64,000 nucleotides of DNA from Escherichia phage Esco_phi_B-01: the sequence record OP292222.1; one strand, written 5' to 3'. The stretch's first letter is position 1; the number at the start of each line of letters is the position of its first letter. The position numbers and the translations under genes are program-made. This document shows, in pieces, positions 1 to 64,000 of this stretch. The notes under the pieces were generated by a model that worked only from the letters and a program-made list of their open reading frames with translations, was not told the origin of the DNA and made no database searches.

Positions 1-7
1 GTATTCT

Positions 8-631
8 TTGGATAAAGCATTACAAAATGCCCACGAAAATGAAACTATCGAATATAAATCAATCAACGGAAAGATTAGTGGAATCGGTCTTTACGAGCAG
101 CTTTGGAATAACCGCGGCCCTAATAGTGTTCTTCTTATTGATGATGTTGATGTATTCTCTGACATGGATATCCTGAACCTTCTGAAAGCCGCATTGGATA
201 CCGGTGAGAAACGTAAGGTGTGCTGGAGCACTTCAAGTTCTTATCTCGATGATAAAAATATCGATAAAGAATTCGAATACGAAGGCACCATCGTGTTCAT
301 CACCAACGTTGATATTGACCGTGAATTAGAGCGTGGAACTAAACTTGCTCCACACCTCCAAGCTTTAGTATCTCGTTCAGTTTACTTAGACCTCGGAGTT
401 CACTCGAATGAAGAGATTATGGTTCGTGTTGAAGACGTTATCCTGTCCACTGATATGATGCAAAACCGAGGTCTGACTGATGCTGAGACTTATCAAGCTC
501 TAGCATGGATGAAGGCCAATGTATCTCGTCTTCGTAACGTATCATTACGCACGGCTCTTTACCTGGCGGACTTCATTGCCACCGATAAAAATGACTGGAG
601 CGAAATCGCTGAAGTTACACTTCTGAAATAA
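8..631 (+). CDS. hypothetical protein, probably 5'-truncated by window edge (frame open to position 2; hhhhDD Walker-B-like motif LLIDDVDVF)
   Basis: ORF track; no in-frame stop upstream of position 8; motif reading only. Confidence 0.5.
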   Translation: MDKALQNAHENETIEYKSINGKISGIGLYEQLWNNRGPNSVLLIDDVDVFSDMDILNLLKAALDTGEKRKVCWSTSSSYLDDKNIDKEFEYEGTIVFITNVDIDRELERGTKLAPHLQALVSRSVYLDLGVHSNEEIMVRVEDVILSTDMMQNRGLTDAETYQALAWMKANVSRLRNVSLRTALYLADFIATDKNDWSEIAEVTLLK

Positions 632-641
632 AGGTGAAATT

Positions 642-983
642 ATGTTCGAACAATTTAGTTATGACCTTATAAAAGCAGAGTTGAAATACTCTAATGCCAT
701 GAAACAGTCTATTGAAGACTATGATAATGAATTTAAACACCAATTCGCCGAGAAGGTTTACAAAACCGATTGTGAAGAAGGAGACTACAAGAGACTGGCC
801 TTGGCCGCGAAGACCCAAGCCTTAATAAATCTAGACCGTAAGCAGGTTAAGTTGGCAGGCGACTTCAGAGATGAACTCTGCGCCATCAGGAACGAATACC
901 TTATTCGTATTAAACACCAACGTAAAGAGAATACCCAATCCGCTTGGTTTAGTGGGCAAGCCGGTGAAAAAAGTTTTTATTAG
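642..983 (+). CDS. hypothetical protein (113 aa)
   Basis: ORF with SD aaggtga 6 nt upstream of ATG; packed co-directionally. Confidence 0.5.
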   Translation: MFEQFSYDLIKAELKYSNAMKQSIEDYDNEFKHQFAEKVYKTDCEEGDYKRLALAAKTQALINLDRKQVKLAGDFRDELCAIRNEYLIRIKHQRKENTQSAWFSGQAGEKSFY

Positions 984-985
984 TT

Positions 986-1014
986 GTTTACATCTCCAGT
1001 AGAAATGATACTAT
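986..1014 (+). promoter_or_regulatory. early promoter, PeSL-like cassette (-35 GTTTAC, 17-bp spacer, -10 TACTAT) embedded in inverted repeat ctccagtag/ctactggag
   Basis: sequence motif; member of repeated family with core ATGATACTATAGAC(C/A)TATCAACTA. Confidence 0.6.
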
Positions 1015-1040
1015 AGACATATCAACTACTGGAGGTTATC

Positions 1041-1565
1041 ATGAACGCTAAAGATATTTTTTCACTGATTAATTTTAACAATGGTAATTTCAAATCTGAA
1101 AAACAAAGCAAGTTCTTTAACGACGTTGCTTGTGGTAATGAGATTACCGTATCTGGAGGAGAGATTTACAAAAGCCGTTGGAACTGGATTGCTATCATCG
1201 ATTCAGTTGGTATTGTAGAGCTCTATAAAAACACCAACAAAAAACGTACTCTTCACTGGAGTCGTGAAACCAACCAAGCTTATCAAGCTGAGCGTAATAA
1301 ACGTTTAATGCCTACCGAATCTGACCTGGCAAACGTTAAATCAGATATCGCTTATTTTGATAATCTGATTGCCGAACAACAAGCGGTTATTGATAAGTTT
1401 GACGAAATCAAAGCTTGTAAAGAGATTCCTGAATTCATGCGGGAATCAGTAAACGAACAATACGCCCTCACTTCAGGTCGTATCGAGCAGTACAAATCAC
1501 AACGAGCTGAACGCCAAGCTCTGCTTCAGAAATTTGAAGAGCGTTTAAAGACGGTTCTCGCATAA
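1041..1565 (+). CDS. hypothetical protein (174 aa) with C-terminal coiled-coil-like tail
   Basis: ORF directly downstream of PeSL promoter and SD ggagg. Confidence 0.6.
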   Translation: MNAKDIFSLINFNNGNFKSEKQSKFFNDVACGNEITVSGGEIYKSRWNWIAIIDSVGIVELYKNTNKKRTLHWSRETNQAYQAERNKRLMPTESDLANVKSDIAYFDNLIAEQQAVIDKFDEIKACKEIPEFMRESVNEQYALTSGRIEQYKSQRAERQALLQKFEERLKTVLA

Positions 1566-1628
1566 ACGCTTTATACCAAGGATGGTATAATGGTTCTAGG
1601 TTCTTAATTACTTACTGAGGAAATTATT

Positions 1629-2474
1629 ATGTCACAAGCAATTAATCAAATTCGTTCTGAAGTTAAAAAAGTTGTTAAATTTGGTCGTATTCCGAGTTCT
1701 AAAGAAGTGGTTGAAAAGGTCCTATATATGATGTGGGACAAGTTCAATGTTTGTACTGTTAAAGATGACTTCACTAAAATCTTTGACAAGACTAAAGGTT
1801 CGTTTACGTTAGAAGACCGAGTCATGAAAACTCTTCGTAAAACGGGTATGTTGTCTCGTGCTAATGCCAAAATTATTCTTAAAAATTATAACAAAGGCTA
1901 CGACCTTTATGGTCGTTTAATCCCGGCGATGACATTTGATGAAGTTGTTAAAGACCTTAATACTAATCAACGTCGTCTACTGGCCCTTGGTGCTCGCCTT
2001 GCAAAAGGTCAAGATAAACAAATGACCTTTAAGACTAACGGTTCAGGTGATTGGATTATCTTTAATATTGTTAATCATCCAAGAAATGAAAACGAGTATA
2101 CTATTTCCCATTACAGTGGGTGTCAATACGACAACTGGAAGTTCCATCTGCGCTTGGCCCTGTCTGAATTAGAACAACACGGTGTTCTTAGTTTTGGTGA
2201 TGCTGAAACTGGAGTAGGCCAACGTATTAAACTTTATAAAATTAAAGACCTGGCTGAAGAGCATTCAGAACAAGCTCCTAAAATGGAACCTGTACCAGTG
2301 CGCAGCAATGAGAAACATCAAGCCCAAATCGAGTATTTTAGCAATTTGCTTACTTGCTTGAATGTTACAATCCAACAACAAGATGATGAGATTTTCCGAC
2401 TCTCCGGTCTGAATGCCAAAGCTAAGGCTGAACGACAAAAATATATCGATATCTTAAATCTTCTTAAGGATTAA
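1629..2474 (+). CDS. hypothetical protein (281 aa); C-terminal segment resembles that of the 1041..1565 product
   Basis: ORF with canonical T4-type RBS ctGAGGAAAttattATG. Confidence 0.6.
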   Translation: MSQAINQIRSEVKKVVKFGRIPSSKEVVEKVLYMMWDKFNVCTVKDDFTKIFDKTKGSFTLEDRVMKTLRKTGMLSRANAKIILKNYNKGYDLYGRLIPAMTFDEVVKDLNTNQRRLLALGARLAKGQDKQMTFKTNGSGDWIIFNIVNHPRNENEYTISHYSGCQYDNWKFHLRLALSELEQHGVLSFGDAETGVGQRIKLYKIKDLAEEHSEQAPKMEPVPVRSNEKHQAQIEYFSNLLTCLNVTIQQQDDEIFRLSGLNAKAKAERQKYIDILNLLKD

Positions 2475-2476
2475 TT

Positions 2477-2677
2477 ATGGAAATCGCAGGTTTTATTCTT
2501 CTGTACCTTGCATTAGGATTCATTACTGTTCTGATTGGCCGCAAACATATGGAAATTAGCTCAGGTAGCGAAGCAGTATTCGCTACCTTTATTTGGCCGG
2601 TGCTTGCTTTATTTGGAATAGTTTCTATTGTGACTTGGCCTTTCGCTAAATTCTATGAAAAATTATTTGGACTTTAA
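2477..2677 (+). CDS. small hydrophobic membrane protein (66 aa)
   Basis: ORF; two predicted hydrophobic helices. Confidence 0.5.
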   Translation: MEIAGFILLYLALGFITVLIGRKHMEISSGSEAVFATFIWPVLALFGIVSIVTWPFAKFYEKLFGL

Positions 2678-2678
2678 T

Positions 2679-3548
2679 ATGAACATTAAAACACGTAAAG
2701 AATACTCTATATACGACCATGACACGACTCGTCGTATCGCTATCGATCGGCTGGCCGACTTTGGTCATATTTGTAATGGTAATTATACTTATGGTGTAGG
2801 CCGTAAAGGGACTTATATTAGTTCTTTGAATGATTATTGCCGTAGCCCAGCTCATTTATTTGGTGCAACACTACGAGCTAATATTAAAGACCTCTTGGCT
2901 ACTGCAGGACGTATTTCTACGGTTCCTGTTAATATAAAGAATATTAATTTTACGGCTCGTAACCTAGTCATTAATATTCTGCCTGATGGTATTCAAGTTC
3001 GTTTCCGTCCTACTTCAAAAGGTAATAAGGCTCTTCGTGAAGCATTCGAAACCTTATTCAGAGAAGCAATGACTCGTATTAAGGCCGTAGAATCATATAA
3101 AGTTACAACCGATGAATATGCTGATTGTTCTGGACGGGCTGATGCAGTGTATTTTAATGTTAAACTAACTCGTGAATATCTTTTGTCTTATGCCCCTTAT
3201 CAACCCCAACAAAAGGACCCACAAATGGAACGTCGTATCTCTGCAGTATCATGTGACAGCGTAGGCCAGTATGCAGCCTATGACAAATTCAAAACCACAG
3301 CTGTGCCTAGTCCATTCAATTCAGAACCGTATCATTGGAAAATTAGACCTGATAATTCTTTGGTTGTTACTAACCCTACGATGAAACCTATCGAGAAGTA
3401 TCATGAGGACCACCTCCAGGAATCAATCCACCGTTTAAACGGTCAGATCGAAGATGAGAAAAAGAGTATTCAAGACGTATTGATTCGCATCAAGAATATG
3501 GAAATCCAGCGTGACAAGCTTCGCGCGGCAGTATTAGCTCTAAAATAA
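2679..3548 (+). CDS. hypothetical protein (approx 289 aa)
   Basis: ORF; start chosen at first ATG after upstream stop (track start 2655 overlaps previous gene). Confidence 0.5.
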   Translation: MNIKTRKEYSIYDHDTTRRIAIDRLADFGHICNGNYTYGVGRKGTYISSLNDYCRSPAHLFGATLRANIKDLLATAGRISTVPVNIKNINFTARNLVINILPDGIQVRFRPTSKGNKALREAFETLFREAMTRIKAVESYKVTTDEYADCSGRADAVYFNVKLTREYLLSYAPYQPQQKDPQMERRISAVSCDSVGQYAAYDKFKTTAVPSPFNSEPYHWKIRPDNSLVVTNPTMKPIEKYHEDHLQESIHRLNGQIEDEKKSIQDVLIRIKNMEIQRDKLRAAVLALK

Positions 3549-3549
3549 T

Positions 3550-3579
3550 GTTTACATCCAAGGACGGATGGAGTATAAT
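3550..3579 (+). promoter_or_regulatory. early promoter (GTTTAC ... GAGTATAAT)
   Basis: -35/-10 motifs with 18-bp spacer. Confidence 0.55.
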
Positions 3580-3607
3580 CCTTTTATCAACTACTGAGGA
3601 GAATATC

Positions 3608-4618
3608 ATGACTCGTACTGAATACATCAATGCCTTTACTAAGTATATCACTGACAATACCCCTCCATTAACCCCATATATGGTAATAGTTTCTAATATC
3701 AATAAATGGGTAGACCAAATTGATGATGCATTATCGCGCTGTTTCAAAGCTGAAATAGAAAAGATTGCAGGGCGTTTGTTTATTCCTGATATCGTAGATA
3801 CATTTAAAGGTTCTCGACTGCTTTCTCGACTGGTCAATAAGGACATCCTTTCTGAGTTCGGTAAAGAGAAATATCCGGGTTCTAACCATGTTGTTAGCTA
3901 CAAATGGTTTGGTGATACCATAAAAGATTATGTCAAAATTAAAGGTATGGACCCTAGTAGTTTATTTCCGCAACGTTGGGTTAGCGAATTCAAGGCTAAC
4001 TCTGCATTAATTCTCAAAGCGGCCTCTAAAACTATAGTTTCCGGTGATTGTCGTACTATTCACCCGATGGCTAATTGCATGATTAAAACAAATAGTTATA
4101 AAGGAAAAGCTATTATTTCTGTTATTTGGTCGCCTAATAGGAAACCTAAAGATGATGCGGAAGTTGTAAAGTATCAAGATATTGCTTACGATACCTTGAA
4201 TACTATCGAACAAGCCTTAGCTTTGATGGATACAGTAGAGAAATATGAGACCCAAGAAGTTAAACACCACTTAGGCTGGAAAGGATATGAAGTTTTAGTA
4301 ACAGTTCGCGAAATCAAATGGCCTGTTCCAAAAACTGACGCTGAAATTTACCAAGAAAAATGTGAGGAAATTGTGAATACTGATAAAGAGCCTGCTACAT
4401 TAGAAGACTTGATTAACGACTTGAACAGCCCTATCATGGCCCATACACCAATTACTAAATCCAAGTTACCGGAAATCGTTGCCTTAGAAAAAGCGTATAA
4501 AGATGCCCTTGCTATCAACAAAAAACTGACCGGACAATATACCGCTGCCAAGAAACTTTGGGAAGAGTCTACCAATCGTTTAGACCGTCTTGAACAGGCT
4601 CTGGAGCTGTTGAAATGA
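3608..4618 (+). CDS. hypothetical protein (336 aa)
   Basis: ORF; start at ATG preceded by ctGAGGAGaatatc; track start 3548 lies inside promoter. Confidence 0.6.
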   Translation: MTRTEYINAFTKYITDNTPPLTPYMVIVSNINKWVDQIDDALSRCFKAEIEKIAGRLFIPDIVDTFKGSRLLSRLVNKDILSEFGKEKYPGSNHVVSYKWFGDTIKDYVKIKGMDPSSLFPQRWVSEFKANSALILKAASKTIVSGDCRTIHPMANCMIKTNSYKGKAIISVIWSPNRKPKDDAEVVKYQDIAYDTLNTIEQALALMDTVEKYETQEVKHHLGWKGYEVLVTVREIKWPVPKTDAEIYQEKCEEIVNTDKEPATLEDLINDLNSPIMAHTPITKSKLPEIVALEKAYKDALAINKKLTGQYTAAKKLWEESTNRLDRLEQALELLK

Positions 4619-4926
4619 AACAGCGTTTAGCTGAAGATATTGCTTCAGCATCTAATACCGGTTTATTGAAATTTATTAAAGCCGAGGATGTTGAAGTTGA
4701 ATTGGTTGGTAAAATTCATGGTTGTGATGATTATGGTGATGCCGTTAATTGGGATGCAGTAATGGCTATGGTCGCACGACGAGAACAAGCTTCTAAGAAT
4801 GTTCCTAACTGTCCTAAGTGTGGCACAGAACAGGTTCAATTGGTCCATTGGCAAACCAGTAATCTTCGATATAAATGCCGCCATTGCAAACACAAATTTG
4901 AGCGAGACGAAAATGGCAAAGCGTAA
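4615..4926 (+). CDS. zinc-ribbon protein (CPKCG ... CRHCKHKF)
   Basis: ORF; paired CxxC motifs near C-terminus. Confidence 0.55.
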
Positions 4927-5149
4927 AGAATATGTAGAGGCTGCCGATAAGGCAGTCCGCGAACTTACTCTGGCTTATTATAAAGAGCATGGTAAATTTC
5001 CGGACAGTTATTCAGTATTGAAATCTGCTTTAACTCGTTCGTATAATAATATACTATCTGATGTGTATGATTTAAAATACGAACACCTAGAAAAATATGG
5101 AACAGAACTTGACCGTTCTGAAGCATTCAAACAAGTATTAGGAATTTAA
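4913..5149 (+). CDS. hypothetical protein (78 aa)
   Basis: internal ATG of track ORF 4799..5149; overlaps end of upstream gene. Confidence 0.4.
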
Positions 5150-5150
5150 A

Positions 5151-5414
5151 ATGTTTAAAGTTTATGGGTACGATTCAAATATTCACCGTTGTGTTTTCTG
5201 TGATAATGCCAAACGTCTACTTGATGTTAAGAAGCAACCTTACGAATTCATTAACGTGATGCCGGAAAAAGGTGTATTTGATGATGAGAAGATTGCTGAA
5301 CTCTTGGCTGCTCTTGGACGTGAGTCTCAAGTAGGTTTGACCATGCCCCAGGTATTTGCTCCAGACGGAACTTCTATTGGCGGCTTTGACCAACTGCGAG
5401 CATATTTCAAATGA
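5151..5414 (+). CDS. nrdC: NrdC-type thioredoxin/glutaredoxin
   Basis: near-identity recalled to T4 NrdC N-terminus (MFKVYGYDSNIH.C..CDNAKRLL); CxxC active site. Confidence 0.9.
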   Translation: MFKVYGYDSNIHRCVFCDNAKRLLDVKKQPYEFINVMPEKGVFDDEKIAELLAALGRESQVGLTMPQVFAPDGTSIGGFDQLRAYFK

Positions 5415-5567
5415 TTGAATTATCGTTGGGTGTTTTGTATCTTATCATCGGTATTGGTTATGCTAGACCCTAGCTAAATTAGATGATTCCGGTGACTTTT
5501 GTTGGTGGCTGACGTCTATGATTTGTTGGCCTTTATTTCTGGTTGGTGCTTCATTCTGGAACTTTAA

Positions 5568-5876
5568 ATGATTGAATTAAATGAACAGACCATTTTTCTA
5601 GGTGATGGCACTGAAGATGACCTAGAATATAAACTATATGAATATATGGTTTGGCTGGCTAAAGCAGAAGGTATAGACTTTGTTGTAGCTCACCCATATG
5701 GCGAGAACACCGTTGTAATTGGTGGCGTTGCTTATGAAGTCCAATGGCAATACGTCGGGCTCGAATCCGAAGAATTTGAAGAAGATGAGCATGGTGATTG
5801 GCATCCAGTTGGCCCTTGGTATTGGGAAAACGGCGAGCCTGATTTTGAAGTAATTAGTTGGTGGCGTGACCATTAA
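5568..5876 (+). CDS. hypothetical acidic protein (102 aa)
   Basis: ORF. Confidence 0.45.
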   Translation: MIELNEQTIFLGDGTEDDLEYKLYEYMVWLAKAEGIDFVVAHPYGENTVVIGGVAYEVQWQYVGLESEEFEEDEHGDWHPVGPWYWENGEPDFEVISWWRDH

Positions 5877-6165
5877 GCCATGGTATGTCGCTCGGTGGGA
5901 AACTACCGAGCCAGAGGAACCAGTTTACAACGATTCCGAAATAGATTATAATGAACCTTCAAACAATGATTTAATCGATATGGAGTTTGGATATGAGTAC
6001 CAAAATTGAAGTTGGCCGTCATAAAGGCCGTCTGATTGAACATTCTCTTTACGAGTTATCGGATTCGGGTTCTTTACCTGACCTAGAGTCCGATTTGATT
6101 AAAGCTGCAGCCGATTATATTCATTGGCTTGAAGCTCAACTCCGCTTTTCTGATGAGGCCTTCTG

Positions 6166-6468
6166 ATGAATTTATTTGAATTTGAAGGTAAAACTGTTCG
6201 TATTACTAAAGAAGATGTCGACCATTATGTTGACTGGCCTGAATTAAACGGCAATCGCGGTTTTGAGTCAGGCGAGCTCTGTGAAGGTGCTGAAGTTAAA
6301 ATCTTGAAGGTGGAGATTTCTCCGTGGGGCAATCCTGAAATCATTGGCGTAACTGCTATCGAATTCAATGGTAAGGTATACGAATACACTAAAGAAATGT
6401 TTGAAGATACTAAAGCTTCATTCTGGTGTTTTTGGACTAACGATGATAATGAATTTGAGGTCGCATGA
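6166..6468 (+). CDS. hypothetical protein (100 aa)
   Basis: ORF, ATGA overlap with next gene. Confidence 0.5.
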   Translation: MNLFEFEGKTVRITKEDVDHYVDWPELNGNRGFESGELCEGAEVKILKVEISPWGNPEIIGVTAIEFNGKVYEYTKEMFEDTKASFWCFWTNDDNEFEVA

Positions 6469-6650
6469 AAACTGTATTAGTCTATACTGAAAAGTTAAAT
6501 GGTGACAAGGTCTGGAAACTTCTTATCAAAGGAAGTCCTAATGACCAGTTTATGGCTACCTGCGTAGGATTATACACTCGTCCTACCAAAAAGATGATTC
6601 GTCAATTTAAACGGTTACACCGTATGTTTTACGGTACATTTGAAAAATAA
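6465..6650 (+). CDS. hypothetical basic protein (61 aa)
   Basis: ORF. Confidence 0.4.
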   Translation: MKTVLVYTEKLNGDKVWKLLIKGSPNDQFMATCVGLYTRPTKKMIRQFKRLHRMFYGTFEK

Positions 6651-6685
6651 TAAATACCCTTATCTAATAATGGTAAGGGTTTATT

Positions 6686-7159
6686 ATGTTGTTGACCGGC
6701 AAATTATACAAAGAAGAAAAACAAAAACTTTATGATGCACAATGTGGTAAGTGTTTGATTTGTAAACGTGAATTAAACCCTGATGTTCAAAGTAACCACC
6801 TTGACCACGACCATGAATTGAGCGGGCCAAAAGCCGGTAAGGTTCGTGGTTTACTATGTAACCTGTGCAATGCTGCAGAAGGACAAATGAAGCATAAGTT
6901 CAACCGTTCTGGTCTTAAAGGTCAAAACGTTGACTACCTCGAATGGTTAGAGAATTTGCTGGTCTATCTGAAATCTGATTACACTGAAAACAATATCCAT
7001 CCTAATTTCGTTCCTGATAAAACCAAAGAGTTCAGTAGATTAGGTAAGGAAGAAATGATTGCTGAAATGCTTTCACATGGAATGACTTATAATGAATCTG
7101 ACACAAAGAAACAAATGGTCGATTCATTTAAAAAACAACTGAGGAAATCGCTTAAATGA
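6686..7159 (+). CDS. 49: recombination endonuclease VII (Holliday junction resolvase)
   Basis: near-identity recalled to T4 gp49 (MLLTGKLYKEEKQK..., zinc site CxxC/HLDHDH/CNLCN). Confidence 0.92.
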   Translation: MLLTGKLYKEEKQKLYDAQCGKCLICKRELNPDVQSNHLDHDHELSGPKAGKVRGLLCNLCNAAEGQMKHKFNRSGLKGQNVDYLEWLENLLVYLKSDYTENNIHPNFVPDKTKEFSRLGKEEMIAEMLSHGMTYNESDTKKQMVDSFKKQLRKSLK

Positions 7160-7253
7160 TTAATTTTTATGCCTTAACCGAATCTATGAATGATATTATC
7201 CGGCGCATGGGTGTTGAGTATCCTGCCCAATGGTTATTTGTTGTAACTAATAC

Positions 7254-7481
7254 ATGGACTATCGTATGAATAAATTTCGTAATGCTGCTTCTGATATCCT
7301 GGCCAATATTACATTTGTCCTGTTTATTGTGTGCCTTTTAATCCTGGTTATCCCATTTGGATTGCTGTTTGTGATGATTGGTGCGCTGAGTACTGAAAAG
7401 GGTCTTGAAGGGTCTGAGTTCGAAAAACGAATCCAGTCTGTTCATAGTGTTATTTCTAAAATGTTGAAGGTGAAAGAATGA
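7254..7481 (+). CDS. small membrane protein (75 aa)
   Basis: ORF with long hydrophobic segment. Confidence 0.45.
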   Translation: MDYRMNKFRNAASDILANITFVLFIVCLLILVIPFGLLFVMIGALSTEKGLEGSEFEKRIQSVHSVISKMLKVKE

Positions 7482-7774
7482 AACGTTTTGAAGAGTATGT
7501 AGCTACTGATTGGGCTGCTTGGGACAAGTTTGGCCAAGAATGGTACTTCCATGACTGTGACCTGAACCCAGAATTCTTTAAAGATAAGGAAGATGACCTT
7601 AAAGATATCTATGCTCTTTCAGAGATTCACGGTATTAAACCTACCGTCTACTTCTCTTTTGATGATACTGGGTTCCTTATCCAGATTTACATCCCGTATG
7701 GAACTAATGAAGACGAAGTTATCAAAACTTGGGACTACCAAGGAGTTATTTCCTGTGGACCAAAAGTTAACTAA
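7478..7774 (+). CDS. hypothetical protein (98 aa)
   Basis: ORF, ATGA overlap. Confidence 0.5.
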   Translation: MKRFEEYVATDWAAWDKFGQEWYFHDCDLNPEFFKDKEDDLKDIYALSEIHGIKPTVYFSFDDTGFLIQIYIPYGTNEDEVIKTWDYQGVISCGPKVN

Positions 7775-8072
7775 AATTGAGATTTACGGTATCCCTGAGA
7801 CGGTCATGCGCTGTCCAGGGTGCATTGCAGTTCTATCGCTCCTAAATTCCCTTTCTATCCCACATACTTTCTATCCTGTGATTAACCAGACGCCGTCAGG
7901 CGCAGTATATGATAAGCCTCTTATAGTATCATTGGCCAAACGTGCTGGCTTCAAGAGCTTAGCTATACGCTATCCTGTAATCTTTGTTGATAATAAGAAA
8001 ATAGAAAATATTCCTGCCTTCAAATCCCTTTTGATTGAGCTTGGCTATGACCGAGATTTAATTGAAGATTAG
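7755..8072 (+). CDS. thioredoxin-fold redoxin-like protein (beta strand KIEIYG followed by CPGC)
   Basis: CxxC motif after first beta strand; start (GTG 7755) uncertain. Confidence 0.4.
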   Translation: MDQKLTKIEIYGIPETVMRCPGCIAVLSLLNSLSIPHTFYPVINQTPSGAVYDKPLIVSLAKRAGFKSLAIRYPVIFVDNKKIENIPAFKSLLIELGYDRDLIED

Positions 8073-8073
8073 T

Positions 8074-8102
8074 GTTTACTTCCTCTCCTCACGTGTTATA
8101 GT
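8074..8102 (+). promoter_or_regulatory. early promoter, PeSL-like (GTTTAC ... TATAGT) within inverted repeat ctcctcacgtg/cacatgaggag
   Basis: motif. Confidence 0.6.
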
Positions 8103-8131
8103 CTATCCTATCAACACATGAGGAGAACATT

Positions 8132-8308
8132 ATGACTATCCAAGATAAAGAAATTAAAGTCAACCAGTATTATTCAATCAACGGCAAAGCTGTTCTAGTA
8201 ACTGAAATATCTAGCCTGGACGTGTGGTATACCATAATCGACCTTAATATTAAAATGATTTGTGACCGTGGTGTATTTTGTTCGATAGCTAAGGAAATTA
8301 AATTATGA
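8132..8308 (+). CDS. hypothetical protein (58 aa)
   Basis: ORF after PeSL promoter with SD gaggag. Confidence 0.45.
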   Translation: MTIQDKEIKVNQYYSINGKAVLVTEISSLDVWYTIIDLNIKMICDRGVFCSIAKEIKL

Positions 8309-8559
8309 GCCTGAAATTGCATTCAATGAAAAATGTCGTCACCCTTAATCTGGATGATGAGCGCCTAATTTTTCTCACCGTCACTGATAAGAATATTGAA
8401 ATTGCAAATGGTCCTAAGACTTATTGCTGCCCAGTGAAGAATTGGAAGCATGTAACCTTTTTGACCCTGGCCGACCGTCTGAAAGACCTTAAGTTGGATT
8501 TGGATATCAAAGATATCCAGTACATTAAAAACCTTATTGGATACAAACTGTTGAGGTAA
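8305..8559 (+). CDS. hypothetical protein (84 aa)
   Basis: ORF. Confidence 0.5.
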   Translation: MSLKLHSMKNVVTLNLDDERLIFLTVTDKNIEIANGPKTYCCPVKNWKHVTFLTLADRLKDLKLDLDIKDIQYIKNLIGYKLLR

Positions 8560-8561
8560 CT

Positions 8562-8855
8562 ATGGGTAAAACTATCCGTCGTAAAGAATTGCCATCTAGA
8601 GATTTTAATTGCATTGCTAGACGTAAAGCACCTGATGGCGTATCGGAAGAAACTTTGAATGAAAATATCTTCCGGTCAGATAAATGGAAACGCTTTAGCG
8701 GTGTTGATTCTGAAGTTAAGAATGAAATGAATCGCCAACTTCGTAAAGAAGTGAGAAAGCTGAAAAAAGATGTTTACAACGACGATGAACCTGATTACAA
8801 TACTTCTCATCGAGTTGCAAAACGTAAATCAAACGAGTGCTATCGTTACAGCTGA
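8562..8855 (+). CDS. hypothetical basic protein (97 aa)
   Basis: ORF. Confidence 0.5.
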   Translation: MGKTIRRKELPSRDFNCIARRKAPDGVSEETLNENIFRSDKWKRFSGVDSEVKNEMNRQLRKEVRKLKKDVYNDDEPDYNTSHRVAKRKSNECYRYS

Positions 8856-8862
8856 GGAAAAT

Positions 8863-8994
8863 ATGAATATCAAACGTATGCTTTTTAAACAAGGATTATA
8901 CACCTTAAATGTTGCTCCAAAAGGCGATACGACTAAGTGGTCAGTAAATGACTGGATTAAATTTATTGATGAAAACGGCAACTGGAAAATTTAA
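8863..8994 (+). CDS. hypothetical small protein (43 aa)
   Basis: internal ATG with SD ctgaggaaaat. Confidence 0.35.
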   Translation: MNIKRMLFKQGLYTLNVAPKGDTTKWSVNDWIKFIDENGNWKI

Positions 8995-9195
8995 ATGAAT
9001 CCTGAATCTAAATTATCACAACGAATTGCTGAAGCCCGTCGTCAGTTCTTTGAAAATATGGTAGCTCAAGGTATTGATGACGAAGTTTTTCTAAACTGGT
9101 TTTGGAATAACAAATATTCAAAATGCGCAGGAGCAATATTAATATCAGCCGCCGCGATGTATGAAGGTTGGAAAGGTGCATTAGCACAAAAATAG
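8995..9195 (+). CDS. hypothetical protein (66 aa)
   Basis: ORF. Confidence 0.45.
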   Translation: MNPESKLSQRIAEARRQFFENMVAQGIDDEVFLNWFWNNKYSKCAGAILISAAAMYEGWKGALAQK

Positions 9196-9223
9196 TTTAC
9201 AAACTCTTGGGACCAGAGTATAA
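9195..9223 (+). promoter_or_regulatory. early promoter (GTTTAC, 17 bp, TATAAT)
   Basis: motif. Confidence 0.6.
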
Positions 9224-9263
9224 TGGTCCTACGGATTATAAATTTTAAACTGAGGAAATTATT

Positions 9264-9593
9264 ATGTCACAAGCTATTAAAAACGTACTGAACTCTTTCG
9301 CTTTCGATAAAGTTAATGAACTGATGAAAACTGGCTTTGTAACTCCTCAGGTTCTTGACCAATGGGTTGCTGAACTGTTACCAATTATGCATTCTAAAGA
9401 CCAAAAAATCGGTAAGAATGGTATTCGTGAAATCCTGGTTCAATATATTCTTGATGAGTTTGATGTTGCTGCCTTCGGTGTTGAATCTAAAGCTTGGCAC
9501 CCAGGTGAAATCACAGACAAAACCATCCGTCGTATGAAGAACCAACGTAAGAAAAAATTCGTTGACCTGAAAATTGTTAAGGCTGCGAAATGA
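9264..9593 (+). CDS. hypothetical protein (109 aa)
   Basis: ORF with RBS ctGAGGAAAttattATG. Confidence 0.6.
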   Translation: MSQAIKNVLNSFAFDKVNELMKTGFVTPQVLDQWVAELLPIMHSKDQKIGKNGIREILVQYILDEFDVAAFGVESKAWHPGEITDKTIRRMKNQRKKKFVDLKIVKAAK

Positions 9594-9856
9594 TTAAAAT
9601 AAAACTCTCTAATTACGATAAAAACTTGGAAATGATTGCTATGAAAGAAGAACTCCTGAATGATGCCCGCTTTACAGGTTATGCAGTCCAATTTAATGGT
9701 GATGGGGCTCTCCAGATTGAAGGTGACCACTTTATTATCGAATATGAATTTAAACGGTACTGGCTATACGCTAAAGATGAAGTTGGCGGTATTGATTACG
9801 TCGATGAGTTTGATAATCTTGATGATGCATTAGAAGGAGCTCGATTCCTACAATGA
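9590..9856 (+). CDS. hypothetical protein (88 aa)
   Basis: ORF, ATGA overlap. Confidence 0.5.
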   Translation: MIKIKLSNYDKNLEMIAMKEELLNDARFTGYAVQFNGDGALQIEGDHFIIEYEFKRYWLYAKDEVGGIDYVDEFDNLDDALEGARFLQ

Positions 9857-10116
9857 AACCTATATCCACCACCCTCGCTTATGAAGGTCTCGGATTTTTC
9901 TTAATAGATAACTGTATGGATGTTGAGTTTGTTTGTGGTGAGACTTCTTTAGTATGGAAGTCTCATATTTCCAAATACAACCATCGGGATTATCCGGAAC
10001 TTTTTAAAGAATTTTGCGGATATATGTCCGAACATGGATGTACTGATACAATTTCTTATCCCGAGTTCATACAAATCCTTGAAACAGTATTTCAGGCTTA
10101 TTGCTTACTCCGTTGA
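9853..10116 (+). CDS. hypothetical protein (87 aa)
   Basis: ORF, ATGA overlap. Confidence 0.5.
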   Translation: MKPISTTLAYEGLGFFLIDNCMDVEFVCGETSLVWKSHISKYNHRDYPELFKEFCGYMSEHGCTDTISYPEFIQILETVFQAYCLLR

Positions 10117-10182
10117 TGCTTTAAACGGGTCTCCAAATACTATGATATAATAGACCTATGATTTGAGTTATCTGAGGTAACA

Positions 10183-10740
10183 ATGACCGAAATTAAACTG
10201 ACTAAAAATAACTATGTAAATAATAAGGAGCTTCTGAAAGCCATTACCCAGTGGAAAACGGAACTCCGAGAAAATACCGACCCTAATAAAATAGTTCGTC
10301 AGAACGACGTTATCGGCTTGGCTATTATGCTCATTGCTGAAGGCCTTTCTAAGCGTTTCAACTTCTCCGGATATACCCAATCTTGGAAGCAAGAAATGAT
10401 TGCTGATGGAATCGAAGCTTCTATTAAAGGCCTTCACAACTTCGACGAAACAAAATACGACAACCCACATGCATATATCACTATGGCTTGTTTTAATGCC
10501 TTTGTTCAGCGTATCAAGAAAGAACGTAAAGAAATGGCAAAGAAATACAGCTACTTCGTCCATAACGTTTATGACGCTAATGACGACGACATGGTAGGTA
10601 TCGCAGATGAAACTTTTATCCAGGATATTTACGACAAAATGACTCAGTACGAAACCTCTTTAGTTAAAGCGCCAGGGTCTGATAAGAGCGCCGAATCTAA
10701 AGTTGGTGAGCTGGATTTTTTATATGGAACTCAAGATTAA
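10183..10740 (+). CDS. 55: late-transcription sigma factor gp55
   Basis: extensive similarity recalled to T4 gp55 ([10 protein letters not shown]..., [41 protein letters not shown]). Confidence 0.93.
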
Positions 10741-10951
10741 CCTGGTAGGCCTTTTAGAAGAAGTAGATGGAGAGTATTCGGCAATTCCTTATGTTCTTAA
10801 AATGTATCTTAAGGATATTGCCAAGCTTCCTATTGTAATAGACCCAAAACACCCTGATTCGGTAGAAATTAAAGCTGAAAAAGGAACATTAACTTATAAC
10901 TATCACGTTACCGACGAAGATTTTTATATAAAACTGAATTACAAGGATTAA
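10724..10951 (+). CDS. hypothetical protein (75 aa)
   Basis: ORF overlapping 3' end of gene 55. Confidence 0.4.
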
Positions 10952-10952
10952 T

Positions 10953-11264
10953 ATGCAAAGCACCGACATTTCTCAATTGACTGAAGAGCAAATTGAAGAA
11001 GCCCAGAAGCGTTTAGAAGAGAATAATGCTAAAGAAGCCGCTTCTCAAGCTGCCAAAATTCTTAAAAAGAATGCCCGTGAAATTAAGCGTCTTAATACCC
11101 ATGCTCAGGGCGCTGTTCTTGAAAACAATTTCGAAGCTTACAAATATGCTATAATTAAATTACGTGGTATTTACCGTCAACCAACTACTGACGAAATCGT
11201 TAGAGTTATGTGGGAAACTACGCGTAAACAGATTTGGGAAATTATCAATGGCGCTAGTAAATAA
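10953..11264 (+). CDS. hypothetical protein (103 aa)
   Basis: ORF. Confidence 0.5.
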   Translation: MQSTDISQLTEEQIEEAQKRLEENNAKEAASQAAKILKKNAREIKRLNTHAQGAVLENNFEAYKYAIIKLRGIYRQPTTDEIVRVMWETTRKQIWEIINGASK

Positions 11265-11448
11265 ACCCTTTAAACGGCTTCTTATTGGAGCCGCCTTCAG
11301 ACTTCGCTCATACGGTAATATTTGTATTAAGCAGACTGAAACCGAATATAAAATGGTTGGGCAGTATTCCGATGAAATTTTTCGGATTGAGCCTGTAGCC
11401 AAGGTTTGGGTGGATTCACATCAACTTAAGAAGTGGTGGCAACGATGA
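11248..11448 (+). CDS. hypothetical protein (66 aa)
   Basis: ORF; weak SD. Confidence 0.3.
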   Translation: MALVNKPFKRLLIGAAFRLRSYGNICIKQTETEYKMVGQYSDEIFRIEPVAKVWVDSHQLKKWWQR

Positions 11449-11603
11449 TAACATGGACTGCCGGTTAATGAATGACGAATACGAAAAAGTTTAAGAGGTG
11501 TATTATGACTATTGATGATGTAGATATTCTTACTTCCGACGAATTAAAACGATTGGGTAATATATTTCAAGACGAACATCCTGATTTTTAAGAGGTCATA
11601 TGA

Positions 11604-11777
11604 ATGACGAATTCGACGGATTTTGATAAGATTAAATCTGACAAAAATGAGATGATACTTAAATTTGAAGCTGCTCGTATTAAAGCGGAAAATGAAGGTA
11701 CTATTACCTATAAGCCTATCAAGTTCAGGTCTTCTCATGAACCTCTGTACGGGGTATTAATTGGTAAAGGAGCTTAG
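11604..11777 (+). CDS. hypothetical small protein (57 aa)
   Basis: ORF with SD aagagg; stop lies in terminator hairpin. Confidence 0.35.
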   Translation: MTNSTDFDKIKSDKNEMILKFEAARIKAENEGTITYKPIKFRSSHEPLYGVLIGKGA

Positions 11778-11790
11778 GCTCCTTTTTTGC
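11767..11790 (+). terminator. rho-independent terminator (aggagc-ttag-gctcct + T6)
   Basis: GC stem, tetraloop, T-run. Confidence 0.7.
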
Positions 11791-11817
11791 TTTATATTCG
11801 GATGATAAAATGAATTT

Positions 11818-12435
11818 ATGAAATACATCACATACCTGACAATATATTCCGGGACTAAGCTTCCACCGTTTTATATAGGGTCCACCACTTTAGAGAAGCA
11901 TTTGAATGGATACCACGGAAGTGTCCTTTCTAAAGCGTATAAAGAAATCTATAAAAACGAGCTTTTAGAGCATCCTGAACTATTTGACTCATGTATTGTA
12001 AGTGAACATCCCACAAGAGAAGAGGCTTTAGAAGCTGAAAGAATGTACCAGTTAAGAACTGATGCAGCTCAAAATCCTTTATTCTTTAATAGGGCTATTG
12101 CCGCCCCTAAAGGGTTCTTCGGGCTTTCGCTACCTAAAGAGCATCACCCTCTTTACGGCTCTCATAATGCCAAAGGGTATATTCATTCCTATAATCCTGT
12201 TACATTAGAACAGACCTTTGCACCTACGGTCCCTGAAGGATATGTAGAAGGTCGTTCTCCTAATTATAAAGCATCTAGTCACAATAAGGGCAGGAAGTGG
12301 TATAATAACGGAATAGAACATAAACTGATTAATCCGTCTAATATTCCTGATGGATGGGTCAAAGGCAAACTTCCGGGCTCGGCTTCTAAAGCCGCCTCTA
12401 AAATGTGGGAACGAATACGTAATGAAAATTCTTAA
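11818..12435 (+). mobile_element. GIY-YIG (Seg-like) homing endonuclease gene
   Basis: N-terminal TIY ... FYIGST motif pair; C-terminal KGRKWYNNGIEHKLINPSNIPDGWVKG typical of Seg endonucleases; sits in the slot where T4 has alpha-gt. Confidence 0.75.
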
Positions 12436-13444
12436 TACAGGCGACTGGCACCTTGGAGTTAAGAACGACGACCCTTGGGTCCAAAACATTCAATTGACCG
12501 GCATTAAAGATGCTATCAATTATTCTAAAGCAAATGGTATTACTGTATGGATTCAATACGGTGATATTTTTGATGTCCGTAAAGCCATTACTCATAAGTG
12601 TATGGAATTTGCTCGGCATATTTCAGATTTGCTTAAAACCAATGGCATCACCATGTATACCATTGTTGGTAACCATGATGCCCACTACAAAAACACCCTA
12701 ACTCCGAATGCTGCTTCTGAAGTTCTGGGTAAATATGACCATATCAAGGTTATTGAGAAACCTACTACGGTTAACTTTGATGGCACCGAAATTGATTTGA
12801 TTCCATGGATGTGTGAAGAAAACACGACTGATATCATGGACCATATCAAAAATACCACAGCAGATTTCTGTATTGGTCATTGGGAATTAAATGGTTTCTA
12901 TTTCTATAAAGGAATGAAATCTCACGGTTTAGAACCTGATTTCCTTAAAAAGTATAAGCAAGTTTGGTCAGGCCACTTCCATACTATTTCTGATGCAGCA
13001 AACGTCAAGTACATTGGTACTCCATGGACCCTTACTGCAGGCGATGAGAACGACCCTCGTGGTTTCTGGATTTTCGATACCGAAACTCATAAAATGGATT
13101 TCATCATTAACGAAACCTGTTGGCATCGTAAGATTCATTATCCTAATGCGACTATCGATTACAAAGATTTTACAAATATCGCAGTTCGTGTTATAGTCGA
13201 TAAAATCGATGACGGCCTTACTAAGTTTGAATCAGAACTTGAAAAGGTTGTTCACTCTTTACGTATTGTGTCTAAGGTAGATAATAGTGTTGATATCGAT
13301 GATTCTGAAGAGGAAGATGAAGTTAAATCCCTCTTGGATATGATGTATGATTATATCGACGCCCTTCCTGATGGCCACACTGAAGAAGACGTTAAAGCCC
13401 TTAAGACTATGGCCGCACAACTTTATAATGAGGTTACACGATGA
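12422..13444 (+). CDS. 47: recombination nuclease subunit gp47 (Mre11/SbcD-like)
   Basis: MKILNTGDWHLG phosphoesterase motif; synteny upstream of gp46. Confidence 0.9.
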   Translation: MKILNTGDWHLGVKNDDPWVQNIQLTGIKDAINYSKANGITVWIQYGDIFDVRKAITHKCMEFARHISDLLKTNGITMYTIVGNHDAHYKNTLTPNAASEVLGKYDHIKVIEKPTTVNFDGTEIDLIPWMCEENTTDIMDHIKNTTADFCIGHWELNGFYFYKGMKSHGLEPDFLKKYKQVWSGHFHTISDAANVKYIGTPWTLTAGDENDPRGFWIFDTETHKMDFIINETCWHRKIHYPNATIDYKDFTNIAVRVIVDKIDDGLTKFESELEKVVHSLRIVSKVDNSVDIDDSEEEDEVKSLLDMMYDYIDALPDGHTEEDVKALKTMAAQLYNEVTR

Positions 13445-13704
13445 CTTTAGATGAATTCAAAAAATCGGGACTTGAACTGGAACACGACTGTATAGTTATT
13501 GACGATGATGGCCAACCTAGTACAATTAAGTTCTGGTTTGAAGCCGTGAGCACTCGTGATACCGGCGAGCTTATTAAAGTTTATGTTGCTACCGATTGGG
13601 CTGTAGAATTTAGCTTTAATGTAATGGTAGATGATACTCCAGAAACATTAATTCATATGGCTGAATCATGCATCAAGGATGCGTATAACGATGAAGACTT
13701 TTAA
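13441..13704 (+). CDS. hypothetical protein (87 aa)
   Basis: ORF between 47 and 46. Confidence 0.5.
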   Translation: MTLDEFKKSGLELEHDCIVIDDDGQPSTIKFWFEAVSTRDTGELIKVYVATDWAVEFSFNVMVDDTPETLIHMAESCIKDAYNDEDF

Positions 13705-15373
13705 GTTAAAAAAAGTAACGTATAAAAATATTATGTCGGTAGGGCAGCAGCCCATTACAATCCAACTTGACAAGGTCCAAAAGACCTTAGTCACTGGTAA
13801 AAATGGTGCAGGGAAATCAACATTCCTTGAAGCTGTAACATTTGCTCTGTTCGGTAAGCCTTTTCGTGATGTTAAGAAAGGGCAGTTGATTAACTCAAGT
13901 AACAAGAAAGACCTTTTGGTCGAACTGTGGATGGAATATGATGGCAAAGAATACTATATCAAACGCGGGCAAAAACCCAACGTTTTTGAAATCTCTTGTG
14001 ACGGTGAACGTCTTGATGAATCTGCCAGCAGTAAAGACTTCCAAGCGGAATTTGAACAGCTTATCGGAATGTCCTATGCAAGCTTCAAACAAATTGTCGT
14101 ACTCGGCACAGCTGGATATACCCCTTTTATGGGCCTATCCACTCCTGCAAGAAGAAAACTCGTCGAAGACCTCTTAGAGGTTTCTGTATTAGCGGATATG
14201 GATAAGTTAAACAAATCTTTGATTCGTGAGACTAATAGCCAAATCCAAGTAATAGACGTTAAGCAAGATTCTATTACCCAACAAATTAAAATTTATAATG
14301 ACAACGAAGAACGTCAACGTAAATTATCTGGCGAAAACGCTGCCCGTCTACAATTAATGTATGATGAGCTCGTTAAAGAAGCCAGGACTGCGAAGGCGAG
14401 CATAGAATCCCTGACTGATGAATTACTCAATGTTATCGTAGATGATGACCCTAGCGACTCCATGAGTGACCTGAGTAATAAAGGATTTGCAATCAAAAAT
14501 GATATGGCGACCTTTACAAAGGTGGTTAAGTTATACGAAACTGGTGGTCACTGCCCTACGTGTATGCAAGGGTTAGAAGAGCATGGTAATATCCTTACTA
14601 AAATTAAGGATAAAAACTTTGAGCTTCAAAAATCTTTGGATAAGATTAATGAGCAATACCAAGAGCTCAAGCTCATTAAAGACCAAGTAACCGAACAACG
14701 CAATAAAGCGTTGGCTATTAAATCTCAGATAGCTACTCATAAGCAGCAAGCCATTACTGCTGTAGAGAAAGCCAAAAAGGTTAAGGTATTAATTGACCAA
14801 GCAGCAGCTGAGTTCGTAAGTAATGCCGAAGAGATTGCTACGCTTCAAGCAGAGCTTGATAAAATCGTCTCTACCAAATCGTCCTTGGTAATGGAAAAAT
14901 ATCATCGTGGAATTCTGACAGAAATGTTGAAGGATACTGGTATTAAAGGTTCCATTATTAAGAAATACATTCCTATCTTTAATAAGCAGATTAATTCTTA
15001 TTTGAAGATTATGGAAGCGGACTACGTCTTTACCCTAGACGAAGAATTCAATGAGACGATTAAATCACGTGGACGTGAAGACTTTAGTTATGCTTCATTT
15101 TCACAGGGTGAGAAAGCACGTATTGATATAGCACTTCTTTTTACATGGCGCGATATTGCTTCTAAGGTATCAGGTGTTAATATCAGCACGTTAATTCTTG
15201 ATGAAGTTTTTGATAGTGCAACTGACGCTGAAGGCGTTAAGAGCATTGCAACCATCTTGAATAGCCTTGAGGATACGAACGTGTTCATTATCTCTCACCG
15301 AGACCATGACCCACAAGCTTATGGCCAACATCTTCAAATGAAGAAAGTTGGGCGATTCACGGTGTTAGAATGA
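13691..15373 (+). CDS. 46: recombination ATPase subunit gp46 (Rad50/SbcC-like)
   Basis: Walker A GKNGAGKST, long coiled coil, C-terminal signature; similarity recalled to T4 gp46. Confidence 0.92.
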   Translation: MKTFKLKKVTYKNIMSVGQQPITIQLDKVQKTLVTGKNGAGKSTFLEAVTFALFGKPFRDVKKGQLINSSNKKDLLVELWMEYDGKEYYIKRGQKPNVFEISCDGERLDESASSKDFQAEFEQLIGMSYASFKQIVVLGTAGYTPFMGLSTPARRKLVEDLLEVSVLADMDKLNKSLIRETNSQIQVIDVKQDSITQQIKIYNDNEERQRKLSGENAARLQLMYDELVKEARTAKASIESLTDELLNVIVDDDPSDSMSDLSNKGFAIKNDMATFTKVVKLYETGGHCPTCMQGLEEHGNILTKIKDKNFELQKSLDKINEQYQELKLIKDQVTEQRNKALAIKSQIATHKQQAITAVEKAKKVKVLIDQAAAEFVSNAEEIATLQAELDKIVSTKSSLVMEKYHRGILTEMLKDTGIKGSIIKKYIPIFNKQINSYLKIMEADYVFTLDEEFNETIKSRGREDFSYASFSQGEKARIDIALLFTWRDIASKVSGVNISTLILDEVFDSATDAEGVKSIATILNSLEDTNVFIISHRDHDPQAYGQHLQMKKVGRFTVLE

Positions 15374-15561
15374 GTGATTTTATAACAGGCCAGCATTTGT
15401 TGGCCGTTCCAGAAATAAAGAGATATGTTTTAGTTAACAACTTCTCTGGAGACGAACATCTTGTTACTGAAGATTATCTCCAAAATGCTTTTAAGTCAGA
15501 ATATGTTACAATAATGTCAAATAGAAATCCAGCATGGTTTGTCTATGAGTACTTTGATTAA
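15370..15561 (+). CDS. hypothetical protein (63 aa)
   Basis: ORF, ATGA overlap with gene 46. Confidence 0.45.
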   Translation: MSDFITGQHLLAVPEIKRYVLVNNFSGDEHLVTEDYLQNAFKSEYVTIMSNRNPAWFVYEYFD

Positions 15562-15617
15562 ATTGCTTTAAAATATTGATTTATAATACATTTACCAACT
15601 AAATGAGAGAAAATATT

Positions 15618-16037
15618 ATGTTTGCTACTTCTAATGGCGTTACCGTTAAAGATATCCAAGTTAAAACCATCCGTACTGATTCCAACCCACATAATCAGAA
15701 CCGTATCCGTAAATCATGGGTACTGAATATTGATACCAACTCTGCACGCCGATTGCAGTCTCTTCCACAAGAAACCAAGTTTATGCTGTACAGTATCATC
15801 GATAATGATGTATCTGATAAGTGGATTGAAATCATGCGTAAACACTTTAAAGATTCTTTGGCTGCAGGTGCTAAACTTGTTATCGACCGCGACGGTTCTG
15901 AACGTTTAGAAGATGATTATTGCGTCGACCCTGATGAGCAGTTGCTTGAAGCCGGTTCTATTATTGCTTCCAAGATTCCAGAGTATATTGAATCTCTGCC
16001 TGAATCAATCCGTAAACAAATGATCGTAATTGCTTAA
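15618..16037 (+). CDS. rpbA: RpbA-like protein (by position between 46 and 45)
   Basis: synteny only; SD gagagaaaatatt. Confidence 0.5.
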   Translation: MFATSNGVTVKDIQVKTIRTDSNPHNQNRIRKSWVLNIDTNSARRLQSLPQETKFMLYSIIDNDVSDKWIEIMRKHFKDSLAAGAKLVIDRDGSERLEDDYCVDPDEQLLEAGSIIASKIPEYIESLPESIRKQMIVIA

Positions 16038-16062
16038 TAATTTGACTTGATAAGGAAACATT

Positions 16063-16761
16063 ATGAAATTCTCTAAAGAAACCCTGAACATTCTTAAAAA
16101 CTTCTCTGGTATTAACCCAGGCATTATGCTTAAACCAGGTAACACCATTCTGACCCGATCTGTTACCGGTGCAAGTTACGGTGAAGCTACTGTAAGTGAT
16201 ACCTTCGATATCGAAGCGGCAATCTATGATTTGAATGGCTTCTTAAGTATTCTGTCTTTGGTATCGGAAAGTGCTGAAGTTTCGGTAAGTGAAGACCAAA
16301 CCACATTAATTATTAAAGACCAACGTTCAACAATTAAGTGGCCTATTGCTGACCCAAGCACAATCGCATTCCCAAGTAAAGCTATTCCGTTCCCTGTGGC
16401 TGAAGTTATTTTCGACCTGAAAGCCGAAGATTATCAACAGTTGATGCGTGTGTCCTCCGGTCTGAGTATTGATACATTTGCAATCACTGTAGACGATGGT
16501 AAAATTGTTATCAACGGTTATAAACAAGTCGACGATAAAGAATTAACTCGTCCATTGTATTCTCTGGTCGTGGCTGACCATGATGGTCCTGACTTTAAGT
16601 TCATCATTAACAAAACCAATATGAAAATGATGCCTGCCGATTATCATGTGTTGTTATGGGCGCGCGGTGAAGGTCAGGATGCTCGATTTGCAGCTAAGTT
16701 TGAAGGTACACAAGCTTCTTACGTATTAGCTATGGAAGCAGGCTCAAGCCACTCGTTCTAA
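16063..16761 (+). CDS. 45: sliding clamp gp45
   Basis: similarity recalled to T4 gp45 across the length (IYDLNGFL, KAED.QQL.RVS, FKFIIN..NMKM). Confidence 0.92.
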   Translation: MKFSKETLNILKNFSGINPGIMLKPGNTILTRSVTGASYGEATVSDTFDIEAAIYDLNGFLSILSLVSESAEVSVSEDQTTLIIKDQRSTIKWPIADPSTIAFPSKAIPFPVAEVIFDLKAEDYQQLMRVSSGLSIDTFAITVDDGKIVINGYKQVDDKELTRPLYSLVVADHDGPDFKFIINKTNMKMMPADYHVLLWARGEGQDARFAAKFEGTQASYVLAMEAGSSHSF

Positions 16762-16766
16762 AGCAT

Positions 16767-16785
16767 AGGGAGGAATTTCCTCCCT
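16767..16785 (+). promoter_or_regulatory. RNA hairpin (agggagg-aattt-cctccct) followed by GGAGTATAAT -10-like element
   Basis: inverted repeat; no T-run. Confidence 0.4.
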
Positions 16786-16822
16786 TGGAGTATAATGTAA
16801 AAACAAACCTGAGGAAATTAAT

Positions 16823-17782
16823 ATGCTTACAGTAAATAATAATGAATTCATGTTCGAACAGAAATATCGTCCAGGTACTTTATCTGAATGTATTCTGCCT
16901 GCTCATGATAAAGAAACTCTCCAAGCCATTGTTAATAAGGGCCTAATCCCTAACATTATCCTAGTCTCTGCTTCACCAGGCACAGGTAAAACTACCGTGG
17001 CTAAAGCATTGTGTGCTGATACAAATTCAGACATGTTGTTTGTTAACGGTTCCGACTGTCGTATTGATTTCGTTCGTAACGAACTTACTCGTTTTGCATC
17101 TTCTAAATCTATCGAAGGTAAACGTAAGGTAATTGTTATTGACGAATTCGACCGTGCTGGTGTTGCTGAAGCTCAACGCCACCTTCGTTCATTCTTAGAG
17201 GCCTATTCCTCAAACTGTTCTGTAATTATTACAGCAAACAATATTGATGGTATCATCGGTCCACTTCAATCCCGTTGTCGTGTAATTAAATTTGGTGAAG
17301 CCACTCCAGCTGACCAAACAGCCATGATGAAAGAAATGATTCATCGTGCCGTAGCAATTTGTAAAAACGAAAATATCGAAGTCGAAGACCTTAAAGTTAT
17401 TGCTGCTTTAGTTAAACAAAACTTCCCTGACTTCCGTAAAACAGTTAACCAACTGGACCGTTATTCCTCAAGTGGTAAAATCGATGCAGGCATTTTGAGT
17501 ATTGTAATGAATACCAATTCGCCTATTGATGAAGTAGTGGCTGCACTGAAAGATAAAAACTTTAAAGAACTCCGTGCATTAGCTCCACGTCATGTCAATG
17601 ATTATGCCAACTTTATTATGGCATTGGCTAACGAACTCTATGGTAAATTGCCTGGACCAAGCATTGTTAGAATGTATGAAATCGTCGGTGAAAATAACCA
17701 ATACCACGGTATTGCTGCTAACCCAGAAATTCACCTGACTTATCTGTTTATCCAACTTGCTCTGGAGCTCCAATGGCTATAA
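16823..17782 (+). CDS. 44: clamp loader large subunit gp44 (AAA+)
   Basis: Walker A SPGTGKTT, Walker B VIVIDEFD; synteny. Confidence 0.92.
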   Translation: MLTVNNNEFMFEQKYRPGTLSECILPAHDKETLQAIVNKGLIPNIILVSASPGTGKTTVAKALCADTNSDMLFVNGSDCRIDFVRNELTRFASSKSIEGKRKVIVIDEFDRAGVAEAQRHLRSFLEAYSSNCSVIITANNIDGIIGPLQSRCRVIKFGEATPADQTAMMKEMIHRAVAICKNENIEVEDLKVIAALVKQNFPDFRKTVNQLDRYSSSGKIDAGILSIVMNTNSPIDEVVAALKDKNFKELRALAPRHVNDYANFIMALANELYGKLPGPSIVRMYEIVGENNQYHGIAANPEIHLTYLFIQLALELQWL

Positions 17783-18345
17783 GTCTTTTTGATGATGACG
17801 TTGAACTGAATGAACATGAAGTTGCTTGGAAACAACGTAACGACGCTGCTATTCAAGCCTTGGCCGATTCATTTAAAGAAAAGGCTGAAAACGAATTGTT
17901 TGCCATTATGAACGATATCACATACGGTAAAAAACAACGTAACTTGGCTCAATCAGAAAACTATAATCAATTTTGGCTAGATAATAGTTTGAGCCAGCAC
18001 GTAGATTGCATTATGCAAGCCGCGATGGTTAACTGTCTTAAACTTGACGACCAAAGTCACTTCAATTATCTTTTACATGCTGTTCCTAAGGGTAAGAGAT
18101 TTGGTAAATGGGCTAAGGCCCATGATGATGAAGTTAGTGTAGTTTTTATTACTCGTTTATTGATGAAATACCATTCAATTAATAATGATGACGCTTATCG
18201 TTATCTCGAGACTTATAAAATTAAAGGCCATCTTCCGGCAATGCTTAAGAAGATGAAAGGGTTGGTTACGGACGAGTTCCTGAAATCCGTAACTAAAAAT
18301 GTGAAAGAACAAAAAGATTTGAAAAAGAAAGCATTGGAATGGTAA
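17773..18345 (+). CDS. 62: clamp loader small subunit gp62
   Basis: synteny 44-62-regA; overlapping start typical of T4. Confidence 0.85.
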   Translation: MAISLFDDDVELNEHEVAWKQRNDAAIQALADSFKEKAENELFAIMNDITYGKKQRNLAQSENYNQFWLDNSLSQHVDCIMQAAMVNCLKLDDQSHFNYLLHAVPKGKRFGKWAKAHDDEVSVVFITRLLMKYHSINNDDAYRYLETYKIKGHLPAMLKKMKGLVTDEFLKSVTKNVKEQKDLKKKALEW

Positions 18346-18351
18346 ATTAAA

Positions 18352-18714
18352 ATGATTGAAATTACTCTGAAACAACCTGAAGACTTCTTGAAAGTGAAAG
18401 AGACCCTAACTCGTATGGGTATCGCTAATAATAAAGAAAAGAAACTATATCAATCCTGTCACATTTTGCAAAAGCAAGGACGGTATTATATTGTCCACTT
18501 TAAAGAGATGTTGCGTATGGATGGCCGCCAGGTAGATATCGATGGTGAAGACTACCAACGCCGTGATTCCATAGCCCAGCTTCTTAAGGATTGGGGACTT
18601 ATTGATATTGTAGACGATTCTGAATTGTTCGAAATTACTAATAATTTCCGTGTCATTTCATTTAAACAGAAAAATGACTGGGAACTGCTGTCTAAGTATA
18701 CGATTGGTAATTAA
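18352..18714 (+). CDS. regA: translational repressor RegA
   Basis: similarity recalled to T4 RegA; position directly upstream of gene 43. Confidence 0.88.
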   Translation: MIEITLKQPEDFLKVKETLTRMGIANNKEKKLYQSCHILQKQGRYYIVHFKEMLRMDGRQVDIDGEDYQRRDSIAQLLKDWGLIDIVDDSELFEITNNFRVISFKQKNDWELLSKYTIGN

Positions 18715-18722
18715 GTTTAAGC

Positions 18723-18743
18723 AAAGGGACTTTGGTCCCTTTT
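18723..18743 (+). terminator. hairpin + T-run (aagggac-tttg-gtccctt-ttt) after regA; may double as leader structure of gene 43
   Basis: stem-loop with T5. Confidence 0.6.
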
Positions 18744-18802
18744 TGGAGTATAATTATTCATCAACAAACAAAAGACAATCACTCGTCTATAAAGGAAATG
18801 AA

Positions 18803-21514
18803 ATGCAAGAATTCTATTTGACAGTCGAACAAATCGGTGATAATATTCTCGAACGTTACATCGATAAAAATGGTAACGAACGTAGTCGTGAAGTTCCTTA
18901 CAAGCCTACAATGTTTATGCATGCCAACCCAGAGCAAGCCGTAAAATATATTGACATCTACGGTAAGGGCTGTGTTAAGAAAGAATTCGATTCAATGCGC
19001 GATGCTTCTCAGTGGATGAAGCGAATGGACGATATGGGTCTCGAAGCCCTTGGTATGGACGACTACAAATTAGCCTATTTGTCTGATACCTATCGTAAAG
19101 AAATCAAGTATGATTCTTCCAAGATTCGTATTGCTAACTTCGACATCGAGGTAACATCTCCTGATGGATTCCCTGAACCTGCCCAGGCTAAACATCCTAT
19201 CGATGCCATTACTCACTACGACTCGATTGACGATAAATTCTATGTATTCGACCTTTTAGTTTCACCTTATGGTACGGTCGAAGAGTGGTCGATTAAAATC
19301 GCTGAGAAACTCCAAGACGAAGGTGGTGACGAAGTTCCACAAGAAATCATTGACAAAATCGTTTATCTTCCGTTTAATTCTGAAGAAGAAATGATGCTTG
19401 AGTATCTGAATTTCTGGCAACAGAAAACTCCTGTGATTTTGACTGGATGGAACGTTGAATCATTTGACGTGCCATACGTTTATAACCGTCTGAAAAATCT
19501 GTTTGGTGAGAACACTGCTAAGCGATTAAGCCCGCATCGTAAGACTCGTGTTAAAGTTATCGAGAATATGTACGGTGTTCGTGAAATTATTACACTGTTC
19601 GGTATTTCTGTTCTGGATTATATCGACCTTTATAAAAAATTCAGCTTTACTAACCAGCCTTCTTATTCTCTGGATTATGTTTCTGAATATGAATTGAAAG
19701 TAGGTAAGTTGAAATATGATGGTCCTATCTCCAAGTTACGTGAGACAAACCACCAACGATATATTTCCTATAACATTATCGACGTATATCGTGTTGTGCA
19801 GATTGATATGAAACGCCAGTTCATTCTTCTTAGTCTGGACATGGGTTATTATGCTAAGATGCAGATTCAGTCAGTGTTCAGTCCAATTAAGACTTGGGAC
19901 GCTATTATCTTTAATAGCCTTAAAGAACAGGGTAAAGTTATTCCTCAGGCCAAATCGCATGCGGTTCAACCTTATCCAGGTGCTTTCGTTAAGGAACCTA
20001 TTCCTAACGCGTACAAATATGTAATGAGTTTCGACCTTACATCTCTGTACCCAAGTATCATTCGACAAGTGAATATAAGCCCAGAGACCATCGCAGGCAC
20101 ATTCGCCAACGCACCGATACATGAATATATTGCCGGAACTGCTCCGCGTCCTAGCGACACCTACAGTTGCTCTCCTAACGGCATGATGTACTATAAAGAC
20201 CGTGATGGTGTGATTCCTACAGAAATCACGAAGGTGTTCTTACAACGTAAAGAACATAAAGGTTATATGCTCGCAGCTCAACGTAATGGTGAGTTAATTA
20301 AAGAAGCATTAGAAAATCCTAATCCATCTGTTGATAGTCCACTGGATATCGATTATCGTTTCGACTTCTCTGACGAAATCAAAGCCCAGATTAAAAAATT
20401 GTCAGCATCTTCTTTAAAAGAAATGTTGTTCAAAGCCGAACGTACTGAAGTCGCAGGTATGACTGCTCAGATTAACCGTAAGTTGCTTATCAACTCCCTT
20501 TATGGTGCACTTGGTAACGTATGGTTCCGTTACTATGACCTCAGGAACGCAACTGCAATCACATTGTTTGGTCAAATGGCCCTCCAATGGATTGAACGTA
20601 AGGTTAACGAATATCTGAATAGCGTATGTAAGACCGAAAACCAGAAGTTCGTGCTCTATGGTGATACCGACTCCATTTATGTTAAGGCCGATGCAATCAT
20701 CAATAAAGTAGGCGAAGATAAATTCCGTGATACTAACCACTGGGTTGACTTCTTAGATAAATTTGCACGTGAACGTATGGAACCAGCTATTGATGCAGGC
20801 TTCCGTGAGATGTGTGAATACATGAACAATAAACAGCACTTGATGTTCATGGACCGAGAAGCTATCGCAGGTCCTCCACTTGGTTCTAAAGGTCTTGGTG
20901 GATTCTGGACAGGCAAGAAACGTTATGCACTGAACGTTTGGGACATGGAAGGTACTCGTTATGCCGAACCACACTTGAAAATCATGGGTCTCGAAACTCA
21001 GAAATCAAGTACACCTAAAGCGGTTCAGAAAGCACTGAAAGAATGTATCCGTCGTATGCTTCAAGAAGGCGAGGCCTCTTTGCAAGAGTATTTCAAACAG
21101 TTTAATAAGGAATTTAACGAATTAGACTATGTAAGCATTGCTGCAGTATCCAGTGCTAACAACATCGAGAAATATAATGAAGGTGGTTTCCCTGGTTCTA
21201 AATGCCCGTATCACATCAAAGGTTGCTTAGCTTACATGCGTGCTTCTGCTGGTGATTTGACTATGCCTCGTATCGTTGATGGTGAAAAGGTATATGTACT
21301 GCCACTTAAAGAAGGCAACCCGTTCGGTGAAGCTTGTATGGCATGGCCGTCAGGTATTGAACTTCCGATTCAGATTCGTGACCAAGTCCTCCGTTGGATG
21401 GACTACAACGTACTGTTCCAAAAGACCTTTATCAAACCCCTGACCGGTTTTACTGAGTCTGCTAAAATCGACTACGAGAAAAAAGCAACATTATTTGACA
21501 TGTTTGACTTTTAA
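18803..21514 (+). CDS. 43: DNA polymerase gp43 (family B, with 3'-5' exonuclease)
   Basis: Exo I FDIEV, motif A DLTSLYPSII, motif C YGDTDS; N-terminus MQEFYLTVEQIGDNI matches T4/RB69-type gp43; start taken at ATG after SD aagga (track ORF starts upstream). Confidence 0.97.
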   Translation: MQEFYLTVEQIGDNILERYIDKNGNERSREVPYKPTMFMHANPEQAVKYIDIYGKGCVKKEFDSMRDASQWMKRMDDMGLEALGMDDYKLAYLSDTYRKEIKYDSSKIRIANFDIEVTSPDGFPEPAQAKHPIDAITHYDSIDDKFYVFDLLVSPYGTVEEWSIKIAEKLQDEGGDEVPQEIIDKIVYLPFNSEEEMMLEYLNFWQQKTPVILTGWNVESFDVPYVYNRLKNLFGENTAKRLSPHRKTRVKVIENMYGVREIITLFGISVLDYIDLYKKFSFTNQPSYSLDYVSEYELKVGKLKYDGPISKLRETNHQRYISYNIIDVYRVVQIDMKRQFILLSLDMGYYAKMQIQSVFSPIKTWDAIIFNSLKEQGKVIPQAKSHAVQPYPGAFVKEPIPNAYKYVMSFDLTSLYPSIIRQVNISPETIAGTFANAPIHEYIAGTAPRPSDTYSCSPNGMMYYKDRDGVIPTEITKVFLQRKEHKGYMLAAQRNGELIKEALENPNPSVDSPLDIDYRFDFSDEIKAQIKKLSASSLKEMLFKAERTEVAGMTAQINRKLLINSLYGALGNVWFRYYDLRNATAITLFGQMALQWIERKVNEYLNSVCKTENQKFVLYGDTDSIYVKADAIINKVGEDKFRDTNHWVDFLDKFARERMEPAIDAGFREMCEYMNNKQHLMFMDREAIAGPPLGSKGLGGFWTGKKRYALNVWDMEGTRYAEPHLKIMGLETQKSSTPKAVQKALKECIRRMLQEGEASLQEYFKQFNKEFNELDYVSIAAVSSANNIEKYNEGGFPGSKCPYHIKGCLAYMRASAGDLTMPRIVDGEKVYVLPLKEGNPFGEACMAWPSGIELPIQIRDQVLRWMDYNVLFQKTFIKPLTGFTESAKIDYEKKATLFDMFDF

Positions 21515-21516
21515 GT

Positions 21517-21546
21517 GTTTACATACCACATGGAACGTGGTATTAT
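21517..21546 (+). promoter_or_regulatory. early promoter, PeSL-like (GTTTAC ... TATTAT)
   Basis: motif. Confidence 0.55.
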
Positions 21547-21576
21547 CCTTCCTATCAACTACATGAGGAAATTATA

Positions 21577-21813
21577 ATGGAAGCTTTAATCGTTAGTGCT
21601 GGTGTTTTAGGATTCGGTTCTCTGGCTATTATGTTCATTGGTTACTTTTTACCATGGATTCTAGCTCTTTTGCGAGGCACCCGTAGCAATGTCGGAATCT
21701 TCTTCCTTAATCTCTTGTTAGGATGGACGATGATTGGTTGGGTAGTGGCTTTAATCTGGGCCATCGTCGCTGAACGTAAATCAAACGCACAAATCATTAT
21801 CGTTAAACAATGA
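21577..21813 (+). CDS. imm: superinfection immunity membrane protein Imm
   Basis: two hydrophobic helices; position downstream of 43 as in T4. Confidence 0.8.
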   Translation: MEALIVSAGVLGFGSLAIMFIGYFLPWILALLRGTRSNVGIFFLNLLLGWTMIGWVVALIWAIVAERKSNAQIIIVKQ

Positions 21814-21947
21814 AGATAATTATTTTATTTCTTATAATGACTGCCTTTACCGTTTATTGGGCAGTGGCAATTCCTCCAATGATTCCAACATTAATCATAG
21901 GATGGATTATTCTTATAGCACAAATTAAGTATAACTGTTTTAATTGA
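21810..21947 (+). CDS. small hydrophobic peptide (45 aa)
   Basis: ATGA overlap with imm stop; entirely hydrophobic. Confidence 0.35.
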   Translation: MKIIILFLIMTAFTVYWAVAIPPMIPTLIIGWIILIAQIKYNCFN

Positions 21948-21954
21948 GGATATT

Positions 21955-22455
21955 ATGAAAAAGTTAATTATCGCAATGAGTATGCTCCTATCAGGTTGCG
22001 CGGTCCAATACGGTGATGCAGTTTCGGCTGATGAAGTTGGTAAAGCTCGTATTGCAGCTGAACAGAAACAATTCGACGGCGAAATGAAATTCCGTGCCGG
22101 TTCTGGACTTGTGTATACCCGAGCTAATAATCAATGTGGTAATAACTGTGCAAAATATGCTCAAAGGGAAATCGAATTCCAACGTGAACAAGAGTCTAAG
22201 CGTGAAGAGGTACTAGCCAAACACCAGGCAGAAATGAAGCGCCAAGATGATTTGTACAAAAAGCAGAAACTGTATTCTATGTGTGTAAACCATATCAATC
22301 TACAGATTTCTGTCCATGAGGCTCGTTATTACGAAATGCTCGAAACCGAGAGCTTCGATAAAGCTCGTGATTATAAGAAACAAATCAACAAGCTTAAGAC
22401 CAAAGTGCCTGCTGCAGTAGAACAGTGCATGGAATACGGTAAAGATAAGATTTAA
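21955..22455 (+). CDS. predicted lipoprotein (signal peptide with lipobox LLSGC), coiled-coil rich
   Basis: N-terminal MKKLIIAMSMLLSGC. Confidence 0.6.
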   Translation: MKKLIIAMSMLLSGCAVQYGDAVSADEVGKARIAAEQKQFDGEMKFRAGSGLVYTRANNQCGNNCAKYAQREIEFQREQESKREEVLAKHQAEMKRQDDLYKKQKLYSMCVNHINLQISVHEARYYEMLETESFDKARDYKKQINKLKTKVPAAVEQCMEYGKDKI

Positions 22456-22515
22456 GCAATAGAAATTTATTAAAAATAGTGTATAATGTACCTACATTCA
22501 CTTGAGGAACAGATA

Positions 22516-24189
22516 ATGAAAAAGGTTGTTATTTTAGGCGCAGGTCTTGGCTCACGGTTGTATCCAATTACTAACGAAATCCCGAAGGTATTGGTTAACT
22601 ATAAACAACATACGGTATTAAAGCATTTGTATGATTTGTATAGTAACCAATCAGATGAAATTATTCTGGTTATTCACAGCAAATTTAACGACCTCGTTAA
22701 AGGCTATATTAAATCCATTAACATGATTACTGGTGATAAGCCTAAATTCACTATTCGTAACGTTGATGTTGCTAATGGTTCAGCTCATGCAATCGATTGC
22801 ATTGCCGAAGATATCATTGGCCATAATGTCCTGTTTAACTGGTGTGACATCATTCCTATCGGTCATAAAGTTGAATGGGGTAACGACTACTGTTATACCT
22901 ATGGAACTGACTGTCGTTTTACATTTGAAGAACCGTACTTACGTGAAATTGGTACTGGTGGCGGTGTAGTTGGTTTGTATCAGGTAGCCAATTGGACAGG
23001 TTTCGACCGTTCTAATTATGGTGAAGACCTTGCTGATAACCTGGATTCAATGGTCTATTTGACCGAACGTAAACTGGATTTTGTAGTTGATGTCGGTGAC
23101 AAATTGAAACTGGCTAAGGCCCATGAAGAATCTGAAATTAACCGTGAATTTAATAAATTAGAATTCACCGAGAATCTGGCTATTAAAGTACCAACTAACG
23201 AATTAGGTAAAGAAATTCAATCTAAAGAAATCAATTGGTATAATTCTATTGATTCTGAATTCGTTCCTAGCATTGTAGACTTTTCTCCAGGCGAATTCAT
23301 TAAAATGGAACGTATCTTTGGTCGAACCATGGCAGATGCCTACCGGTTTATGTCCAAAGAAACTAAAGTCCTCATGGTTTATAAGGTCATTAGTGCATTA
23401 CGTTCATTTGGTGGAACTATTGATAACCCGTCCGATGAGCAATGGTATTCCGATGTTAAGAAAGAAGTATTGGACAAGGTCCTTATTCGTAATGCTTCTA
23501 TTGCTGGATTGATTGAAGGCTTTGCTCCACAGGGCATTACCCATGTTAACGATTTCAAAGTAGGCGACCCTGAAAAACTTCTTCGCCATGCACTAGAAAT
23601 TCTGTCTGAACATAAAGAACCGTACCAACTTATTCATGGCGACCCGCACTACAGTAATATTATGCTGTCGGACGAAGGTGATATTAAAATCATCGACCCA
23701 CGTGGTTATTTCGGTAATAGTTCTAAAGGCCCTGCGATTTATGATGAAGCTAAGGTGCTTTATTCTATCGATGGCTATGACAAATTTAACTCAGACCCTC
23801 TATGGGGCGGATTAACTCGTAACGGAACTCGTGTATTCGTTGATATCGAAAAGATTATGCCTTTAGACGATATCCCTATGTGCACATTTAAGCACAAGCT
23901 CTGGATTGCTGTTATTTGGATGGCTCTGGCAGGTTACTTTAAGAATAACCCTCTGAAAGCTCTAGGTGCTTATTATAACGGTTTGTACCAACTGAGTGTG
24001 CTGCTGAAGCGGCATCCTCGTAAGCGTAAGCTTATTACGGGTGAATTTGTCGATGAAGTTCGTGACCCTATTACGGCTCAAATTATTACTCGTTGTCCTG
24101 ATAAGTGGGTTTTGCTTGACCAGGAAACTGGTGTAAAATATAAACCTACAGGTTCTACTGAACTCCACAAACAATGGAAGAAAATTTAA
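22516..24189 (+). CDS. bifunctional nucleotidyltransferase / protein-kinase-like phosphotransferase
   Basis: N-terminus ILGAGLGSRLYPIT...PKVLV (sugar-phosphate nucleotidyltransferase G-x-G-x-R signature); C-terminus HGDPHYSNIML ... IKIIDPRGYFG (Brenner HxDxxxxN + downstream D, APH/choline-kinase-like); start at ATG after SD gaggaa. Confidence 0.75.
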   Translation: MKKVVILGAGLGSRLYPITNEIPKVLVNYKQHTVLKHLYDLYSNQSDEIILVIHSKFNDLVKGYIKSINMITGDKPKFTIRNVDVANGSAHAIDCIAEDIIGHNVLFNWCDIIPIGHKVEWGNDYCYTYGTDCRFTFEEPYLREIGTGGGVVGLYQVANWTGFDRSNYGEDLADNLDSMVYLTERKLDFVVDVGDKLKLAKAHEESEINREFNKLEFTENLAIKVPTNELGKEIQSKEINWYNSIDSEFVPSIVDFSPGEFIKMERIFGRTMADAYRFMSKETKVLMVYKVISALRSFGGTIDNPSDEQWYSDVKKEVLDKVLIRNASIAGLIEGFAPQGITHVNDFKVGDPEKLLRHALEILSEHKEPYQLIHGDPHYSNIMLSDEGDIKIIDPRGYFGNSSKGPAIYDEAKVLYSIDGYDKFNSDPLWGGLTRNGTRVFVDIEKIMPLDDIPMCTFKHKLWIAVIWMALAGYFKNNPLKALGAYYNGLYQLSVLLKRHPRKRKLITGEFVDEVRDPITAQIITRCPDKWVLLDQETGVKYKPTGSTELHKQWKKI

Positions 24190-24572
24190 TGTCGTATCGA
24201 GTAGAAAATAAGCCACATTTATGTTTTGATATCGATAACACAATCACGATTTGGAACCATGACCGTGATTATGAGAACTTTAAACCGGACACCGAAATGG
24301 TGTCCATGATTAATAAGCTTTATGATGAAGGGTACGAGATTACATTGTTCACCGCGCGTGGCATGACTTCATGTGGCCCAGGTCGAATCTTGGTTGAAGT
24401 AGTTCCTGCCTTGGTTAAGAACCTTGAAAAAATTGGATTGAAATATCACAATTTGCTTACACATAAGCCGAGTTATACTTTTATCATCGATGACCGAGCA
24501 ATCCGTCCTGACCACTTTAAAGAAATGGTTCGTGAAGGAACTCTTGATGGTTATAAGGCCTATCATCCATGA
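24189..24572 (+). CDS. small HAD-superfamily phosphatase
   Basis: motif I FDIDNTIT (DxDxT), motif II LFTARG, motif IV IIDDR; alternative start 24174. Confidence 0.7.
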   Translation: MSYRVENKPHLCFDIDNTITIWNHDRDYENFKPDTEMVSMINKLYDEGYEITLFTARGMTSCGPGRILVEVVPALVKNLEKIGLKYHNLLTHKPSYTFIIDDRAIRPDHFKEMVREGTLDGYKAYHP

Positions 24573-25105
24573 ATCCAAAAATCATTGTTATAGACGGCCC
24601 GGATAATTCCGGGAAGTCCACTTTAATTAAAAATCTGTTATCCAATAAGAAATACCGCCTTATTGATTTTCCTAAAAAGATTAATGGCAAGTGTATTTCA
24701 TTAGGAACTGATAACGATAAGGCTTTAGTTGAAACTCTGTATAAGTTTTTAGACCCTAATTTCGTTTATATCCTTGACCGTGGTTATCCAAGTAATATTG
24801 TTTACTCAGGATTCCTTCGTGGTGAAATGGACCCTTATGTAGAACTGGAAGATTGGAAAGGGTTTAAATCTGAATTTAACGTTATCGAGGTTATTTTAAC
24901 TCGCAACCCATTAGACGAAGACTTCGAAGACGACCTTATTAAATTAACCGAAGATGAGTTCAACCTAACTATCCGGCAATACGAAACATGTTTTGAAAAC
25001 GTGTTTAAAATCTTAAATCATGACGGCCATAATAATTTGCTTAATGTTGATATGGTAGAATTAAAACGTCTGAACGAATATATTGAAAATAAGGTGAATA
25101 AATGA
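24569..25105 (+). CDS. thymidylate-kinase-like P-loop NMP kinase
   Basis: P-loop IVIDGPDNSGKST and DRGY..S..Y motif resembling Tmk DR(Y/H) region. Confidence 0.65.
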   Translation: MNPKIIVIDGPDNSGKSTLIKNLLSNKKYRLIDFPKKINGKCISLGTDNDKALVETLYKFLDPNFVYILDRGYPSNIVYSGFLRGEMDPYVELEDWKGFKSEFNVIEVILTRNPLDEDFEDDLIKLTEDEFNLTIRQYETCFENVFKILNHDGHNNLLNVDMVELKRLNEYIENKVNK

Positions 25106-25800
25106 AACACATTACCGCTGTTAGTTTTGAAAATGCATTTAAACAAATGAACGAAGAAATCCTGGAAGCTCCACAGTTTGCAGTTGATTCTCGTATCGGA
25201 CGTTGTTATGAAATTGGTTCTGCTTCGGTAGAAGTACTGGATGCAAGCACCTATAAATTCACCGACCCACGTATTAATCGTATTAGTTATGAATATGCCG
25301 AATCCTTTTGGAAATTTATGATTTCTGGTGGTACTGACGCTGCCGAAGCATTTAAGGAATACCCTAATGTTGCTAAGTTCATTGATAAGCCGAAAAGTGA
25401 CGTATTGCCTGCAAACTTCAACACTTTCTATGGACCTCGAATTGTGGCCCAACTCCCAGCCCTACTTAAAGAGCTTAAAGAAAAGGCTAACTCGCGAAGA
25501 GTTGTGTTCCAGATTCTCCAAGAACAAGACCAAGCCCTCCTTGATTCTGACGAATCCTTAGAATATCCGTGTACCGATTCGGTAACGTATTATATTCGTG
25601 ACGGACGTTTGTATGCACACACCCATATGCGTTCACAGAACTGCGCTGTTGTTATGCAGCTGGATTTCTATCTGCAGGGTAAACTGATGGCATTTATTGC
25701 TGAACAGTGTGGTGTCGGTTTAGGTACATATTCCCACACCATGGTAAGTGCACACGTGTTTGAACGCGATTTTGACTACGTCCGAGGTTTCCTGAAATGA
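25102..25800 (+). CDS. 42: deoxycytidylate hydroxymethylase (thymidylate synthase superfamily)
   Basis: SRR, catalytic Cys in PCTDS, YYIRDG, MRSQN, and Asp in QLDFY at the position that confers cytosine specificity in T4 gp42; Glu/Trp in AESFWKF. Confidence 0.82.
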   Translation: MKHITAVSFENAFKQMNEEILEAPQFAVDSRIGRCYEIGSASVEVLDASTYKFTDPRINRISYEYAESFWKFMISGGTDAAEAFKEYPNVAKFIDKPKSDVLPANFNTFYGPRIVAQLPALLKELKEKANSRRVVFQILQEQDQALLDSDESLEYPCTDSVTYYIRDGRLYAHTHMRSQNCAVVMQLDFYLQGKLMAFIAEQCGVGLGTYSHTMVSAHVFERDFDYVRGFLK

Positions 25801-26690
25801 GTTTGTTTATCGTTCCTATTTTCAGTATGCGTAGTTACGAAACAGGTGAATATGCCGTCCTTAAGGACGGCAATTTTCAACTCCATTTAAATCGTGCTCG
25901 TCCAGGTGATTATCTGGCTTATCCTAGAAATTCGAGCGATATCAAAGAATGCATTGAATTATTCCCGGAACTGAATTTCGTACCACTTTGGTATAAAGAA
26001 AATGCTTATGAAACCCGTAAACATTTCTGGTCTGAAAATGAGTTTGTAGTCGATTCACTAATCGAATACTACGATTGCTCAGGACTGGTAACTGATATCA
26101 CCGGTTATGATGGTGCTCACACTGTACAATTCAACTTTAATATCACAATGGACCCTGAAGTTCCTCGTTATTATATCGACGAGTTCATTGATATTGATGT
26201 GGCTTCAGTTGAACGTTCACTTTATACTACAGTCCTGAATCAATGCCAGAAAGACGTCCTGGTGTCACGAGGTGCATCCTCTGATAAGATTTTTGTAGAC
26301 CAAAAGGTAATTAATCCTGCAGTAATTGAGCGTTACTCTGAAGGTCTAGCGCCTATTAAAATTGATGGTATTTTCCATCCATTCCGTATTTCGGATAAGT
26401 GCTATCAATTCGAAAGAGTTGTAGACCAAGCTGCCGCTGAAGGTGCTCGTCTTTATATCACTGACCCGAATGATTCATTTAAGCGTGAAGACTATCGTCC
26501 TGATGTAGAGATTATTAAATTCAAACCGAGTAAGGTTGAATATTATCAAATTCTGAAATCAAGACCACATATCATTTATCATGAGAACCCAGGTTTAGTA
26601 TTCCATCCTGGTCTGGCTGAATTCATTTATTTCGGTGCCAATATTCATTCTGAATACGAAATGCCACGTTATGAGGACGTAGTATGCTAG
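25797..26690 (+). CDS. hypothetical protein (297 aa) occupying the beta-glucosyltransferase slot between 42 and uvsX
   Basis: ORF; no recognisable motif; position only. Confidence 0.55.
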   Translation: MSLFIVPIFSMRSYETGEYAVLKDGNFQLHLNRARPGDYLAYPRNSSDIKECIELFPELNFVPLWYKENAYETRKHFWSENEFVVDSLIEYYDCSGLVTDITGYDGAHTVQFNFNITMDPEVPRYYIDEFIDIDVASVERSLYTTVLNQCQKDVLVSRGASSDKIFVDQKVINPAVIERYSEGLAPIKIDGIFHPFRISDKCYQFERVVDQAAAEGARLYITDPNDSFKREDYRPDVEIIKFKPSKVEYYQILKSRPHIIYHENPGLVFHPGLAEFIYFGANIHSEYEMPRYEDVVC

Positions 26691-26816
26691 GTCCTCTATT
26701 GCTTTTTATAGGTTTGTTATTATTCTCTTTCGGAGCCTTGCTATTACTAGTGTGGCTCGAGAAACGAGAAGTTCGGAAGATAGTCGATAAGGCTATCAAC
26801 CGAGGAATTAAGTAAT
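26685..26816 (+). CDS. small membrane peptide (43 aa)
   Basis: hydrophobic ORF overlapping upstream stop. Confidence 0.35.
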
Positions 26817-26840
26817 GCTGTAGCTGTGAAGTGATATAAT
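26814..26840 (+). promoter_or_regulatory. candidate MotA-dependent middle promoter (aaTGCTgtA box about 12 bp upstream of TATAAT)
   Basis: MotA-box-like motif positioned near -30 relative to -10. Confidence 0.35.
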
Positions 26841-26892
26841 TACCCTATCTTAAAACGTGAGAAAAATATAATGATGCCTATGGAAAAATATA

Positions 26893-28065
26893 ATGTCTGA
26901 TTTAAAATCCCGTTTGATTAAAGCTTCTACTTCTAAAATGACTGCCGACCTGACCAAATCTAAATTGTTTAATGGTCGTGACGAAGTTCCTACTCGTATT
27001 CCTATGCTTAATATTGCATTGGGTGGTGCGTTGAATGCAGGCTTACAATCAGGTTTGACAATCTTTGCTGCACCGTCTAAACACTTTAAAACGTTGTTTG
27101 GATTAACTATGGTTGCGGCATATATGAAGAAATATCCAGACGCAATTTGCTTGTTCTATGACTCTGAATTCGGTGCTTCAGAATCTTATTTCCGTTCAAT
27201 GGGTGTTGACCTGGAACGTGTGGTTCATACGCCAATCCAGTCAGTCGAACAACTGAAGGTTGACATGACCAACCAATTAGAAGAAATTACTCGTGGCGAA
27301 AAGGTTATTATCTTTATCGACTCCATCGGTAACACTGCTTCTAAGAAAGAAACCGAAGATGCTTTGAACGAGAAAGTTGTAGGTGATATGACTCGTGCTA
27401 AGTCTCTGAAATCTCTGTTCCGTATCGTAACACCTTATCTGACTATCAAGGATATTCCTTGCGTAGCAATTAACCATACGGCTATGGAAATTGGTGGAAT
27501 GTATCCTAAAGAGATTATGGGTGGCGGTACTGGTATTCTGTACTCTGCTTCTACCGTATTCTTTATCTCTAAACGTCAGGTTAAAGATGGTACCGAGCTC
27601 ACTGGTTATGACTTCACCCTGAAGGCCGAAAAATCTCGTACTGTTAAAGAGAAATCAACGTTCCCAATTACTGTGAACTTTGAAGGTGGTATCGACCCAT
27701 TTAGTGGTCTGCTCGAAATGGCTACTGATATTGGCTTTGTTGTGAAACCTAAAGCTGGTTGGTATAATCGTGCATTCCTTGACGAAACCACGGGTGAAAT
27801 GGTTCAAGAAGAAAAATCATGGCGTGCTAAAGCTACCGATTGTGTCGAGTTCTGGGGACCGCTGTTTAAACATGCTCCATTCCGTGAAGCAATCGAGAAT
27901 AAGTATAAGCTCGGTGCAATTAATTCTATTAAAGAAGTCGATGATGCGGTGAACGACCTTATTAACTCTCGTGTCTCTAAGAACGTTGCAGTTAAATTGA
28001 GTGGCGACACTCAAAGCGCAGCTGATATCGAAAACGATTTAGAAGAGATGGATTTAGATGACTGA
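26893..28065 (+). CDS. uvsX: recombinase UvsX (RecA-like)
   Basis: near-identity recalled to T4 UvsX N-terminus (MSDLKSRLIKASTSK...) and throughout. Confidence 0.95.
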   Translation: MSDLKSRLIKASTSKMTADLTKSKLFNGRDEVPTRIPMLNIALGGALNAGLQSGLTIFAAPSKHFKTLFGLTMVAAYMKKYPDAICLFYDSEFGASESYFRSMGVDLERVVHTPIQSVEQLKVDMTNQLEEITRGEKVIIFIDSIGNTASKKETEDALNEKVVGDMTRAKSLKSLFRIVTPYLTIKDIPCVAINHTAMEIGGMYPKEIMGGGTGILYSASTVFFISKRQVKDGTELTGYDFTLKAEKSRTVKEKSTFPITVNFEGGIDPFSGLLEMATDIGFVVKPKAGWYNRAFLDETTGEMVQEEKSWRAKATDCVEFWGPLFKHAPFREAIENKYKLGAINSIKEVDDAVNDLINSRVSKNVAVKLSGDTQSAADIENDLEEMDLDD

Positions 28066-28387
28066 TTTATCTGATTTAGATAATTTTGTTAAAGATACTG
28101 AAGAGGGTCCTAGTGACCCTCGTTATTATGAGAAATCGTTAGATATAATCCGTAAGTCAATGGGTTCTGTTAAGCAGGAAATTATGCTTACATTACCTGA
28201 TGGCACTGCTCACATCGTTTATGTGATGAATATTGTTATTGAGAAAGATGGAAAAGTGTCGGTTGATTTCGGAACGCCTTCCGAAGACCGAAAAGAAGAG
28301 CTAGCGCTTCATGTAGAAAAATGTGTTACAATGCAAATACAAGAAGAACTGGATAAAATTAAATCTAAGAGGTGGTGGAAGTGGTAG
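28058..28387 (+). CDS. 40: gp40-like protein
   Basis: synteny uvsX-40-41; size. Confidence 0.7.
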   Translation: MTDLSDLDNFVKDTEEGPSDPRYYEKSLDIIRKSMGSVKQEIMLTLPDGTAHIVYVMNIVIEKDGKVSVDFGTPSEDRKEELALHVEKCVTMQIQEELDKIKSKRWWKW

Positions 28388-29811
28388 AAACTATTTTGGC
28401 TCAACTGCTAGGCAATAGTGATTATTTCACTAAGGTCTGGCCTTATATGAATGATTCTTATTTTGACCAGGGTCCGGCAAAGACCCTTTTCAAAGAAATC
28501 AAAAAACATGTCAATGAATATAATGCGGTGCCTTCTAAAAATGCTTTGAGTATTGCATTAGATAACAGCACCCTTTCAGAAGTTGAACATCAAGGAGCTA
28601 AAGAGCTTTTAAATTCTCTGAATGCAGGCCCTGAAGACCAAGAATGGTTGGTTAAAGAGACAGAGAAATATGTTCAGAAGGCAGCGATGTATAATGCCAC
28701 TTCAAAAATTATTGAAATTCAAACTAATGCCGACCTTCCGGTTGAGCAACAAAATAGAAAACTCCCAGGTATTGGTGCTATTCCAGATATCATGCGTGAT
28801 GCATTATCGATTTGTTTCGATTCTGAATTAGGCCATGACTGGATGGATGACTATGAAGAACGTTTTAAAAGTTATTCTGATAAAGCACGTAAGGTTCCAT
28901 TCCGTCTTAATATTCTGAATAAGATTACTAAGGGTGGCGCTGAGTTTGGTACTGAAAACGTATTGTTAGCAGGAACAAACGTAGGTAAGTCTCTGGGTCT
29001 GTGTTCATTGGCTGCTGATTACCTTCAATCCGGTTACGATGTTCTTTATATCTCCATGGAGATGGCAGAGGAAGTATGTGCTAAGCGTATCGATGCTAAC
29101 CTTCTAGATGTATCACTGGATGATATTGATGATGGTCACGTCTCATGGCCTGAATATAAAGCCAAGATGGATAAGTGGCGTTCAACTGCTACTTTAGGTC
29201 GTTTAAAGATTAAACAGTATCCTACTGGTGGTGCTAATGCCGATACATTCCGTGCATTATTAAACGAATACAAGCTCAAACAAAACTTTGTCCCACAGGT
29301 CGTTATCGTCGACTACTTGGCCATCTGTGCTTCATCCCGTACGAAAGTTTTCTCTGAAAACAGTTATGGATTGATTAAGATGGTTGCCGAAGAACTACGT
29401 GGACTTGCAGTAGAGAAGAAATTATTGTTGTGGACTGCAGCCCAGACTACTCGTGGCGCGAACGTTGCAGCCGAAATCGATATGGCTGATATCGCTGAAT
29501 CCTTTGGTATTGCACATACTGCAGACTTCATGTTAGGTGTGGTCGAGACAGAAGAGTTTGCTCAGATGGGTATGCAGATGGTTAAGCAGCTTAAATCCCG
29601 TTATGGTGATAAGAGCTACTACAACAAATTTAAGATTGGTGTTAAGAAAGGAAACCAGCGTTGGTATGAAGTTGAAGACGATTCTAACCCAGGCCCAGTG
29701 AACACCGTTCGTGAGGCTACAGGTGAAATGAATCGCCAAGCAGAGGTCAATCGTCAGTCGCGTGTTAATAGAAGCGATTTAGACGATTTAGCAGCATCTA
29801 TCAAATTTTAA
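28381..29811 (+). CDS. 41: replicative DNA helicase gp41 (DnaB-like)
   Basis: Walker A GTNVGKSLGL; similarity recalled to T4 gp41; GTG start (28372/28375/28381 all possible). Confidence 0.92.
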   Translation: MVETILAQLLGNSDYFTKVWPYMNDSYFDQGPAKTLFKEIKKHVNEYNAVPSKNALSIALDNSTLSEVEHQGAKELLNSLNAGPEDQEWLVKETEKYVQKAAMYNATSKIIEIQTNADLPVEQQNRKLPGIGAIPDIMRDALSICFDSELGHDWMDDYEERFKSYSDKARKVPFRLNILNKITKGGAEFGTENVLLAGTNVGKSLGLCSLAADYLQSGYDVLYISMEMAEEVCAKRIDANLLDVSLDDIDDGHVSWPEYKAKMDKWRSTATLGRLKIKQYPTGGANADTFRALLNEYKLKQNFVPQVVIVDYLAICASSRTKVFSENSYGLIKMVAEELRGLAVEKKLLLWTAAQTTRGANVAAEIDMADIAESFGIAHTADFMLGVVETEEFAQMGMQMVKQLKSRYGDKSYYNKFKIGVKKGNQRWYEVEDDSNPGPVNTVREATGEMNRQAEVNRQSRVNRSDLDDLAASIKF

Positions 29812-29832
29812 GGAGCTTCGGCTCCTTTTTTG
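29808..29832 (+). terminator. rho-independent terminator (ggagc-ttcg-gctcc + T7)
   Basis: stem-loop + T-run. Confidence 0.75.
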
Positions 29833-29840
29833 TTTTAAGG

Positions 29841-29869
29841 GTTTACTTCTCCTGTAGGCATGATACTAT
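29841..29869 (+). promoter_or_regulatory. early promoter, PeSL-like (GTTTAC, 17 bp, TACTAT)
   Basis: motif; repeat family. Confidence 0.6.
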
Positions 29870-29895
29870 AGACCTGTCAACTAATGGAGAACAAA

Positions 29896-30213
29896 ATGAA
29901 AACCATCGACTGTAAAGCGGAATATAAAGTGTATTACCATGGAAGTTGTAGTGTTGCTAATATTGGTAATATGCTTTGTCCTCCTGAGGAAACAGGAGTT
30001 CTGTCTGAAACTGGTCGTAAGAAAAACCTGAACCGTGTGTTCTTTACTGAAGATATTGGTTTGGCTAAGATTTATGCTGGCCGAGCTGCTCGTTCGGTGG
30101 GAGGAGAACCTCGTCTTTATCGTGTAATTGCTCCGGTAGATGTGGTTTGTTTAAATGATACCAAAGGCGCTACGGTTTATCACGCTGAATGGGCCTTCTG
30201 TGAGGAAATCTAA
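29896..30213 (+). CDS. hypothetical protein (105 aa)
   Basis: ORF after PeSL; start at second ATG with SD atggag. Confidence 0.5.
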   Translation: MKTIDCKAEYKVYYHGSCSVANIGNMLCPPEETGVLSETGRKKNLNRVFFTEDIGLAKIYAGRAARSVGGEPRLYRVIAPVDVVCLNDTKGATVYHAEWAFCEEI

Positions 30214-30417
30214 ATGTTTAAATTAGAAATCGTAGTGTTTATTGGTTGGTTTGAAAATGGTAATATGTTTACCAAAGAAACTGCGCTGGATGTTAGTGAC
30301 CAAAAAATGATTGAATGGGTTACAGTGCAGTATGCAGAAGTGAATAATGCACTGGTGAAAGCCTTTGTTAATGACAATAAAGTTTTTGAATATGATGCCC
30401 GCATTGAGGAAATCTAA
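30214..30417 (+). CDS. hypothetical protein (67 aa)
   Basis: ORF. Confidence 0.45.
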   Translation: MFKLEIVVFIGWFENGNMFTKETALDVSDQKMIEWVTVQYAEVNNALVKAFVNDNKVFEYDARIEEI

Positions 30418-30558
30418 ATGGAAGAGGTTGAATGTGTAGTATGTGGTTGTTCGGTATGTGAAGACCAGGCGGTATTTGATGCTTGGGACAACGCAACTTG
30501 TTTAGACTGCGATAGCGAATACGAAGAAATTGCTCATAAACATGAAGACGAGGAATAA
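30418..30558 (+). CDS. Cys-rich small protein (46 aa; CVVCGCSVC ... CLDC)
   Basis: ORF below track threshold; zinc-ribbon-like cysteines. Confidence 0.35.
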   Translation: MEEVECVVCGCSVCEDQAVFDAWDNATCLDCDSEYEEIAHKHEDEE

Positions 30559-30798
30559 ATGAATATTGTATTAATGAAGCCGACCTCTAGCTCTTTTTGG
30601 AATAAATCTTTTGGTAAGCATAATATGTTTATCCAACGCACCGTAAGCAGCTGGGAACTAGTTCTTTCAGTCGGTCACAACGATTATGAACAAGAATACG
30701 TAGAGTTCTTCGAATTTCCTGTGAAGCCTACTAAGCGTCAGATTCGTCAGACCAAACATAAATTCCGTAAAATTTATTTGGAAGATTCATTAAAATAA
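30559..30798 (+). CDS. hypothetical basic protein (79 aa)
   Basis: ORF. Confidence 0.45.
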   Translation: MNIVLMKPTSSSFWNKSFGKHNMFIQRTVSSWELVLSVGHNDYEQEYVEFFEFPVKPTKRQIRQTKHKFRKIYLEDSLK

Positions 30799-30799
30799 A

Positions 30800-30829
30800 G
30801 TTTACAACGGTCTATGGTAGTGATACTAT
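30800..30829 (+). promoter_or_regulatory. early promoter, PeSL-like
   Basis: motif; repeat family. Confidence 0.6.
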
Positions 30830-30857
30830 AGACCTATCAACTAATGAGGAGTTAAAA

Positions 30858-31151
30858 ATGAAAAAGTTATTAATCGCAGCAATCCTTACAGTAGCATCAT
30901 GTGGTACAGCTCCAGTTACGGCTGGATTGGATAAAGACCTTTGTGAATGGTCTATGACCGCAGACCAAGAATCAGTTGAACATCAGATTTACGCTGATAT
31001 CATGAATATCACTAAACGTGACCGTCCTGATATGGTTAAAGAAGTATCTGACCAATTGGCTTCTAGCGGTGTTATGCAGTATAACTATGTTCTGTACTGT
31101 GATGCTAATTTCGATAACAAAAATATTGTTAAAGAGGTGATAGGTGAATAA
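30858..31151 (+). CDS. predicted lipoprotein (lipobox VASC)
   Basis: N-terminal MKKLLIAAILTVASCG. Confidence 0.55.
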   Translation: MKKLLIAAILTVASCGTAPVTAGLDKDLCEWSMTADQESVEHQIYADIMNITKRDRPDMVKEVSDQLASSGVMQYNYVLYCDANFDNKNIVKEVIGE

Positions 31152-31584
31152 GATTAACAGAAATTTGGTTATCAAAAAGCTCCGTTGCAAAAATCCAAAT
31201 GCACAAGCATACAGGATGTTTTGGAGCGACGACCACCAGTACCTGGGTTATTTTCTTGTTGATAGTGATGATAGAATTACAATGGCCCATAAACTTCTTA
31301 ACAGAGAATTAAACCATTGGCAAGAACTTATTGCGGTAAGGTCTAAATTATTTTCATGTAATGCAATGCATCAATTGGTTTATTTTTTCGCTGAAGGTAT
31401 TCCTGACAAGGTTGAGTTTGATGGATTCGAATTTAAAGATATCCACCCGGACAACGAATTGAACGACCGCGTTAATATGGATATCCCTAGCAAGTATATC
31501 AAAAACAGTCTGTTGAAAATTCTGGAAGCTCCGGTTTATTCAATTGACGACCAGATTTTTAATGCCTTTATGAACCGAGGTTAA
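31144..31584 (+). CDS. hypothetical protein (146 aa)
   Basis: ORF. Confidence 0.5.
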   Translation: MNKINRNLVIKKLRCKNPNAQAYRMFWSDDHQYLGYFLVDSDDRITMAHKLLNRELNHWQELIAVRSKLFSCNAMHQLVYFFAEGIPDKVEFDGFEFKDIHPDNELNDRVNMDIPSKYIKNSLLKILEAPVYSIDDQIFNAFMNRG

Positions 31585-31585
31585 T

Positions 31586-31777
31586 ATGACTGCAATGTGT
31601 ACGGGCTCTAAGATTTCTGTATTCGAACTGTTCGAAGAATATGAAATCGTATCAAAAGACCAAGAAGCTATCCATATTATTGCCGGTGATGGCGTAACTT
31701 GGATTATCCCACTTTACCACGAAGATACATATGAAGTCACTGATGCAAATGGTGATAAAGCTATTTTCGTAATATAA
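31586..31777 (+). CDS. hypothetical protein (63 aa)
   Basis: ORF. Confidence 0.45.
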   Translation: MTAMCTGSKISVFELFEEYEIVSKDQEAIHIIAGDGVTWIIPLYHEDTYEVTDANGDKAIFVI

Positions 31778-31780
31778 ATA
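31773..31780 (+). promoter_or_regulatory. T4-type late promoter TATAAATA
   Basis: exact octamer; unusually close (13 nt) to downstream ATG. Confidence 0.45.
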
Positions 31781-31793
31781 AGGCCAGGAGCCT

Positions 31794-31955
31794 ATGAAAT
31801 CTTTTAAAGAAGTTATGAACGAAGATATGGTCGCAGGCGATGCTGGTGGAAATCCATCTAATATTGCCTCCGGAACTACCTCAGGCGCAGTCGTCAACAA
31901 AGGGCCTGAACAAATCCCATCTAAAAAGCGTAAAGAAAAATCCGAAAACGAATGA
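31794..31955 (+). CDS. small late protein with capsid-targeting-sequence-like N-terminus (MKSFKEVMNE)
   Basis: resembles CTS MKTYQEFIAE of T4 internal proteins; SD aggag; late promoter upstream. Confidence 0.45.
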   Translation: MKSFKEVMNEDMVAGDAGGNPSNIASGTTSGAVVNKGPEQIPSKKRKEKSENE

Positions 31956-31993
31956 TATAATGGCTCTATTAATTTAGAGCCCAAGGAAAAATA

Positions 31994-33022
31994 ATGTCAT
32001 ATGTCGATAGAGAATTTGCTGTACGTGCCTTGAATTACCAACCTAAATTCAGACAAGTAACTGGTAGTGATTTTAAATTAAACTGTCGTTGTCGTGTATG
32101 CGGCGACTCCCAAAAGGATGAGAACAAAGCTCGATTCTGGGCCTATCCAGCCAATGACGGCTCTGTAATGCTACACTGTTTTAACTGTGATTATTCGGCA
32201 GGAATTAAGAAGTACCTATACGAATATGAGCCTGATTTATATCGCGAATATATTCTTGAGAAACATAAAGAGCAATCGTTCGGGAGACAAGCTGCGCCTA
32301 AGGTGGAGATATCTGAAAAAATTAAAGCTAAGATGCCTGTCATTGAAAAGCTTAATTTCTGTGAACGATTAGATAGAATGCCGAAAGACCATCCTATTAT
32401 TAAGTATGTAACTCTGCGGTGCATTCCTGAAAATAAATGGAATCGGTTATGGTTTACTAAAGAATGGCCTGCATTGGTGAATTCTGTTAATCCAGGGACA
32501 TATTCCAAAGAAATGCCTGAACCACGTTTGGTTATTCCAATTTTCAATAAGAATAAACAAATTGAAAGTTTTCAGGGCCGAGCCTTACGTAAAGATGCTC
32601 CACAAAAATATATTACAATAAAAGCTCATGACCAAGCTACAAAAATATATGGAATGGATACAGTTGACGAACGTCAATTGGTGTGGGTAATGGAAGGTCC
32701 TATTGATTCATTATTCGTACCTAATGCAATAGCAATTACTGGTGGGTCGTTGGACTTGGCTATGGTTCCATGTAAAGAAACTCGTGCCTGGGTAATGGAC
32801 AATGAACCCCGTCATCCTGACACAATTAAGCGTATGCAACGATTAGTTGATGCCGGCGAAAGGGTCCTATTCTGGGACAAGGCCCCATGGCCTTCTAAAG
32901 ATATAAATGATATGGTTATGAAAGATAAAGCTGATATAAATGATGTATTGGCATATATGAAAGCTAATATAGCCCAAGGGTTAATGGCAAAAATGAGGCT
33001 TTCAAAATATTCTAAAATTTAG
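31994..33022 (+). CDS. 61: DNA primase gp61
   Basis: N-terminal zinc ribbon (CRCRVCGDS ... CFNCDY), TOPRIM-like core; synteny. Confidence 0.88.
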   Translation: MSYVDREFAVRALNYQPKFRQVTGSDFKLNCRCRVCGDSQKDENKARFWAYPANDGSVMLHCFNCDYSAGIKKYLYEYEPDLYREYILEKHKEQSFGRQAAPKVEISEKIKAKMPVIEKLNFCERLDRMPKDHPIIKYVTLRCIPENKWNRLWFTKEWPALVNSVNPGTYSKEMPEPRLVIPIFNKNKQIESFQGRALRKDAPQKYITIKAHDQATKIYGMDTVDERQLVWVMEGPIDSLFVPNAIAITGGSLDLAMVPCKETRAWVMDNEPRHPDTIKRMQRLVDAGERVLFWDKAPWPSKDINDMVMKDKADINDVLAYMKANIAQGLMAKMRLSKYSKI

Positions 33023-33219
33023 ACAGGAACTCCGCTAAAGAATCCAATTATGCTTAATACGTGTTCCATTGTAACCGCTGGTAAAATTACCCCTTGGCTA
33101 GCGGCTACAGGAACTACTAAAAGATTCCAAAGGAATACGTCTAGCGCAAGAAAACCTAACATCATTTTCTTGTCTTTCTTTTCAGCCAATTTCCAGATTT
33201 GGTAAAAAATACTACCCAT
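33019..33219 (-). CDS. small membrane protein (66 aa) on opposite strand
   Basis: minus-strand ORF with strong SD aggagga 5 nt upstream of ATG; hydrophobic. Confidence 0.5.
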   Translation of the reverse strand: MGSIFYQIWKLAEKKDKKMMLGFLALDVFLWNLLVVPVAASQGVILPAVTMEHVLSIIGFFSGVPV

Positions 33220-33313
33220 GTTATCCTCCTGTTAAATTAATATTTATTCGCTTTAATCTAGCAGTTTATAATTATCTAACTTACTAACAAATGAATTGAT
33301 AAGGAAAAATATA

Positions 33314-33835
33314 ATGGCTCATTTTAATGAATGTTCTCAACTGATTGCCGGTGCCGATAAAGCTGAAGAAGCTTATTTTAATGCTCTGATTCACGAAGAT
33401 AAAGACCCTCTGCAGGTTATGCTTGATATGCAGAAATCTTTGCAGGTTCGTTTAGCTAAAGATAAGCCTGAATATAATCGTCATCCTGATGATTTGGCCA
33501 CTGCGGGTGAAGTTGTCGATTGGCTTCGCAACCAGAAAGATTATATTGATGACGAATTCCGTGAACTTCTGACTTCTCTTGGTGGTATGAGCAATGGTGA
33601 AAAAGATGCATCTGCAGTATGGAAGCCTTGGAAAGCTCAACATGCTGAACGTCGTGAAACCCTGATTAACGATTTGTCTCCTGAAGACCAGCTCGAAATT
33701 AAATTCGAAATGATTGATATTCTGCACTTTGTTCTGAATATGTTCCAGGGTCTTGGACTGACTGCTGAAGAAATCTTTAAACTGTATTATCTTAAAAATG
33801 CCGAGAACTTTGCTCGTCAAGACCGAGGTTATTAA
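33314..33835 (+). CDS. 56: dCTP/dUTP pyrophosphatase gp56 (MazG-like)
   Basis: strong similarity recalled to T4 gp56 (MAHFNEC..., DPLQVMLDMQ, CIDDEFRELLTSLG, EEIFKLYYLKN). Confidence 0.9.
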   Translation: MAHFNECSQLIAGADKAEEAYFNALIHEDKDPLQVMLDMQKSLQVRLAKDKPEYNRHPDDLATAGEVVDWLRNQKDYIDDEFRELLTSLGGMSNGEKDASAVWKPWKAQHAERRETLINDLSPEDQLEIKFEMIDILHFVLNMFQGLGLTAEEIFKLYYLKNAENFARQDRGY

Positions 33836-33837
33836 GT

Positions 33838-33845
33838 TATAAATA
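33838..33845 (+). promoter_or_regulatory. T4-type late promoter TATAAATA upstream of soc
   Basis: exact octamer about 30 nt upstream of soc ATG. Confidence 0.6.
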
Positions 33846-33876
33846 CACCTGTAATTAAACAACAAAGGAGTTAATT

Positions 33877-34110
33877 ATGGGTGGTTTCGTTAATATCAAA
33901 ACCTTTACGCATCCAGCTGGTGAAGGTAAAGAAGTTAAAGGTACTGAGGTTTCAGTTCCGTTTGAAATCTATTCAAATGAGCATCGTATTGCCAATGCTC
34001 ATTATCAGACTTTCCCTTCGGCCGTTGCAGCCTATACTACTGTAGTGACTGATGCAGCCGATTGGCGAACTAAGAACGCGGCGATGTTTACGCCTACCGA
34101 TATTGTTTAA
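33877..34110 (+). CDS. soc: small outer capsid protein Soc
   Basis: similarity recalled to T4 Soc (VNIKTF, AHYQTFPS..AAY). Confidence 0.85.
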   Translation: MGGFVNIKTFTHPAGEGKEVKGTEVSVPFEIYSNEHRIANAHYQTFPSAVAAYTTVVTDAADWRTKNAAMFTPTDIV

Positions 34111-34114
34111 TTAT

Positions 34115-34139
34115 AAGGAACCTTCGGGTTCCTTTTTTC
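34115..34139 (+). terminator. rho-independent terminator (aggaacc-ttcg-ggttcct + T6)
   Basis: stem-loop + T-run. Confidence 0.75.
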
Positions 34140-34204
34140 GTTTTAGTAGTTTACTTTACGAGTAGGCCATGTTAAGATAGATGTATCTTATAGAGGAGAA
34201 CACT

Positions 34205-34414
34205 ATGTTAAATCGTTGGATTAAACCAAATAAAACTTTGGATGAAATTATCGCTAATCACGTATTGAAAAAGTACTTCTATACTCCTTGGTATACCGAA
34301 GTTATTGTCCATTCATTTATGATGCATGAAGACGGTTCTATCGAATTTAACGCCGAAATCCGTCACGAGACTGATGATATTGATAAAGTTGAATTTAAAC
34401 GAGGTTTCCTATGA
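34205..34414 (+). CDS. hypothetical protein (69 aa)
   Basis: ORF; start at ATG after SD gaggag. Confidence 0.5.
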   Translation: MLNRWIKPNKTLDEIIANHVLKKYFYTPWYTEVIVHSFMMHEDGSIEFNAEIRHETDDIDKVEFKRGFL

Positions 34415-34758
34415 TTCAGTGGCTTAAGAATTTTTTCAAAATTAGACCGGGCGAAGGCGCGGTCCCTATTAGGCCTTCAGATGTCAAGCTAAGAGAATAT
34501 GTTTATATGGGCGACGGTATGATGGAAGAAGTTATCCGTCAGCCTGAAAAAGCAGGCAATGTTGGGTCTCACGCTTCGAGCTTAAATGCCGACGAATTAA
34601 AAGCCCGTTTAGAAAAATTAAAAGACGAGCGAGCGCAAAGGCAAAATTATATTGATACCACTCCTATTATGGTTGCGGCTGCCGTTAGTTCTTGGACCGG
34701 CGATTCGTCTTATTCTGACTCAGGAAGCTGTGACTCATCGTCCGGCTCGTGTGATTAA
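34411..34758 (+). CDS. hypothetical protein (115 aa), Ser/Cys/Asp-rich C-terminus
   Basis: ORF. Confidence 0.5.
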   Translation: MIQWLKNFFKIRPGEGAVPIRPSDVKLREYVYMGDGMMEEVIRQPEKAGNVGSHASSLNADELKARLEKLKDERAQRQNYIDTTPIMVAAAVSSWTGDSSYSDSGSCDSSSGSCD

Positions 34759-34958
34759 TGAAACCTTTATCATGGCTTAAAGATTGGCTAGACCGTCCTG
34801 GTGATTATCTTGATGACGGTTGGTTAGACCAAGCTAATGCAGAAATGAAACGTGAATCCGAGGAATGGATTCTTAAAGGCATCCGTGACGAACGCGAAAA
34901 GAAATTAGAACGCGAGGCCCTTAGGATTATGCGTGATATCTATGGGGACAAATCATGA
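34758..34958 (+). CDS. hypothetical protein (66 aa)
   Basis: ORF. Confidence 0.45.
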
Positions 34959-35108
34959 CTATTGGAGAAGCTGAAGCACGTACTAAAGAGGCAATGGATT
35001 TGCTTCTTAAAATTGGTAGTAAAATGATGGAAGAAAACGAGAAATACATCCAGGAAAATAAAATTCCGGATGGTCCTTTAGTAGGTAAACTAAAAAGAGG
35101 AAAACATA

Positions 35109-35600
35109 ATGAAAGTCTATGAACTCGAATTCCATGTACGTGATTCATCAGGCCAAACGCGTCCTTATGATGCTACGGCGTGTCTTATCTTTGTCGACAA
35201 TGGTATGAATTCTATAACCCAGTTAGAAACACGATTAAAAGATATTAAGCTGCCAGAAAATATTCTGATGAAGGCTTACCATAACAAAAATGTTGATGTC
35301 GCTGAGGGATGCCCTTTTAGTGTGGCTCAAGCCTTGCATATCAAAGGCTATCGTTACCCGGCAGACCCTTATGCCGAAGGAACAATGGATATTTTCTATA
35401 AAGATAGAGATAGAATGGCTACTGAACGTCTTAAAGGTCGTACTTATCTGATTTCTACCGTCGAAGACCTGACGGAGGTAGAATGTCAGATTTGGAAACA
35501 CTTTGATATTGGTTTGCGTTTTACCCCGACCGAAGAAGCTATTCGTGATGCTAAGTTACGAGCTCGTATGTATGGTTATGGTCCTATCGGTGGTTACTAA
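35109..35600 (+). CDS. hypothetical protein (163 aa)
   Basis: ORF with SD aagagga. Confidence 0.55.
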
Positions 35601-35788
35601 TGGACTTATTTGATATGTTTGTCATTCCGGACCCTGAGCCTGAAACAACTCAGGAGCCGCCTATTGACCTTGTCAATGAACTTGATATGATTATACAGAA
35701 GCACGGCTTTAAGTTGCCTAAAGATGCCCTGGCTGACCTAGCTTCTTACTATCAAGACCCTCCACCCTGGGCTCCTTGGGTAAAATAA
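35600..35788 (+). CDS. hypothetical acidic protein (62 aa)
   Basis: ORF. Confidence 0.45.
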   Translation: MDLFDMFVIPDPEPETTQEPPIDLVNELDMIIQKHGFKLPKDALADLASYYQDPPPWAPWVK

Positions 35789-36021
35789 TGAATTGGCTAA
35801 CTAATATACCTACATCGGCGTTGGATATCGACCGTAAACAAGCTCGTAAGGAAACCGAGCAAAAAAATATTCAGGCAAAAGCTCCTAAGATTGAAGTTGA
35901 GAAGCCAGAAACAAAAAGCTCTTATGAATCAAAAAGCTCCTATACTTCATATACCCAATCCTCATTAGGCATGGCTGCCGACATTGCGGTGTTTGGCGTC
36001 CCACTTGGTGTGTTTAAGTAG
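35788..36021 (+). CDS. hypothetical protein (77 aa), C-terminal hydrophobic
   Basis: ORF. Confidence 0.45.
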   Translation: MNWLTNIPTSALDIDRKQARKETEQKNIQAKAPKIEVEKPETKSSYESKSSYTSYTQSSLGMAADIAVFGVPLGVFK

Positions 36022-36049
36022 TTTACATCTCCTCCCTTCATGTTATAAT
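36021..36049 (+). promoter_or_regulatory. early promoter (GTTTAC, 17 bp, TATAAT)
   Basis: motif. Confidence 0.6.
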
Positions 36050-36073
36050 GACCTCTAAATCACTGGAGGTCAT

Positions 36074-36643
36074 ATGAACATCGAACAAAAATGTCTTTAT
36101 CAAGACCGAATCAATTCCAAATTTTCAAAATCTGAACAAGCGTTGTTAGAGAAATGTCTGGATGCCAAAAAAGACCCTAACTTACATTATGACCTAGACA
36201 AACTAGTTCGTAAACATGTTACTTCGGCCGTTCCGGTAGAGCTTTATCGTGGGATTACCACCAGAGAACTTGAGCAATTAGAGCTCCTTTCAGTAGGGTG
36301 CCACTGGTCTCCTGGTCGGGTTACTTCTTTTAGTACACAATACTCTCAGGCTTGCCAGTTCGCAGGGTCATGGGAATATGGAACCAAAACCATTTTAAGT
36401 CTCAGGAATGCACCCTTCATTTTTGACTACTACAATCATGCTATCGACCTTGTTCTTGCAGGGAATGCGGACGAACTTGAAATAGATGAAACCCGTATTG
36501 ACCTCTATGATATGGTCGAAACCGAATGTGAGTTCATGGTCTCTAGTCTATCACGGTTCGAGATTGTGGAAATCGAAACTATCAAAAGGGACCCATACGA
36601 CATCGAGTACAAAATAATTCATTTAAAAATGTTGGATTTTTAG
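36074..36643 (+). CDS. modB: ADP-ribosyltransferase, ModB-like
   Basis: R-S-ExE triad: LYRG, SFS, ECE; position upstream of dda as in T4 (which paralog is modA vs modB is assigned by order only). Confidence 0.7.
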   Translation: MNIEQKCLYQDRINSKFSKSEQALLEKCLDAKKDPNLHYDLDKLVRKHVTSAVPVELYRGITTRELEQLELLSVGCHWSPGRVTSFSTQYSQACQFAGSWEYGTKTILSLRNAPFIFDYYNHAIDLVLAGNADELEIDETRIDLYDMVETECEFMVSSLSRFEIVEIETIKRDPYDIEYKIIHLKMLDF

Positions 36644-36672
36644 TTTACAGGCAAGGATGCTTATGTTACTAT
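36643..36672 (+). promoter_or_regulatory. early promoter (GTTTAC ... TACTAT)
   Basis: motif. Confidence 0.55.
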
Positions 36673-36697
36673 CTTTCTATCAACTGAGGAGAATAAT

Positions 36698-37312
36698 ATG
36701 TTATATCCAAGCCATAAATTAGCAGAATTTATCAACAATGCCAAATGCGATGATTTCCGTGAGAATACTCAGATAGAAATTGATGAGGTGTATTCTGATT
36801 TAGAACAGAGCACGCTCTGGCAGTGTATGGAAAATAAACCTGATTCTATCCAGGAAACTCTGAACAAAATTATTCGTAAGAACCTGACTTCTGTAGTGCC
36901 TGATAAGCTCTATCGCGGTATATCTAAAAAGACCCTGAAGTATCTAGAGTCCACAATGTGTGTGGGTGCGGTAATTGAATTCGACCGCGTGATGAGCTTC
37001 TCTAAAGACTTCAACGTAGCAAGGAATTTCGCATCTTATAACTTCTACGGCACATTTAATATCTTTTGTATTAATGATGCGCCATTTGTGTACAATTATC
37101 AGGAAGAAATCTTTAAAATGTTATGTGCTGCGCCCCCTGAAGAGTTCCCAGGCGCATTTCCTGAATCTACCCGTGTAGCAAACTTACAATTAATTAATGA
37201 TGAAGATGAGATGATGTTCCCTGCGGGAACTACGCTGCGCGTAGACTCTATTGAGAGAAATCCTAAATGGAATAATTACACCATTTGGAATCTTTCCGTT
37301 CTTTCTTACTGA
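36698..37312 (+). CDS. modA: ADP-ribosyltransferase, ModA-like
   Basis: R-S-ExE triad: LYRG, SFS, EDE; paralog of upstream gene. Confidence 0.7.
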   Translation: MLYPSHKLAEFINNAKCDDFRENTQIEIDEVYSDLEQSTLWQCMENKPDSIQETLNKIIRKNLTSVVPDKLYRGISKKTLKYLESTMCVGAVIEFDRVMSFSKDFNVARNFASYNFYGTFNIFCINDAPFVYNYQEEIFKMLCAAPPEEFPGAFPESTRVANLQLINDEDEMMFPAGTTLRVDSIERNPKWNNYTIWNLSVLSY

Positions 37313-37381
37313 ACCACCCGGTTTAATTGAAAGGCAAAGTCCTTGATTCATTATACCGTTGAAAATTTAAAGCAAAAAAGT

Positions 37382-37410
37382 GTTTACTTTATTAAGCAAC
37401 ATGATACTAT
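37382..37410 (+). promoter_or_regulatory. early promoter, PeSL-like
   Basis: motif; repeat family. Confidence 0.6.
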
Positions 37411-37450
37411 AGACCTATCAACTAATCGTCCGTAAGATGAGAAAAATATC

Positions 37451-38200
37451 ATGCCTACTATTAAAACTAGCGATGAATTTGAGTTAAAGGTTTACAACCG
37501 CCGCAAACACACCAAAGCTTCTGCTTATAAACGTGGTAAGGACTTCAATCTGTCTAGTAAGTATGTTCGTAGACTTCTCGAACAAAAAGTGTGCGCTTAT
37601 TCAGGCGAGTACTTTGATGAAAATTCAGTTAATGATAAGATTTCATTTGAACGTTTTAACAACGATATCGGCTATATTGAGGGTAATGTAATCCCAGTTA
37701 AAGTTAAGTATAACAGCTTACGTGCCGATTTGTCCCTTGATGAACTGAAACGTGCCCAGACTCGTTTAGCAGTTCGTATTTCAGGTAGTTCTAAAATGCC
37801 TAATAGTTTTAAAGTTACCCCTGATAATTATTATAAAATCCGTAAAATCGTTAAAAATATAAAAGATACCCAAAGAGGTCTTAAAAAACGTGAAAAACGT
37901 CTTAAAGACCTTATTAAATCGGGAGCTACTGATAAGACTCCTTCTGTTATCGCGGTTAAGGCCCGTATCCACGGTTCTAACGCTTCAATCGGTACTATGG
38001 AAAAAGGTCTTAAATCTTTAATTGGTGGGCCTGACTGGCGCGTCAAGTTTAAATTGTCTGAAGCAGAAACGCGTTACGATATGTATGATAAAATTATTCA
38101 AGGTCTGGAGCGTTTAGAACACCTTTCTTTTATTGACAAATTGAAGTTGAAAAAAGGTCTTCCGCTGAATGCTTCAATTTTTTCACTGATTAGAGGTTAA
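37451..38200 (+). CDS. hypothetical basic protein (249 aa); Srd-like by position upstream of dda
   Basis: synteny only. Confidence 0.5.
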   Translation: MPTIKTSDEFELKVYNRRKHTKASAYKRGKDFNLSSKYVRRLLEQKVCAYSGEYFDENSVNDKISFERFNNDIGYIEGNVIPVKVKYNSLRADLSLDELKRAQTRLAVRISGSSKMPNSFKVTPDNYYKIRKIVKNIKDTQRGLKKREKRLKDLIKSGATDKTPSVIAVKARIHGSNASIGTMEKGLKSLIGGPDWRVKFKLSEAETRYDMYDKIIQGLERLEHLSFIDKLKLKKGLPLNASIFSLIRG

Positions 38201-38204
38201 CGTG

Positions 38205-38501
38205 ATGTACTATGCATACGTATTAGTTCACAAGGACAAAGACGGGTATGAAATTCCATTAGAAGATGCCGGTGAAGTGACTTTGTATTCGACAAAGATT
38301 GGAGCCGACACTGCTTTAGAGGCTTATGAAATCTCAACAAAAAGATATCTTCGGCTTGGACGCCTTGAAACAGTGTGCACGCCAAGAAAATGGTGGTTTG
38401 ATAAGTGGGAAACTAAAACAGTTTTTCCTACCAAAGAACGGGCCCGAGAATTAAAATTGATTTTAGACACTTTATATGTTAAGCGAGTAAAATTGGCATG
38501 A
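38205..38501 (+). CDS. hypothetical protein (98 aa)
   Basis: ORF immediately upstream of dda. Confidence 0.5.
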   Translation: MYYAYVLVHKDKDGYEIPLEDAGEVTLYSTKIGADTALEAYEISTKRYLRLGRLETVCTPRKWWFDKWETKTVFPTKERARELKLILDTLYVKRVKLA

Positions 38502-39829
38502 TTACATTTGAAGACTTGAATATTGGGCAACGGACGGCCTTTAAAGAAATCATTGAAGCTGTTAAACGACGTAAGGGCGAATGGATTACATTGAATGGTC
38601 CTGCGGGTACAGGTAAAACGACCCTTACTAAATTTATCCTTGACCACTTAGTCAAGAATGGCGAACTCGGAGTTATTTTGACCGCACCTACGCACGCGGC
38701 CAAGAAGGTATTGTCGAAACTCGCAGGCCAAGAAGCATCGACAATCCACCGAATCTTAAAGATTAACCCGACTACATACGAAGACCAGGATATTTTTGAA
38801 CAACGTGAAGCTCCTGATTTGAGCAAATGTAATGTTCTTGTGGTCGACGAAGGCTCAATGATTGACGGTAAGTTGTTTAAGATTATCGAAGCATCGGTTC
38901 CACCATGGTGCACTGTACTGGGGATTGGCGACCGAGCTCAGTTACAGCCAGTAGAACCTGGAAGTGATGGAAGTCCTCAGTTGTCTCCATTCTTTACCCA
39001 TCCTAAAATTAAACAGCTACACCTTACTGAAGTAATGCGTAGTAATGCTCCTATCATTGAGGTTGCTACTGAAATCCGTAATGGTGGATGGTTCCGAGAT
39101 TGTATATTCGAAGGTCACGGTGTCCATGGTTTTAAATCTCAAACGGCTTTAAAAGATTTTATGATGAATTATTTTTCCATCGTAAAAGATGCTGATGCCT
39201 TGTTTGAGAATAGGATGTTTGCTTATACAAATAAATCAGTTGAAAAACTGAATAGTATTATTCGTAAAAAGCTTTATGAAACCGATGCACCTTATATCAA
39301 GGGCGAAATCCTCGTGATGCAAGAGCCTTTTATTAAGGAACTTGAATATGACGGTAAGAAATTCTCTGAAACCATTTTTAATAACGGCCAGATGGTTCGT
39401 ATTTTAGATGTGAACCACACCTCATTGTTCTTGTCTGCCAAGGATGTAGGCACTCGCCAGATGATTAATTACTGGGACCTCCAGGTTGAATCTGTTGATG
39501 AGGATGACGAGTACTACGTAGAACACTTGAAAGTTATTGATGAGGCTTCAGTTGAGAAGTTCCATTATTTCTTGGCTAAGGTGGCTACTGAGTACAAGGC
39601 CATGCGTGGGACTGGTAATAAACCTAAGTGGGCTGATTTCTGGAAAGCCAAGCGAATGTTCACTAAGGTCCGAGCTCTTCCGGTGAGCACTGTTCATAAA
39701 TCACAGGGCCTTACTGTCCAAAACAGTTTCATCTATACTCCGTGCATGCACATGGCTGATGCGAATTTAGCTTCACAGCTGGCTTATGTTAGTATTACCC
39801 GTGCTCGTACTGATGCCTATTATGTTTGA
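38498..39829 (+). CDS. dda: Dda DNA helicase (SF1B)
   Basis: Walker A GPAGTGKTT, Walker B LVVDEGSM, C-terminal SF1 motifs; similarity recalled to T4 Dda. Confidence 0.92.
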   Translation: MITFEDLNIGQRTAFKEIIEAVKRRKGEWITLNGPAGTGKTTLTKFILDHLVKNGELGVILTAPTHAAKKVLSKLAGQEASTIHRILKINPTTYEDQDIFEQREAPDLSKCNVLVVDEGSMIDGKLFKIIEASVPPWCTVLGIGDRAQLQPVEPGSDGSPQLSPFFTHPKIKQLHLTEVMRSNAPIIEVATEIRNGGWFRDCIFEGHGVHGFKSQTALKDFMMNYFSIVKDADALFENRMFAYTNKSVEKLNSIIRKKLYETDAPYIKGEILVMQEPFIKELEYDGKKFSETIFNNGQMVRILDVNHTSLFLSAKDVGTRQMINYWDLQVESVDEDDEYYVEHLKVIDEASVEKFHYFLAKVATEYKAMRGTGNKPKWADFWKAKRMFTKVRALPVSTVHKSQGLTVQNSFIYTPCMHMADANLASQLAYVSITRARTDAYYV

Positions 39830-39836
39830 GGAAAAT

Positions 39837-40076
39837 ATGATTAAAGTAACTAAAGACCAATTTTATAAGTTGAAATTCGAAACCGAATATATTATTAAGG
39901 TCAACCCAGACGATACAAATATCCGTGGCAAGGCTCATAAGGTCTTGCATTCACTTAAAGAGATTGAAAGTGATTTTATTGCAGTGCAAAAACTGATGGA
40001 CGACAACATCTCTTCGGTTTATATTGAAGACTATACTGTTGGCCAAATCCGAGACCTTATGAGGTACGTTAAATGA
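39837..40076 (+). CDS. hypothetical protein (79 aa)
   Basis: ORF with SD gaggaaaat. Confidence 0.5.
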   Translation: MIKVTKDQFYKLKFETEYIIKVNPDDTNIRGKAHKVLHSLKEIESDFIAVQKLMDDNISSVYIEDYTVGQIRDLMRYVK

Positions 40077-40747
40077 AAGATATAATTATTGACTTCGAAA
40101 CCTTTGCCACTACCCAAAATGCAGCAGTTATCGACCTCGCCGTAATTGCTTATGACCCTAATCCAGAGGTAGTAGAATCTTTTGAAGAGCTTACTCAACG
40201 TGGCCTTCGTATTAAATTCGATTTGGCTTCTCAACGCGATAAACGTCTGTTCTCTAAAAGCACATTGCAGTGGTGGAAAGAACAAGGACCTGAAGCACGT
40301 AAAAACCTGGCTCCGTCCGAAATTGATGTGAGTACTTCTATCGGCATTGGTAATTTCTTGGAATACTGCCGTAAAAACGAAGTGGACCAATGGAAATCCC
40401 AGATGTGGTGCCGCGGAATGTCCTTTGACTTTCCAATCTTAGTGGACCTTATTCGTGATGCTTATCGTTCTGAAGGTGTTCCTGAGAACGAAATCGATAC
40501 CACTAAGTTGGAACCGGTTAAATTCTGGAACCAACGCGATATCCGTACGGCCATTGAAGCCTATTCACTGACGCGTGGATTAAGCATGTGCCCTCTGCCT
40601 AACGGGACATTGAATGGCTTTGTGGCTCACGACTCTATCCATGACTGCGCCAAGGATATCTTGATGCTGAAATATGCCCAACGATATGCTTTAAACCTGG
40701 AAGATGTTCCTGAGAATCCAGACCCATTAAGTGTAAAAAATCGATAA
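40073..40747 (+). CDS. dexA: exonuclease A (DEDD 3'-5' exonuclease)
   Basis: N-terminal IIIDFETF DEDD motif; synteny next to dda. Confidence 0.85.
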   Translation: MKDIIIDFETFATTQNAAVIDLAVIAYDPNPEVVESFEELTQRGLRIKFDLASQRDKRLFSKSTLQWWKEQGPEARKNLAPSEIDVSTSIGIGNFLEYCRKNEVDQWKSQMWCRGMSFDFPILVDLIRDAYRSEGVPENEIDTTKLEPVKFWNQRDIRTAIEAYSLTRGLSMCPLPNGTLNGFVAHDSIHDCAKDILMLKYAQRYALNLEDVPENPDPLSVKNR

Positions 40748-40751
40748 AAGT

Positions 40752-40780
40752 GTTTACTTCTCCTCATGACATGATATTAT
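40752..40780 (+). promoter_or_regulatory. early promoter, PeSL-like, in inverted repeat ctcctcatg/catgaggag
   Basis: motif. Confidence 0.6.
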
Positions 40781-40807
40781 CTACCCTATCAACATGAGGA
40801 GAACAAA

Positions 40808-41317
40808 ATGAAACTTTATCGAGTTGAGTCATCGTTCAGTATCTTAGATGATGGAAACGCTATCACAATACGACGAGACCTCTGTACTCAAATGACCCCG
40901 TATAGAAGTACAACAGACTCATGGAGTGAAGGCTGGTTATTAGAAGTAGGTTTAGACAGGCCTATTTTTAGACACCATCATAGCATTAATAAAAATATCC
41001 CACTACCAAGTCAAGATAAGCTGTTGGTAGAAAATTCTAATAAAGCCATTAGAACTAAGTGGAAAAGGCCTGATTATGAAGGCTCTGATGATTATATTCC
41101 AGGTTGGTTTGTTAACCTCTACCATTTTGCTTTTGCCAGTGAGTATGATATGATGCGCTGGTTCACTCGTGAAGAGCGTGAAGAATTATCTTCTAAAGGA
41201 TTCTATCTTGCTGTTTACGAAATACCAGAAGATGAGGTTGTCATCGGTGGCCGCCAAGTAATGTTCCGCAAATCCCATGCCGAACTTGTAGATTTTATTG
41301 AATTGAGAACAATATGA
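40808..41317 (+). CDS. hypothetical protein (169 aa)
   Basis: ORF. Confidence 0.55.
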   Translation: MKLYRVESSFSILDDGNAITIRRDLCTQMTPYRSTTDSWSEGWLLEVGLDRPIFRHHHSINKNIPLPSQDKLLVENSNKAIRTKWKRPDYEGSDDYIPGWFVNLYHFAFASEYDMMRWFTREEREELSSKGFYLAVYEIPEDEVVIGGRQVMFRKSHAELVDFIELRTI

Positions 41318-41862
41318 AATTTAATTACAACCCTAAATACACCCCGAATCCGGCAGCTAAACTGATTGATTTTGATGTTTTAAGCACTTATGTATGCCCT
41401 GTTAAACCACTGGAAATTAAGGAAACCACTATGACTACTCAGACTATCGAAATCGGCAAAACCTACAAACTGGTTGAACCTGAAATTAAAACTAAGGCCT
41501 TGATTTCTGGTTATAAAACTCTGACTTATGTTTTTGGCGAAGGCGAATTTATTGTTGAAGAATTCGCCAAAAGTGAGTGGTTTGACAAATCTTACGTCCT
41601 CCACGGCCGCCGGTTAGATAATAACAAAATAGAGAAAAACCTGGTTTATGAAGATGAGTTCATCCTGTTCCAAGAAGTTGAAGAACAAGGCCCTACCGAC
41701 CTGTTGTGTGCTGCTGTGGCTATCCGTCGTCCTTTTGATAATCCTATCTGTGGTTGGGTAACAGACCAGTGGATTGAAGATGGTGTTGAACTCCTGAACG
41801 TTGTACATGCTGGTGATTTTAGCGTAGTACCTCGTAGTGCAGTGGTTAATGTATTGAATTAA
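41314..41862 (+). CDS. hypothetical protein (182 aa), paralog of 41936..42502
   Basis: shared C-terminal block (...TDQW(I/V)E(D/E)GV.L.N(V/I)...F.VVP.S..V). Confidence 0.6.
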   Translation: MKFNYNPKYTPNPAAKLIDFDVLSTYVCPVKPLEIKETTMTTQTIEIGKTYKLVEPEIKTKALISGYKTLTYVFGEGEFIVEEFAKSEWFDKSYVLHGRRLDNNKIEKNLVYEDEFILFQEVEEQGPTDLLCAAVAIRRPFDNPICGWVTDQWIEDGVELLNVVHAGDFSVVPRSAVVNVLN

Positions 41863-41864
41863 TA

Positions 41865-41893
41865 GTTTACTTTATCGAGGGCCATGTTATAAT
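41865..41893 (+). promoter_or_regulatory. early promoter (GTTTAC, 17 bp, TATAAT)
   Basis: motif. Confidence 0.6.
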
Positions 41894-41935
41894 GGCTCTC
41901 ATGGATTATAAACCTTTAACCAAGAGAGAAAAATT

Positions 41936-42502
41936 ATGATTACTATTTCCGATATCGGCAGTATCGTTCGTGTATCCAAAAAGTCTCGTTCAAAAGCTGC
42001 GGGCAGTTTAGTTGAAGTTGTTAGCATCCAACTTAAAGAAGGTGTCAGTGAAGAAAATTATGAAGTAAAAGTTCGTATCATTCCTAAAAATCGCCAGACT
42101 GAAACCCAATTCGGTTATGTGCGCGCTAAATTCTTGGAATCGACTGAATTTACCGGATACATCGCTCCCGTAGTTGAAGAAGTTGAATCCCATGATGGGT
42201 ATGTATGTGAAAGCAATGATATCCGTGGCGTAGTAGCTCAAGACGTTGAAACTATTGACCAATCTCATGTCGGCGTTGATTTCAAATGGAAATTAGGTCG
42301 AGGAGTGTGTTTTAATACTCCTAAACCGTTCAAATATGTTGACGAACCTTTTGGTACTTATGAAACTACTAGCATGTCCGGTTACATCACAGACCAGTGG
42401 GTTGAAGAAGGCGTTAAGCTTTATAACATCGTGTTCCTTGGAACCTTTAAAGTGGTTCCTGAAAGCTTTATTGTCGAGTATGCTAATATTCATCGTGCAT
42501 AA
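41936..42502 (+). CDS. hypothetical protein (188 aa), paralog of 41314..41862
   Basis: shared C-terminal block. Confidence 0.6.
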   Translation: MITISDIGSIVRVSKKSRSKAAGSLVEVVSIQLKEGVSEENYEVKVRIIPKNRQTETQFGYVRAKFLESTEFTGYIAPVVEEVESHDGYVCESNDIRGVVAQDVETIDQSHVGVDFKWKLGRGVCFNTPKPFKYVDEPFGTYETTSMSGYITDQWVEEGVKLYNIVFLGTFKVVPESFIVEYANIHRA

Positions 42503-42662
42503 AGTTTAAAAAAGTAGTGTACAACAAGATAGGGTAGTGATAAGATTACCCTATCAAAACAAATGAGTGATGGAGAATAAAAATGTTTGCACCTTATATT
42601 ATGATTGCAGTTATCGTTATCTGTCTGTATCTTTTAATTAAAGCTTGTTAAGGAGATTCAAA

Positions 42663-42881
42663 ATGGCTAAAGTTGCTGTGAACTCAACTCGCGAAGAATT
42701 TGAAGATGTTCTGTTCAACCCTGATTTAATCGTAGTTCAAAAGGAACATTCTGATACGTTTTCTCATTTATCGTCGGTTTATGTATACGAAAATCAAGGT
42801 GATAAAAACCCTATCTATGCAGTGTTCCGTGAAATTACTGCTGAAGGTACTGACTTCTGGAAGGAAACTTATAATGCGTAA
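42663..42881 (+). CDS. hypothetical protein (72 aa)
   Basis: ORF with SD aaggag. Confidence 0.5.
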   Translation: MAKVAVNSTREEFEDVLFNPDLIVVQKEHSDTFSHLSSVYVYENQGDKNPIYAVFREITAEGTDFWKETYNA

Positions 42882-43290
42882 TCAATCTAAATTTGAAGTT
42901 GGTAAGTGGTATTATTTTAAAGACGAAGCATCTGAAGCTGAATTCCGTCGTAGAGTTATCAATAACACCGGTATAGCGGATGCTATTGTTGAAGCCGAAG
43001 GTTTTTGTCCAAGGACTATCAAAGCGGGTAATGTAATTAATGTAGACCTAGCTTATGGTGATAATAAAGATATGATTTTATATCCTACTGAGCGGAAATT
43101 CTTTACTGAAATGTGTGTAGTTGAAAATGAAGATGAATGGGCAGAAGACGGTGTCTCCGAAGACGAAGACCAGTCTGAAGATGCTGCGCCGTTCGAACCG
43201 AGTGATTTCCCTTTGACTAAAATCACTATTTCTAATAATTCTGAAGCCTGGACAGTTTACCAGATGCTGAAAGCCCACTTTAAGGAATAA
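42874..43290 (+). CDS. hypothetical protein (138 aa), acidic C-terminus
   Basis: ORF. Confidence 0.5.
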   Translation: MRNQSKFEVGKWYYFKDEASEAEFRRRVINNTGIADAIVEAEGFCPRTIKAGNVINVDLAYGDNKDMILYPTERKFFTEMCVVENEDEWAEDGVSEDEDQSEDAAPFEPSDFPLTKITISNNSEAWTVYQMLKAHFKE

Positions 43291-43293
43291 TAG

Positions 43294-43470
43294 ATGCCAC
43301 TTTATGATTACAAATGCCAATCTGAAGACTGTGCAAAAGAATACGAAAAAATCAAGAAAATCTCTGAAAGAGATAACGATGTTTGTCCTGATTGCCATCG
43401 GCTGGCTGTTCGGTTAGTTTCAGCTCCTAAACATGTTAACGGCGGGTTCTATGACCTGCTAACTAAGTGA
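43294..43470 (+). CDS. FmdB-family-like zinc ribbon protein (58 aa; MPLYDYKC ... CPDC)
   Basis: N-terminal YxYxC and second CxxC pair. Confidence 0.5.
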   Translation: MPLYDYKCQSEDCAKEYEKIKKISERDNDVCPDCHRLAVRLVSAPKHVNGGFYDLLTK

Positions 43471-43476
43471 GAAATT

Positions 43477-43737
43477 ATGAAATATGTTAATCGTTCTATC
43501 GCGGCTCTTGTACTAGCAGTTTCGTTGGTTGGTTGTACTGATGCCGATAATGCTACCCGTGTATTAGATGCAAATGGCTACGAACAAATCCAAATCACGG
43601 GATACAACCTATTTGGCTGTTCTGAAGATGATTTCCAACGTACAGGCTTTATTGCTGTAGGGCCGACAGGTAAAAGGGTTGAAGGAACAGTTTGTTCCGG
43701 GTTATTCTTTAAAAAGTCGACCATTCGATTTGATTAA
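43477..43737 (+). CDS. predicted lipoprotein (lipobox LVGC)
   Basis: N-terminal MKYVNRSIAALVLAVSLVGC. Confidence 0.55.
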   Translation: MKYVNRSIAALVLAVSLVGCTDADNATRVLDANGYEQIQITGYNLFGCSEDDFQRTGFIAVGPTGKRVEGTVCSGLFFKKSTIRFD

Positions 43738-43754
43738 GGGCTTCGGCCCTTTTA
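43736..43754 (+). terminator. rho-independent terminator (gggc-ttcg-gccc + T4)
   Basis: stem-loop + T-run. Confidence 0.6.
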
Positions 43755-43803
43755 TGCTTTAAGTGAAATGGGATAATATTCTCCTACTACATGAGGAAAT
43801 AAC

Positions 43804-45621
43804 ATGATTAAGAATGAAATTAAAGTACTGTCCGACATTGAACATATCAAAAAACGTAGTGGGATGTATATTGGCTCAAGTGCTAATGAAGCTCACGGTC
43901 GATTCCTGTTTGGTAATTTTACCCAGGTGAACTATGTTCCTGGACTGGTTAAATTAATTGACGAAATCATTGATAACTCTGTCGATGAAGCTATTCGTAC
44001 CAATTTTAAATTCGCAAATAAAATCGATGTTCAAATTAAGAATAATCAGGTTTCAGTTTCTGATAATGGCCGTGGTATTCCTCAAGCAATGGTTACTGAC
44101 CAAAACGGTGAACAAATTCCGGGCCCTGTAGCTGCATGGACTATTCCAAAGGCAGGTGGTAACTTTGGAGATGACGCCGAGCGTAAGACAGGCGGCATGA
44201 ACGGTGTTGGTAGTAGTTTAACTAATATCTTCTCTGTTTTGTTCACAGGCATCACCTCTGATGGTGAGAATGAGATTACTGTTAACTGTTCCAACGGAAT
44301 GGAAAACAAAGGTTGGTCTACTAAGAAATCTAAAGGTAAGGGTACTTCGGTTATATTCACCCCAGACTTTAACCATTTCGAAGAAAATAGCCTGTCCCAA
44401 ATTTATCTGGATATTACATTAGACCGTCTTCAAACACTGGCCGTAATTTATCCAGATATCCAATTTACTTTTAATGGTAAAAAAGTGGATGGCAACTTTA
44501 AAAAGTATGCTAAGCAATTTGGTGAAGACTTTGTAATCCAAGAAACCGATAATGTTTCGATGGCATTTACTCCTTCTCCGGACGGGTTCCGTCAACTGAC
44601 GTATGTAAACAATATCCATACTAAGAACGGTGGTCACCATGTTGAATGTGTGTTCGATGATATCTGTGAGCACCTTCTGCCAGGTATTAAAAAGAAATAT
44701 AAAGGAATCGAAGTAACTAAGGCCCGTGTTAAAGAATGTCTGACCATGGTCATGTTCATTCGTGATATGAGCAATATGCGTTTTGATTCACAGACTAAAG
44801 AGCGATTAACCTCTCCATTTGGTGAGATTCGTAACCATATCCAAATTGATGCTAAGAAAATTGCAACGGCTATTCTTAAGGTCGATGGGTTGATTATGCC
44901 TATTGTCGAAGCCGCTTTAGCACGTAAACTTGCTGCTGAAAAAGCCGCCGAAACAAAAGCTGCTAAGAAAGCTTTGAAAGCCAAGGTCCATAAGCATATT
45001 AAAGCCAATATGTATGGCAAAGATGCTGATACGACTTTATTCCTTACGGAAGGTGATTCTGCAATGGGTCCTTTCATTGAAGTTCGTAATAAAGACCTCC
45101 AAGGTGGTTATCCGTTACGCGGAAAGGTTATGAATACCTGGGGTATGACTGCTGCCGATATCATGAAGAACAAAGAATTGTTTGATATCTGTGCAATCAC
45201 TGGACTGGTTATTGGTGAACCTGCAGATAAAACCAACTATCGTAATATCGCTATCATGACTGACGCCGATGTGGATGGTACTGGTTCGATTTATCCTTCG
45301 TTATTAGCTTTCTTTAGTCAGTGGCCGGAATTGTTTGAACAGGGACGAATTCGTTTCTGTAAGACTCCTGTAATCATTGCTCAGGTTGGTAAAGAACAGG
45401 AATGGTTCTATGATGTACCTAGTTATACCAAAGCTAAGGACTCACTACCAAAACATTCTATTCGTTATATTAAAGGTCTCGGTTCTCTTGAGAAGGCTGA
45501 ATACCGTCGAATGATTCAAGACCCTAAATTCGATGTAGTTCAATTACCTGAAGATTGGAAAGACCAGTTCGAAATGCTCCTTGGAAACGACCCACAGCTG
45601 CGTAAGGCTTGGATGTCATAA
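43804..45621 (+). CDS. 39: DNA topoisomerase II large subunit, gp39 with gp60 region fused (GyrB-like ATPase + TOPRIM)
   Basis: GHKL N-box EIIDNSVDEA, TOPRIM LFLTEGDSA / DADVDG; single uninterrupted 605-aa ORF. Confidence 0.92.
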   Translation: MIKNEIKVLSDIEHIKKRSGMYIGSSANEAHGRFLFGNFTQVNYVPGLVKLIDEIIDNSVDEAIRTNFKFANKIDVQIKNNQVSVSDNGRGIPQAMVTDQNGEQIPGPVAAWTIPKAGGNFGDDAERKTGGMNGVGSSLTNIFSVLFTGITSDGENEITVNCSNGMENKGWSTKKSKGKGTSVIFTPDFNHFEENSLSQIYLDITLDRLQTLAVIYPDIQFTFNGKKVDGNFKKYAKQFGEDFVIQETDNVSMAFTPSPDGFRQLTYVNNIHTKNGGHHVECVFDDICEHLLPGIKKKYKGIEVTKARVKECLTMVMFIRDMSNMRFDSQTKERLTSPFGEIRNHIQIDAKKIATAILKVDGLIMPIVEAALARKLAAEKAAETKAAKKALKAKVHKHIKANMYGKDADTTLFLTEGDSAMGPFIEVRNKDLQGGYPLRGKVMNTWGMTAADIMKNKELFDICAITGLVIGEPADKTNYRNIAIMTDADVDGTGSIYPSLLAFFSQWPELFEQGRIRFCKTPVIIAQVGKEQEWFYDVPSYTKAKDSLPKHSIRYIKGLGSLEKAEYRRMIQDPKFDVVQLPEDWKDQFEMLLGNDPQLRKAWMS

Positions 45622-45663
45622 TAAATACGTACGGTACATGAGTACCGTATAAAAGGAGACTTT

Positions 45664-45825
45664 ATGAGAAAGTACTGGGTTACGCTCGTCACAGGTGAAT
45701 ATGGTTATCTCTGGACAGATACACGTCCTCTTTTTGCAGAGTACGTTACTATCACAGTTGAAACATGGGACGGCGAAGTTTACCAAACCCGTGGTCAAGT
45801 TTATAGAGTCGATTCAAGCAACTAA
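45664..45825 (+). CDS. hypothetical small protein (53 aa)
   Basis: ORF with SD aaaaggag. Confidence 0.4.
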   Translation: MRKYWVTLVTGEYGYLWTDTRPLFAEYVTITVETWDGEVYQTRGQVYRVDSSN

Positions 45826-45827
45826 TT

Positions 45828-45848
45828 AAGGGCCGCAAGGCCCTTTTC
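45828..45848 (+). terminator. rho-independent terminator (gggcc-gcaa-ggccc + T4)
   Basis: stem-loop + T-run. Confidence 0.65.
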
Positions 45849-45899
45849 GGGGTTTACAACAGATTAAAAGTGTGATACGATTCTCTAAGAGGTGAGAAT

Positions 45900-46223
45900 A
45901 TGATTATGCAAGATAATAGTATAGTGAACACTGATAACTTGGCTTTGTCTTTTATGGAGACCGCAATTCGCAATTGTAAAGACGAAGGAGTCGTGATTAC
46001 AAGTGGCAAGGGACTAGAATATCTTAAGGCTGTAAAATCTATTGCCTTAAAGATTAAAGATAACCAGGCGCTCTCTCCTGTTGTCCAGGAAAAGGTTCTG
46101 GAGATATTGTATCGCCACAGAGAGCACAAAAGTACAATGGGTTCTATGAGAAGAATTCTGGCTGAACTGGGTTCTACCAGAGAATATGTTCAACATGAGG
46201 TAGTTAAAAATGACAAACTTTAA
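45900..46223 (+). CDS. hypothetical protein (107 aa)
   Basis: ORF upstream of rIIA. Confidence 0.5.
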   Translation: MIMQDNSIVNTDNLALSFMETAIRNCKDEGVVITSGKGLEYLKAVKSIALKIKDNQALSPVVQEKVLEILYRHREHKSTMGSMRRILAELGSTREYVQHEVVKNDKL

Positions 46224-46413
46224 AGTCAACATTGATTTGTTTGATAAAGCTGTCCACAAAGAATTCCGGCTAATCCAGAGATTTTTTGATATCAATGCAG
46301 CTGAAGATTTTAAAGAACGCTTTAAAGAAATCAGATATAAAATACTCAACGACATCGCTACTAAGGAAGAGCTCCTTGAAGTAGCAGATATTTTTAAACG
46401 TAACCTGAATTGA
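46210..46413 (+). CDS. hypothetical protein (67 aa)
   Basis: ORF. Confidence 0.45.
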   Translation: MTNFKVNIDLFDKAVHKEFRLIQRFFDINAAEDFKERFKEIRYKILNDIATKEELLEVADIFKRNLN

Positions 46414-46420
46414 GAAAAAT

Positions 46421-48631
46421 ATGATTATTGAAACCGAAAAAGAACAAATCATTGGCAACGGCTCTAAGTCCACAGGATTTACTATCCAGGCCTCGCCTAA
46501 GGTCTTTAAAATTCTTTCATCAGACCTTTATAGTAATAAGGTACGTGCTGTAGTTCGTGAACTAATTACCAACATGATTGATGCTCATATTCTGAATGGT
46601 AATAAAGAACGTTGGAAAGTACAGGTTCCTGGTAAGCTCGACCCTCGCTTTGTGTGCCGTGATTTCGGACCAGGCATGAGTGATTTCCAGATTCGTGGTG
46701 ATGAAAACGAAACCGGTTTGTATAACTCTTATTTCGCATCATCCAAAACCGCTTCTAACGATTTCATTGGTGGCTTTGGCCTTGGTTCTAAATCTCCGTT
46801 CAGTTATACAGAAACGTTTAATATTACCTCATGGCACAATGGTGAAGTTCGCGGATATGTAGCTTATATGGATGGCGATGGTCCACAGATTAAACCTACT
46901 TTCGTAGAACCTATGCAGCCAGGTGATAAAACAGGTATCGAAATCACGGTTCCTGTCGATGAAGAAGATTTCCGTAAGTTTGAAACTGAAGTTCGATATA
47001 TCATGCGTCCGTTCATTGGACTCGGCGATGTTGACGGTGTTGAAGTTGATTATTTCCCTGAATTTGATGACTACTATGCTGTAACAGATACAGGTTACAG
47101 AGATTTCGAACGTTCAGGACTTTATGCTGTTTATGGCGGTATTGTTTATCCATTGGATTCTGCTTATAATAAAGGCACATGGATGCGTACTCGCCATGAT
47201 GTAGTTTATATTAAGTTCCCTATGGGCTCGCTGGATATTGCTCCGTCTCGTGAAGTGTTGTCTCTTGATAAACGTACGATGGAAAATATTGCAACCCGTA
47301 TCGAAGCACTGGATGCAGTGGTCTTTAAAAACGATACACAAGAATGGGTTGAATCTGATAATCCACGCCATGTTTATCGCGACCTTTCTAACCTTGGTTA
47401 CAGTGCTCGTGACTATCTTACCAAAAAAGGTGGGACTAGCCTGTTTACTACAGAAAAATTGACATACGAGAAATTGTACCAACGTTATACACTTCAAAAC
47501 GACCTTATTAATTTGGGTGTTGTTTACGAAATCGTTTCAGACCCACGTTTGAAACGAATTAAGCCGAGTGGTAATACTTCTTCGGTGGCAGGACTTAGTA
47601 GCCTATTAGGCATTAATAATAAAGAAATCCATATTGTTTATGATGATGAAAAGGGTCGTGTGCCACTAGTTCGAGGACTTTGGGCTCTAGCAATGGACAA
47701 CAGTGCTTCGGCTAAGAAAATTGTTAAAGAGAACAATATTCCTAAATACGGAACTGACCTTATTTTCGTCGACCCAAATTCAATGCTGCAAATGCAACAA
47801 CTTGAAAAGGTTAAAGAACTTTTTAAAGGTGATACTATTCATTTTTATAAAGTCTCTGAACTGAATAAAATTGTTAAGCCATGGATTCCGGTTACTGTTC
47901 GTTCATCCGAACCTCGTCCTAAAACACCAAGTGCTTATCGTTGGTTCATTAAAGACGGGCGTTGGCAACAAGAGACCTTATACTTAACTGCTGCAGAAGC
48001 AGAAGAAATTACAGGGTACGTATTGTTTGGTAGTCGTTCTGATATCATGGGAATGGATGAAGCTTATGGTATCTTTGACATCAACACCACTACCATGTGT
48101 CGTATGGCTAATTTGATTGGTGCTACCGAATTCCATATCATTCGCCCTCAGATTGCCAAAAAGATTAAAAAGTTAGGCCAATGTGAATGCTTGATGGAAA
48201 CCACGTTGGAAGCTTATGCCGAAGCACTAGATGCTGTAGATATTGATGAATATATTGGTAGTAATACCCGTGCAAGGTATTATCTTGAAATCATTGCTAA
48301 GTTCCCTGAGCTTGGTTTTATGACCAAATATTTCAGTGATAAGCCGGTGTCTGAAGCATATACTCGTCTGAGTAATTTCTATGATATATTCCGTTATATG
48401 AATTTCCATGGGTATATCACTGATGACAAACTTTCTGTTATCAAGAAAATCTGTAACACGACGTTCAATACGTTAACCAATAATGCTTCAAGTAACAATG
48501 ATAAAATGACTGTACAGTTTGAATCCGATTACCATTTAGTTTCGGACTACATGTATCGTCGTGGAACATCCATTACCGAGGCTTCTGTAGCTCAAATCGT
48601 TAAATTCATGAAAGCCGTGGAAGCGGCTTAA
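46421..48631 (+). CDS. rIIA: rIIA protein (GHKL-type ATPase domain)
   Basis: size, N-box-like ELITNMIDAH, adjacency to rIIB and gene 39 as in T4. Confidence 0.85.
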   Translation: MIIETEKEQIIGNGSKSTGFTIQASPKVFKILSSDLYSNKVRAVVRELITNMIDAHILNGNKERWKVQVPGKLDPRFVCRDFGPGMSDFQIRGDENETGLYNSYFASSKTASNDFIGGFGLGSKSPFSYTETFNITSWHNGEVRGYVAYMDGDGPQIKPTFVEPMQPGDKTGIEITVPVDEEDFRKFETEVRYIMRPFIGLGDVDGVEVDYFPEFDDYYAVTDTGYRDFERSGLYAVYGGIVYPLDSAYNKGTWMRTRHDVVYIKFPMGSLDIAPSREVLSLDKRTMENIATRIEALDAVVFKNDTQEWVESDNPRHVYRDLSNLGYSARDYLTKKGGTSLFTTEKLTYEKLYQRYTLQNDLINLGVVYEIVSDPRLKRIKPSGNTSSVAGLSSLLGINNKEIHIVYDDEKGRVPLVRGLWALAMDNSASAKKIVKENNIPKYGTDLIFVDPNSMLQMQQLEKVKELFKGDTIHFYKVSELNKIVKPWIPVTVRSSEPRPKTPSAYRWFIKDGRWQQETLYLTAAEAEEITGYVLFGSRSDIMGMDEAYGIFDINTTTMCRMANLIGATEFHIIRPQIAKKIKKLGQCECLMETTLEAYAEALDAVDIDEYIGSNTRARYYLEIIAKFPELGFMTKYFSDKPVSEAYTRLSNFYDIFRYMNFHGYITDDKLSVIKKICNTTFNTLTNNASSNNDKMTVQFESDYHLVSDYMYRRGTSITEASVAQIVKFMKAVEAA

Positions 48632-48645
48632 TCTAAGGAAATATT

Positions 48646-49611
48646 ATGTACAATATTAAATGTGTCTCTGAATACGAACAAACCTTAATTACTTCTATGT
48701 ATGCTTCAGGTAATTATACCCAATCTGAACTGGCCGAAGATTTTGGTATCTCGGTTGATACGGTCCGTAAAGTTCTAAAAAATGCTGAAGAAGCTAAACG
48801 TTCACAAGTGGTTATTACTGGAAATATCAAAGTAACGGTTCCTAACGAGCCTCGTGTAGTTCCGGTTGAAGTTACTATTGGTGGCTCTCGTCCAGAAATT
48901 ATCTGGAACGCGAGTTCTAAATTCGTATCCATCACTGAAGGTCGTACAGTATGGAATACTACTAATAAGAACAAACACTTTGATGCCATCGTACAGGCCC
49001 TTAAAGAATCCCGTTTTGATGATGCGATTAAACTGATTTCCATTAAAGAAGCTGTTAAGGCTTTCGTTAAAGGTAACGTTCGTATTGAAGGTGGACGTCT
49101 GGTTTATCAAGGTATCGAATTGCGTTCAGGCTTGATTGACCGTATTATCACCTCAATGGAAAATGGCGAAGATTTTGAATTCTACCTGCCGTTCCTTGAG
49201 AATCTGTTAGAAAACCCAAGCGAAAAAGCTGTACAGCGTCTGTTCGACTTCCTGGTCGCGAACGATATCAAAATCACTGAAGACGGCCACTTTATCGCAT
49301 GGAAAGTTGTTAACTCAGATTACACCGACTGCCGTACCGGTACGTTTGATAACTCGCCAGGTAAGCCAGTTAAAATGCCTCGTTCGCGTGTAAATGACGA
49401 TGATGAAGTAACTTGTTCAAGTGGTCTGCACGTTTGCTCTCGTAGCTATATCGGTCATTTTGGTAACTCAAGCTGTAAAGTAGTTTCATGTAAAGTTAAC
49501 CCACGTGATGTTGTTAGTATCCCAGTTGATTATGGTGATGCTAAAATGCGTGTGTGTTATTATGAAGTTCTGGAAGACGTCACTGAACAGTTCGCAAACG
49601 AATACAAATAA
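48646..49611 (+). CDS. rIIB: rIIB protein
   Basis: size and position immediately after rIIA. Confidence 0.8.
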   Translation: MYNIKCVSEYEQTLITSMYASGNYTQSELAEDFGISVDTVRKVLKNAEEAKRSQVVITGNIKVTVPNEPRVVPVEVTIGGSRPEIIWNASSKFVSITEGRTVWNTTNKNKHFDAIVQALKESRFDDAIKLISIKEAVKAFVKGNVRIEGGRLVYQGIELRSGLIDRIITSMENGEDFEFYLPFLENLLENPSEKAVQRLFDFLVANDIKITEDGHFIAWKVVNSDYTDCRTGTFDNSPGKPVKMPRSRVNDDDEVTCSSGLHVCSRSYIGHFGNSSCKVVSCKVNPRDVVSIPVDYGDAKMRVCYYEVLEDVTEQFANEYK

Positions 49612-49618
49612 ACTAAAT

Positions 49619-49634
49619 GGAGGCTTCGGCCTCC
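49619..49634 (+). promoter_or_regulatory. RNA hairpin with UUCG loop (ggaggc-ttcg-gcctcc) after rIIB, no T-run
   Basis: inverted repeat. Confidence 0.4.
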
Positions 49635-49646
49635 TAAGAGGAAATT

Positions 49647-49844
49647 ATGTTAGATTACCAAGCACGTGTAATTGATGAATATGCCCAACTGGTCCTGAAA
49701 ATTAATGCACTAGAAACCTTTATTAAAGGCGGTGTTTTTGAAACTCTTGATATCCGTCAACAAGGGTTACTTATTGCACAACTGGACGCGATGGGTGCAT
49801 ACGCTCATTGTTTAGAGGTTCGTATTTCTTATTTCGGTGAGTAA
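49647..49844 (+). CDS. hypothetical protein (65 aa)
   Basis: ORF with SD aagagga. Confidence 0.5.
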   Translation: MLDYQARVIDEYAQLVLKINALETFIKGGVFETLDIRQQGLLIAQLDAMGAYAHCLEVRISYFGE

Positions 49845-49845
49845 A

Positions 49846-50163
49846 ATGATTAATTTCATGAACGTCGGCGACGAAGATATCAAAGATAGTTATCTCCAAG
49901 GTAATCATGTGGCCGATAAGGTTTATTGTGTAGATGTAATCAAATCTGATAAAGCTACAGGCCATCTTTTTGCAACAGATGTGATTTTCGATTCAGTTGA
50001 AAACCTTAAAAAATTAGACCACAGTAAATTGAGTGAAAACTCTCGTATCTATTTTGGTAATGTTCACGTCGAAGAATTGTATATTGGTGGCGATTATGAA
50101 TCCGTCAAATCCGGGACTAGTTCGACTGTCGAAGATGCCGACATTTACCCTGAAGACATCTGA
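49846..50163 (+). CDS. hypothetical acidic protein (105 aa)
   Basis: ORF. Confidence 0.5.
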   Translation: MINFMNVGDEDIKDSYLQGNHVADKVYCVDVIKSDKATGHLFATDVIFDSVENLKKLDHSKLSENSRIYFGNVHVEELYIGGDYESVKSGTSSTVEDADIYPEDI

Positions 50164-50176
50164 TTTAACGGGTGAA

Positions 50177-50653
50177 ATGAAGGTCAAGATTAAGGATACC
50201 GTATTGTATTCCTTAAGCCAAGACCCGTCCCAAGATAAGAAAGAAGTATTGACTCGGTGTGTTATTGCAACGTATGCAGAGTACATGGTTGCTGATTGGT
50301 TGAAAGGATACGTCAACAGTGGTCTGGAAGACCATGACGACCCTTATACCTACGCCTGGGATGTTTTAGCCCATCCTATGTACTGTGGACTACGTGTAGA
50401 GGTCAAGACCCACCAATCTGATTCTAAGTGGATTTCCTGCACTACAGGATACTCGGGTGACTTCCCTTATGGAACAGGGATAAACCTAGGACCGCTCTTG
50501 AATCATAAAGTTGCAGACTGTATAATTATATTCGACACTTCAGTAAATGAGGCAGGCGACGTCCTGTTCACTCCTAAGTTCTCTGGTGACAGAGAATCCA
50601 TCAAAAAGCTAGTCCGTAAGAGTAATTACAACGGCTGGTATCTCGCCTTATAA
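50177..50653 (+). CDS. hypothetical protein (158 aa); occupies region where T4 has denB but no motif support
   Basis: internal ATG of track ORF 50033..50653. Confidence 0.45.
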   Translation: MKVKIKDTVLYSLSQDPSQDKKEVLTRCVIATYAEYMVADWLKGYVNSGLEDHDDPYTYAWDVLAHPMYCGLRVEVKTHQSDSKWISCTTGYSGDFPYGTGINLGPLLNHKVADCIIIFDTSVNEAGDVLFTPKFSGDRESIKKLVRKSNYNGWYLAL

Positions 50654-50666
50654 TTTTAAAATAAGT

Positions 50667-50696
50667 GTTTACATACGCCATGGATGGTGTTACTAT
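50667..50696 (+). promoter_or_regulatory. early promoter, PeSL-like
   Basis: motif. Confidence 0.55.
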
Positions 50697-50727
50697 CTTC
50701 CTATCAACTACATGAGAGGAAAACAAA

Positions 50728-50988
50728 ATGGATATCAAATTATATTACGCTAAACACAAAGTTACGGGTAAAGTTGTTGCCGCAATGTATGATGCATCAG
50801 GTGAAGATGTTATTACGGAATTATCCCTTTCTAATTGTAGATTTCTTCGTCCTTTGATAGCGTCAAAAAAAGATTTACAAAAACTTATCGACGGTAAATT
50901 AGATAATGTCGATGGTATAGATATCCATTATGAACTCCGCCATGCACTGAATGATGGGTTTATGGAAATAAAAGAGATAGTATTATGA
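50728..50988 (+). CDS. hypothetical protein (86 aa)
   Basis: ORF with SD gagagga. Confidence 0.5.
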   Translation: MDIKLYYAKHKVTGKVVAAMYDASGEDVITELSLSNCRFLRPLIASKKDLQKLIDGKLDNVDGIDIHYELRHALNDGFMEIKEIVL

Positions 50989-51203
50989 GTAGCAAAACCT
51001 GGTGCTTTATTTGGATGACTTGTATTCCAATTATTTGTATATGTTTTAGTTTAATTATAATTTTATAATGAGGATTTATGTATATACATAAATTTGGTAA
51101 AGATAAGTTCGGCAACTGGTTAGTTATGCGCGATTACATTTTTGAGTGCCAGGCCTTAAACGCCCAAAGAATTTACGGTGGTATAATAGAATATTACGAA
51201 AAA

Positions 51204-51233
51204 CGATAAATCAGTATACATCTCCATTAGACA
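51204..51233 (+). promoter_or_regulatory. PeSL-like cassette with degenerate -35 (GTATAC) in perfect 12-bp inverted repeat catctccattag/ctaatggagatg
   Basis: motif; repeat family. Confidence 0.5.
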
Positions 51234-51268
51234 TGATACTATAGACCTATCAACTAATGGAGATGATT

Positions 51269-51379
51269 ATGAAAAACTTACTTAAAGCAATTTGGAACAT
51301 GTTTGTGTTATTGGTTGTATTGAGCATTTTCCCAATAGTTTTTATGATTGACCACGTACGTGTATTCTTTAACTTCTGA
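51269..51379 (+). CDS. small membrane peptide (36 aa)
   Basis: hydrophobic ORF after PeSL. Confidence 0.35.
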   Translation: MKNLLKAIWNMFVLLVVLSIFPIVFMIDHVRVFFNF

Positions 51380-51389
51380 GGAAAATATT

Positions 51390-51536
51390 ATGGGTAATCG
51401 AATTTATAAAGTAAAGCTGCACGGTAAAGTGATTACTACCGTTAGCTTTAATTTTTATATCAGCGCTGACTGCGCCCGCGATATCCTCATCGAGGAAGGA
51501 TATAGCGAATACATCCAAATTGAAGAAGTTCTTTAA
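51390..51536 (+). CDS. hypothetical small protein (48 aa)
   Basis: RBS ctGAGGAAAatattATG. Confidence 0.45.
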   Translation: MGNRIYKVKLHGKVITTVSFNFYISADCARDILIEEGYSEYIQIEEVL

Positions 51537-51552
51537 TTCTGAGGAAAATATT

Positions 51553-51777
51553 ATGAAACTTTTTAAAGATATCGCAGTTGGTGAAAAATTTGTCTTAGGT
51601 AATGGTCAACAATTGATTCGTATTTCTCCTTTAATGGATAATAGCGAGCGGCCTATTCGTACTGAAAACTGTTTGGATTATCCTTTTTATCAAAAGCGTT
51701 TTGCTATTGAAAATAATACCGAGTGTTTCACGGTTGATGAACTGATGGAATTATCAGAAGAAGTCGACTCTGAATAA
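51553..51777 (+). CDS. hypothetical protein (74 aa)
   Basis: RBS ctGAGGAAAatattATG. Confidence 0.5.
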   Translation: MKLFKDIAVGEKFVLGNGQQLIRISPLMDNSERPIRTENCLDYPFYQKRFAIENNTECFTVDELMELSEEVDSE

Positions 51778-51791
51778 TTGAGGAAATTATC

Positions 51792-52136
51792 ATGTCTAAA
51801 GTATTTTTTGGTAATGCTAAGATTATGTTCTTTGAGCAACTCAGTCTTAAAGAGGCATTGGCAGCCTTCAATCAAGAACTGGTTACTGGGTTAGATTCAA
51901 AAACTATGGCAAGCGCGGATTTCGTTTTCGTTCAAGACCCGGATACAGGGTTTTATCGATTCATCAAATTCCGTATGAGCATGGACCCTGACTATCGTAG
52001 TGCTTACTATGTGAGTTACGAAAATGTTATCAAAGAATTACGTGATACCTATGGACGTGCTTTGAACCCACTGAATAAGGTATATAATGCGTCCTTTTAT
52101 ACGAGCGGATTTATTTTAGAACAGCTACAAAAATAG
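51792..52136 (+). CDS. hypothetical protein (114 aa)
   Basis: RBS tGAGGAAAttatcATG. Confidence 0.55.
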   Translation: MSKVFFGNAKIMFFEQLSLKEALAAFNQELVTGLDSKTMASADFVFVQDPDTGFYRFIKFRMSMDPDYRSAYYVSYENVIKELRDTYGRALNPLNKVYNASFYTSGFILEQLQK

Positions 52137-52164
52137 TTTACAACCTCGAGAATCATGTTATAAT
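52136..52164 (+). promoter_or_regulatory. early promoter (GTTTAC, 17 bp, TATAAT)
   Basis: motif. Confidence 0.6.
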
Positions 52165-52213
52165 GGTTCTCGTTGACTGGATAACAAAACATTAATCTAC
52201 TGAGGAAATTGAT

Positions 52214-52663
52214 ATGAATACTTATATGACTCGCGGTAACGTTCTGTCTGCTGGTGCTACTACTGTTGCTTATGTTAAGAATGGCGAATACCAAAATGGT
52301 AAGCCTTCTAAAGAAATCTCAGCTCAGCCAGGCTTCTACTTCTTTGTTAAAGGTGAAGCAGATTCTCGTGTCGTAGCCGCTCGCTTTTATGTCGGTAACC
52401 AACGTTCAGCTCAAGGTCTTGATGGTATTGTGGCTAACATCCGTAAGAAACGTTCTCAATCAGCTCGCACTATGGCAGTGAATGGTGTGGTGTATGAAGT
52501 TCTTTATGTGCCAGCTTCTAAAATGAAACCTCTGACTACAGGCTTTGGTAAAGGTCAAATTGCAATGGTTTTCACTCGCAATCATAGTTCAGACCTTCAG
52601 ACACTGGAAGAAATGAACCGTATGTTGGCCGATAACTTCAAATTCGTTCTGCAGGCTTACTAA
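52214..52663 (+). CDS. ndd: nucleoid disruption protein Ndd
   Basis: strong similarity recalled to T4 Ndd ([43 protein letters not shown]). Confidence 0.9.
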
Positions 52664-52750
52664 TGAGTAATTTCCATAACGAACATGTGATGCAATGGCA
52701 CCGTCATAATCTGAAATTAACCGGTGTCTTCGGACGCCCTTGAGGAAAAT

Positions 52751-52900
52751 ATGAATATTTTACAAGGTTTTGCTGCGGGTATTTGGACTTATCTAGGTAT
52801 TTGGACTATTACGACGGGTGAAACTTCGGTCATTTCTCAGGCCATTCCACAATTCATATTGGCATTTGTTCTGATTCTACAGGCCTTTACCAAAAAATGA
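52751..52900 (+). CDS. small membrane protein (49 aa), copy 1 of duplicated module
   Basis: hydrophobic ORF; RBS tGAGGAAAatATG preceded by UUCG hairpin. Confidence 0.45.
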   Translation: MNILQGFAAGIWTYLGIWTITTGETSVISQAIPQFILAFVLILQAFTKK

Positions 52901-53045
52901 TTAAGAAATCTTGGGTTACTCGGTAGCCCTTTCTTCTTTATTGGTAACACTGTATTACGGAGTAATTCCCATAACGAACATGTGATGCAGTTCTATCGTA
53001 ACAATCTTAAAACTAAAGGCGTCTTCGGACGCTAATGAGGAAAAT

Positions 53046-53207
53046 ATGATTATCATAGTTTTTATTGAACTTATTACGGCTATAGTCTGTTCGGTTTGCT
53101 TCTTTTTAGGTGTGTGGACCCCTGGTCCGGTATTCTTAAGTTTTCTGTTTATTGGCTGGGTTCTTTCTACTTTTGTCGGTTTACTTAAGATGATTAAAAA
53201 TGATTAA
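53046..53207 (+). CDS. small membrane protein (53 aa), copy 2 of duplicated module
   Basis: hydrophobic ORF; same leader architecture as copy 1. Confidence 0.45.
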   Translation: MIIIVFIELITAIVCSVCFFLGVWTPGPVFLSFLFIGWVLSTFVGLLKMIKND

Positions 53208-53340
53208 GAAAATCTTGGGCTACTCGGTAGCCCTTGCTGCTTTATTGGTAGCACTGTATTATGGAGTAATATTCGGTCTTATCCAAGTTGTGCTTTTTAT
53301 TTCCGATGTTATTATGGTTATTCATTCACTAGTATGGTAA
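53200..53340 (+). CDS. small membrane peptide (46 aa); counterpart in copy 1 is frameshifted
   Basis: [19 protein letters not shown]...; homologous DNA at 52897..52960 truncated after 9 codons. Confidence 0.35.
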   Translation: MIKKILGYSVALAALLVALYYGVIFGLIQVVLFISDVIMVIHSLVW

Positions 53341-53344
53341 AATT

Positions 53345-54724
53345 ATGGCTGATGTAATTGATACCCTTTTTAAACAATCCTTAGATGTTTACGATGATGC
53401 TTTTACTCGTCGTGACTTAAAAAGCATTATCGACAATGAAGCGCTGGCTTACGCAATGTATACTGTCGAAAACCGCGCCATTCCAAATATGATTGATGGC
53501 TTTAAACCCGTACAACGTTTTGTAGTTGCTCGTTGTCTTGATATGGCTCGTGGTAATAAAGAAAAATTCCACAAATTAGCTTCTATTGCAGGTGGTGTAG
53601 CCGACCTTGGATATCACCATGGTGAAGGCTCTGCTCAAGAAGCAGGTGCTCTGATGGCTAACACTTGGAACAACAACTTCCCACTGTTGGATGGCCAGGG
53701 TAACTTTGGTTCTCGATTGGTTCAAAAAGCAGCGGCATCTCGTTATATTTTTGCACGTATTGGAACTAATTTCGCAAAGGTTTATAAGGATACAGAATAT
53801 GCTCCGGTTCATGCGGATGTCGAACATAAGCCACCAGCTTTTTATCTGCCTATTATTCCTACTGTTCTTCTTAATGGTATTTCCGGTATTGCAACTGGTT
53901 ATGCAACTAATATTCTTCCTCATAGTTTTGATTCTGTTAAGAAAGCTGTATTGCAGGTTCTTCAAGAAAAACGCGTAACCAAGCCTAAGGTGGCTTATCC
54001 GGAATTCCGTGGTGATGTGGTTGAGATTGAACCAGGTAGTTATGAACTACGAGGCACGTATAAGTTCACATCTCGAACCCAAATGCATATCACAGAAATC
54101 CCGTACAAATACGACCGTGAAACGTATGTGGCCAAGGTATTAGACCCTCTAGAAGACAAAGGGTATATCACATATGATGACGATTGTGACGAGAATGGTT
54201 TCGGCTTCAAGGTTAAGATTCGTAAAGAATATGAATTGCCTACTGAAGAAAATAAGAAGCACGAAAAAATCATGAAGGACTTTGGGTTAATCGAACGCCG
54301 TTCACAAAACCTGACTGTCATTAATGAGAAAGGTAAACTTAAGGTTTACGAAGATGCAGTTGAACTGATTCGTGATTTCGTTGAGGTCCGTAAGACCTTT
54401 GTACAAAAACGTATTGATGGTAAAATCATCGAAACCGAAGAAGCTTTCAAACTGGCATTGGCTAAAGCCACCTTTATCAAAGATGTTATTGATGGAATTG
54501 TGGTTATCCAAGGTAAGACTCGTAAGGTTTTAACCGAAGAATTGGCTGGTAATAAAGTCTACGGCGAATATGCCGATAAACTCGTAGCAATGAATATTTT
54601 CCATATCACTTCCGATGAAGCTAAGAAACTGGCTTTGGAAGCCAAGGCTAAGAAAGAAGAGCACCAATACTGGAAAACCACTGATGTTGTAACTGAGTAT
54701 GTTAAAGATTTGGAGGCTCTATGA
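53345..54724 (+). CDS. 52: DNA topoisomerase II medium subunit gp52 (GyrA-like)
   Basis: similarity recalled to T4 gp52 N-terminus; IDGFKPVQRF GyrA-like motif. Confidence 0.9.
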   Translation: MADVIDTLFKQSLDVYDDAFTRRDLKSIIDNEALAYAMYTVENRAIPNMIDGFKPVQRFVVARCLDMARGNKEKFHKLASIAGGVADLGYHHGEGSAQEAGALMANTWNNNFPLLDGQGNFGSRLVQKAAASRYIFARIGTNFAKVYKDTEYAPVHADVEHKPPAFYLPIIPTVLLNGISGIATGYATNILPHSFDSVKKAVLQVLQEKRVTKPKVAYPEFRGDVVEIEPGSYELRGTYKFTSRTQMHITEIPYKYDRETYVAKVLDPLEDKGYITYDDDCDENGFGFKVKIRKEYELPTEENKKHEKIMKDFGLIERRSQNLTVINEKGKLKVYEDAVELIRDFVEVRKTFVQKRIDGKIIETEEAFKLALAKATFIKDVIDGIVVIQGKTRKVLTEELAGNKVYGEYADKLVAMNIFHITSDEAKKLALEAKAKKEEHQYWKTTDVVTEYVKDLEAL

Positions 54725-54825
54725 GCCTTGGAGTCGAGTTCTTGTTACTCTGTATCTTTGCTGTTATCCTAGGCCTGGCAACAGGCTTAGCTATAGGTTT
54801 AATAGCGGCTCACTTTAAAAAGTAA
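54721..54825 (+). CDS. small membrane peptide (34 aa)
   Basis: ATGA overlap with gene 52 stop; hydrophobic. Confidence 0.35.
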   Translation: MSLGVEFLLLCIFAVILGLATGLAIGLIAAHFKK

Positions 54826-54848
54826 GGAACCTTCGGGTTCCTTTTTTG
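54824..54848 (+). terminator. rho-independent terminator (aggaacc-ttcg-ggttcct + T6)
   Basis: stem-loop + T-run. Confidence 0.75.
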
Positions 54849-54866
54849 GGTTTAGTGCAAAAAAGT

Positions 54867-54895
54867 GTTTACATCTGCTTTAAACATGATACTAT
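54867..54895 (+). promoter_or_regulatory. early promoter, PeSL-like
   Basis: motif; repeat family. Confidence 0.6.
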
Positions 54896-54943
54896 AGACC
54901 TATCAAATAAATGAACTGAAACAAACAACCCGGAGATACAAAA

Positions 54944-55171
54944 ATGAAATTTAAAATCGAAAACGAAATCGTTAAAGCTAAAAATGCTCTGACTGCTAAC
55001 AAACTGGTTGTAGATGGTATTGAATATGATATCTGTGGAGTTCGTGAAGAAAAACCCGGTGTTCTGACTTTCTTCACAATGATTTTTAAATTTAAAGGTG
55101 TCACAGAATTCAAACAGTTTGATTTTGCCCCTGAAGACGAAATCGAAGTTCGTAATCTGAACATTAAGTAA
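54944..55171 (+). CDS. hypothetical protein (75 aa)
   Basis: ORF after PeSL. Confidence 0.5.
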   Translation: MKFKIENEIVKAKNALTANKLVVDGIEYDICGVREEKPGVLTFFTMIFKFKGVTEFKQFDFAPEDEIEVRNLNIK

Positions 55172-55210
55172 GTACTTTATTAGAGCTCTTGAAAAAGAGC
55201 TCAAAATAAA

Positions 55211-55239
55211 GTTTACTTCTGCTTTAAACATGATACTAT
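55211..55239 (+). promoter_or_regulatory. early promoter, PeSL-like
   Basis: motif; near-identical to 54867 copy. Confidence 0.6.
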
Positions 55240-55273
55240 AGACCTATCAAATAAATGGTTATCGGAGATTAAA

Positions 55274-55906
55274 ATGTCTAAAATTACTTACATCATCAAA
55301 GCTTCTGAAGACGTCCTGAATGAAAAAACGGCTTCTATCTTAGTACATATCATCAAGAACAACTTCATCACTTCAGGCGAAGTCCGTGAAGCCCTGAGTG
55401 AACAATTTAGTGCAGCGGTAGTTAACTCTAACATCGGTGTATTGATTAAGAAAGGATTCATCGAAAAATCTGGTGATGGACTGGTGGCTACAGGTGAAGC
55501 AATGGACCTAGTTCAAAAAGCTGCCGACCTGTTCGCTTCTGAAAATGCTCCAGAGATGTTGGAAAAACGTAAAACTCGCAGTTCACGTGGTGTTACTCCT
55601 GAAATGGTAGTATTGGCTGATGAAGTTAAATCTTTGTTAGAAGACCGTATCGAGATTCGTGAAATCGCTGAAAACCGTAGCAATCTTGAAGTTCGATTCG
55701 CTAAACGTACCAATGGTATTCGTCAAATCGAAGTCCGTCGTGACGGAATGATGCGTATCTTCGGTTATAATATGACCGATAAAGAAAAACAAGTGTTTAC
55801 TTCTTTGAATCTTGATGTTAAGATTAAGACCGGTGGTAAGAATACTTATATCGACTTCCAAAACGTATCATCTGAAGTTATCAAAACCGTAACCAACGCA
55901 ATTTAA
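55274..55906 (+). CDS. motA: middle-transcription activator MotA
   Basis: similarity recalled to T4 MotA (MSKITYIIKAS.DVLNEKTA, NSNIGVLIKKG..EKSGDGL). Confidence 0.9.
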   Translation: MSKITYIIKASEDVLNEKTASILVHIIKNNFITSGEVREALSEQFSAAVVNSNIGVLIKKGFIEKSGDGLVATGEAMDLVQKAADLFASENAPEMLEKRKTRSSRGVTPEMVVLADEVKSLLEDRIEIREIAENRSNLEVRFAKRTNGIRQIEVRRDGMMRIFGYNMTDKEKQVFTSLNLDVKIKTGGKNTYIDFQNVSSEVIKTVTNAI

Positions 55907-55924
55907 CTGACTGAGGAAATTATT

Positions 55925-56254
55925 ATGAACAAGCTGAATATTGTTAATGAACTTCGTCGTTGTGCAGAACCTACTCAAGAAGGTTGGGATATTTGGTACC
56001 ATGGCGCTTATCTTGGAACTATTGTTAAGATTAAAGCGGGTAAATACTTAATCATCCGTGGTGGTTCTGAAGCTTCTATGGGAATTCGTAAGAACTTTAT
56101 GGCAGCCATCAGCACCTTTGTTCCAGCTGCTTATGAAGTCTATAAAGCCGACTACAAAGAATACCAGGAATCACAACCAGTTATTCGTTCAATTGGTGTT
56201 AATAAAGCTCAACAGAAAACTTTATGGCAACGTATTAAAGGATGGTTCAAATGA
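55925..56254 (+). CDS. hypothetical protein (109 aa)
   Basis: RBS ctGAGGAAAttattATG. Confidence 0.55.
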   Translation: MNKLNIVNELRRCAEPTQEGWDIWYHGAYLGTIVKIKAGKYLIIRGGSEASMGIRKNFMAAISTFVPAAYEVYKADYKEYQESQPVIRSIGVNKAQQKTLWQRIKGWFK

Positions 56255-56406
56255 AAACATTTAAAATTGTCGTAGAATTTTATAACGGCGAAGGTGTGGT
56301 CCATCTTAAAGCAGCCAACCAATTTGATGCTGTAAGAGTATATTGTCAATGCTTTGAAAGTTCCAAAAAGGCCATAAAAATCAAAAGCGTTGAGGAAACC
56401 AAATGA
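56251..56406 (+). CDS. hypothetical small protein (51 aa)
   Basis: ATGA overlaps on both sides. Confidence 0.4.
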
Positions 56407-56867
56407 AACCCTTCAAAGAGCGTCTTGAATTATTAGACCTGGCTTTATCACGTGAGACCCCTGAAAGTCTTGCTGCTAAATTCCAGTCATATGGATACGC
56501 CAACTATACAGAAGAAGATGTTCTAAAAGAAGTTCCTGAAATCTGTTGGCAGATTGCTCATTGGAACAACAATGAAAAATATCAGCGACGAATTGTGTGT
56601 GCAGCCAACCGCTTTAAGTTAAAAGACGGCGGGACTTTGGTTATTCCTGGCGCTCGTCATTATTCAAAAGATATGGCGGAAGTGCTTGACCAAGTAAGTG
56701 ATAAACTTGTGTCAGAGCATGTTTGTGGTGATGACCAAGGATTTATCGACCAATATTCAAACTATTGGACTCGCGAAGAAGCAATGATTATTGCAACATA
56801 TGCTAATCAAGTTCGTATTGAACGTGGTGGTAGTGAAAAAGAACTTTACTCTGAGGACCTTTACTAA
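56403..56867 (+). CDS. hypothetical protein (154 aa)
   Basis: ORF. Confidence 0.55.
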
Positions 56868-57148
56868 TGAATCTTAAACAACTCCAGATTGATGCAATCG
56901 AAGCCCATATCAACCATATTAAACGTCTGAATGTTATGGTGGAAGACAACTGGGGAACTTATGTCAACCAACCGGCTTGGGATGCATTAGACCATGAATA
57001 TATAAAGAATATTAGCTCCAAGACAATCCATGGGAATATGGAAGGGTTGAAGCCGTTCCTACGTGATATGTATATTGCAACTAATAAAGAAATTATCAGT
57101 TCTCTTGAATATCAATTAAGGAAATTACGTGAACAATCTGGTAGCTAA
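56867..57148 (+). CDS. hypothetical protein (93 aa); Arn-like by position/size only
   Basis: location between motA and asiA, where T4 encodes arn. Confidence 0.45.
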   Translation: MNLKQLQIDAIEAHINHIKRLNVMVEDNWGTYVNQPAWDALDHEYIKNISSKTIHGNMEGLKPFLRDMYIATNKEIISSLEYQLRKLREQSGS

Positions 57149-57237
57149 GCACGATTTCAATAAGGCTTCGGTCCATAAGGACAAGAAGAAAAATTTTAAA
57201 GAGTCCAAGCGTAAGCAGAAACATAAGGGTAAAGGGT

Positions 57238-57402
57238 ATGAGTCATAACTTAGAGAATACCGTAACAGGTATGCGTACGCGTGAGCAGGAGTGCTTTGAG
57301 GAATTCCTAGGAGCTGATTTTAAGTTCCAGGAACCTATTGAAGAAATGTATCAGGAATATGTTGTACGGATGAAAAATCATGTGTACAACCTAGAAGAAT
57401 AG
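57238..57402 (+). CDS. hypothetical acidic small protein (54 aa)
   Basis: ORF. Confidence 0.35.
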   Translation: MSHNLENTVTGMRTREQECFEEFLGADFKFQEPIEEMYQEYVVRMKNHVYNLEE

Positions 57403-57460
57403 TGTTACAATATTCTTACTGAATAAATGAATGTCCTATTGAATACTTGAGTAAATTAAA

Positions 57461-57736
57461 ATGACTAAAATTGAAATCGTTTCCGAAATTGCTACTATTG
57501 TTTCCATTTTGATTAAAACGGATTGTGAAGACATCATGCAACGCCGTGATGAGTTTATTGCCTTTTTGAATGAGTTAGGTATTCGTAATGAACATGGAAA
57601 GGAACTTAACGGTCTATCTTTTAATAAACTCTTTAAGTCTTTAACTGAAGATGAACGTGATACTCTTATTGAGCAATTTAACGAAGGGTATGAAGATATA
57701 CACCGTTATCTAATGATGTATACCTCCAATTTTTAA
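57461..57736 (+). CDS. asiA: anti-sigma-70 protein AsiA
   Basis: similarity recalled to T4 AsiA (IVSEIATIVSILIK, FIAFLNE.G, LIEQFNEGYE..HRYL.MYT). Confidence 0.9.
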   Translation: MTKIEIVSEIATIVSILIKTDCEDIMQRRDEFIAFLNELGIRNEHGKELNGLSFNKLFKSLTEDERDTLIEQFNEGYEDIHRYLMMYTSNF

Positions 57737-58386
57737 CGAGTTCGACCTAATGTCCTCCCGGCCTGACCACACATAGACGAAAGTCTAGGAAATCCTAAAT
57801 CCGGTTTGGTATCGTACCAATATAATGATATCGAGCCGGCATAGATGTTATCCAAATTAAAAAACGGGCATGAAAACATATACGTGAATTGGGTTTTCTT
57901 CTTTGTAGGAAGGAACACAGTTTCTGTACTTGATTCAAAATAGTTTCCGTTAACTCCCGCCATATATTCTACTGACGTTTTGTCAATTGGAAACCCTCCC
58001 GTATTTTTTGCGTCTACCGTTTCCGGTAATTTACCCTCATAAGCAACCATATCCACAAAATAATTCATGTTGGTTGGTCTAAAAGAATATATTGCTGTGA
58101 AGTCTGCGCCTGAAGAAGAATGCACTATTCGGAGCTGCTCGATAGCCGCAATTTTAAATCTATTGTCCTGGTCTTGTCTAATCATTTCAGTATAAGAGGC
58201 ATAAGTTGTCTCTTTATAAAAGTTTAGAATATACTCGCCTTTATACCAAACTAATGCCATAAAGAACAATAATATTACGACTAGGACCCGGGAAAAAACT
58301 ACTTTCCCGGAAGAAGTATCTTTAAAAATTCTATCAAGAAGTCCAAAAAGTAGGTCTGATAATGAAAATCCTACTTTTGGTTCCAT
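57733..58386 (-). CDS. t: holin (T-type)
   Basis: similarity recalled to T4 holin t (LLFGLLDRIFKD, VVILLFFMA.VWY, YSFRP.N.NYFVD..AYEGKLP); converges on asiA. Confidence 0.9.
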   Translation of the reverse strand: MEPKVGFSLSDLLFGLLDRIFKDTSSGKVVFSRVLVVILLFFMALVWYKGEYILNFYKETTYASYTEMIRQDQDNRFKIAAIEQLRIVHSSSGADFTAIYSFRPTNMNYFVDMVAYEGKLPETVDAKNTGGFPIDKTSVEYMAGVNGNYFESSTETVFLPTKKKTQFTYMFSCPFFNLDNIYAGSISLYWYDTKPDLGFPRLSSMCGQAGRTLGRTR

Positions 58387-58404
58387 ACTTTTCTCCTTTA
58401 AAGA

Positions 58405-58412
58405 TATTTATA
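58405..58412 (-). promoter_or_regulatory. T4-type late promoter TATAAATA (minus strand) upstream of holin gene
   Basis: octamer on minus strand about 20 nt upstream of start, followed by SD aaggag. Confidence 0.5.
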
Positions 58413-58428
58413 ATTTAATACTTTCGTA

Positions 58429-59205
58429 TTATACCCAAGACCCGTAAATAGTACCTGTGGCACCCCATGAAGGACTATTACCACTTACAGCAGGCCCTGC
58501 AGCTCCAGGTGGAGACATGGATACACTGCGTCCATAACCCCAGCCGCCTGCAGCGCCTGCGTCACCGCCCCAACCGCCACCAAACTGTCCGCCGGCATCC
58601 CCGGGACCACCGGCCCCAGCATAACTAGCGTTACCGCCAGGTCTATAACTAGTTGCACCACCTAACCCGAATGGTCTGCCACCGCCACCGCCGCAGGTTG
58701 AGCCAGAAGGATAGCTATTTTGCAATGATGTAGCACCGCCACCACCGCCACCACCACAGATAACACCATAGTTCCATATGCGTAAACGCCCACCAATTTC
58801 ATTATAAATTGCTGTACCGCCTTGTTGGCCTCCACCGCCATTGGTTGCGCCATTACCACCGCGTCCCCACATATGAACCCCACCATGAATATTCAAAGTA
58901 ACGTATTCGTTAGGGATGTCACTATTCATAAAGAACAATGGAAGGTCTCTAGTATAAGATACTAAATCGCCGGTGATATTAAACACAATAGGTGCAGCGC
59001 CGGCTTCAAAACAACGGTCTCTAAACCAATACCCGTTGAAGTTGTGGTCCGCCCCAAGTGTGTGAATTATTTCAACAGACCGACCTATCATATTACTCAT
59101 CCAAAATGGAACACCCATTCTCAATCGTTGGGCTGCTCCTGCCATCCAAGGGTCCCCAGTTTGTACCCTTGCAGACCATCCTACCCACGGTCCTTCAACT
59201 GCCAT
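58429..59205 (-). CDS. 38: gp38 receptor-binding adhesin with glycine-rich motifs
   Basis: N-terminal region recalled as gp38-like ([37 protein letters not shown]); multiple poly-Gly runs; start at ATG with SD ggagg (track start 59217 is TTG). Confidence 0.85.
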
Positions 59206-59236
59206 ATAAACCTCCAAGGGGCCTAGGCCCCTCTTA

Positions 59237-62200
59237 TTATTTTAACAATGATTTAACTAAAGCTTTAAGTTCTTCAATCTCTGATTTCAATTCTGCTATT
59301 TCGGCAGTGTGCTCATTGATTGCAGCTGTATTTAAACCAATTACACCGTTATAGTTCAAACGAAGTAAAGCTTCACCATCAGGGTCACCTTCAACCAATT
59401 CAGGTAAAATAGCTTGAACTTCTTGGGCAATTAAACCAGCATTAGGTTCCCATTTCTGATTACCTTCCTCATCTAGGCCTCGCTTCTGCATATAAGTGTA
59501 ACCGTTAATTTTAGAAAGCTTCTGAGAAGCATTTTCAAATTTAACAAGGTCCTTTTTAACACGAATATCAGAGCGGACATAAACATCGCGGACAAACGTA
59601 GAATAGGCATCACTTTGTTGGACTAAATGCCCATAAGAAATAATAGCTCTTCCTGTTTCGGTCCACAAAGCACCGGTGGTATCCCAAAGACCTTGATGAA
59701 TCTGATAACCGGCTGACCATGAAGCAATATGAACACCATTGGCAACCATATTGATTCGGCCATCGCCACCATGAACTAATCCGGTATCATTATCACCAAT
59801 AACAAGACATGGTCCGGCCCACACAGGGTCACCGCCGCCAGCTGATAATCTTGCTCCAGTTTTAACCATGTTAGGAACAAACAGAGTTCCATTGTGGTGG
59901 AATTCATATATAGCTTGTGGGTCAGAACCGTTTTCTTGGTTACCTACACGAATAATACCTTGCGCCCATGTATTAGTGATGCGTCGCATGCCAAAATCAA
60001 CACCTGATATGTATCCTTCGTTAGTAATACCAGATTTTCCTTTGATAATTGGATAATAACTATCATTACCAACATTACCAAAATCAACAAATACCGGTGC
60101 TTCTTGCTTCCATTGGTTTCCCCAATCGCCAGCCTGGTGGGATGCCCAGACAGAGCCATTAATAAAAAGACGGTCCCTATTAAAATTAAAAGTGGCTGAA
60201 CCTTGTGGGTTTAAAGCAATATCGCCGTCTGCATTAATATTTACGCCTGAATTAGTTTGAAAACTATAAATTGATACAGCATTATCGGCACCGCCGTTAC
60301 CTACATACCAGTTATCAATACCAGCTTTTTGTCCTTTCATATAACCAGATTCGGTTGCAGCACTGTTAATAACAATAGCATCCGAGTTTGCATTCAGCGT
60401 TAAACGCCCGGTCATTGTGTCGCCGCCTTTACCTACACGAGTATTCACCGCTGCGTCAAGGTTAGTAGCACCGCTATACTTGTTCCAAATAGAACCTGCA
60501 ATATTACCATCAGTATTCATGAAAGCTGTACCGGCATATAAGCGGTTCTGAGCCATGAAGTTACCTTCTTTGGTAAAGCGCCAGTATTTTAATCCGGTTG
60601 TAACGCCATCGCCCTGCAAATCACCTTGAGCAACAATTCGGTATTCGCTCGTGGTGCGGTCCATACCTTGAGTAATAGTTACATTAGAAACTGTATTTTT
60701 CTGCTTGGTAATTGGATAGAATGCTTGGGTTGCTGCACCAAGTGTTTGATACAACGGAGCTTTAGTCGTATTCTGGTTGGCATAAGATGCACCATTACCA
60801 GCAGGGAATTCTAATACGCTGTTAGCAATAAAAGAAACTTGGTCAGCCGCTAAATTAGGGATTTTAACTTGACCGGTGTCTAACGTAATACTTAATGGGC
60901 GTAATGGGCCTAATCCGCCACTTTCGCCGGCATTAACATTGGTTGGGATAATATGCAGCTGGTCTTCTGAATTTCGGAAAATAACACCATATTTATCATT
61001 CCAAATACGAAGACCACTAGCAGCGCGGACTTTAATTTCATTGGAAACATACAGATTGCGTTTTAAGGATGTATCTTGACTGACAGACAATCCTTCGACG
61101 ATGTTCATCGTACCGTTTAAATAAGATTCGACTTTACCTGCTGTAGTTCGTTGAATATAGTGCATCCAGCCGGTAGCATCAGATGTTTCCAATACGTTTT
61201 TACGAGAACCACCTACCGTATTAAAAGTGTCACCCCAACCTTTGAGCTCTATATTATCAACTGAACTATATCCTGTGGTACTTCCTTTAAAAATCACAGT
61301 GGAAGCGTTACCACGACCGTCAATATTAACCGAACCACCACGGACTTCAACGTTACCAGGAGTAACCAACAACCCACCATCAGTGTTAACGTTTGTTACA
61401 CCTTTACCACGGAAATAATGGTGGTATTTACCACTCTGATGATAACCTAAAAGAGTCTGTCCATCACCAAAGCCGTTTTTATCATTAGTAGTATTAACAA
61501 TAACTAATGGATAGTTTTGAGCTGTAGGAAGAATTAAATCAGAACCGTTGGTTGAATAACCAGCAACTAACTGTTTAAGGCTTGTAACTTCAGTCGGAGT
61601 TGTAAGTAAAGTATAAGCTCCATTATTAACTGTATGGAACTGGCCGTCTTGTTTCCATTTCAAACCTGTGTTATTGTCACCAAGAGCAATTGAAGCCGTC
61701 CCTAATTCAGAATATCCTTTAGGGCCACCTGGAAGACCTACAGAAATAGAATGACCGGCTTTCAATCCACCGGACCAGGTAAACGACCAAAGATAAGTGT
61801 CTAAGCCATCTCCGGAATACCAGGCTATTCCGTCATTAACATTAACTTCGTGGAAAATACCTGCTCCTACAGCATTTCGCATAACACGGAGGTGGTTAAT
61901 AGCCGTTTCGCTTTCTGCCAATGGAGTGTTATTTGATAATGAAGATATATCGTAATCGCCGGCGGCTTTACCGTCGGTAATAACTTTATTAGTATAAATT
62001 ATTGGAGATTTTACCGATGTTCCACCAGAAATAGATGGAGCATAAAATAAACCGTCACCGTTGAATGCAAAAATATTAGATGTTGAATTAGTGTAATCCT
62101 GAACACGAACATTTAAGATTTGCTTGGTATCCCCAGCACGGTTTTGAGAATAAATTATGCCTCTTTCACGCGCATCAGCCAAATCCTGGAATCGAACGTG

Positions 62201-62557
62201 GGTAGTTCCTGCACCCCGTACAAGAACTTCACCGTTATCTGTCATTAGGCGAGATTTTGCTGTGATATCACCATTTGCTGTTATACTTCCGGATGTCGTA
62301 TAACTACCTGTTTGGGTAAAAGCACCCTTCAGGGCATAATCGCCGGTCTGGTTGTAGTTACCGTTATGAATAACGTTTCCGTCGATATTACCACCTTTAG
62401 CAAAGCCAAGGTCGATAATCGCTCCAGTGTCATCTTTGGTAAATAACAAACGGTCTTTTAAGTTAATAGCCAGCTCGCCTTCAGCCAACTGCGCTGGCGT
62501 AGGACGTACACCAGCTACTTTACTTCTTTTAAATTGTATCTGTTTTAAAGTAGCCAT
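59237..62557 (-). CDS. 37: long tail fiber distal subunit gp37
   Basis: N-terminus [17 protein letters not shown]...[13 protein letters not shown] matches T4 gp37. Confidence 0.93.
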
Positions 62558-62565
62558 AATGCCTC

Positions 62566-63213
62566 TTAATAATAACCAAAATCTTGAATAGAATCTTTTT
62601 GAACAATCTGGTCAAAGCGAGGAACGTGTCCTGCACCAGAGGCCGGATTCCGTGAAATAAAGTTAGGAGCCGCTAGCACTCCATCCATTATTTGCATGTC
62701 AGTATTATTTATTTGGACCTGTTTTGCGTTATCTACTAATGACAATCCAACTTGGGCTTTAGTAGGGGTGTTGCCTGGGCTGAATACGCGGCCTGATTCA
62801 TCATAAACTTGACGGAATAACGAATCACCCATTACAGTAAGACGTTTAGCACCAACTGTTGTATTTGGGTCAAATATCATAAACGGAGTACCATCTTCCG
62901 TTTCATATCCAAAAGCACCTTTAATACGGAAAGAAGCTGTGAACGGGGCTCCGCCGGTTCTTGCTCCTAATTTAATACCATATCCATTAGTATCATTAAA
63001 GGTCAAACCTTTTTCAAAATACACGTTGTTCTGATAATTACCACCGTTAGCTTTTGAAACGAAATCGTTATCAACTGCTTGAGGTTTATTATACTCGGTG
63101 TAAACTTTATATGTTTTGTAAAGAAGGTCGTTTGATACAGGCGTTAAAGGAAAATTACCTTGGTGCCATAATACCGAACCTCCTGCTGTAGAACCTAATT
63201 TTAAATCTGCCAT
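62566..63213 (-). CDS. 36: long tail fiber hinge subunit gp36
   Basis: N-terminus MADLK.GST.GGSV.WHQGNFPL and C-terminus PRFDQIV.KDS.QDFGYY match T4 gp36. Confidence 0.92.
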   Translation of the reverse strand: MADLKLGSTAGGSVLWHQGNFPLTPVSNDLLYKTYKVYTEYNKPQAVDNDFVSKANGGNYQNNVYFEKGLTFNDTNGYGIKLGARTGGAPFTASFRIKGAFGYETEDGTPFMIFDPNTTVGAKRLTVMGDSLFRQVYDESGRVFSPGNTPTKAQVGLSLVDNAKQVQINNTDMQIMDGVLAAPNFISRNPASGAGHVPRFDQIVQKDSIQDFGYY

Positions 63214-63261
63214 TTGAGTTTCCTTTGGGAGTTATAGCCTTTTATATATTTATGGCTGTAG

Positions 63262-63291
63262 AAAATGAAAAAGGAACCCGAAGGTTCCTTA
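63262..63291 (-). terminator. hairpin + T-run on minus strand after gp35 (aaggaacc-ttcg-ggttcctt-tttcatttt)
   Basis: stem-loop with UUCG loop and U-rich tail on minus strand. Confidence 0.55.
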
Positions 63292-64000
63292 ATATTTTTC
63301 TCTAAATTCAGCGACCCAAACCTGACCAGGCTTAGTACCTGTTTTATCGTATAACTGAGCTATGGTAGTACCCATATTCTTAGTTTCGGTACCGAAATTC
63401 ATACGAATACCATTTACACCAAATTCGGCTGATTTAGGTTGAGATTCTGGCTCTGATACTTCACCAAACATCACATTACGTACACCGCCAACTCCATCGG
63501 CCACTGTTTTTCTTGCATACAATGTAAATGTTTCAGTATTAGCAGGAACTTCAATTACCCGCTCAAAAGTCATCCAAGACCCAGCAGGGACATTAGGTGG
63601 AACTTCCATATTAACCGACCCTGTTAAAGCACCTGAGGCATTAAAAAATCTAACAGACATCTGAGAGGTCCCTAAATCTTTTAATTCCTGGTCACACATC
63701 ATTTGGAATTTAAGATAAAAGAATTCTCCAGGCTTCATATTATAATCGGCGCAAGGAGTAGTAGGAGATTCAGTAGGGAAACGTTTTATTTCCTCTCCAT
63801 CATTACTTAGATAAGTGTTTTCATCTTCCACTATTCTTATAGGATACCCGGTGCCGCCAACATCACTGATATCGTCAAAAACGACTTCTAATGGTGTAGA
63901 AACATCTTCAACAAACACCCCATCATTATAAAGGACGTGTTCCATCACTATAGTATTTCTACCGGACACGTAAAAGGCCGAATAAGACGGCTCGAAGCGG
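63289..64000 (-). CDS. 35: long tail fiber proximal connector gp35, 5'-truncated by window edge
   Basis: synteny 35-36-37-38; frame open to position 64000. Confidence 0.75.
   Translation of the reverse strand, partial: RFEPSYSAFYVSGRNTIVMEHVLYNDGVFVEDVSTPLEVVFDDISDVGGTGYPIRIVEDENTYLSNDGEEIKRFPTESPTTPCADYNMKPGEFFYLKFQMMCDQELKDLGTSQMSVRFFNASGALTGSVNMEVPPNVPAGSWMTFERVIEVPANTETFTLYARKTVADGVGGVRNVMFGEVSEPESQPKSAEFGVNGIRMNFGTETKNMGTTIAQLYDKTGTKPGQVWVAEFREKY

Follow-up and report, generated by a model that had tools for sequence, protein, structure and literature searches.

A compact five-gene cassette between imm and uvsX of a Dhakavirus, a probable version of the arabosyl-5-hydroxycytosine DNA modification system

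The locus and its setting

The window analysed, 64,000 nts of the genome of Escherichia phage Esco_phi_B-01 (OP292222.1), is 98.5% identical to phage JS98 and is that of a Dhakavirus. Its gp43 is RB69-like, as had been noted in a first-pass annotation (84% identity to RB69 versus 61% to T4). The order of genes in T4 is imm, 42, beta-gt, segA, uvsX, with beta-gt between 42 and uvsX as that annotation had it. In the window, imm (21577-21813), a 45-aa homologue of T4 gp42.1 (21810-21947) and the gene for a lipobox protein (21955-22455; MKKLIIAMSMLLSGC) are followed by a cassette of five translationally coupled genes, 22516-26690, successive members of which overlap by 4 to 16 nts. A 43-aa transmembrane ORF (26684-26815) and uvsX (from 26893) come next. 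All are on the + strand, and every ORF that had been described there is present. The gap between the lipoprotein gene and the cassette contains a promoter-like site (TAGAAA-16-TATAAT, 22460..22487, + strand; 10/12 matches in a consensus scan), in a region whose total number of such sites is not above shuffled expectation.

The limits of the cassette are marked by Gaprivervirus VR7, of the sister genus, which keeps the flanks and lacks exactly these five genes. Because VR7 retains the lipoprotein without the cassette, the lipoprotein, earlier counted in the pathway, is a flank; on this comparison of sequences it and the 43-aa ORF are both conserved flanks outside the cassette. Among Dhakaviruses with 7% DNA difference the cassette proteins are still 90-98% identical. 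Each of them is matched in RB69 (in gene order gp53:52, gp51, gp45, gp48 and gp47:46) and in HY126, with 38-80% identity and E values of 1e-36 to 1e-149, far above chance.

The slot between genes 55 and 47 of the window holds homologues of a-gt.5 to a-gt.2 and, as the first-pass annotation recognised, a homing endonuclease (PHROG 10820, E 2e-92), with alpha-gt itself absent. That alpha-gt or beta-gt might lie elsewhere had been considered; neither was found within the window or across the whole JS98 genome. The whole JS98 genome also has no homologue of T4-type gp42 or of RB69 gp3, gp55 or gp50. A gp56 dCTPase/dUTPase, 100% identical to that of JS98, is encoded outside the cassette (33314..33835, + strand). 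From what is established for T4, this enzyme is needed to keep out canonical dC and to provide dCMP.

The modified base

The fourth gene of the cassette (25102..25800, + strand) encodes a thymidylate synthase homologue, its fold supported by Pfam PF00303, that had been taken for gp42, the dCMP hydroxymethylase, so that arabinose would be placed on hydroxymethylcytosine. Two features cited for that assignment are indeed retained, the catalytic Cys (C157) and the cytosine-specifying Asp (D188, at the ThyA-N177 position), and arabosyl-hydroxymethylcytosine was what was originally reported for RB69 (Thomas et al. 2018, PMC6024577). However, the protein has 80% identity to RB69 gp48 and only 25% to T4 gp42, it is likewise 80% identical to the HY126-series structures PDB 9iqu/9iqc, matches these and 9ir2 with E 2e-125, and its signature (E154, C157, N180 and D188) corresponds to ThyA L143E, C146, D169N and N177D. 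At the D169N position T4 gp42 has Asp, and the signature is present in 41 of the 42 thymidylate synthase genes that adjoin homologues of the cassette's glycosyltransferase (GT1). RB69 gp48 is a flavin/O2-dependent 5-hydroxy-dCMP synthase, as was shown with 18O2 (PMC13326640), and the DNA of RB69 and of Mosigvirus NP has been re-determined to contain ether-linked arabosyl-5-hydroxy-dC, not arabosyl-hydroxymethylcytosine (PMC13326640, PMC13390438). Identity to the proven RB69 synthase together with D169N therefore predicts 5-hydroxycytosine as the base and makes the protein a member of the flavin/O2-dependent clade; its identification as gp42 is rejected. The hydroxymethyl route as a whole, which also had NDP-arabinose made through free arabinose by a phosphatase and then a kinase, is very improbable.

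Sugar activation

The first cassette gene (22516..24189, + strand) specifies a fusion of an N-terminal sugar-1-phosphate nucleotidyltransferase and a C-terminal APH-type sugar-phosphate kinase. The fusion had been proposed from motifs and both halves are now matched above cut-off (PF00483, NTP_transferase, 33.8 bits; PF01636, APH, 26 bits), the former also by NCBIfam nucleotidyltransferase models; the GxGxR and HGDxxxxN/IDP motifs are retained. It is colinear end to end with HY126 AfhE (XAN60479, 43% identity) and has 44% and 41% identity to RB69 gp53 and gp52. Its start is most likely the ATG at 22516, giving 557 aa as in the JS98 annotation, since a GAGGA ribosome-binding site is found there and the ATG at 22486 falls inside the TATAAT box. 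From these homologies it is predicted to be an arabinose-5-phosphate 1-kinase and UDP-arabinofuranose pyrophosphorylase.

The second gene (24174..24572, + strand) encodes a 132-aa HAD protein with a DxDxT motif (FDIDNT) and an IIDD motif. It is 61% identical to RB69 gp51, matches PDB 9iqw of the HY126 series (E 8e-53) and 1xpj (5e-12), and is predicted by this relatedness to be an AfhF-like arabinose-1,5-bisphosphate 5-phosphatase. The bacterial ADP-heptose pathway, with its bifunctional HldE kinase/adenylyltransferase and the bisphosphate phosphatase GmhB, has the same logic: phosphorylation at C1, removal of the distal phosphate by a HAD enzyme and activation of the sugar-1-phosphate by a kinase-fused nucleotidyltransferase. 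The likeness is one of analogy and not of family membership, for the window kinase is APH-type whereas that of HldE is ribokinase-type, and the sugar and nucleotide differ too. Lee et al. did find a GmhB fold match for RB69 gp51. As the HY126 work of He et al. is summarised in PMC13326640, AfhE acts first, phosphorylating arabinose-5-phosphate directly to the 1,5-bisphosphate, and AfhF then takes off the 5-phosphate. The reverse order through free arabinose, which had been suggested for the window, does not agree with this. The derivation of arabinose from arabinose-5-phosphate does, as it does with what is shown or proposed for the RB69, HY126 and DLP3 clusters (PMC6024577, PMC13326640).

Some annotations would suggest a quite different role, in the synthesis of capsule or LPS sugars for the host surface or as an auxiliary metabolic module, unrelated to DNA. 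Homologues carry the labels 'capsule biosynthesis protein' and 'phosphoheptose isomerase', and among NCBIfam models the one nearest to the HAD protein, TIGR01689 (1.3e-14), describes a capsule-biosynthesis phosphatase. Such labels are automatic transfers, however, and the sugar genes are coupled to, and universally syntenic with, those of a dCMP-modifying thymidylate synthase homologue and a nucleotide kinase, in a region of replication genes. DNA modification has been shown for homologous clusters (PMC13326640), and a surface or auxiliary metabolic function is scarcely credible.

Which sugar is activated deserves more weight. The fusion has only 43% identity to HY126 AfhE and the Tmk-like kinase only 38% to RB69 gp45; both belong to a separate clade that is always without a phage isomerase, which counts against the favoured explanation, and arabinose is for that reason a predicted sugar of the fusion. 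Dhakavirus, Klebsiella phages of the Marfa type and Proteus Bragavirus Pm5461 form the lineage without an isomerase; their AfhE-like proteins are 72-100% identical to one another and only 42-44% to HY126 AfhE. In every locus that does have an isomerase, distant Acinetobacter phages included, the identity to HY126 AfhE is 50-96% and that to the window's fusion 41-46%. The thymidylate synthase homologue, GT1 and HAD protein have no such split, it is precisely in this module that Pm5461 differs from phiP4-3, a related Proteus phage, and the pentose configuration in phage Thanatos was left open in its paper (PMC12838424). The lineage could then place on 5-hydroxycytosine, with the same architecture, a pentose isomer other than D-arabinofuranose, activating a pentose-5-phosphate abundant in the host, for example ribose-5-phosphate. 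Against this, the GT1 of either lineage, which is bound to recognise the donor sugar, shares 67-70% identity with its Mosigvirus counterpart, and the HAD enzyme is close to RB69 gp51. All the hosts concerned make arabinose-5-phosphate for Kdo synthesis, so that a phage isomerase is dispensable, and the correlation of AfhE type with isomerase is a single phylogenetic event, the two genes being adjacent and so expected to transfer together anyway. Another sugar is unlikely, and arabinose is preferred.

Nucleotide kinase and glycosyltransferase

The third gene (24569..25105, + strand) had been included in the cassette as a Tmk-like P-loop kinase, and it belongs there, though as a nucleotide-type and not a sugar kinase. 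Its motifs are Walker A (GPDNSGKST) and DRG-Y, and it matches PHROG 761 'thymidylate kinase'. Thymidylate kinases, YorR, dNKs and PPK2 resemble the fold of its AF2 model (pLDDT 85.6) weakly. It accompanies the thymidylate synthase-GT1 pair in nearly all of 45 related loci, and is most likely a dedicated kinase, still putative, for 5-substituted dCMP (5-hydroxy-dCMP). The 297-aa product of the last gene (25797..26690, + strand), earlier described as of unknown fold, is a GT-B glycosyltransferase, predicted to be the first (base-proximal) arabinosyltransferase on 5-hydroxycytosine. Counting against this, Lee et al. saw single transferases inactive on 5hoC-DNA, and they left both DNA and a nucleotide as candidate acceptors of the first sugar. 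Homologues of gp3, the second transferase, are confined to Mosigvirus-type and Acinetobacter phages.

A proposed pathway

By homology to the experimentally studied RB69, HY126 and DLP3 proteins, we infer the following mechanism. dCMP supplied by gp56 would be hydroxylated at C5 by the thymidylate synthase homologue with flavin and O2; the 5-hydroxy-dCMP would be phosphorylated by a T4 gp1-type dNMP kinase, probably with the Tmk-like kinase, and polymerised in place of dC. In parallel, D-arabinose-5-phosphate would be phosphorylated at C1 by the fusion, the HAD enzyme would strip the 5-phosphate from the bisphosphate (free arabinose not being an intermediate), and the N-terminal domain of the fusion would make UDP-arabinofuranose, from which the GT-B enzyme would transfer arabinose to the 5-hydroxyl. 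DNA so modified would be protected against restriction enzymes and Cas nucleases. Of the earlier proposal, a phage-encoded route to an NDP-pentose and transfer from it to a modified cytosine are supported, and the reasoning on how the sugar is activated holds for the most part; the base, the order of steps and the membership of the cassette do not.

Relation to known systems

The product of the RB69/HY126 system is given as arabinosylated 5-hydroxycytosine by Lee 2026 (citing He 2026; Thomas 2018). The Mosigvirus cluster (RB69 gp45-gp55 plus gp3; in HY126 the Afh proteins AfhE, AfhF, 5hodCMP synthase and glycosyltransferases) shares all five proteins with the window, lies, as there, in the interval from gene 43 to uvsX, and has a GT1 gene directly after that for the synthase. 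It differs in having an arabinose-5-phosphate isomerase (gp55), the U32-family gp50, gp49 and the second transferase, and in its Tmk-like gene being after GT1 instead of between the HAD and synthase genes; AfhE and Tmk are the strongly diverged members. Its product is di-arabosylated, that predicted for the window mono-arabosylated.

The tri-arabosyl-5-hydroxycytosine system of Acinetobacter phage DLP3 (gp76-gp83) likewise has the D169N synthase-GT1-Tmk triad with AfhE-like and HAD genes (PMC13326640), a core seen also in the Acinetobacter phages among the related loci, but adds two more gp3-type transferases and its own isomerase. Nearest to the predicted window product is that of Shewanella phage Thanatos (TH1_060-TH1_063), called mono-arabosylated by Lee et al., where a lone GT1-type transferase adjoins the synthase homologue and there is an AfhE-like 561-aa fusion (PMC12838424, PMC13326640). 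Host and phage are distant, however, and the Thanatos authors gave the GT1 homologue UDP-xylose pyrophosphorylase activity.

The glucosyl-hydroxymethylcytosine system of T4 (gp42, alpha-gt, beta-gt, gp56 and gp1) is folate-dependent hydroxymethylation, whereas the window reaction would be hydroxylation, with the sugar ether-linked straight to the C5 oxygen and neither T4 glucosyltransferase involved. Unlike in T4, the host does not have the sugar donor among its metabolites, so that its synthesis falls to the phage.

Dhakaviruses are listed as carriers of the cluster in PMC13326640, and no published chemical analysis of their DNA was found in the literature. By homology, there is a good probability that in this cassette Dhakaviruses have their own version of the published 5-arabosyl-5-hydroxycytosine system. 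The window has no arabinose-5-phosphate isomerase, U32 gene or second transferase. We predict that the one transferase gives a mono-arabosylated product and that, for want of a phage isomerase, the arabinose-5-phosphate comes from host KdsD/GutQ. The system as such is already known, its anti-restriction pathway having been published, and the cassette is a compact, minimal version of it.

Extent and conservation of the cassette

The stretch 21955-26816 is 98.5% identical to its counterpart in Escherichia phage JS98 (Dhakavirus, Tevenvirinae) and 93-98% identical to that in about 50 further records. In whole-window BLAST, JS98 is colinear with the window save for a small number of indels and a tail-fibre region that has diverged. 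The stretch 56410-62000 corresponds to JS98 arn.3 to gene 37 and includes asiA, t, a gene 38-like adhesin and the distal tail-fibre gene 37; its identity to JS98 is 79-85%, against 94-99% over most of the remaining window, and probably reflects host-range divergence.

The observation of the first-pass annotation, that the imm-42-uvsX interval carries an enzyme cassette foreign to T4, is confirmed. All of the open reading frames it had proposed were recovered on the plus strand at unchanged coordinates, the T4 interval does read imm, 42, beta-gt, segA, uvsX, and gp43 is RB69-like as it had held (84% identity to RB69, 61% to T4). The five cassette genes overlap one another by 4 to 16 nt, and each of their products has a one-to-one counterpart in the RB69 block between gene 43 and uvsX (pairwise BLASTP). 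Across Dhakaviruses whose DNA differs by about 7%, the cassette proteins are 90-98% identical. A scan for promoters and terminators gave an overall result no better than that for shuffled sequence.

The boundaries are given by VR7, a member of the sister genus Gaprivervirus, in which the order is 43, imm, 42.1, a lipoprotein homologue, a small transmembrane ORF and uvsX, with the cassette missing. The window and VR7 align at the DNA level up to about 22250, inside the lipoprotein gene, and again from 26830. Since VR7 keeps the flanks with nothing between them, the module, as judged from this alignment, is 22456-26683 and the lipoprotein gene is flank. Retention of the lipoprotein gene in place in this cassette-less phage rules it out as a member of the pathway, and a 43-aa transmembrane ORF, found at the same place in VR7, is ruled out as part of the unit on the same grounds.

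The 166-aa lipoprotein (21955-22455) is basic and Cys-rich, has the lipobox LSGC, belongs to PHROG 1754 and is encoded directly after imm and gp42.1. This gene position suggests a second superinfection-exclusion function or an envelope function. Its homologue in cassette-less Gaprivervirus is 55% identical, and several other genera have homologues of about 30% identity beside their isomerase gene. The 43-aa single-pass membrane ORF (26684-26815) overlaps the end of the transferase gene and is unannotated in JS98; its homologue (…RKIVERAINRG…) precedes uvsX in VR7.

The acceptor base

The 232-aa product of 25102-25800 is a thymidylate-synthase homologue (Pfam) with 80% identity to RB69 gp48 (pairwise BLASTP) and only 25% to T4 gp42, and it matches PDB entries 9iqu, 9iqc and 9ir2 at E 2e-125. 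Lee et al. (2026) have shown by NMR and MS that the modified bases of RB69 and DLP3 are ether-linked, arabosylated forms of 5-hydroxycytosine, that gp48 binds flavin and forms 5-hydroxy-dCMP with O2, and that enzymes of its kind are marked by Asn at the position of ThyA residue 169 (PMC13326640). A paper on the Durham collection independently states that RB69 had been wrongly assigned a hydroxymethylated base (PMC13390438).

Residue equivalences were taken from an alignment of E. coli ThyA, T4 gp42, RB69 gp48, the HY126 enzyme and the window protein. ThyA L143 corresponds to E154, the catalytic C146 to C157, D169 to N180 (in an ‘MRSQN’ motif) and N177 to D188, the last being the change that specifies dCMP. 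The catalytic Cys and cytosine-specifying Asp from which hydroxymethyl-dCMP had been expected are thus indeed present, but these two residues leave hydroxymethylation and hydroxylation undistinguished. It is N180 that tells the two apart, T4 gp42 having Asp there. When 45 viral loci encoding a homologue of the cassette glycosyltransferase (GT1) were fetched and 42 adjacent thymidylate-synthase-family genes compared, the four-residue signature, including Asn at ThyA-169, was present in 41. JS98 has no gene of this family other than the homologue and td (tblastn, E <= 0.1). From the 80% identity and the diagnostic residue we infer that the acceptor base is 5-hydroxycytosine and not the hydroxymethylcytosine first supposed, and that the enzyme is a flavin-bound, O2-dependent 5-hydroxy-dCMP synthase.

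Sugar activation

The first cassette gene (22516-24189) encodes a 557-aa fusion of an N-terminal NTP_transferase domain (PF00483) and a C-terminal APH-type kinase domain (PF01636), both above Pfam cut-offs. Its most likely start is the ATG at 22516, which is preceded by a GAGGA ribosome-binding site; an upstream ATG is disfavoured because it lies inside a TATAAT box. The protein is colinear over its full length with HY126 XAN60479 (43% identity), and by pairwise BLASTP it is 44% and 41% identical to RB69 gp53 and gp52, two of the RB69 split genes that are intact in HY126. Its domain architecture is that of AfhE, and we infer from this kinship a specificity for D-arabinose-5-phosphate and UTP. 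The next gene (24174-24572) encodes a 132-aa HAD protein with FDIDNT (DxDxT) and IIDD motifs that matches the capsule-biosynthesis HAD phosphatase family. It is 61% identical to RB69 gp51 and matches PDB 9iqw (E 8e-53), from the same deposition series as the synthase matches. By motifs and homology it belongs with the AfhF-type phosphatases. Sequence search of the PDB gave no close structure for the fusion, for GT1 or for the Tmk-like kinase.

Arabinose was reported in RB69 DNA by Thomas et al. (2018), who proposed ORF53_52c and ORF055c for UDP-arabinose synthesis (PMC6024577). According to the account of He et al. (2026) given by Lee et al. (2026), HY126 AfhE turns arabinose-5-phosphate into the 1,5-bisphosphate and, later on, produces UDP-arabinose, and AfhF takes off the 5-phosphate between these two AfhE steps (PMC13326640). 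Homology to the HY126 and RB69 enzymes supports the part of the first-pass annotation that had the phage making an NDP-pentose and using it with a transferase. The base it chose does not stand, nor does its phosphatase-first order, as in the HY126 scheme so relayed the kinase step comes first.

The transferase and the number of sugars

The 297-aa product of 25797-26690, earlier described as of unknown fold, is recognisable as a two-Rossmann GT-B protein. In an AlphaFold model built from 75 homologues the mean pLDDT is 95.3, and Foldseek concurs. It is 70% and 65% identical to RB69 gp47 and gp46 (pairwise BLASTP) and 67% identical, over the full length, to the intact HY126 counterpart. The series that holds 9iqu and 9iqw also holds 9iqz, ‘phage HY126 glycosyltransferase’. 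The gene overlaps that of the synthase upstream by 4 nt, and this order is kept in essentially all 45 related loci. The protein is a compact GT-B enzyme, predicted to act, like RB69 gp46:47 and DLP3 gp79, as the base-proximal DNA arabinosyltransferase (UDP-Araf to 5-hydroxycytosine).

The complete Mosigvirus-type cluster gives di-arabosylation, with its own precursor supply; the window differs from it in having neither the gp55 isomerase nor a gp3-type GT4 arabinosyltransferase. With tblastn at E <= 0.1, T4 alpha-gt, T4 beta-gt, T4-type gp42 and RB69 gp3 had no match in the window or the JS98 genome, only the synthase homologue and td scoring. The slot between 39 and rIIA, checked for a second transferase of gp3 type, holds only a 107-aa DUF7367 protein, and gp3 homologues are limited to Mosigvirus-type and Acinetobacter phages. 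A Pfam scan of ten larger uncharacterised ORFs of JS98 and the window gave no hidden second glycosyltransferase; the other 297-aa ORF (2655-3548) is DUF7235. Because a second transferase is absent, a single arabinose per base is predicted, as reported for Thanatos, which like the window has one GT1-type gene.

The T4 glucosyl-hydroxymethylcytosine system requires a folate-dependent dCMP hydroxymethylase, with Asp at ThyA-169, plus alpha- and/or beta-glucosyltransferase. The window does not match it: Asn occupies that position, and the canonical glucosyltransferases are encoded neither in the window nor in JS98. Between 55 and 47 lies, as first noted, a homing endonuclease gene in place of alpha-gt (PHROG 10820, E 2e-92). 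This gene (11818-12435, between a-gt.2 and gene 47; PHROG 10820/314, weak GIY-YIG match) is missing from JS98, which has 47.1 there and is reported to be without any homing endonucleases.

Sugar supply without a phage isomerase

The arabinose-5-phosphate isomerase (RB69 gp55) had no tblastn match in the window or the whole JS98 genome, and the 137 isomerase matches in Escherichia phages all belong to the Mosigvirus-type set. In the host, arabinose-5-phosphate is produced for Kdo synthesis by KdsD and GutQ, and this pool could supply the phage. The isomerase is also absent from Klebsiella phage Marfa-type loci and from Proteus phage Pm5461. In isomerase-less loci, fusion and Tmk-like kinase group in a clade of their own, whose members are 72-100% identical to one another but only 42-44% (fusion) and 36-42% (kinase) identical to HY126; all isomerase-bearing loci, even those of Acinetobacter phages, are closer to HY126. 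Among the loci compared (L011-L053) the window fusion clade never co-occurs with a phage isomerase. That this lineage uses a different sugar phosphate would fit such a split, and is unlikely. The synthase, GT1 and HAD proteins have no isomerase-linked division, and the fusion/kinase split may be a matter of history only. It is precisely in the fusion/Tmk-like kinase module that the related Proteus phages Pm5461 and phiP4-3 differ.

Many related cassettes have a Peptidase_U32-family gene (PF01136, 42 bits; weak UbiU match) between the HAD and synthase genes, as in RB69 (gp50, L002:4493-5662) and Pm5461 (L056:6338-7504). In Pm5461 it is followed, just before the 5-hydroxy-dCMP synthase gene, by a type II chorismate mutase gene (L056:7742-8128; PF01817, 46.8 bits). 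The U32 proteins TrhP, RlhA and UbiU/V are hydroxylases that depend on prephenate and not on O2. By analogy, U32 plus chorismate mutase resembles a way of making 5-hydroxycytosine anaerobically. In Lee et al., gp50 bears only the label ‘sugar or heterocycle reductase’ (PMC13326640), and a literature search for phage U32 proteins with prephenate yielded nothing relevant. Neither gp50 nor gp49 has a tblastn match in the window or JS98. As the U32 module is missing, 5-hydroxycytosine synthesis in the window phage may depend on O2.

The Tmk-like kinase and the timing of glycosylation

The 178-aa P-loop protein (24569-25105) has Walker A and DRG-Y motifs, is named thymidylate kinase by PHROG and is 38% identical to RB69 gp45 (pairwise BLASTP). 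Its model (pLDDT 85.6) has weak, family-level fold matches to thymidylate kinases, YorR, deoxynucleoside kinases and PPK2. The simplest role would be that of a dedicated 5-hydroxy-dCMP kinase.

Synthase, GT1 and Tmk-like kinase occur together in nearly all 45 related loci. About a dozen of these (metagenomic, from IMG/VR; L037-L050), with a D169N synthase, have no AfhE-like, HAD or isomerase gene in the available flanks; in these, a sugar nucleotide supplied by the host may serve to glycosylate 5-hydroxycytosine. Persistence of the triad across the related loci, these included, hints faintly at another order of events, in which GT1 arabosylates free 5-hydroxy-dCMP before replication, the Tmk-like kinase phosphorylates the glycosylated dNMP, the general gp1 kinase being unable to handle so bulky a substrate, and the polymerase incorporates the glycosylated dCTP analogue. 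Equally faint hints in the same direction come from the strong acidity of the GT1 family (median pI 5.2, against 9.05 for T4 beta-gt; the window protein has pI 4.9 and net charge -17) and from the co-divergence of the kinase with the sugar-activating AfhE in the isomerase-less lineage. Lee et al. found single transferases inactive on 5-hydroxycytosine-containing DNA and left open the stage of sugar addition (PMC13326640), and growth of Thanatos is nearly abolished when its AfhE homologue is lost (PMC12838424). Taken as a whole, this sequence of events is unlikely; if true, it would be the first known pre-replicative nucleotide glycosylation. A kinase dedicated to 5-hydroxy-dCMP remains the simpler assignment.

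Implications for Dhakaviruses

The system itself is already known, and Lee et al. name Dhakaviruses among the lineages that carry the cluster (PMC13326640). A literature search found no chemical data on Dhakavirus DNA. The practical value for the window is correct annotation: public records of JS98-type phages label the cassette genes “hypothetical”, “thymidylate kinase”, “phosphoheptose isomerase” or “dCMP hydroxymethylase”. Petrov et al. (2010) reportedly asked why RB69 and JS98 have a gene 42 homologue yet no glucosyltransferase. The work of 2018 to 2026 provides the answer, that RB69 makes, and JS98 is predicted to make, glycosylated 5-hydroxycytosine.

The minimal cassette is predicted to be the smallest gene set that should suffice for setting up the modification in E. 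coli. Dhakaviruses, which are present in phage-therapy collections, should carry mono-arabosyl-5-hydroxycytosine, and this would affect their sequencing, restriction mapping, CRISPR engineering and sensitivity to type IV restriction.

Follow-up and report, generated by a model that had tools for sequence, protein, structure and literature searches.

A predicted imm.1-family lipoprotein encoded beside imm in a JS98-like Dhakavirus, a candidate accessory envelope-protection or exclusion factor

Superinfection exclusion in phage T4 is a textbook case that is attributed to two genes, imm and sp. We asked what is encoded by the gene that follows imm and its small neighbour in Escherichia phage Esco_phi_B-01 (OP292222.1), and whether its product could be an additional exclusion factor, as a preliminary description of this DNA had proposed. 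The window, by which we mean the whole stretch of 64,000 nucleotides that was analysed, is that of a JS98-like Dhakavirus, and the gene in question is JS98 orf43, annotated there as "hypothetical protein". The order described earlier, imm followed by a small hydrophobic ORF and then the lipoprotein gene, was confirmed, and the locus is made up as follows.

21518..21546, + strand: early-type (sigma-70-like) promoter candidate upstream of imm, TTTACA-17-TATTAT with a TG extension (consensus match, 10/12).
21577..21813, + strand: imm, superinfection-immunity inner-membrane protein, 78 aa (PF14373 Imm_superinfect, E 5.2e-18; phrog_1039, E 4.7e-32; JS98 imm).
21810..21947, + strand: 45-aa hydrophobic ORF of the T4 Y02C / phrog_3610 family (phrog_3610, E 2.7e-21).
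21946..21950, + strand: GAGGA ribosome-binding site for the lipoprotein gene (read from the sequence).
21955..22455, + strand: lipoprotein gene, 166 aa, JS98 orf43 orthologue, T4 imm.1 family, phrog_1754 (profile matches; dN/dS 0.09).
22460..22487, + strand: next early-type promoter candidate, TAGAAA-16-TATAAT (consensus match).

The lipoprotein gene starts with ATG, and its ribosome-binding site overlaps the TGA stop of the 45-aa ORF. Comparison of seven Dhakavirus copies indicated purifying selection (dN/dS ~0.09); positive selection within the genus was considered and rejected, dN/dS being 0.04-0.18 in all segments. The three genes sit close together, in part with overlaps: the start of the 45-aa ORF overlaps the imm stop (ATGA), and in a related contig (L025) it is the lipoprotein start that is overlapped by the imm stop. 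The 45-aa ORF belongs to a family with a conserved C-terminal KYxC[FI]N, which has homologues in VR7, CHI14 and contig L029 (tagged PF26865 Phage_T4_Y02C) and an unannotated 49-aa homologue in T4. We found neither a further promoter nor a terminator between imm and the lipoprotein gene, and no late (TATAAATA) or MotA motif upstream of the latter. The site at 21518..21546 is presumed to start the imm, small ORF and lipoprotein transcription unit, and an equivalent early-type promoter-like site, TTTACA-17-TACTAT, is found upstream of T4 imm.1. The next promoter candidate opens a cluster of sugar-nucleotide genes, and so the imm cassette ends there. Judged from these motifs, the cassette, including the lipoprotein gene, is probably transcribed early and jointly. 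We regard it as shown, or nearly so, that the ORF is genuine and belongs to the early genes of this JS98-like Dhakavirus.

The preliminary description had also noted a lipobox (LLSGC) in the 166-aa product. The N-terminus, MKKLIIAMSMLLSGC, satisfies the PROSITE-type lipoprotein rule (a PS51257-type signal: positive n-region, uncharged h-region, lipobox [LVI][ASTVI][GAS]C and Cys at positions 15-35), with a lysine within the first seven residues, an uncharged h-region and L-S-G-C ending at Cys15.

21955..21999, + strand: signal peptide with lipobox L-S-G-C, residues 1-15 (pattern scan; conservation in 39 homologues).

The pattern alone is weak evidence, because a rule-based scan found such a site at 6 of 1443 starts in the window, compared with a mean of 2.25 in shuffled sequence. 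In an alignment of 39 homologues, K2, L12, G14 and C15 are near-invariant, and it is the near-invariant cysteine, the glycine at −1 and the leucine at −3, together with a dN/dS of 0.09, that make the lipoprotein call solid. We conclude that the evidence shows, or comes close to showing, a protein exported by Sec and equipped with a lipobox of the SPase II type; the mature protein is predicted to begin at Cys15, with the lipid attached there. The residue at +2 governs sorting by the Lol system, and lipoproteins without Asp at this position go to the outer membrane. Asp at +2 was absent from every family sequence inspected, and the window protein has Ala there, from which Lol sorting to the outer membrane would be expected. 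All 39 homologues keep C110 and C158, and C61 and C65 are jointly present or jointly absent. Conserved or co-varying Cys pairs are what a periplasmic protein should have, and they support, together with the family-wide lipobox and the lack of Asp at +2, the earlier placement of an envelope lipoprotein beside imm.

The motif might instead lie inside an ordinary signal peptide, leaving a soluble periplasmic protein without lipid. This is what is assumed for Spackle, which in the window has a lipobox-like VASC, yet whose T4 counterpart is treated as a soluble mature protein of 75 aa; one member of the present family (P0035) is without the lipobox Cys, and the pattern by itself turns up about twice per shuffled window. 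However, L-x-G-C is near-invariant across the 39-sequence alignment, where it closes a short h-region, no conserved A-x-A site occurs downstream of the lipobox within usable distance, and homologues are labelled lipoproteins by depositors and by UniProt. We consider a non-lipidated product very unlikely. Taken with the family assignment below, the product of 21955..22455 is very probably a periplasmic lipoprotein of the Imm.1 family. Two more lipoprotein genes had been suggested in the window. The one at 30858-31151 has the lipobox-like VASC but is Spackle (Pfam T4_Spackle, E 3e-42), which in T4 is described as a mature periplasmic protein of 75 aa (PMC7677548). The other, at 43477-43737, is a homologue of T4/JS98 gp39.1 and does have a canonical LVGC lipobox.

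Profile searches placed the window protein in phrog_1754 (E 4e-52, residues 1-163), as they did T4 Imm.1 (E 6e-43), and hhalign of the family profile against T4 Imm.1 gave 95.9% probability (E 5.6e-9 over 91 columns). These matches and its location identify the window lipoprotein as the counterpart of T4 imm.1, both by position and by remote sequence homology. The Pfam model DUF5481 (PF17578; gathering threshold 27 bits) gave T4 Imm.1 239 bits and had no match at E<=1 to the window protein; it is limited to the T4-type subfamily. Scans of the lipoprotein with Pfam, NCBIfam and PADLOC returned nothing significant, profile and fold searches of the PDB gave no match, and Foldseek against BFVD found family members only. 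The phrog_1754 family is small and confined to T-even-type phages. When 1.84 billion representative proteins were searched exhaustively with an HMM, 27 matched, all of them small and sized like the phage homologues, bar one, a 1550-aa protein (P0040) with Ig/cadherin-like repeats. We rejected the latter as a homologue; the resemblance is at motif level, a 'GTGLTYTPxxNYCG' hairpin (E 4e-6, summed over 9 repeats). The annotation 'imm.1-family lipoprotein' says more than 'hypothetical protein', and is also more accurate than the 'capsid and scaffold protein' or 'iduronate sulfatase' of some records.

We next consider how closely the lipoprotein is tied to Imm. In ten genera the family holds a slot just downstream of gene 43, which encodes DNA polymerase. 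There it usually shares a single cassette, behind an early promoter, with imm and a membrane ORF of 45-49 aa. One reading of this arrangement is that the lipoprotein is an obligate structural partner of Imm, with or without the 45-aa ORF, and that the immunity function is that of a single trans-envelope complex. The genes indeed lie side by side, probably in one transcript, in T4, S16, Ursula, JS98, VR7, L025 and L029, with overlaps of stop and start codons among them. However, the complete genome of Serratia phage CHI14 encodes the lipoprotein and the small ORF and no Imm homologue (best hmmsearch E 0.35; nothing below 0.8 by tblastn), and because the lipoprotein is retained there without imm it is not an obligate Imm partner. 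The imm gene is likewise absent from the locus in PEi20, PM2, EcS1, IME523 and contig L028, the S16 locus is without the small ORF, and Imm is the more widespread protein, occurring in 1633 phage records compared with ~780 for the lipoprotein family. Plasmid-borne imm alone reportedly excludes T4, a result credited to Lu and Henning in 1989. Obligate partnership is therefore improbable. By the gene orders compared here, the lipoprotein gene tracks gene 43 rather than imm, and its tie to Imm is looser than adjacency suggests.

The AlphaFold model, together with comparison of homologues, divides the mature protein into the following parts.

22000..22137, + strand: tether (residues 16-26) and conserved N-terminal module (AlphaFold; conservation; joint presence or absence of C61/C65).
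22138..22347, + strand: continuous helix, residues 62-131 (~70 residues), containing the invariant C110 (AlphaFold; charge and heptad analysis).
22242..22452, + strand: exchangeable C-terminal helical-bundle module, ~residues 97-166, with C110 and C158 (comparison with contig L024).

The predicted N-terminal module consists of a helix (27-39), a β-hairpin (42-56) with a G-x-G-x-x-Y motif and a QCGxNC loop (C61/C65). Helices are modelled at 62-131, 134-149 and 151-162, with pLDDT 83-98 from residue 80 on; the model is of a monomer (pTM 0.49), with moderate confidence in the N-terminal third. Residues 62-99 form a highly charged stalk. The body had been called coiled-coil-rich, and it does have long predicted helices; heptad periodicity is weak, however, with hydrophobic residues at no more than 40% of a/d positions, and we rejected a canonical coiled coil. 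The C-terminal module has been exchanged as a cassette between otherwise near-identical phages. Contig L024 shares only 38-53% nucleotide identity with the window across 22242-22421 and 68% in the 22422-22480 bin, whereas the flanks are 95-100% identical. The swapped module keeps both Cys (C110 and C158), the small ORF is unchanged, and imm is unchanged apart from one residue, which counts further against obligate partnership with Imm. A search of 50,697 phage records found no donor of the alternative cassette, the best match (30% identity) being to the Dhakavirus domain itself.

Divergence is also high over the gene as a whole. Identity to VR7 is 78% for the polymerase, 73% for Imm and 49% for the lipoprotein, and identity to T4 is 61%, 49% and 22%, respectively; in contig L029 the lipoprotein is only 33% identical, with flanking genes at 87-97%. 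On these alignments the lipoprotein gene is the most divergent in its locally hypervariable neighbourhood. Divergence within such a hypervariable island is circumstantial support for a role in phage-phage or phage-envelope conflict, and low constraint on a simple helical rod could partly explain it. In T4, imm.1 is non-essential on K-12 and hence accessory: a Tn-seq study reports transposon insertions tolerated at 31/31 TA sites, one conditional-comparison row shows no effect, and the text does not name imm.1 among its specific hits for the tested defence systems or M9 medium (bioRxiv 10.1101/2025.11.20.689424).

What, then, might the lipoprotein do? We tentatively propose a role as an accessory envelope-protection or superinfection-exclusion factor, a candidate function suggested by the genomic comparisons and the structural model. 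The protein would be made within minutes of infection, lipidated at Cys15 and, having no Asp at +2, placed by the Lol system in the inner leaflet of the outer membrane. From there a tether of ~10 residues would lead to the small conserved module, a helical stalk of ~100 Å and a distal, disulfide-stapled helical bundle reaching toward the peptidoglycan layer. The conserved module, close to the outer membrane, would anchor or position the protein, and the fast-diversifying, recombinationally exchangeable bundle would bind a genus-specific target, most plausibly part of the tail tip, hub or tube of a related phage as it enters, and not the tail-fibre receptor. We infer a target that is genus-specific rather than receptor-specific from the spread of identities: Imm.1 of the T4 type is at least 95% identical in 502 records, T2, T4 and T6 included, whereas copies in E. 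coli phages of other genera are only 20-50% identical. From the periplasm the lipoprotein would act alongside Imm, at the inner membrane, and Spackle, also periplasmic, without being an obligate subunit of either. T5 Llp, Cor and Ltp offer precedents for early phage lipoproteins that exclude. We found no experiments on the function of any imm.1-family member in the accessible literature. Classical T4 genetics assigns exclusion to imm and sp, and since imm alone reportedly suffices, any share of imm.1 must be minor, conditional or aimed at something outside those assays.

A bolder version of this proposal would make the Imm.1 family a third, hitherto overlooked arm of T-even exclusion. The protein would be a periplasmic rod anchored in the outer membrane, with its conserved base beneath that membrane, and its distal, disulfide-stapled bundle would catch incoming phages of its own genus by their tail tip, hub or tube. 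Penetration would then fail ahead of the inner membrane, the site of Imm action, by a route that does not depend on inhibition of gp5 lysozyme by Spackle, and cassette swaps of the bundle would set the specificity of exclusion between competing relatives. We regard this version as rather unlikely.

Localization and early expression speak equally for a periplasmic lipoprotein with some role other than exclusion: envelope stabilization, a change in lysis timing or lysis inhibition, a block on a host enzyme of the periplasm or outer membrane and the countering of an envelope-located defence are all possible. The persistence of the gene without imm in CHI14 and in contig L028 (order 43, lipoprotein, 42) fits such a role, as does dispensability on K-12 in the Tn-seq study, which is expected of a host- or condition-specific accessory gene; anti-defence genes, too, are typically hypervariable. 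However, four genera of E. coli phages share the same host envelope, and because their copies are nevertheless only 20-50% identical a conserved host target fits poorly. Moreover, the lysis genes (t, rI, rIII and the spanins) sit elsewhere in T-even genomes such as CHI14, and the hits named in the T4 Tn-seq study for the defence systems tested do not include imm.1. We judge a non-exclusion role somewhat unlikely.

Receptor masking, as by T5 Llp or Cor, is a further alternative. The protein would attach, from the periplasmic side, to the outer-membrane receptor that the phage itself uses and inactivate it, blocking adsorption by other phages and sparing progeny from loss on cell debris. An early lipoprotein with a predicted location in the inner leaflet of the outer membrane has the same cell biology as Llp, and there is a weak PHROG match to Cor (E 0.014), but the match spans residues 1-18 only, that is, the signal peptide, and we rejected homology to Cor. 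T2 uses FadL/OmpF as receptor, T4 OmpC/LPS and T6 Tsx, and since these phages differ in receptor yet carry near-identical Imm.1 (97.6-100%), receptor masking is disfavoured. The Dhakavirus copies are also 91-99% identical in many isolates, and at ~150 residues, 70 of them in one helix, the protein does not resemble Llp, which is compact and has ~60 residues. We assign this alternative a low probability.

In ~780 sequenced phages of the T-even type, then, there is a conserved early lipoprotein whose gene is the fastest-evolving of its cassette and whose distal domain is exchangeable. Should the exclusion or envelope-protection role be true, a periplasmic layer anchored in the outer membrane would join the exclusion model, residual exclusion in imm/sp mutants might find an explanation, and kin-specific competition within cocktails of therapeutic T-even phages would become more tractable; if it is false, this is an ordinary accessory gene.

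Among known systems, the closest is T4 Imm.1 (imm.1, T4p046; DUF5481/PF17578; phrog_1754), which shares its PHROG, a lipobox and two conserved distal Cys with the window protein; the segments just after the lipobox Cys match as well (VAQGPVVNQSDVGK in T4 Imm.1, AVQYGDAVSADEVGK in the window protein). Both genes occupy the slot downstream of gene 43 in an imm cassette with an early-type promoter ahead. However, the window protein is 41 residues longer and only ~22% identical, T4 Imm.1 is without most of the GxGxxY / QCGxNC module, and the gene order is inverted (43, imm.1, imm, small ORF in T4; 43, imm, small ORF, lipoprotein in the window). T4 Spackle (gp61.3) is early, exported, helical, disulfide-containing and periplasmic, all features predicted for the window protein, but it is regarded as soluble with gp5 lysozyme as its target. 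Homology to Spackle (PF25676) was rejected, as hhalign aligns a 16-residue signal peptide only.

The spanins (o-/u-spanin) and Lpp are outer-membrane lipoproteins with elongated periplasmic parts, as predicted for the window protein, whose rod would be comparable in length with Braun's lipoprotein. Unlike spanin genes, the window gene has an early-type rather than a late promoter, and its neighbours are imm and nucleotide-sugar genes with no lysis cassette. No i-spanin gene lies within or next to it, and its product ends without the transmembrane domain or hydrophobic segment of a u-spanin and is not Pro-rich. The heptad pattern is weak, and because the C-terminus is not conserved the family has no Lpp-like terminal Lys.

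Llp of T5 and Cor of phi80/N15/T1, which inactivate FhuA, are likewise small early phage lipoproteins of the outer-membrane inner leaflet in an exclusion context, the location being a prediction for the window protein. They have no mature-domain homology to it (Cor is phrog_1119, with a signal-peptide match only); the window protein is far larger, is predicted to be an elongated helical rod and has a conservation pattern inconsistent with receptor specificity. The Streptococcus phage TP-J34 lipoprotein Ltp is encoded by a prophage of a Gram-positive host, belongs to an unrelated family and showed no similarity in PDB sequence or fold searches. It binds the tape measure protein and blocks DNA injection. 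Our proposal shares its concept with Ltp: a helix-rich lipoprotein, anchored in a membrane, that stops an arriving tail component rather than masking a receptor.

The phage is a JS98-like member of the T-even genus Dhakavirus. Across bases 21500-22500 it shares 98.0% identity with JS98 and 94.8-98.3% with the other isolates listed (51 matching records in total). Three genes are tightly packed 3′ of the DNA polymerase gene 43, and the lipoprotein gene lies where the preliminary description had placed it, behind imm and a small hydrophobic ORF:

ends 21514, + strand: DNA polymerase gene 43
21518-21546: candidate early-type promoter by consensus match (TTTACA-17-TATTAT with TG extension)
21577-21813, + strand: imm (Pfam Imm_superinfect, E 5e-18)
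21810-21947, + strand: 45-aa hydrophobic ORF (phrog_3610), its ATG overlapping the imm stop
21955-22455, + strand: 166-aa lipoprotein ORF, with a GAGGA ribosome-binding site overlapping the small-ORF stop
22460-22487: next candidate early-type promoter by consensus match, downstream of the lipoprotein gene

Since the candidate promoters flank the three genes, and no terminator, late promoter motif or MotA box was found between them on the coding strand, imm, the small ORF and the lipoprotein gene look like a single early transcription unit. The mechanical gene 43 ORF (18650-21514, +) opens at GTG 18650; comparison with T4 and JS98 indicates that the true start is ATG 18803 (MQEFYLTVEQIG...), giving 903 aa. 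On the 3′ side of the cassette (22486-25105 and beyond, +) lies a gene cluster also present in RB69 (orf052c-045c-like), encoding a 567-aa NTP-transferase and APH-type kinase fusion, a HAD-like protein (annotated 'phosphoheptose isomerase') and a dTMP-kinase-like protein. Going by JS98 and the metagenomic contig L029, a thymidylate-synthase/dCMP-hydroxymethylase-like gene comes next, and D-arabinose-5-phosphate isomerase is an extra gene of the cluster in relatives. Such genes suggest a sugar-nucleotide pathway that serves DNA hypermodification; the RB69-type modification is arabinosyl-hmC.

Scans of the lipoprotein against Pfam, NCBIfam and PADLOC returned nothing, and PHROGs placed it in phrog_1754, 'unknown function' (E 4e-52). 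Its JS98 counterpart, orf43 (YP_001595172), is labelled 'hypothetical protein'. In T4, imm.1 is a 125-aa lipoprotein gene between gene 43 and imm, with a product beginning MKIAILVIALGLAGCVAQGPVVNQSDVGK. Because T4 Imm.1 also matches phrog_1754 (E 6e-43) and aligns to the family profile (95.9% probability, E 5.6e-9), we take the lipoprotein gene to be the Dhakavirus counterpart of T4 imm.1. The two proteins share ~22% identity, and the window protein falls below the Pfam model DUF5481, which is defined by T4 Imm.1 (239 bits). The family is small, and every member found came from a phage record or a phage-like contig. When 1.84 billion representative proteins were searched exhaustively with the HMM, 27 matched, of 86-192 aa save one spurious repeat protein, and word-indexed searches gave 11 and 20 clusters. 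Among 50,697 phage records, a JS98-type query matched 126 and a T4-type query 657. All opened records of matches were Straboviridae, nearly all assigned to Tevenvirinae, and came from Tequatrovirus, Dhakavirus, Gaprivervirus, Kanagawavirus, Winklervirus, Mosugukvirus, Kagamiyamavirus and Gelderlandvirus; JS09 and ST0 (~32% identity to T4 Imm.1) look like RB69-type Mosigvirus phages. We rejected as spurious the 1550-aa protein P0040. It has a signal peptide, and nine of its Ig/cadherin-like repeats carry a GTGLTYTPxxNYCG hairpin motif in common with family-profile residues 33-69 (E 4e-6); the likeness is probably convergent or motif-level. Some GenBank family records bear misleading automatic names, including 'capsid and scaffold protein', 'recombination endonuclease subunit-containing protein', 'iduronate sulfatase' (T4 RefSeq imm.1) and 'Phage immunity' or 'immunity protein'.

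The N-terminus, MKKLIIAMSMLLSGC, matches a PROSITE-type lipoprotein rule, by itself weak evidence because the rule picks out 6 of the window's 1443 candidate starts and an average of 2.25 in shuffled sequence. K2, L12, G14 and C15 are nearly invariant when 39 homologues are aligned, and no sequence inspected carries Asp at +2, which in E. coli retains lipoproteins in the inner membrane. C110 and C158 are invariant, and C61 and C65 (QCGxNC) are either both present or both missing, the pattern expected if the two pairs form disulfides in an exported protein. The dN/dS calculated from seven Dhakavirus copies is 0.09 for the lipoprotein, 0.06 for the C-terminal half of the polymerase and 0.05 for imm. 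The near-invariant lipobox, the cysteine pairs and the low dN/dS bear out the clear lipobox described at the outset, and argue that the gene is real and constrained and its product an exported lipoprotein, most probably sorted to the outer membrane. The distant family member P0035 lacks the lipobox Cys, and the family as a whole may thus not strictly require a lipid anchor; that the protein is not lipidated, the alternative this member favours, strikes us as very improbable beside the near-invariance of C15.

AlphaFold2 with the 39-sequence alignment (mean pLDDT 81, pTM 0.49; with 20 sequences the topology was unchanged and pLDDT 68) predicted the following elements:

residues 1-26: signal peptide and tether, disordered
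residues 27-39: helix
residues 42-56: beta-hairpin bearing a conserved G-x-G-x-x-Y motif
between hairpin 42-56 and helix 62-131: CGNNC loop
residues 62-131: continuous helix
residues 134-149 and 151-162: helices (pLDDT 95-98)

The last two helices presumably fold back onto the distal half of the 62-131 helix, the length of which would give a rod of ~100 Å. Of the coiled-coil-rich body proposed earlier, the long helices are thus predicted, but the coiled coil is not established, because residues 62-99 are highly charged (17/38) and heptad periodicity is weak. The two further lipoprotein genes proposed in the window also fared differently. The ORF at 43477-43737 (+), which adjoins topoisomerase gene 39 and encodes a T4/JS98 gp39.1 homologue (phrog_902, E 8e-35), has a canonical LVGC lipobox, whereas that at 30858-31151 (+) is Spackle (Pfam T4_Spackle, E 3e-42), with a lipobox-like V-A-S-C (Cys at position 15) in its signal peptide. 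The T4 Spackle signal peptide has a similar lipobox-like LASC. Mature T4 Spackle is nevertheless described as a 75-aa soluble periplasmic protein (PMC7677548).

Gene order around the lipoprotein gene, from gene 43 onwards
T4: 43, lipoprotein, imm, 49-aa small-ORF homologue (4228-4377 of the T4 locus L007, minus strand), 42
S16, Ursula: 43, lipoprotein, imm, 42
JS98, VR7, L024, L029, window: 43, imm, small ORF, lipoprotein
L025, L026: 43, imm, lipoprotein (start overlapped by the imm stop); no small ORF
PEi20, CHI14, PM2, EcS1: 43, lipoprotein, arabinose-5-phosphate isomerase, small ORF; no imm
IME523: 43, lipoprotein, hypothetical gene; no imm
L028: 43, lipoprotein, 42

The lipoprotein gene is always first or nearly first after gene 43, and the remaining cassette is variable. 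In the complete CHI14 genome (171,175 bp), which encodes Spackle, tblastn with five Imm sequences and an Imm HMM run on six-frame ORFs found no Imm homologue (best hmmsearch E 0.35; no tblastn hit below 0.8). Gene order and CHI14 together show that the lipoprotein is tied more tightly to the polymerase-downstream slot than to imm, and that it does not need Imm; an obligate partnership with Imm, as their adjacency might imply, is accordingly improbable. The small ORF is one of a conserved family, phrog_3610 (tagged Pfam Phage_T4_Y02C), with a conserved C-terminal KYxC[FI]N, and is kept without imm in CHI14, PEi20, PM2 and EcS1; its T4 homologue overlaps the imm stop and is unannotated in RefSeq NC_000866. 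In L026, a Gaprivervirus-like metagenomic contig, gene 43 (744-3689) is called as 577- and 335-aa ORFs ~200 nt apart, which could mean that the gene is split or holds an insertion, or could be an artefact of assembly or a frameshift; in its sister contig L025 the gene is intact (904 aa).

Sequence divergence is far more rapid in the lipoprotein than in the genes around it:

Identity to the window proteins
VR7: polymerase 78%, Imm 73%, lipoprotein 49%
T4: polymerase 61%, Imm 49%, lipoprotein 22%
PEi20: polymerase 81%, Imm absent, lipoprotein 33%

Identity between L029 and the window is 87-97% for the flanking genes, 74% for Imm, 73% for the small ORF and only 33% for the lipoprotein, whose L029 copy lacks the N-terminal helix. 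In L024, nucleotide identity is 95-100% across the flanks, imm and the small ORF, whereas within the lipoprotein gene (4001-4498) it drops to 38-53% across 22242-22421 and is 68% in the next bin to 22480. The low-identity stretch covers residues ~97-166 and keeps both Cys; it is a sharp recombination cassette replacing the last ~70 codons, for which we found no donor among sequenced phage isolates. In phage VR5 (L020, 3501-3998), the copy looks like a mosaic in the opposite direction: its N-terminal ~70 residues resemble the P0004 type of homologue (AASLLLSGCAVQYGEVVTADEVGK...), and the rest, towards the C-terminus, hardly differs from the window protein. The L029 and L024 patterns show the protein to be modular: its N-terminal half is relatively conserved and its C-terminal module can be exchanged. 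The cassette that contains it forms a local hypervariable island. Tequatrovirus shows the contrary pattern, with Imm.1 at least 95% identical in 502 records, T2, T4 and T6 included.

We found no published account of imm.1 function. In T4, transposon insertions are tolerated at 31/31 TA sites of imm.1 ('Non-essential') and 20/20 of imm; in the parts of that dataset considered here, one conditional-comparison row for imm.1 shows no effect (log2FC 0.06), and imm.1 is not among the named hits for RexAB, RnlAB, CBASS, DarTG1, DarTG2 or minimal medium (bioRxiv 10.1101/2025.11.20.689424). These data fit an accessory gene, and a trans-acting exclusion phenotype would stay hidden in pooled-library growth. 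Databases already contain the gene itself, a T4 imm.1 family member left unannotated there or called hypothetical. What we add is modest: a tie to T4 imm.1 that the Pfam model does not capture, independence from imm, an architecture of two modules in which a cassette is exchanged, and conservation of a three-gene envelope cassette, whose small ORF has no annotation in the T4 RefSeq record.

The suggestion that the protein may be an exclusion factor is reasonable. Its receptor-blocking variant, masking of the Llp/Cor type, is unlikely, because T2, T4 and T6 have the same Imm.1 and use different receptors. Another periplasmic role, in lysis timing, envelope stabilisation or anti-defence, is possible, though somewhat less likely than exclusion: E. 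coli phage genera have the host envelope in common and not the lipoprotein sequence, and such genus-specific conservation disfavours a conserved host target, though less strongly. Conservation that follows genus, and neither receptor nor host, instead favours a phage-derived target. Together with location, timing and cassette neighbours, and with purifying selection within genera alongside extreme divergence and module exchange between lineages, it leads us tentatively to prefer an early, outer membrane-anchored periplasmic accessory factor in envelope conflict, most plausibly one that protects the infected cell against related phages. Such a factor would act on, for example, the tail tip or hub of an incoming phage, shielding the cell from secondary attack in parallel with Imm and Spackle.

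Follow-up and report, generated by a model that had tools for sequence, protein, structure and literature searches.

A kinase-nucleotidyltransferase fusion in the Dhakavirus replication block and its probable place in cytosine arabinosylation

The fusion gene and its operon

The sequence analyzed here, called the window, is a 64,000-nucleotide stretch of Escherichia phage Esco_phi_B-01 DNA (OP292222.1). It is 98.5% identical to Escherichia phage JS98, a member of the genus Dhakavirus. The gene under study lies between the DNA polymerase gene (18650-21514) and uvsX (26893-28065). On its 5' side are imm (21577-21813) and then a lipoprotein-like ORF. The gene under study opens a series of five in which neighboring starts and stops overlap by 4-16 nt, and the five form a translationally coupled operon. 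The features of the operon are listed below.

22504..22508, + strand: Shine-Dalgarno sequence GAGGA, read from the sequence, 7 nt 5' of the ATG at 22516
22516..24189, + strand: fusion enzyme gene, an uninterrupted ORF of 1674 nt (557 codons plus stop); very probably the gene for an AfhE-type bifunctional enzyme orthologous to RB69 gp52:53, Bas47_0151 and DLP3 gp82 (PHROG 4098, Bas47 collinearity)
24174..24572, + strand: HAD-family phosphatase, 132 aa, homolog of AfhF and RB69 gp51 (DxDxT motif FDIDNT; 61% identity to Bas47_0150)
24569..25105, + strand: P-loop nucleotide kinase, 178 aa, RB69 gp45-like (PHROG 761; 38% identity to Bas47_0145; ATGA overlap with the preceding gene)
25102..25800, + strand: thymidylate-synthase-fold enzyme, 232 aa, homolog of 5-hydroxy-dCMP synthase of the RB69 gp48 type (PF00303; 80% identity to Bas47_0147; ATGA overlap)
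25797..26690, + strand: putative DNA arabinosyltransferase 1, 297 aa, homolog of RB69 gp46:47 (68% identity to Bas47_0146; PHROG 3891; ATGA overlap)

An earlier note on this DNA had described a single 557-aa fusion protein, and the ORF at 22516-24189 is confirmed. Translation from an alternative in-frame ATG, at 22486, would lengthen the protein by 10 residues to 567 aa. The start at 22516 is preferred because it follows the GAGGA sequence, because homologs of the fusion protein begin at an equivalent MKK.VIL, and because the ATG at 22486 falls within a TATAAT hexamer (22482-22487). The hexamer itself is a hint only, since a scan of 21400-27000 for promoters and terminators found no excess of sites over shuffled sequence.

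The annotated cluster of Bas47 (Mosigvirus AlbertHofmann) was used as a tblastn query against the window. All five genes of the operon were recovered, with identities of 43% for the fusion protein, 61% for the phosphatase, 80% for the ThyA-like protein, 68% for the glycosyltransferase and 38% for the P-loop kinase. The phosphatase gene overlaps the fusion gene by 16 nt, and its product has TIGR01689-like and HAD-IIIA matches; the phosphatase role of AfhF/RB69 gp51-type HAD proteins is taken from PMC13326640. The glycosyltransferase had no match in Pfam, and an arabinosyltransferase role has been proposed for proteins of the RB69 gp46:47 type (PMC13326640). The ThyA-like protein is only 25% identical to T4 gp42, over partial length, and the cluster was therefore grouped with the 5-hydroxy-dCMP synthase type and not with the T4 hydroxymethylase. 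The corresponding interval of T4 holds imm, gene 42, beta-gt and segA instead; T4 therefore lacks the fusion, as the earlier note had suspected.

RefSeq and PHROG 1238 label the gene at 24174-24572 as 'phosphoheptose isomerase'. This label was rejected: the product is a HAD phosphatase with a DxDxT motif, and the mistaken label has found its way into many T4-like genomes. One record names this gene 'capsule biosynthesis protein'.

Several other features of the window were recorded. The ORF at 21955-22455 encodes 166 aa, and its first residues, MKKLIIAMSMLLSGC, are those of a lipoprotein signal peptide that contains a lipobox. The ORF is a member of PHROG 1754, stands between imm and the modification operon and lies outside the Bas47 cluster; with imm beside it, it may have a surface or superinfection-exclusion function. 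A small ORF of about 40 aa (21825-21944) shares 55% identity with the 47-aa Bas47_0152, whose gene separates those of the isomerase and the fusion enzyme in Bas47; the ORF has been kept across genera despite the loss of the isomerase. Far downstream, at about 58 kb, the sign of the GC skew reverses and the long ORFs pass to the minus strand (one of them, 59237-62557, encodes 1106 aa; window ~57700-64000), which fits a boundary with the tail-fiber late genes (JS98 genes 37, 36 and 35).

Domains and catalytic residues of the fusion protein

Three regions were recognized in the fusion protein.

22516..23130, + strand: N-terminal sugar-1-phosphate nucleotidyltransferase domain, residues ~1-205 (G-x-G-x-R loop 8-14, K24, D111, D192-x-G-D195)
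23131..24030, + strand: kinase domain of the eukaryotic-like/choline-kinase/APH fold, residues ~206-505 (K224, E238, H374-G-D376-x4-N381, D394)
24031..24186, + strand: C-terminal extension of ~52 aa, residues 506-557 (mostly short beta-strands in the model, pLDDT 82-92)

The earlier note had read a G-x-G-x-R nucleotidyltransferase signature at the N-terminus and, at the C-terminus, the HxDxxxxN motif and metal-binding Asp of a kinase. Residues 6-27 are ILGAGLGSRLYPIT...PKVLV, residues 374-384 are HGDPHYSNIML, and residues 390-400 are IKIIDPRGYFG. Both Pfam domains that the note had proposed to look for were found above their gathering cutoffs. NTP_transferase (PF00483) matches residues 3-100 with 33.9 bits against a cutoff of 21.2, and APH (PF01636) matches residues 346-417 with 26.0 bits against a cutoff of 23.2.

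Catalytic residues were then followed through an alignment of 44 homologs that reaches down to ~30% identity. The nucleotidyltransferase positions G10, R14, K24, D111 and D192-x-G194-D195 are invariant in the 44 sequences, as are the kinase positions K224, E238, H374-G-D376, N381 and D394. None of the catalytic residues is lost, and the conservation of these motifs is far beyond chance. An AlphaFold2 model built on the same alignment is confident, with a mean pLDDT of 93.4 and a pTM of 0.90. The N-terminal domain thus combines the G-x-G-x-R loop, the Lys of the P-K motif and the Asp residues that bind metal or sugar phosphate with a Rossmann-like fold. The C-terminal domain has the Brenner H-x-D-x4-N motif, the metal-binding Asp, the beta3 Lys, the alphaC Glu and the bilobal fold of APH and choline kinases. 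These results confirm the observation of the earlier note in all its details and support its domain interpretation.

A profile made from the 44 homologs was matched against the PDB. HddC (2.7e-12), LicC (8e-11) and GDP-mannose pyrophosphorylases (~1e-9) were found, and no PDB entry was nearer in sequence to the N-terminal domain than HddC. A solved structure of AfhE was sought by sequence and by profile in the same way and none was found; the best matches, LicC and HddC, cover the N-terminal domain only. Structural neighbors of the fusion protein include LicC, MurU, LicA, glucosamine kinase, maltokinase and APH, and they are nearly the same as those given in PMC13326640 for RB69 gp52:53 and DLP3 gp82. 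Within the alignment, the T4-like sequences and a few others keep residues 506-557, which are missing from many more distant homologs. The consensus of this extension in the T4-like phages is T..P.KW.L.D.ET..Y.

Homologs and the reduced Dhakavirus cluster

PHROG 4098 matches the fusion protein over residues 1-557 (4.9e-268). The protein is collinear from end to end with Bas47_0151 (43%, E 1e-141), and end-to-end matches were also found with proteins of Serratia phage 92A1 (47%) and Shewanella phage Thanatos-1 (43%). Homologs occur in 367 phage records, of which 366/367 match at least 80% of the query. Identity to homologs from the phages with supporting experiments is only 41-50%.

Distant full-length homologs with 26-28% identity were observed in jumbo phages outside the Straboviridae (Vibrio phages D486 and 6E35.1a, Sphingomonas phage PAU and Chryseobacterium phage MA9V-1), and therefore the kinase-nucleotidyltransferase fusion reaches beyond the T4-like phages. 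Three metagenomic relatives of 922-946 aa (P0067, P0081 and P0097) carry HAD, SIS (GutQ-type isomerase), nucleotidyltransferase and kinase regions in one chain. These chains support the enzyme linkage independently of the literature. On a 23.7-kb contig that does not resemble a T4-like genome, the gene for P0067 has several glycosyltransferase genes (GT11, GT2, GT25 and GT1-like) as neighbors.

The exact protein is present in NCBI. Its 90% cluster has 59 members, every one of which bears the name 'hypothetical protein' or 'Nucleotidyl transferase domain-containing protein', and the majority of the 367 phage homologs go under labels such as 'hypothetical', 'GlmU' and 'UDP-glucose dehydrogenase'. 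None of the NCBIfam equivalog models for MurU, GalU, RmlA, HddC and GlmU reaches its cutoff, the best score being 37.9 bits against cutoffs of 250-600; the MurU model gives 23.6 bits against 370. The labels GlmU, UDP-glucose dehydrogenase, nucleotide-sugar epimerase, mannose-1-P guanylyltransferase and capsule biosynthesis protein were rejected on such scores, which are far under the cutoffs.

Three members of the larger pathway were sought by tblastn, namely the phosphosugar (arabinose-5-P) isomerase of Bas47, the U32-like 389-aa enzyme (RB69 gp50) and a second arabinosyltransferase of the RB69 ORF003c type. At E<1 none gave a match, either in the window or in the remaining JS98 sequence (NC_010105, 48000-156500). 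The two together cover one complete Dhakavirus genome, the part outside the window being that of JS98 and not of Esco_phi_B-01. What Dhakavirus has is therefore a minimal, five-gene version of the cytosine-arabinosylation cluster of RB69 and Bas47. The phage isomerase is a feature of the RB69/DLP3 pathway, not of the fusion protein itself.

E. coli makes arabinose 5-phosphate by means of KdsD and GutQ, so that a phage isomerase is dispensable, and the Dhakavirus pathway presumably depends on these two host enzymes. By analogy with Thanatos, which has a single arabinosyltransferase and a single arabinose per base (PMC13326640), Dhakavirus DNA probably carries one arabinose per base.

The Dhakavirus clade keeps 156/191 (82%) of the positions of the fusion protein that are at least 90% conserved in its T4-like relatives. 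The changes are mostly conservative, with exceptions that include E85V, Y91H, F116G, A226P, C326N and N378H; E85V and Y91H are near the nucleotide-binding loop, and N378H is in the catalytic loop of the kinase. Literature searches on the DNA chemistry or enzyme biochemistry of Dhakavirus and JS98 found nothing specific.

Proposed pathway and related systems

The protein family is already described, the enzyme is already known, and Dhakaviruses are explicitly named as carriers of the cluster. Thomas et al. 2018 (PMC6024577) proposed RB69 ORF53_52c, in the polymerase-uvsX module, as a candidate for UDP-arabinose synthesis, and the GenBank record of Bas47 names Bas47_0151 a 'putative enzyme involved in UDP-arabinose biosynthesis'. 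In Lee et al. 2026 (PMC13326640), RB69 gp52:53 and DLP3 gp82 are modeled as nucleotidyltransferase plus kinase domains, and Dhakaviruses are counted among the genera with a syntenic cluster. As PMC13326640 reports the work of He et al. [quoted passage not shown]

The features of the AfhE family were found here: nucleotidyltransferase and kinase in a single chain, full-length homology, an adjacent AfhF-type phosphatase, and linked homologs of the synthase and the arabinosyltransferase. The fusion protein is very probably the Dhakavirus ortholog of AfhE, gp52:53 and gp82, supplying UDP-D-arabinofuranose for the glycosylation of 5-hydroxycytosine. This reading draws on the folds of the two domains, the full set of catalytic residues, orthology with cluster genes of arabinosyl-5hoC phages and the structure of the operon. 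The tie to HY126 AfhE runs through PMC13326640, which equates AfhE with RB69 gp52:53, and the enzymatic activities and the order of steps come from the literature.

If the Dhakavirus enzyme has the substrates of AfhE, as we infer, the C-terminal choline-kinase/APH-fold domain would transfer a phosphate from ATP to C1 of D-arabinose 5-phosphate, and arabinose 1,5-bisphosphate would be formed. The HAD phosphatase from the overlapping 3' gene would convert this to arabinose 1-phosphate, and the N-terminal RmlA/MurU-type domain would then join arabinose 1-phosphate and UTP to form UDP-arabinofuranose and pyrophosphate. The glycosyltransferase encoded at 25797-26690 would move the arabinose onto 5-hydroxycytosine in phage DNA, the base having presumably entered the DNA by way of the ThyA-like 5-hydroxy-dCMP synthase (25102-25800). 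Host KdsD and GutQ are the presumed source of arabinose 5-phosphate because no arabinose-5-P isomerase was found in the JS98-type genome.

The same family and product could be reached in another order, with the HAD phosphatase acting first on arabinose 5-phosphate to give arabinose, the kinase then acting at C1, and UDP-arabinose being formed last. The two fused domains would then catalyze consecutive steps, as when AmgK acts on MurNAc or another anomeric kinase on its sugar. Table 1 of PMC13326640 is worded in this sense, labeling the C-terminal domain of the RB69 and DLP3 proteins 'Phosphorylates Ara to Araf1p' and the phosphatase 'dephosphorylates Araf5p to Ara'. The structural neighbors glucosamine kinase, maltokinase and APH use non-phosphorylated sugars, and the logic is that of the earlier note. 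However, the N-terminal domain is closest to HddC of the heptose pathway, in which the order is kinase, phosphatase, nucleotidyltransferase. The phage HAD enzyme has GmhB-like matches and resembles the GmhB-type bisphosphate phosphatases (PMC13326640), and the text of the same paper has He et al. showing AfhE converting Araf5P to Araf1,5P, followed by dephosphorylation by AfhF. We therefore consider the phosphatase-first order very unlikely.

We consider it unlikely that the JS98-type cluster, found in Dhakavirus and a related clade of Klebsiella and Proteus phages and carrying a diverged fusion enzyme, makes something different from the product of RB69. If it did, the difference would be at least a strictly mono-arabinosylated 5-hydroxycytosine dependent on host KdsD and GutQ, and at most a different sugar or nucleotide carrier in JS98-type phages. 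That the enzyme has diverged to another sugar phosphate or NTP, and that the DNA modification is not arabinosyl-5-hydroxycytosine at all, seems highly improbable. The identity of ~43% to the characterized clades leaves room for such a change, as do the non-conservative substitutions at conserved positions, the failure to find the phage arabinose-5-P isomerase, U32-like enzyme and second glycosyltransferase in the window and the rest of JS98, and a literature search in which no Dhakavirus DNA chemistry was found. Yet the 82% of family-conserved positions that are kept include all the catalytic ones, the partner proteins are near those of Bas47 (ThyA-like 80%, glycosyltransferase 68%, phosphatase 61%), E. 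coli KdsD and GutQ make the phage isomerase dispensable, and Thanatos likewise has a single arabinosyltransferase (PMC13326640).

A 'moron' that serves the host envelope, whether through LicA/LicC-like phosphocholine, AmgK/MurU-like MurNAc recycling or capsule/LPS precursors, and that has nothing to do with phage DNA, has next to no likelihood: the database labels 'GlmU', 'capsule biosynthesis protein' and 'mannose-1-phosphate guanyltransferase', the presence of LicC, MurU and LicA among the structural neighbors and the weak match of the 3' HAD gene to a capsule-biosynthesis phosphatase family would suit it, but all the NCBIfam equivalog scores are far under cutoff (MurU 23.6 bits against 370), the gene is translationally coupled to the ThyA-like enzyme and the glycosyltransferase within the DNA-replication block, and experiments tie homologous clusters to DNA arabinosylation (PMC13326640).

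On the preferred reading, that of an AfhE ortholog, the activated sugar would serve the arabosyl-5-hydroxycytosine hypermodification, which protects phage genomes against restriction enzymes and CRISPR and is in turn a target of type IV systems. The biology of arabinosylation is already published for RB69-like and other phages, and the window adds no new principle. The practical value of the finding is in the annotation of the Dhakavirus cluster and its phage homologs. Some Dhakaviruses serve as therapeutic coliphages, and the reduced pathway of the genus predicts dependence on the host isomerases and one sugar per base.

The closest known systems are that of AfhE, from E. coli phage HY126, and those of its predicted equivalents in RB69, Bas47 and Acinetobacter phage DLP3. 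The proteins share an N-terminal nucleotidyltransferase and a C-terminal ChoK/APH-type kinase, a length of ~555-565 aa, end-to-end collinearity and a C-terminal tail. The clusters share the location between polymerase and uvsX, an overlapping 3' HAD phosphatase and linked homologs of 5-hydroxy-dCMP synthase and DNA arabinosyltransferase. The identity to the Mosigvirus copies is only ~43%, and the pathway is not identical: unlike the RB69/Bas47 cluster, that of Dhakavirus is without the isomerase, the U32-like enzyme (RB69 gp50) and the ORF003c-type second arabinosyltransferase. The P-loop kinase gene stands between the phosphatase and ThyA-like genes in Dhakavirus, whereas it follows the glycosyltransferase in the RB69/Bas47-type cluster.

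The analogy that the earlier note drew with LicA/LicC and AmgK/MurU is structurally apt. The pneumococcal choline kinase and CTP:phosphocholine cytidylyltransferase (LicA/LicC), like the MurNAc anomeric kinase and MurNAc-1-P uridylyltransferase (AmgK/MurU), are separate proteins and carry out consecutive steps that start from an unphosphorylated substrate. In contrast, the phage domains are fused, the reported substrate carries its phosphate from the outset, and a phosphatase step comes between. Sequence likeness of the fusion protein to both pairs is confined to motifs.

In the NDP-heptose pathway, GmhA is followed by the HldE or HddA kinase, then by GmhB and finally by the HldE or HddC nucleotidyltransferase. 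The two pathways are alike in having a SIS isomerase, an anomeric kinase that acts on a sugar phosphate, a HAD phosphatase that removes the distal phosphate and a nucleotidyltransferase; they differ in that the phage sugar is a pentose and not a heptose. E. coli HldE is also a kinase-nucleotidyltransferase fusion whose two activities are split by a phosphatase step. Its kinase has the ribokinase fold and its transferase the cytidylyltransferase fold, and therefore HldE and the phage fusions would have arisen independently. This parallel, together with HddC as the best PDB match, supports the enzyme linkage independently of the literature.
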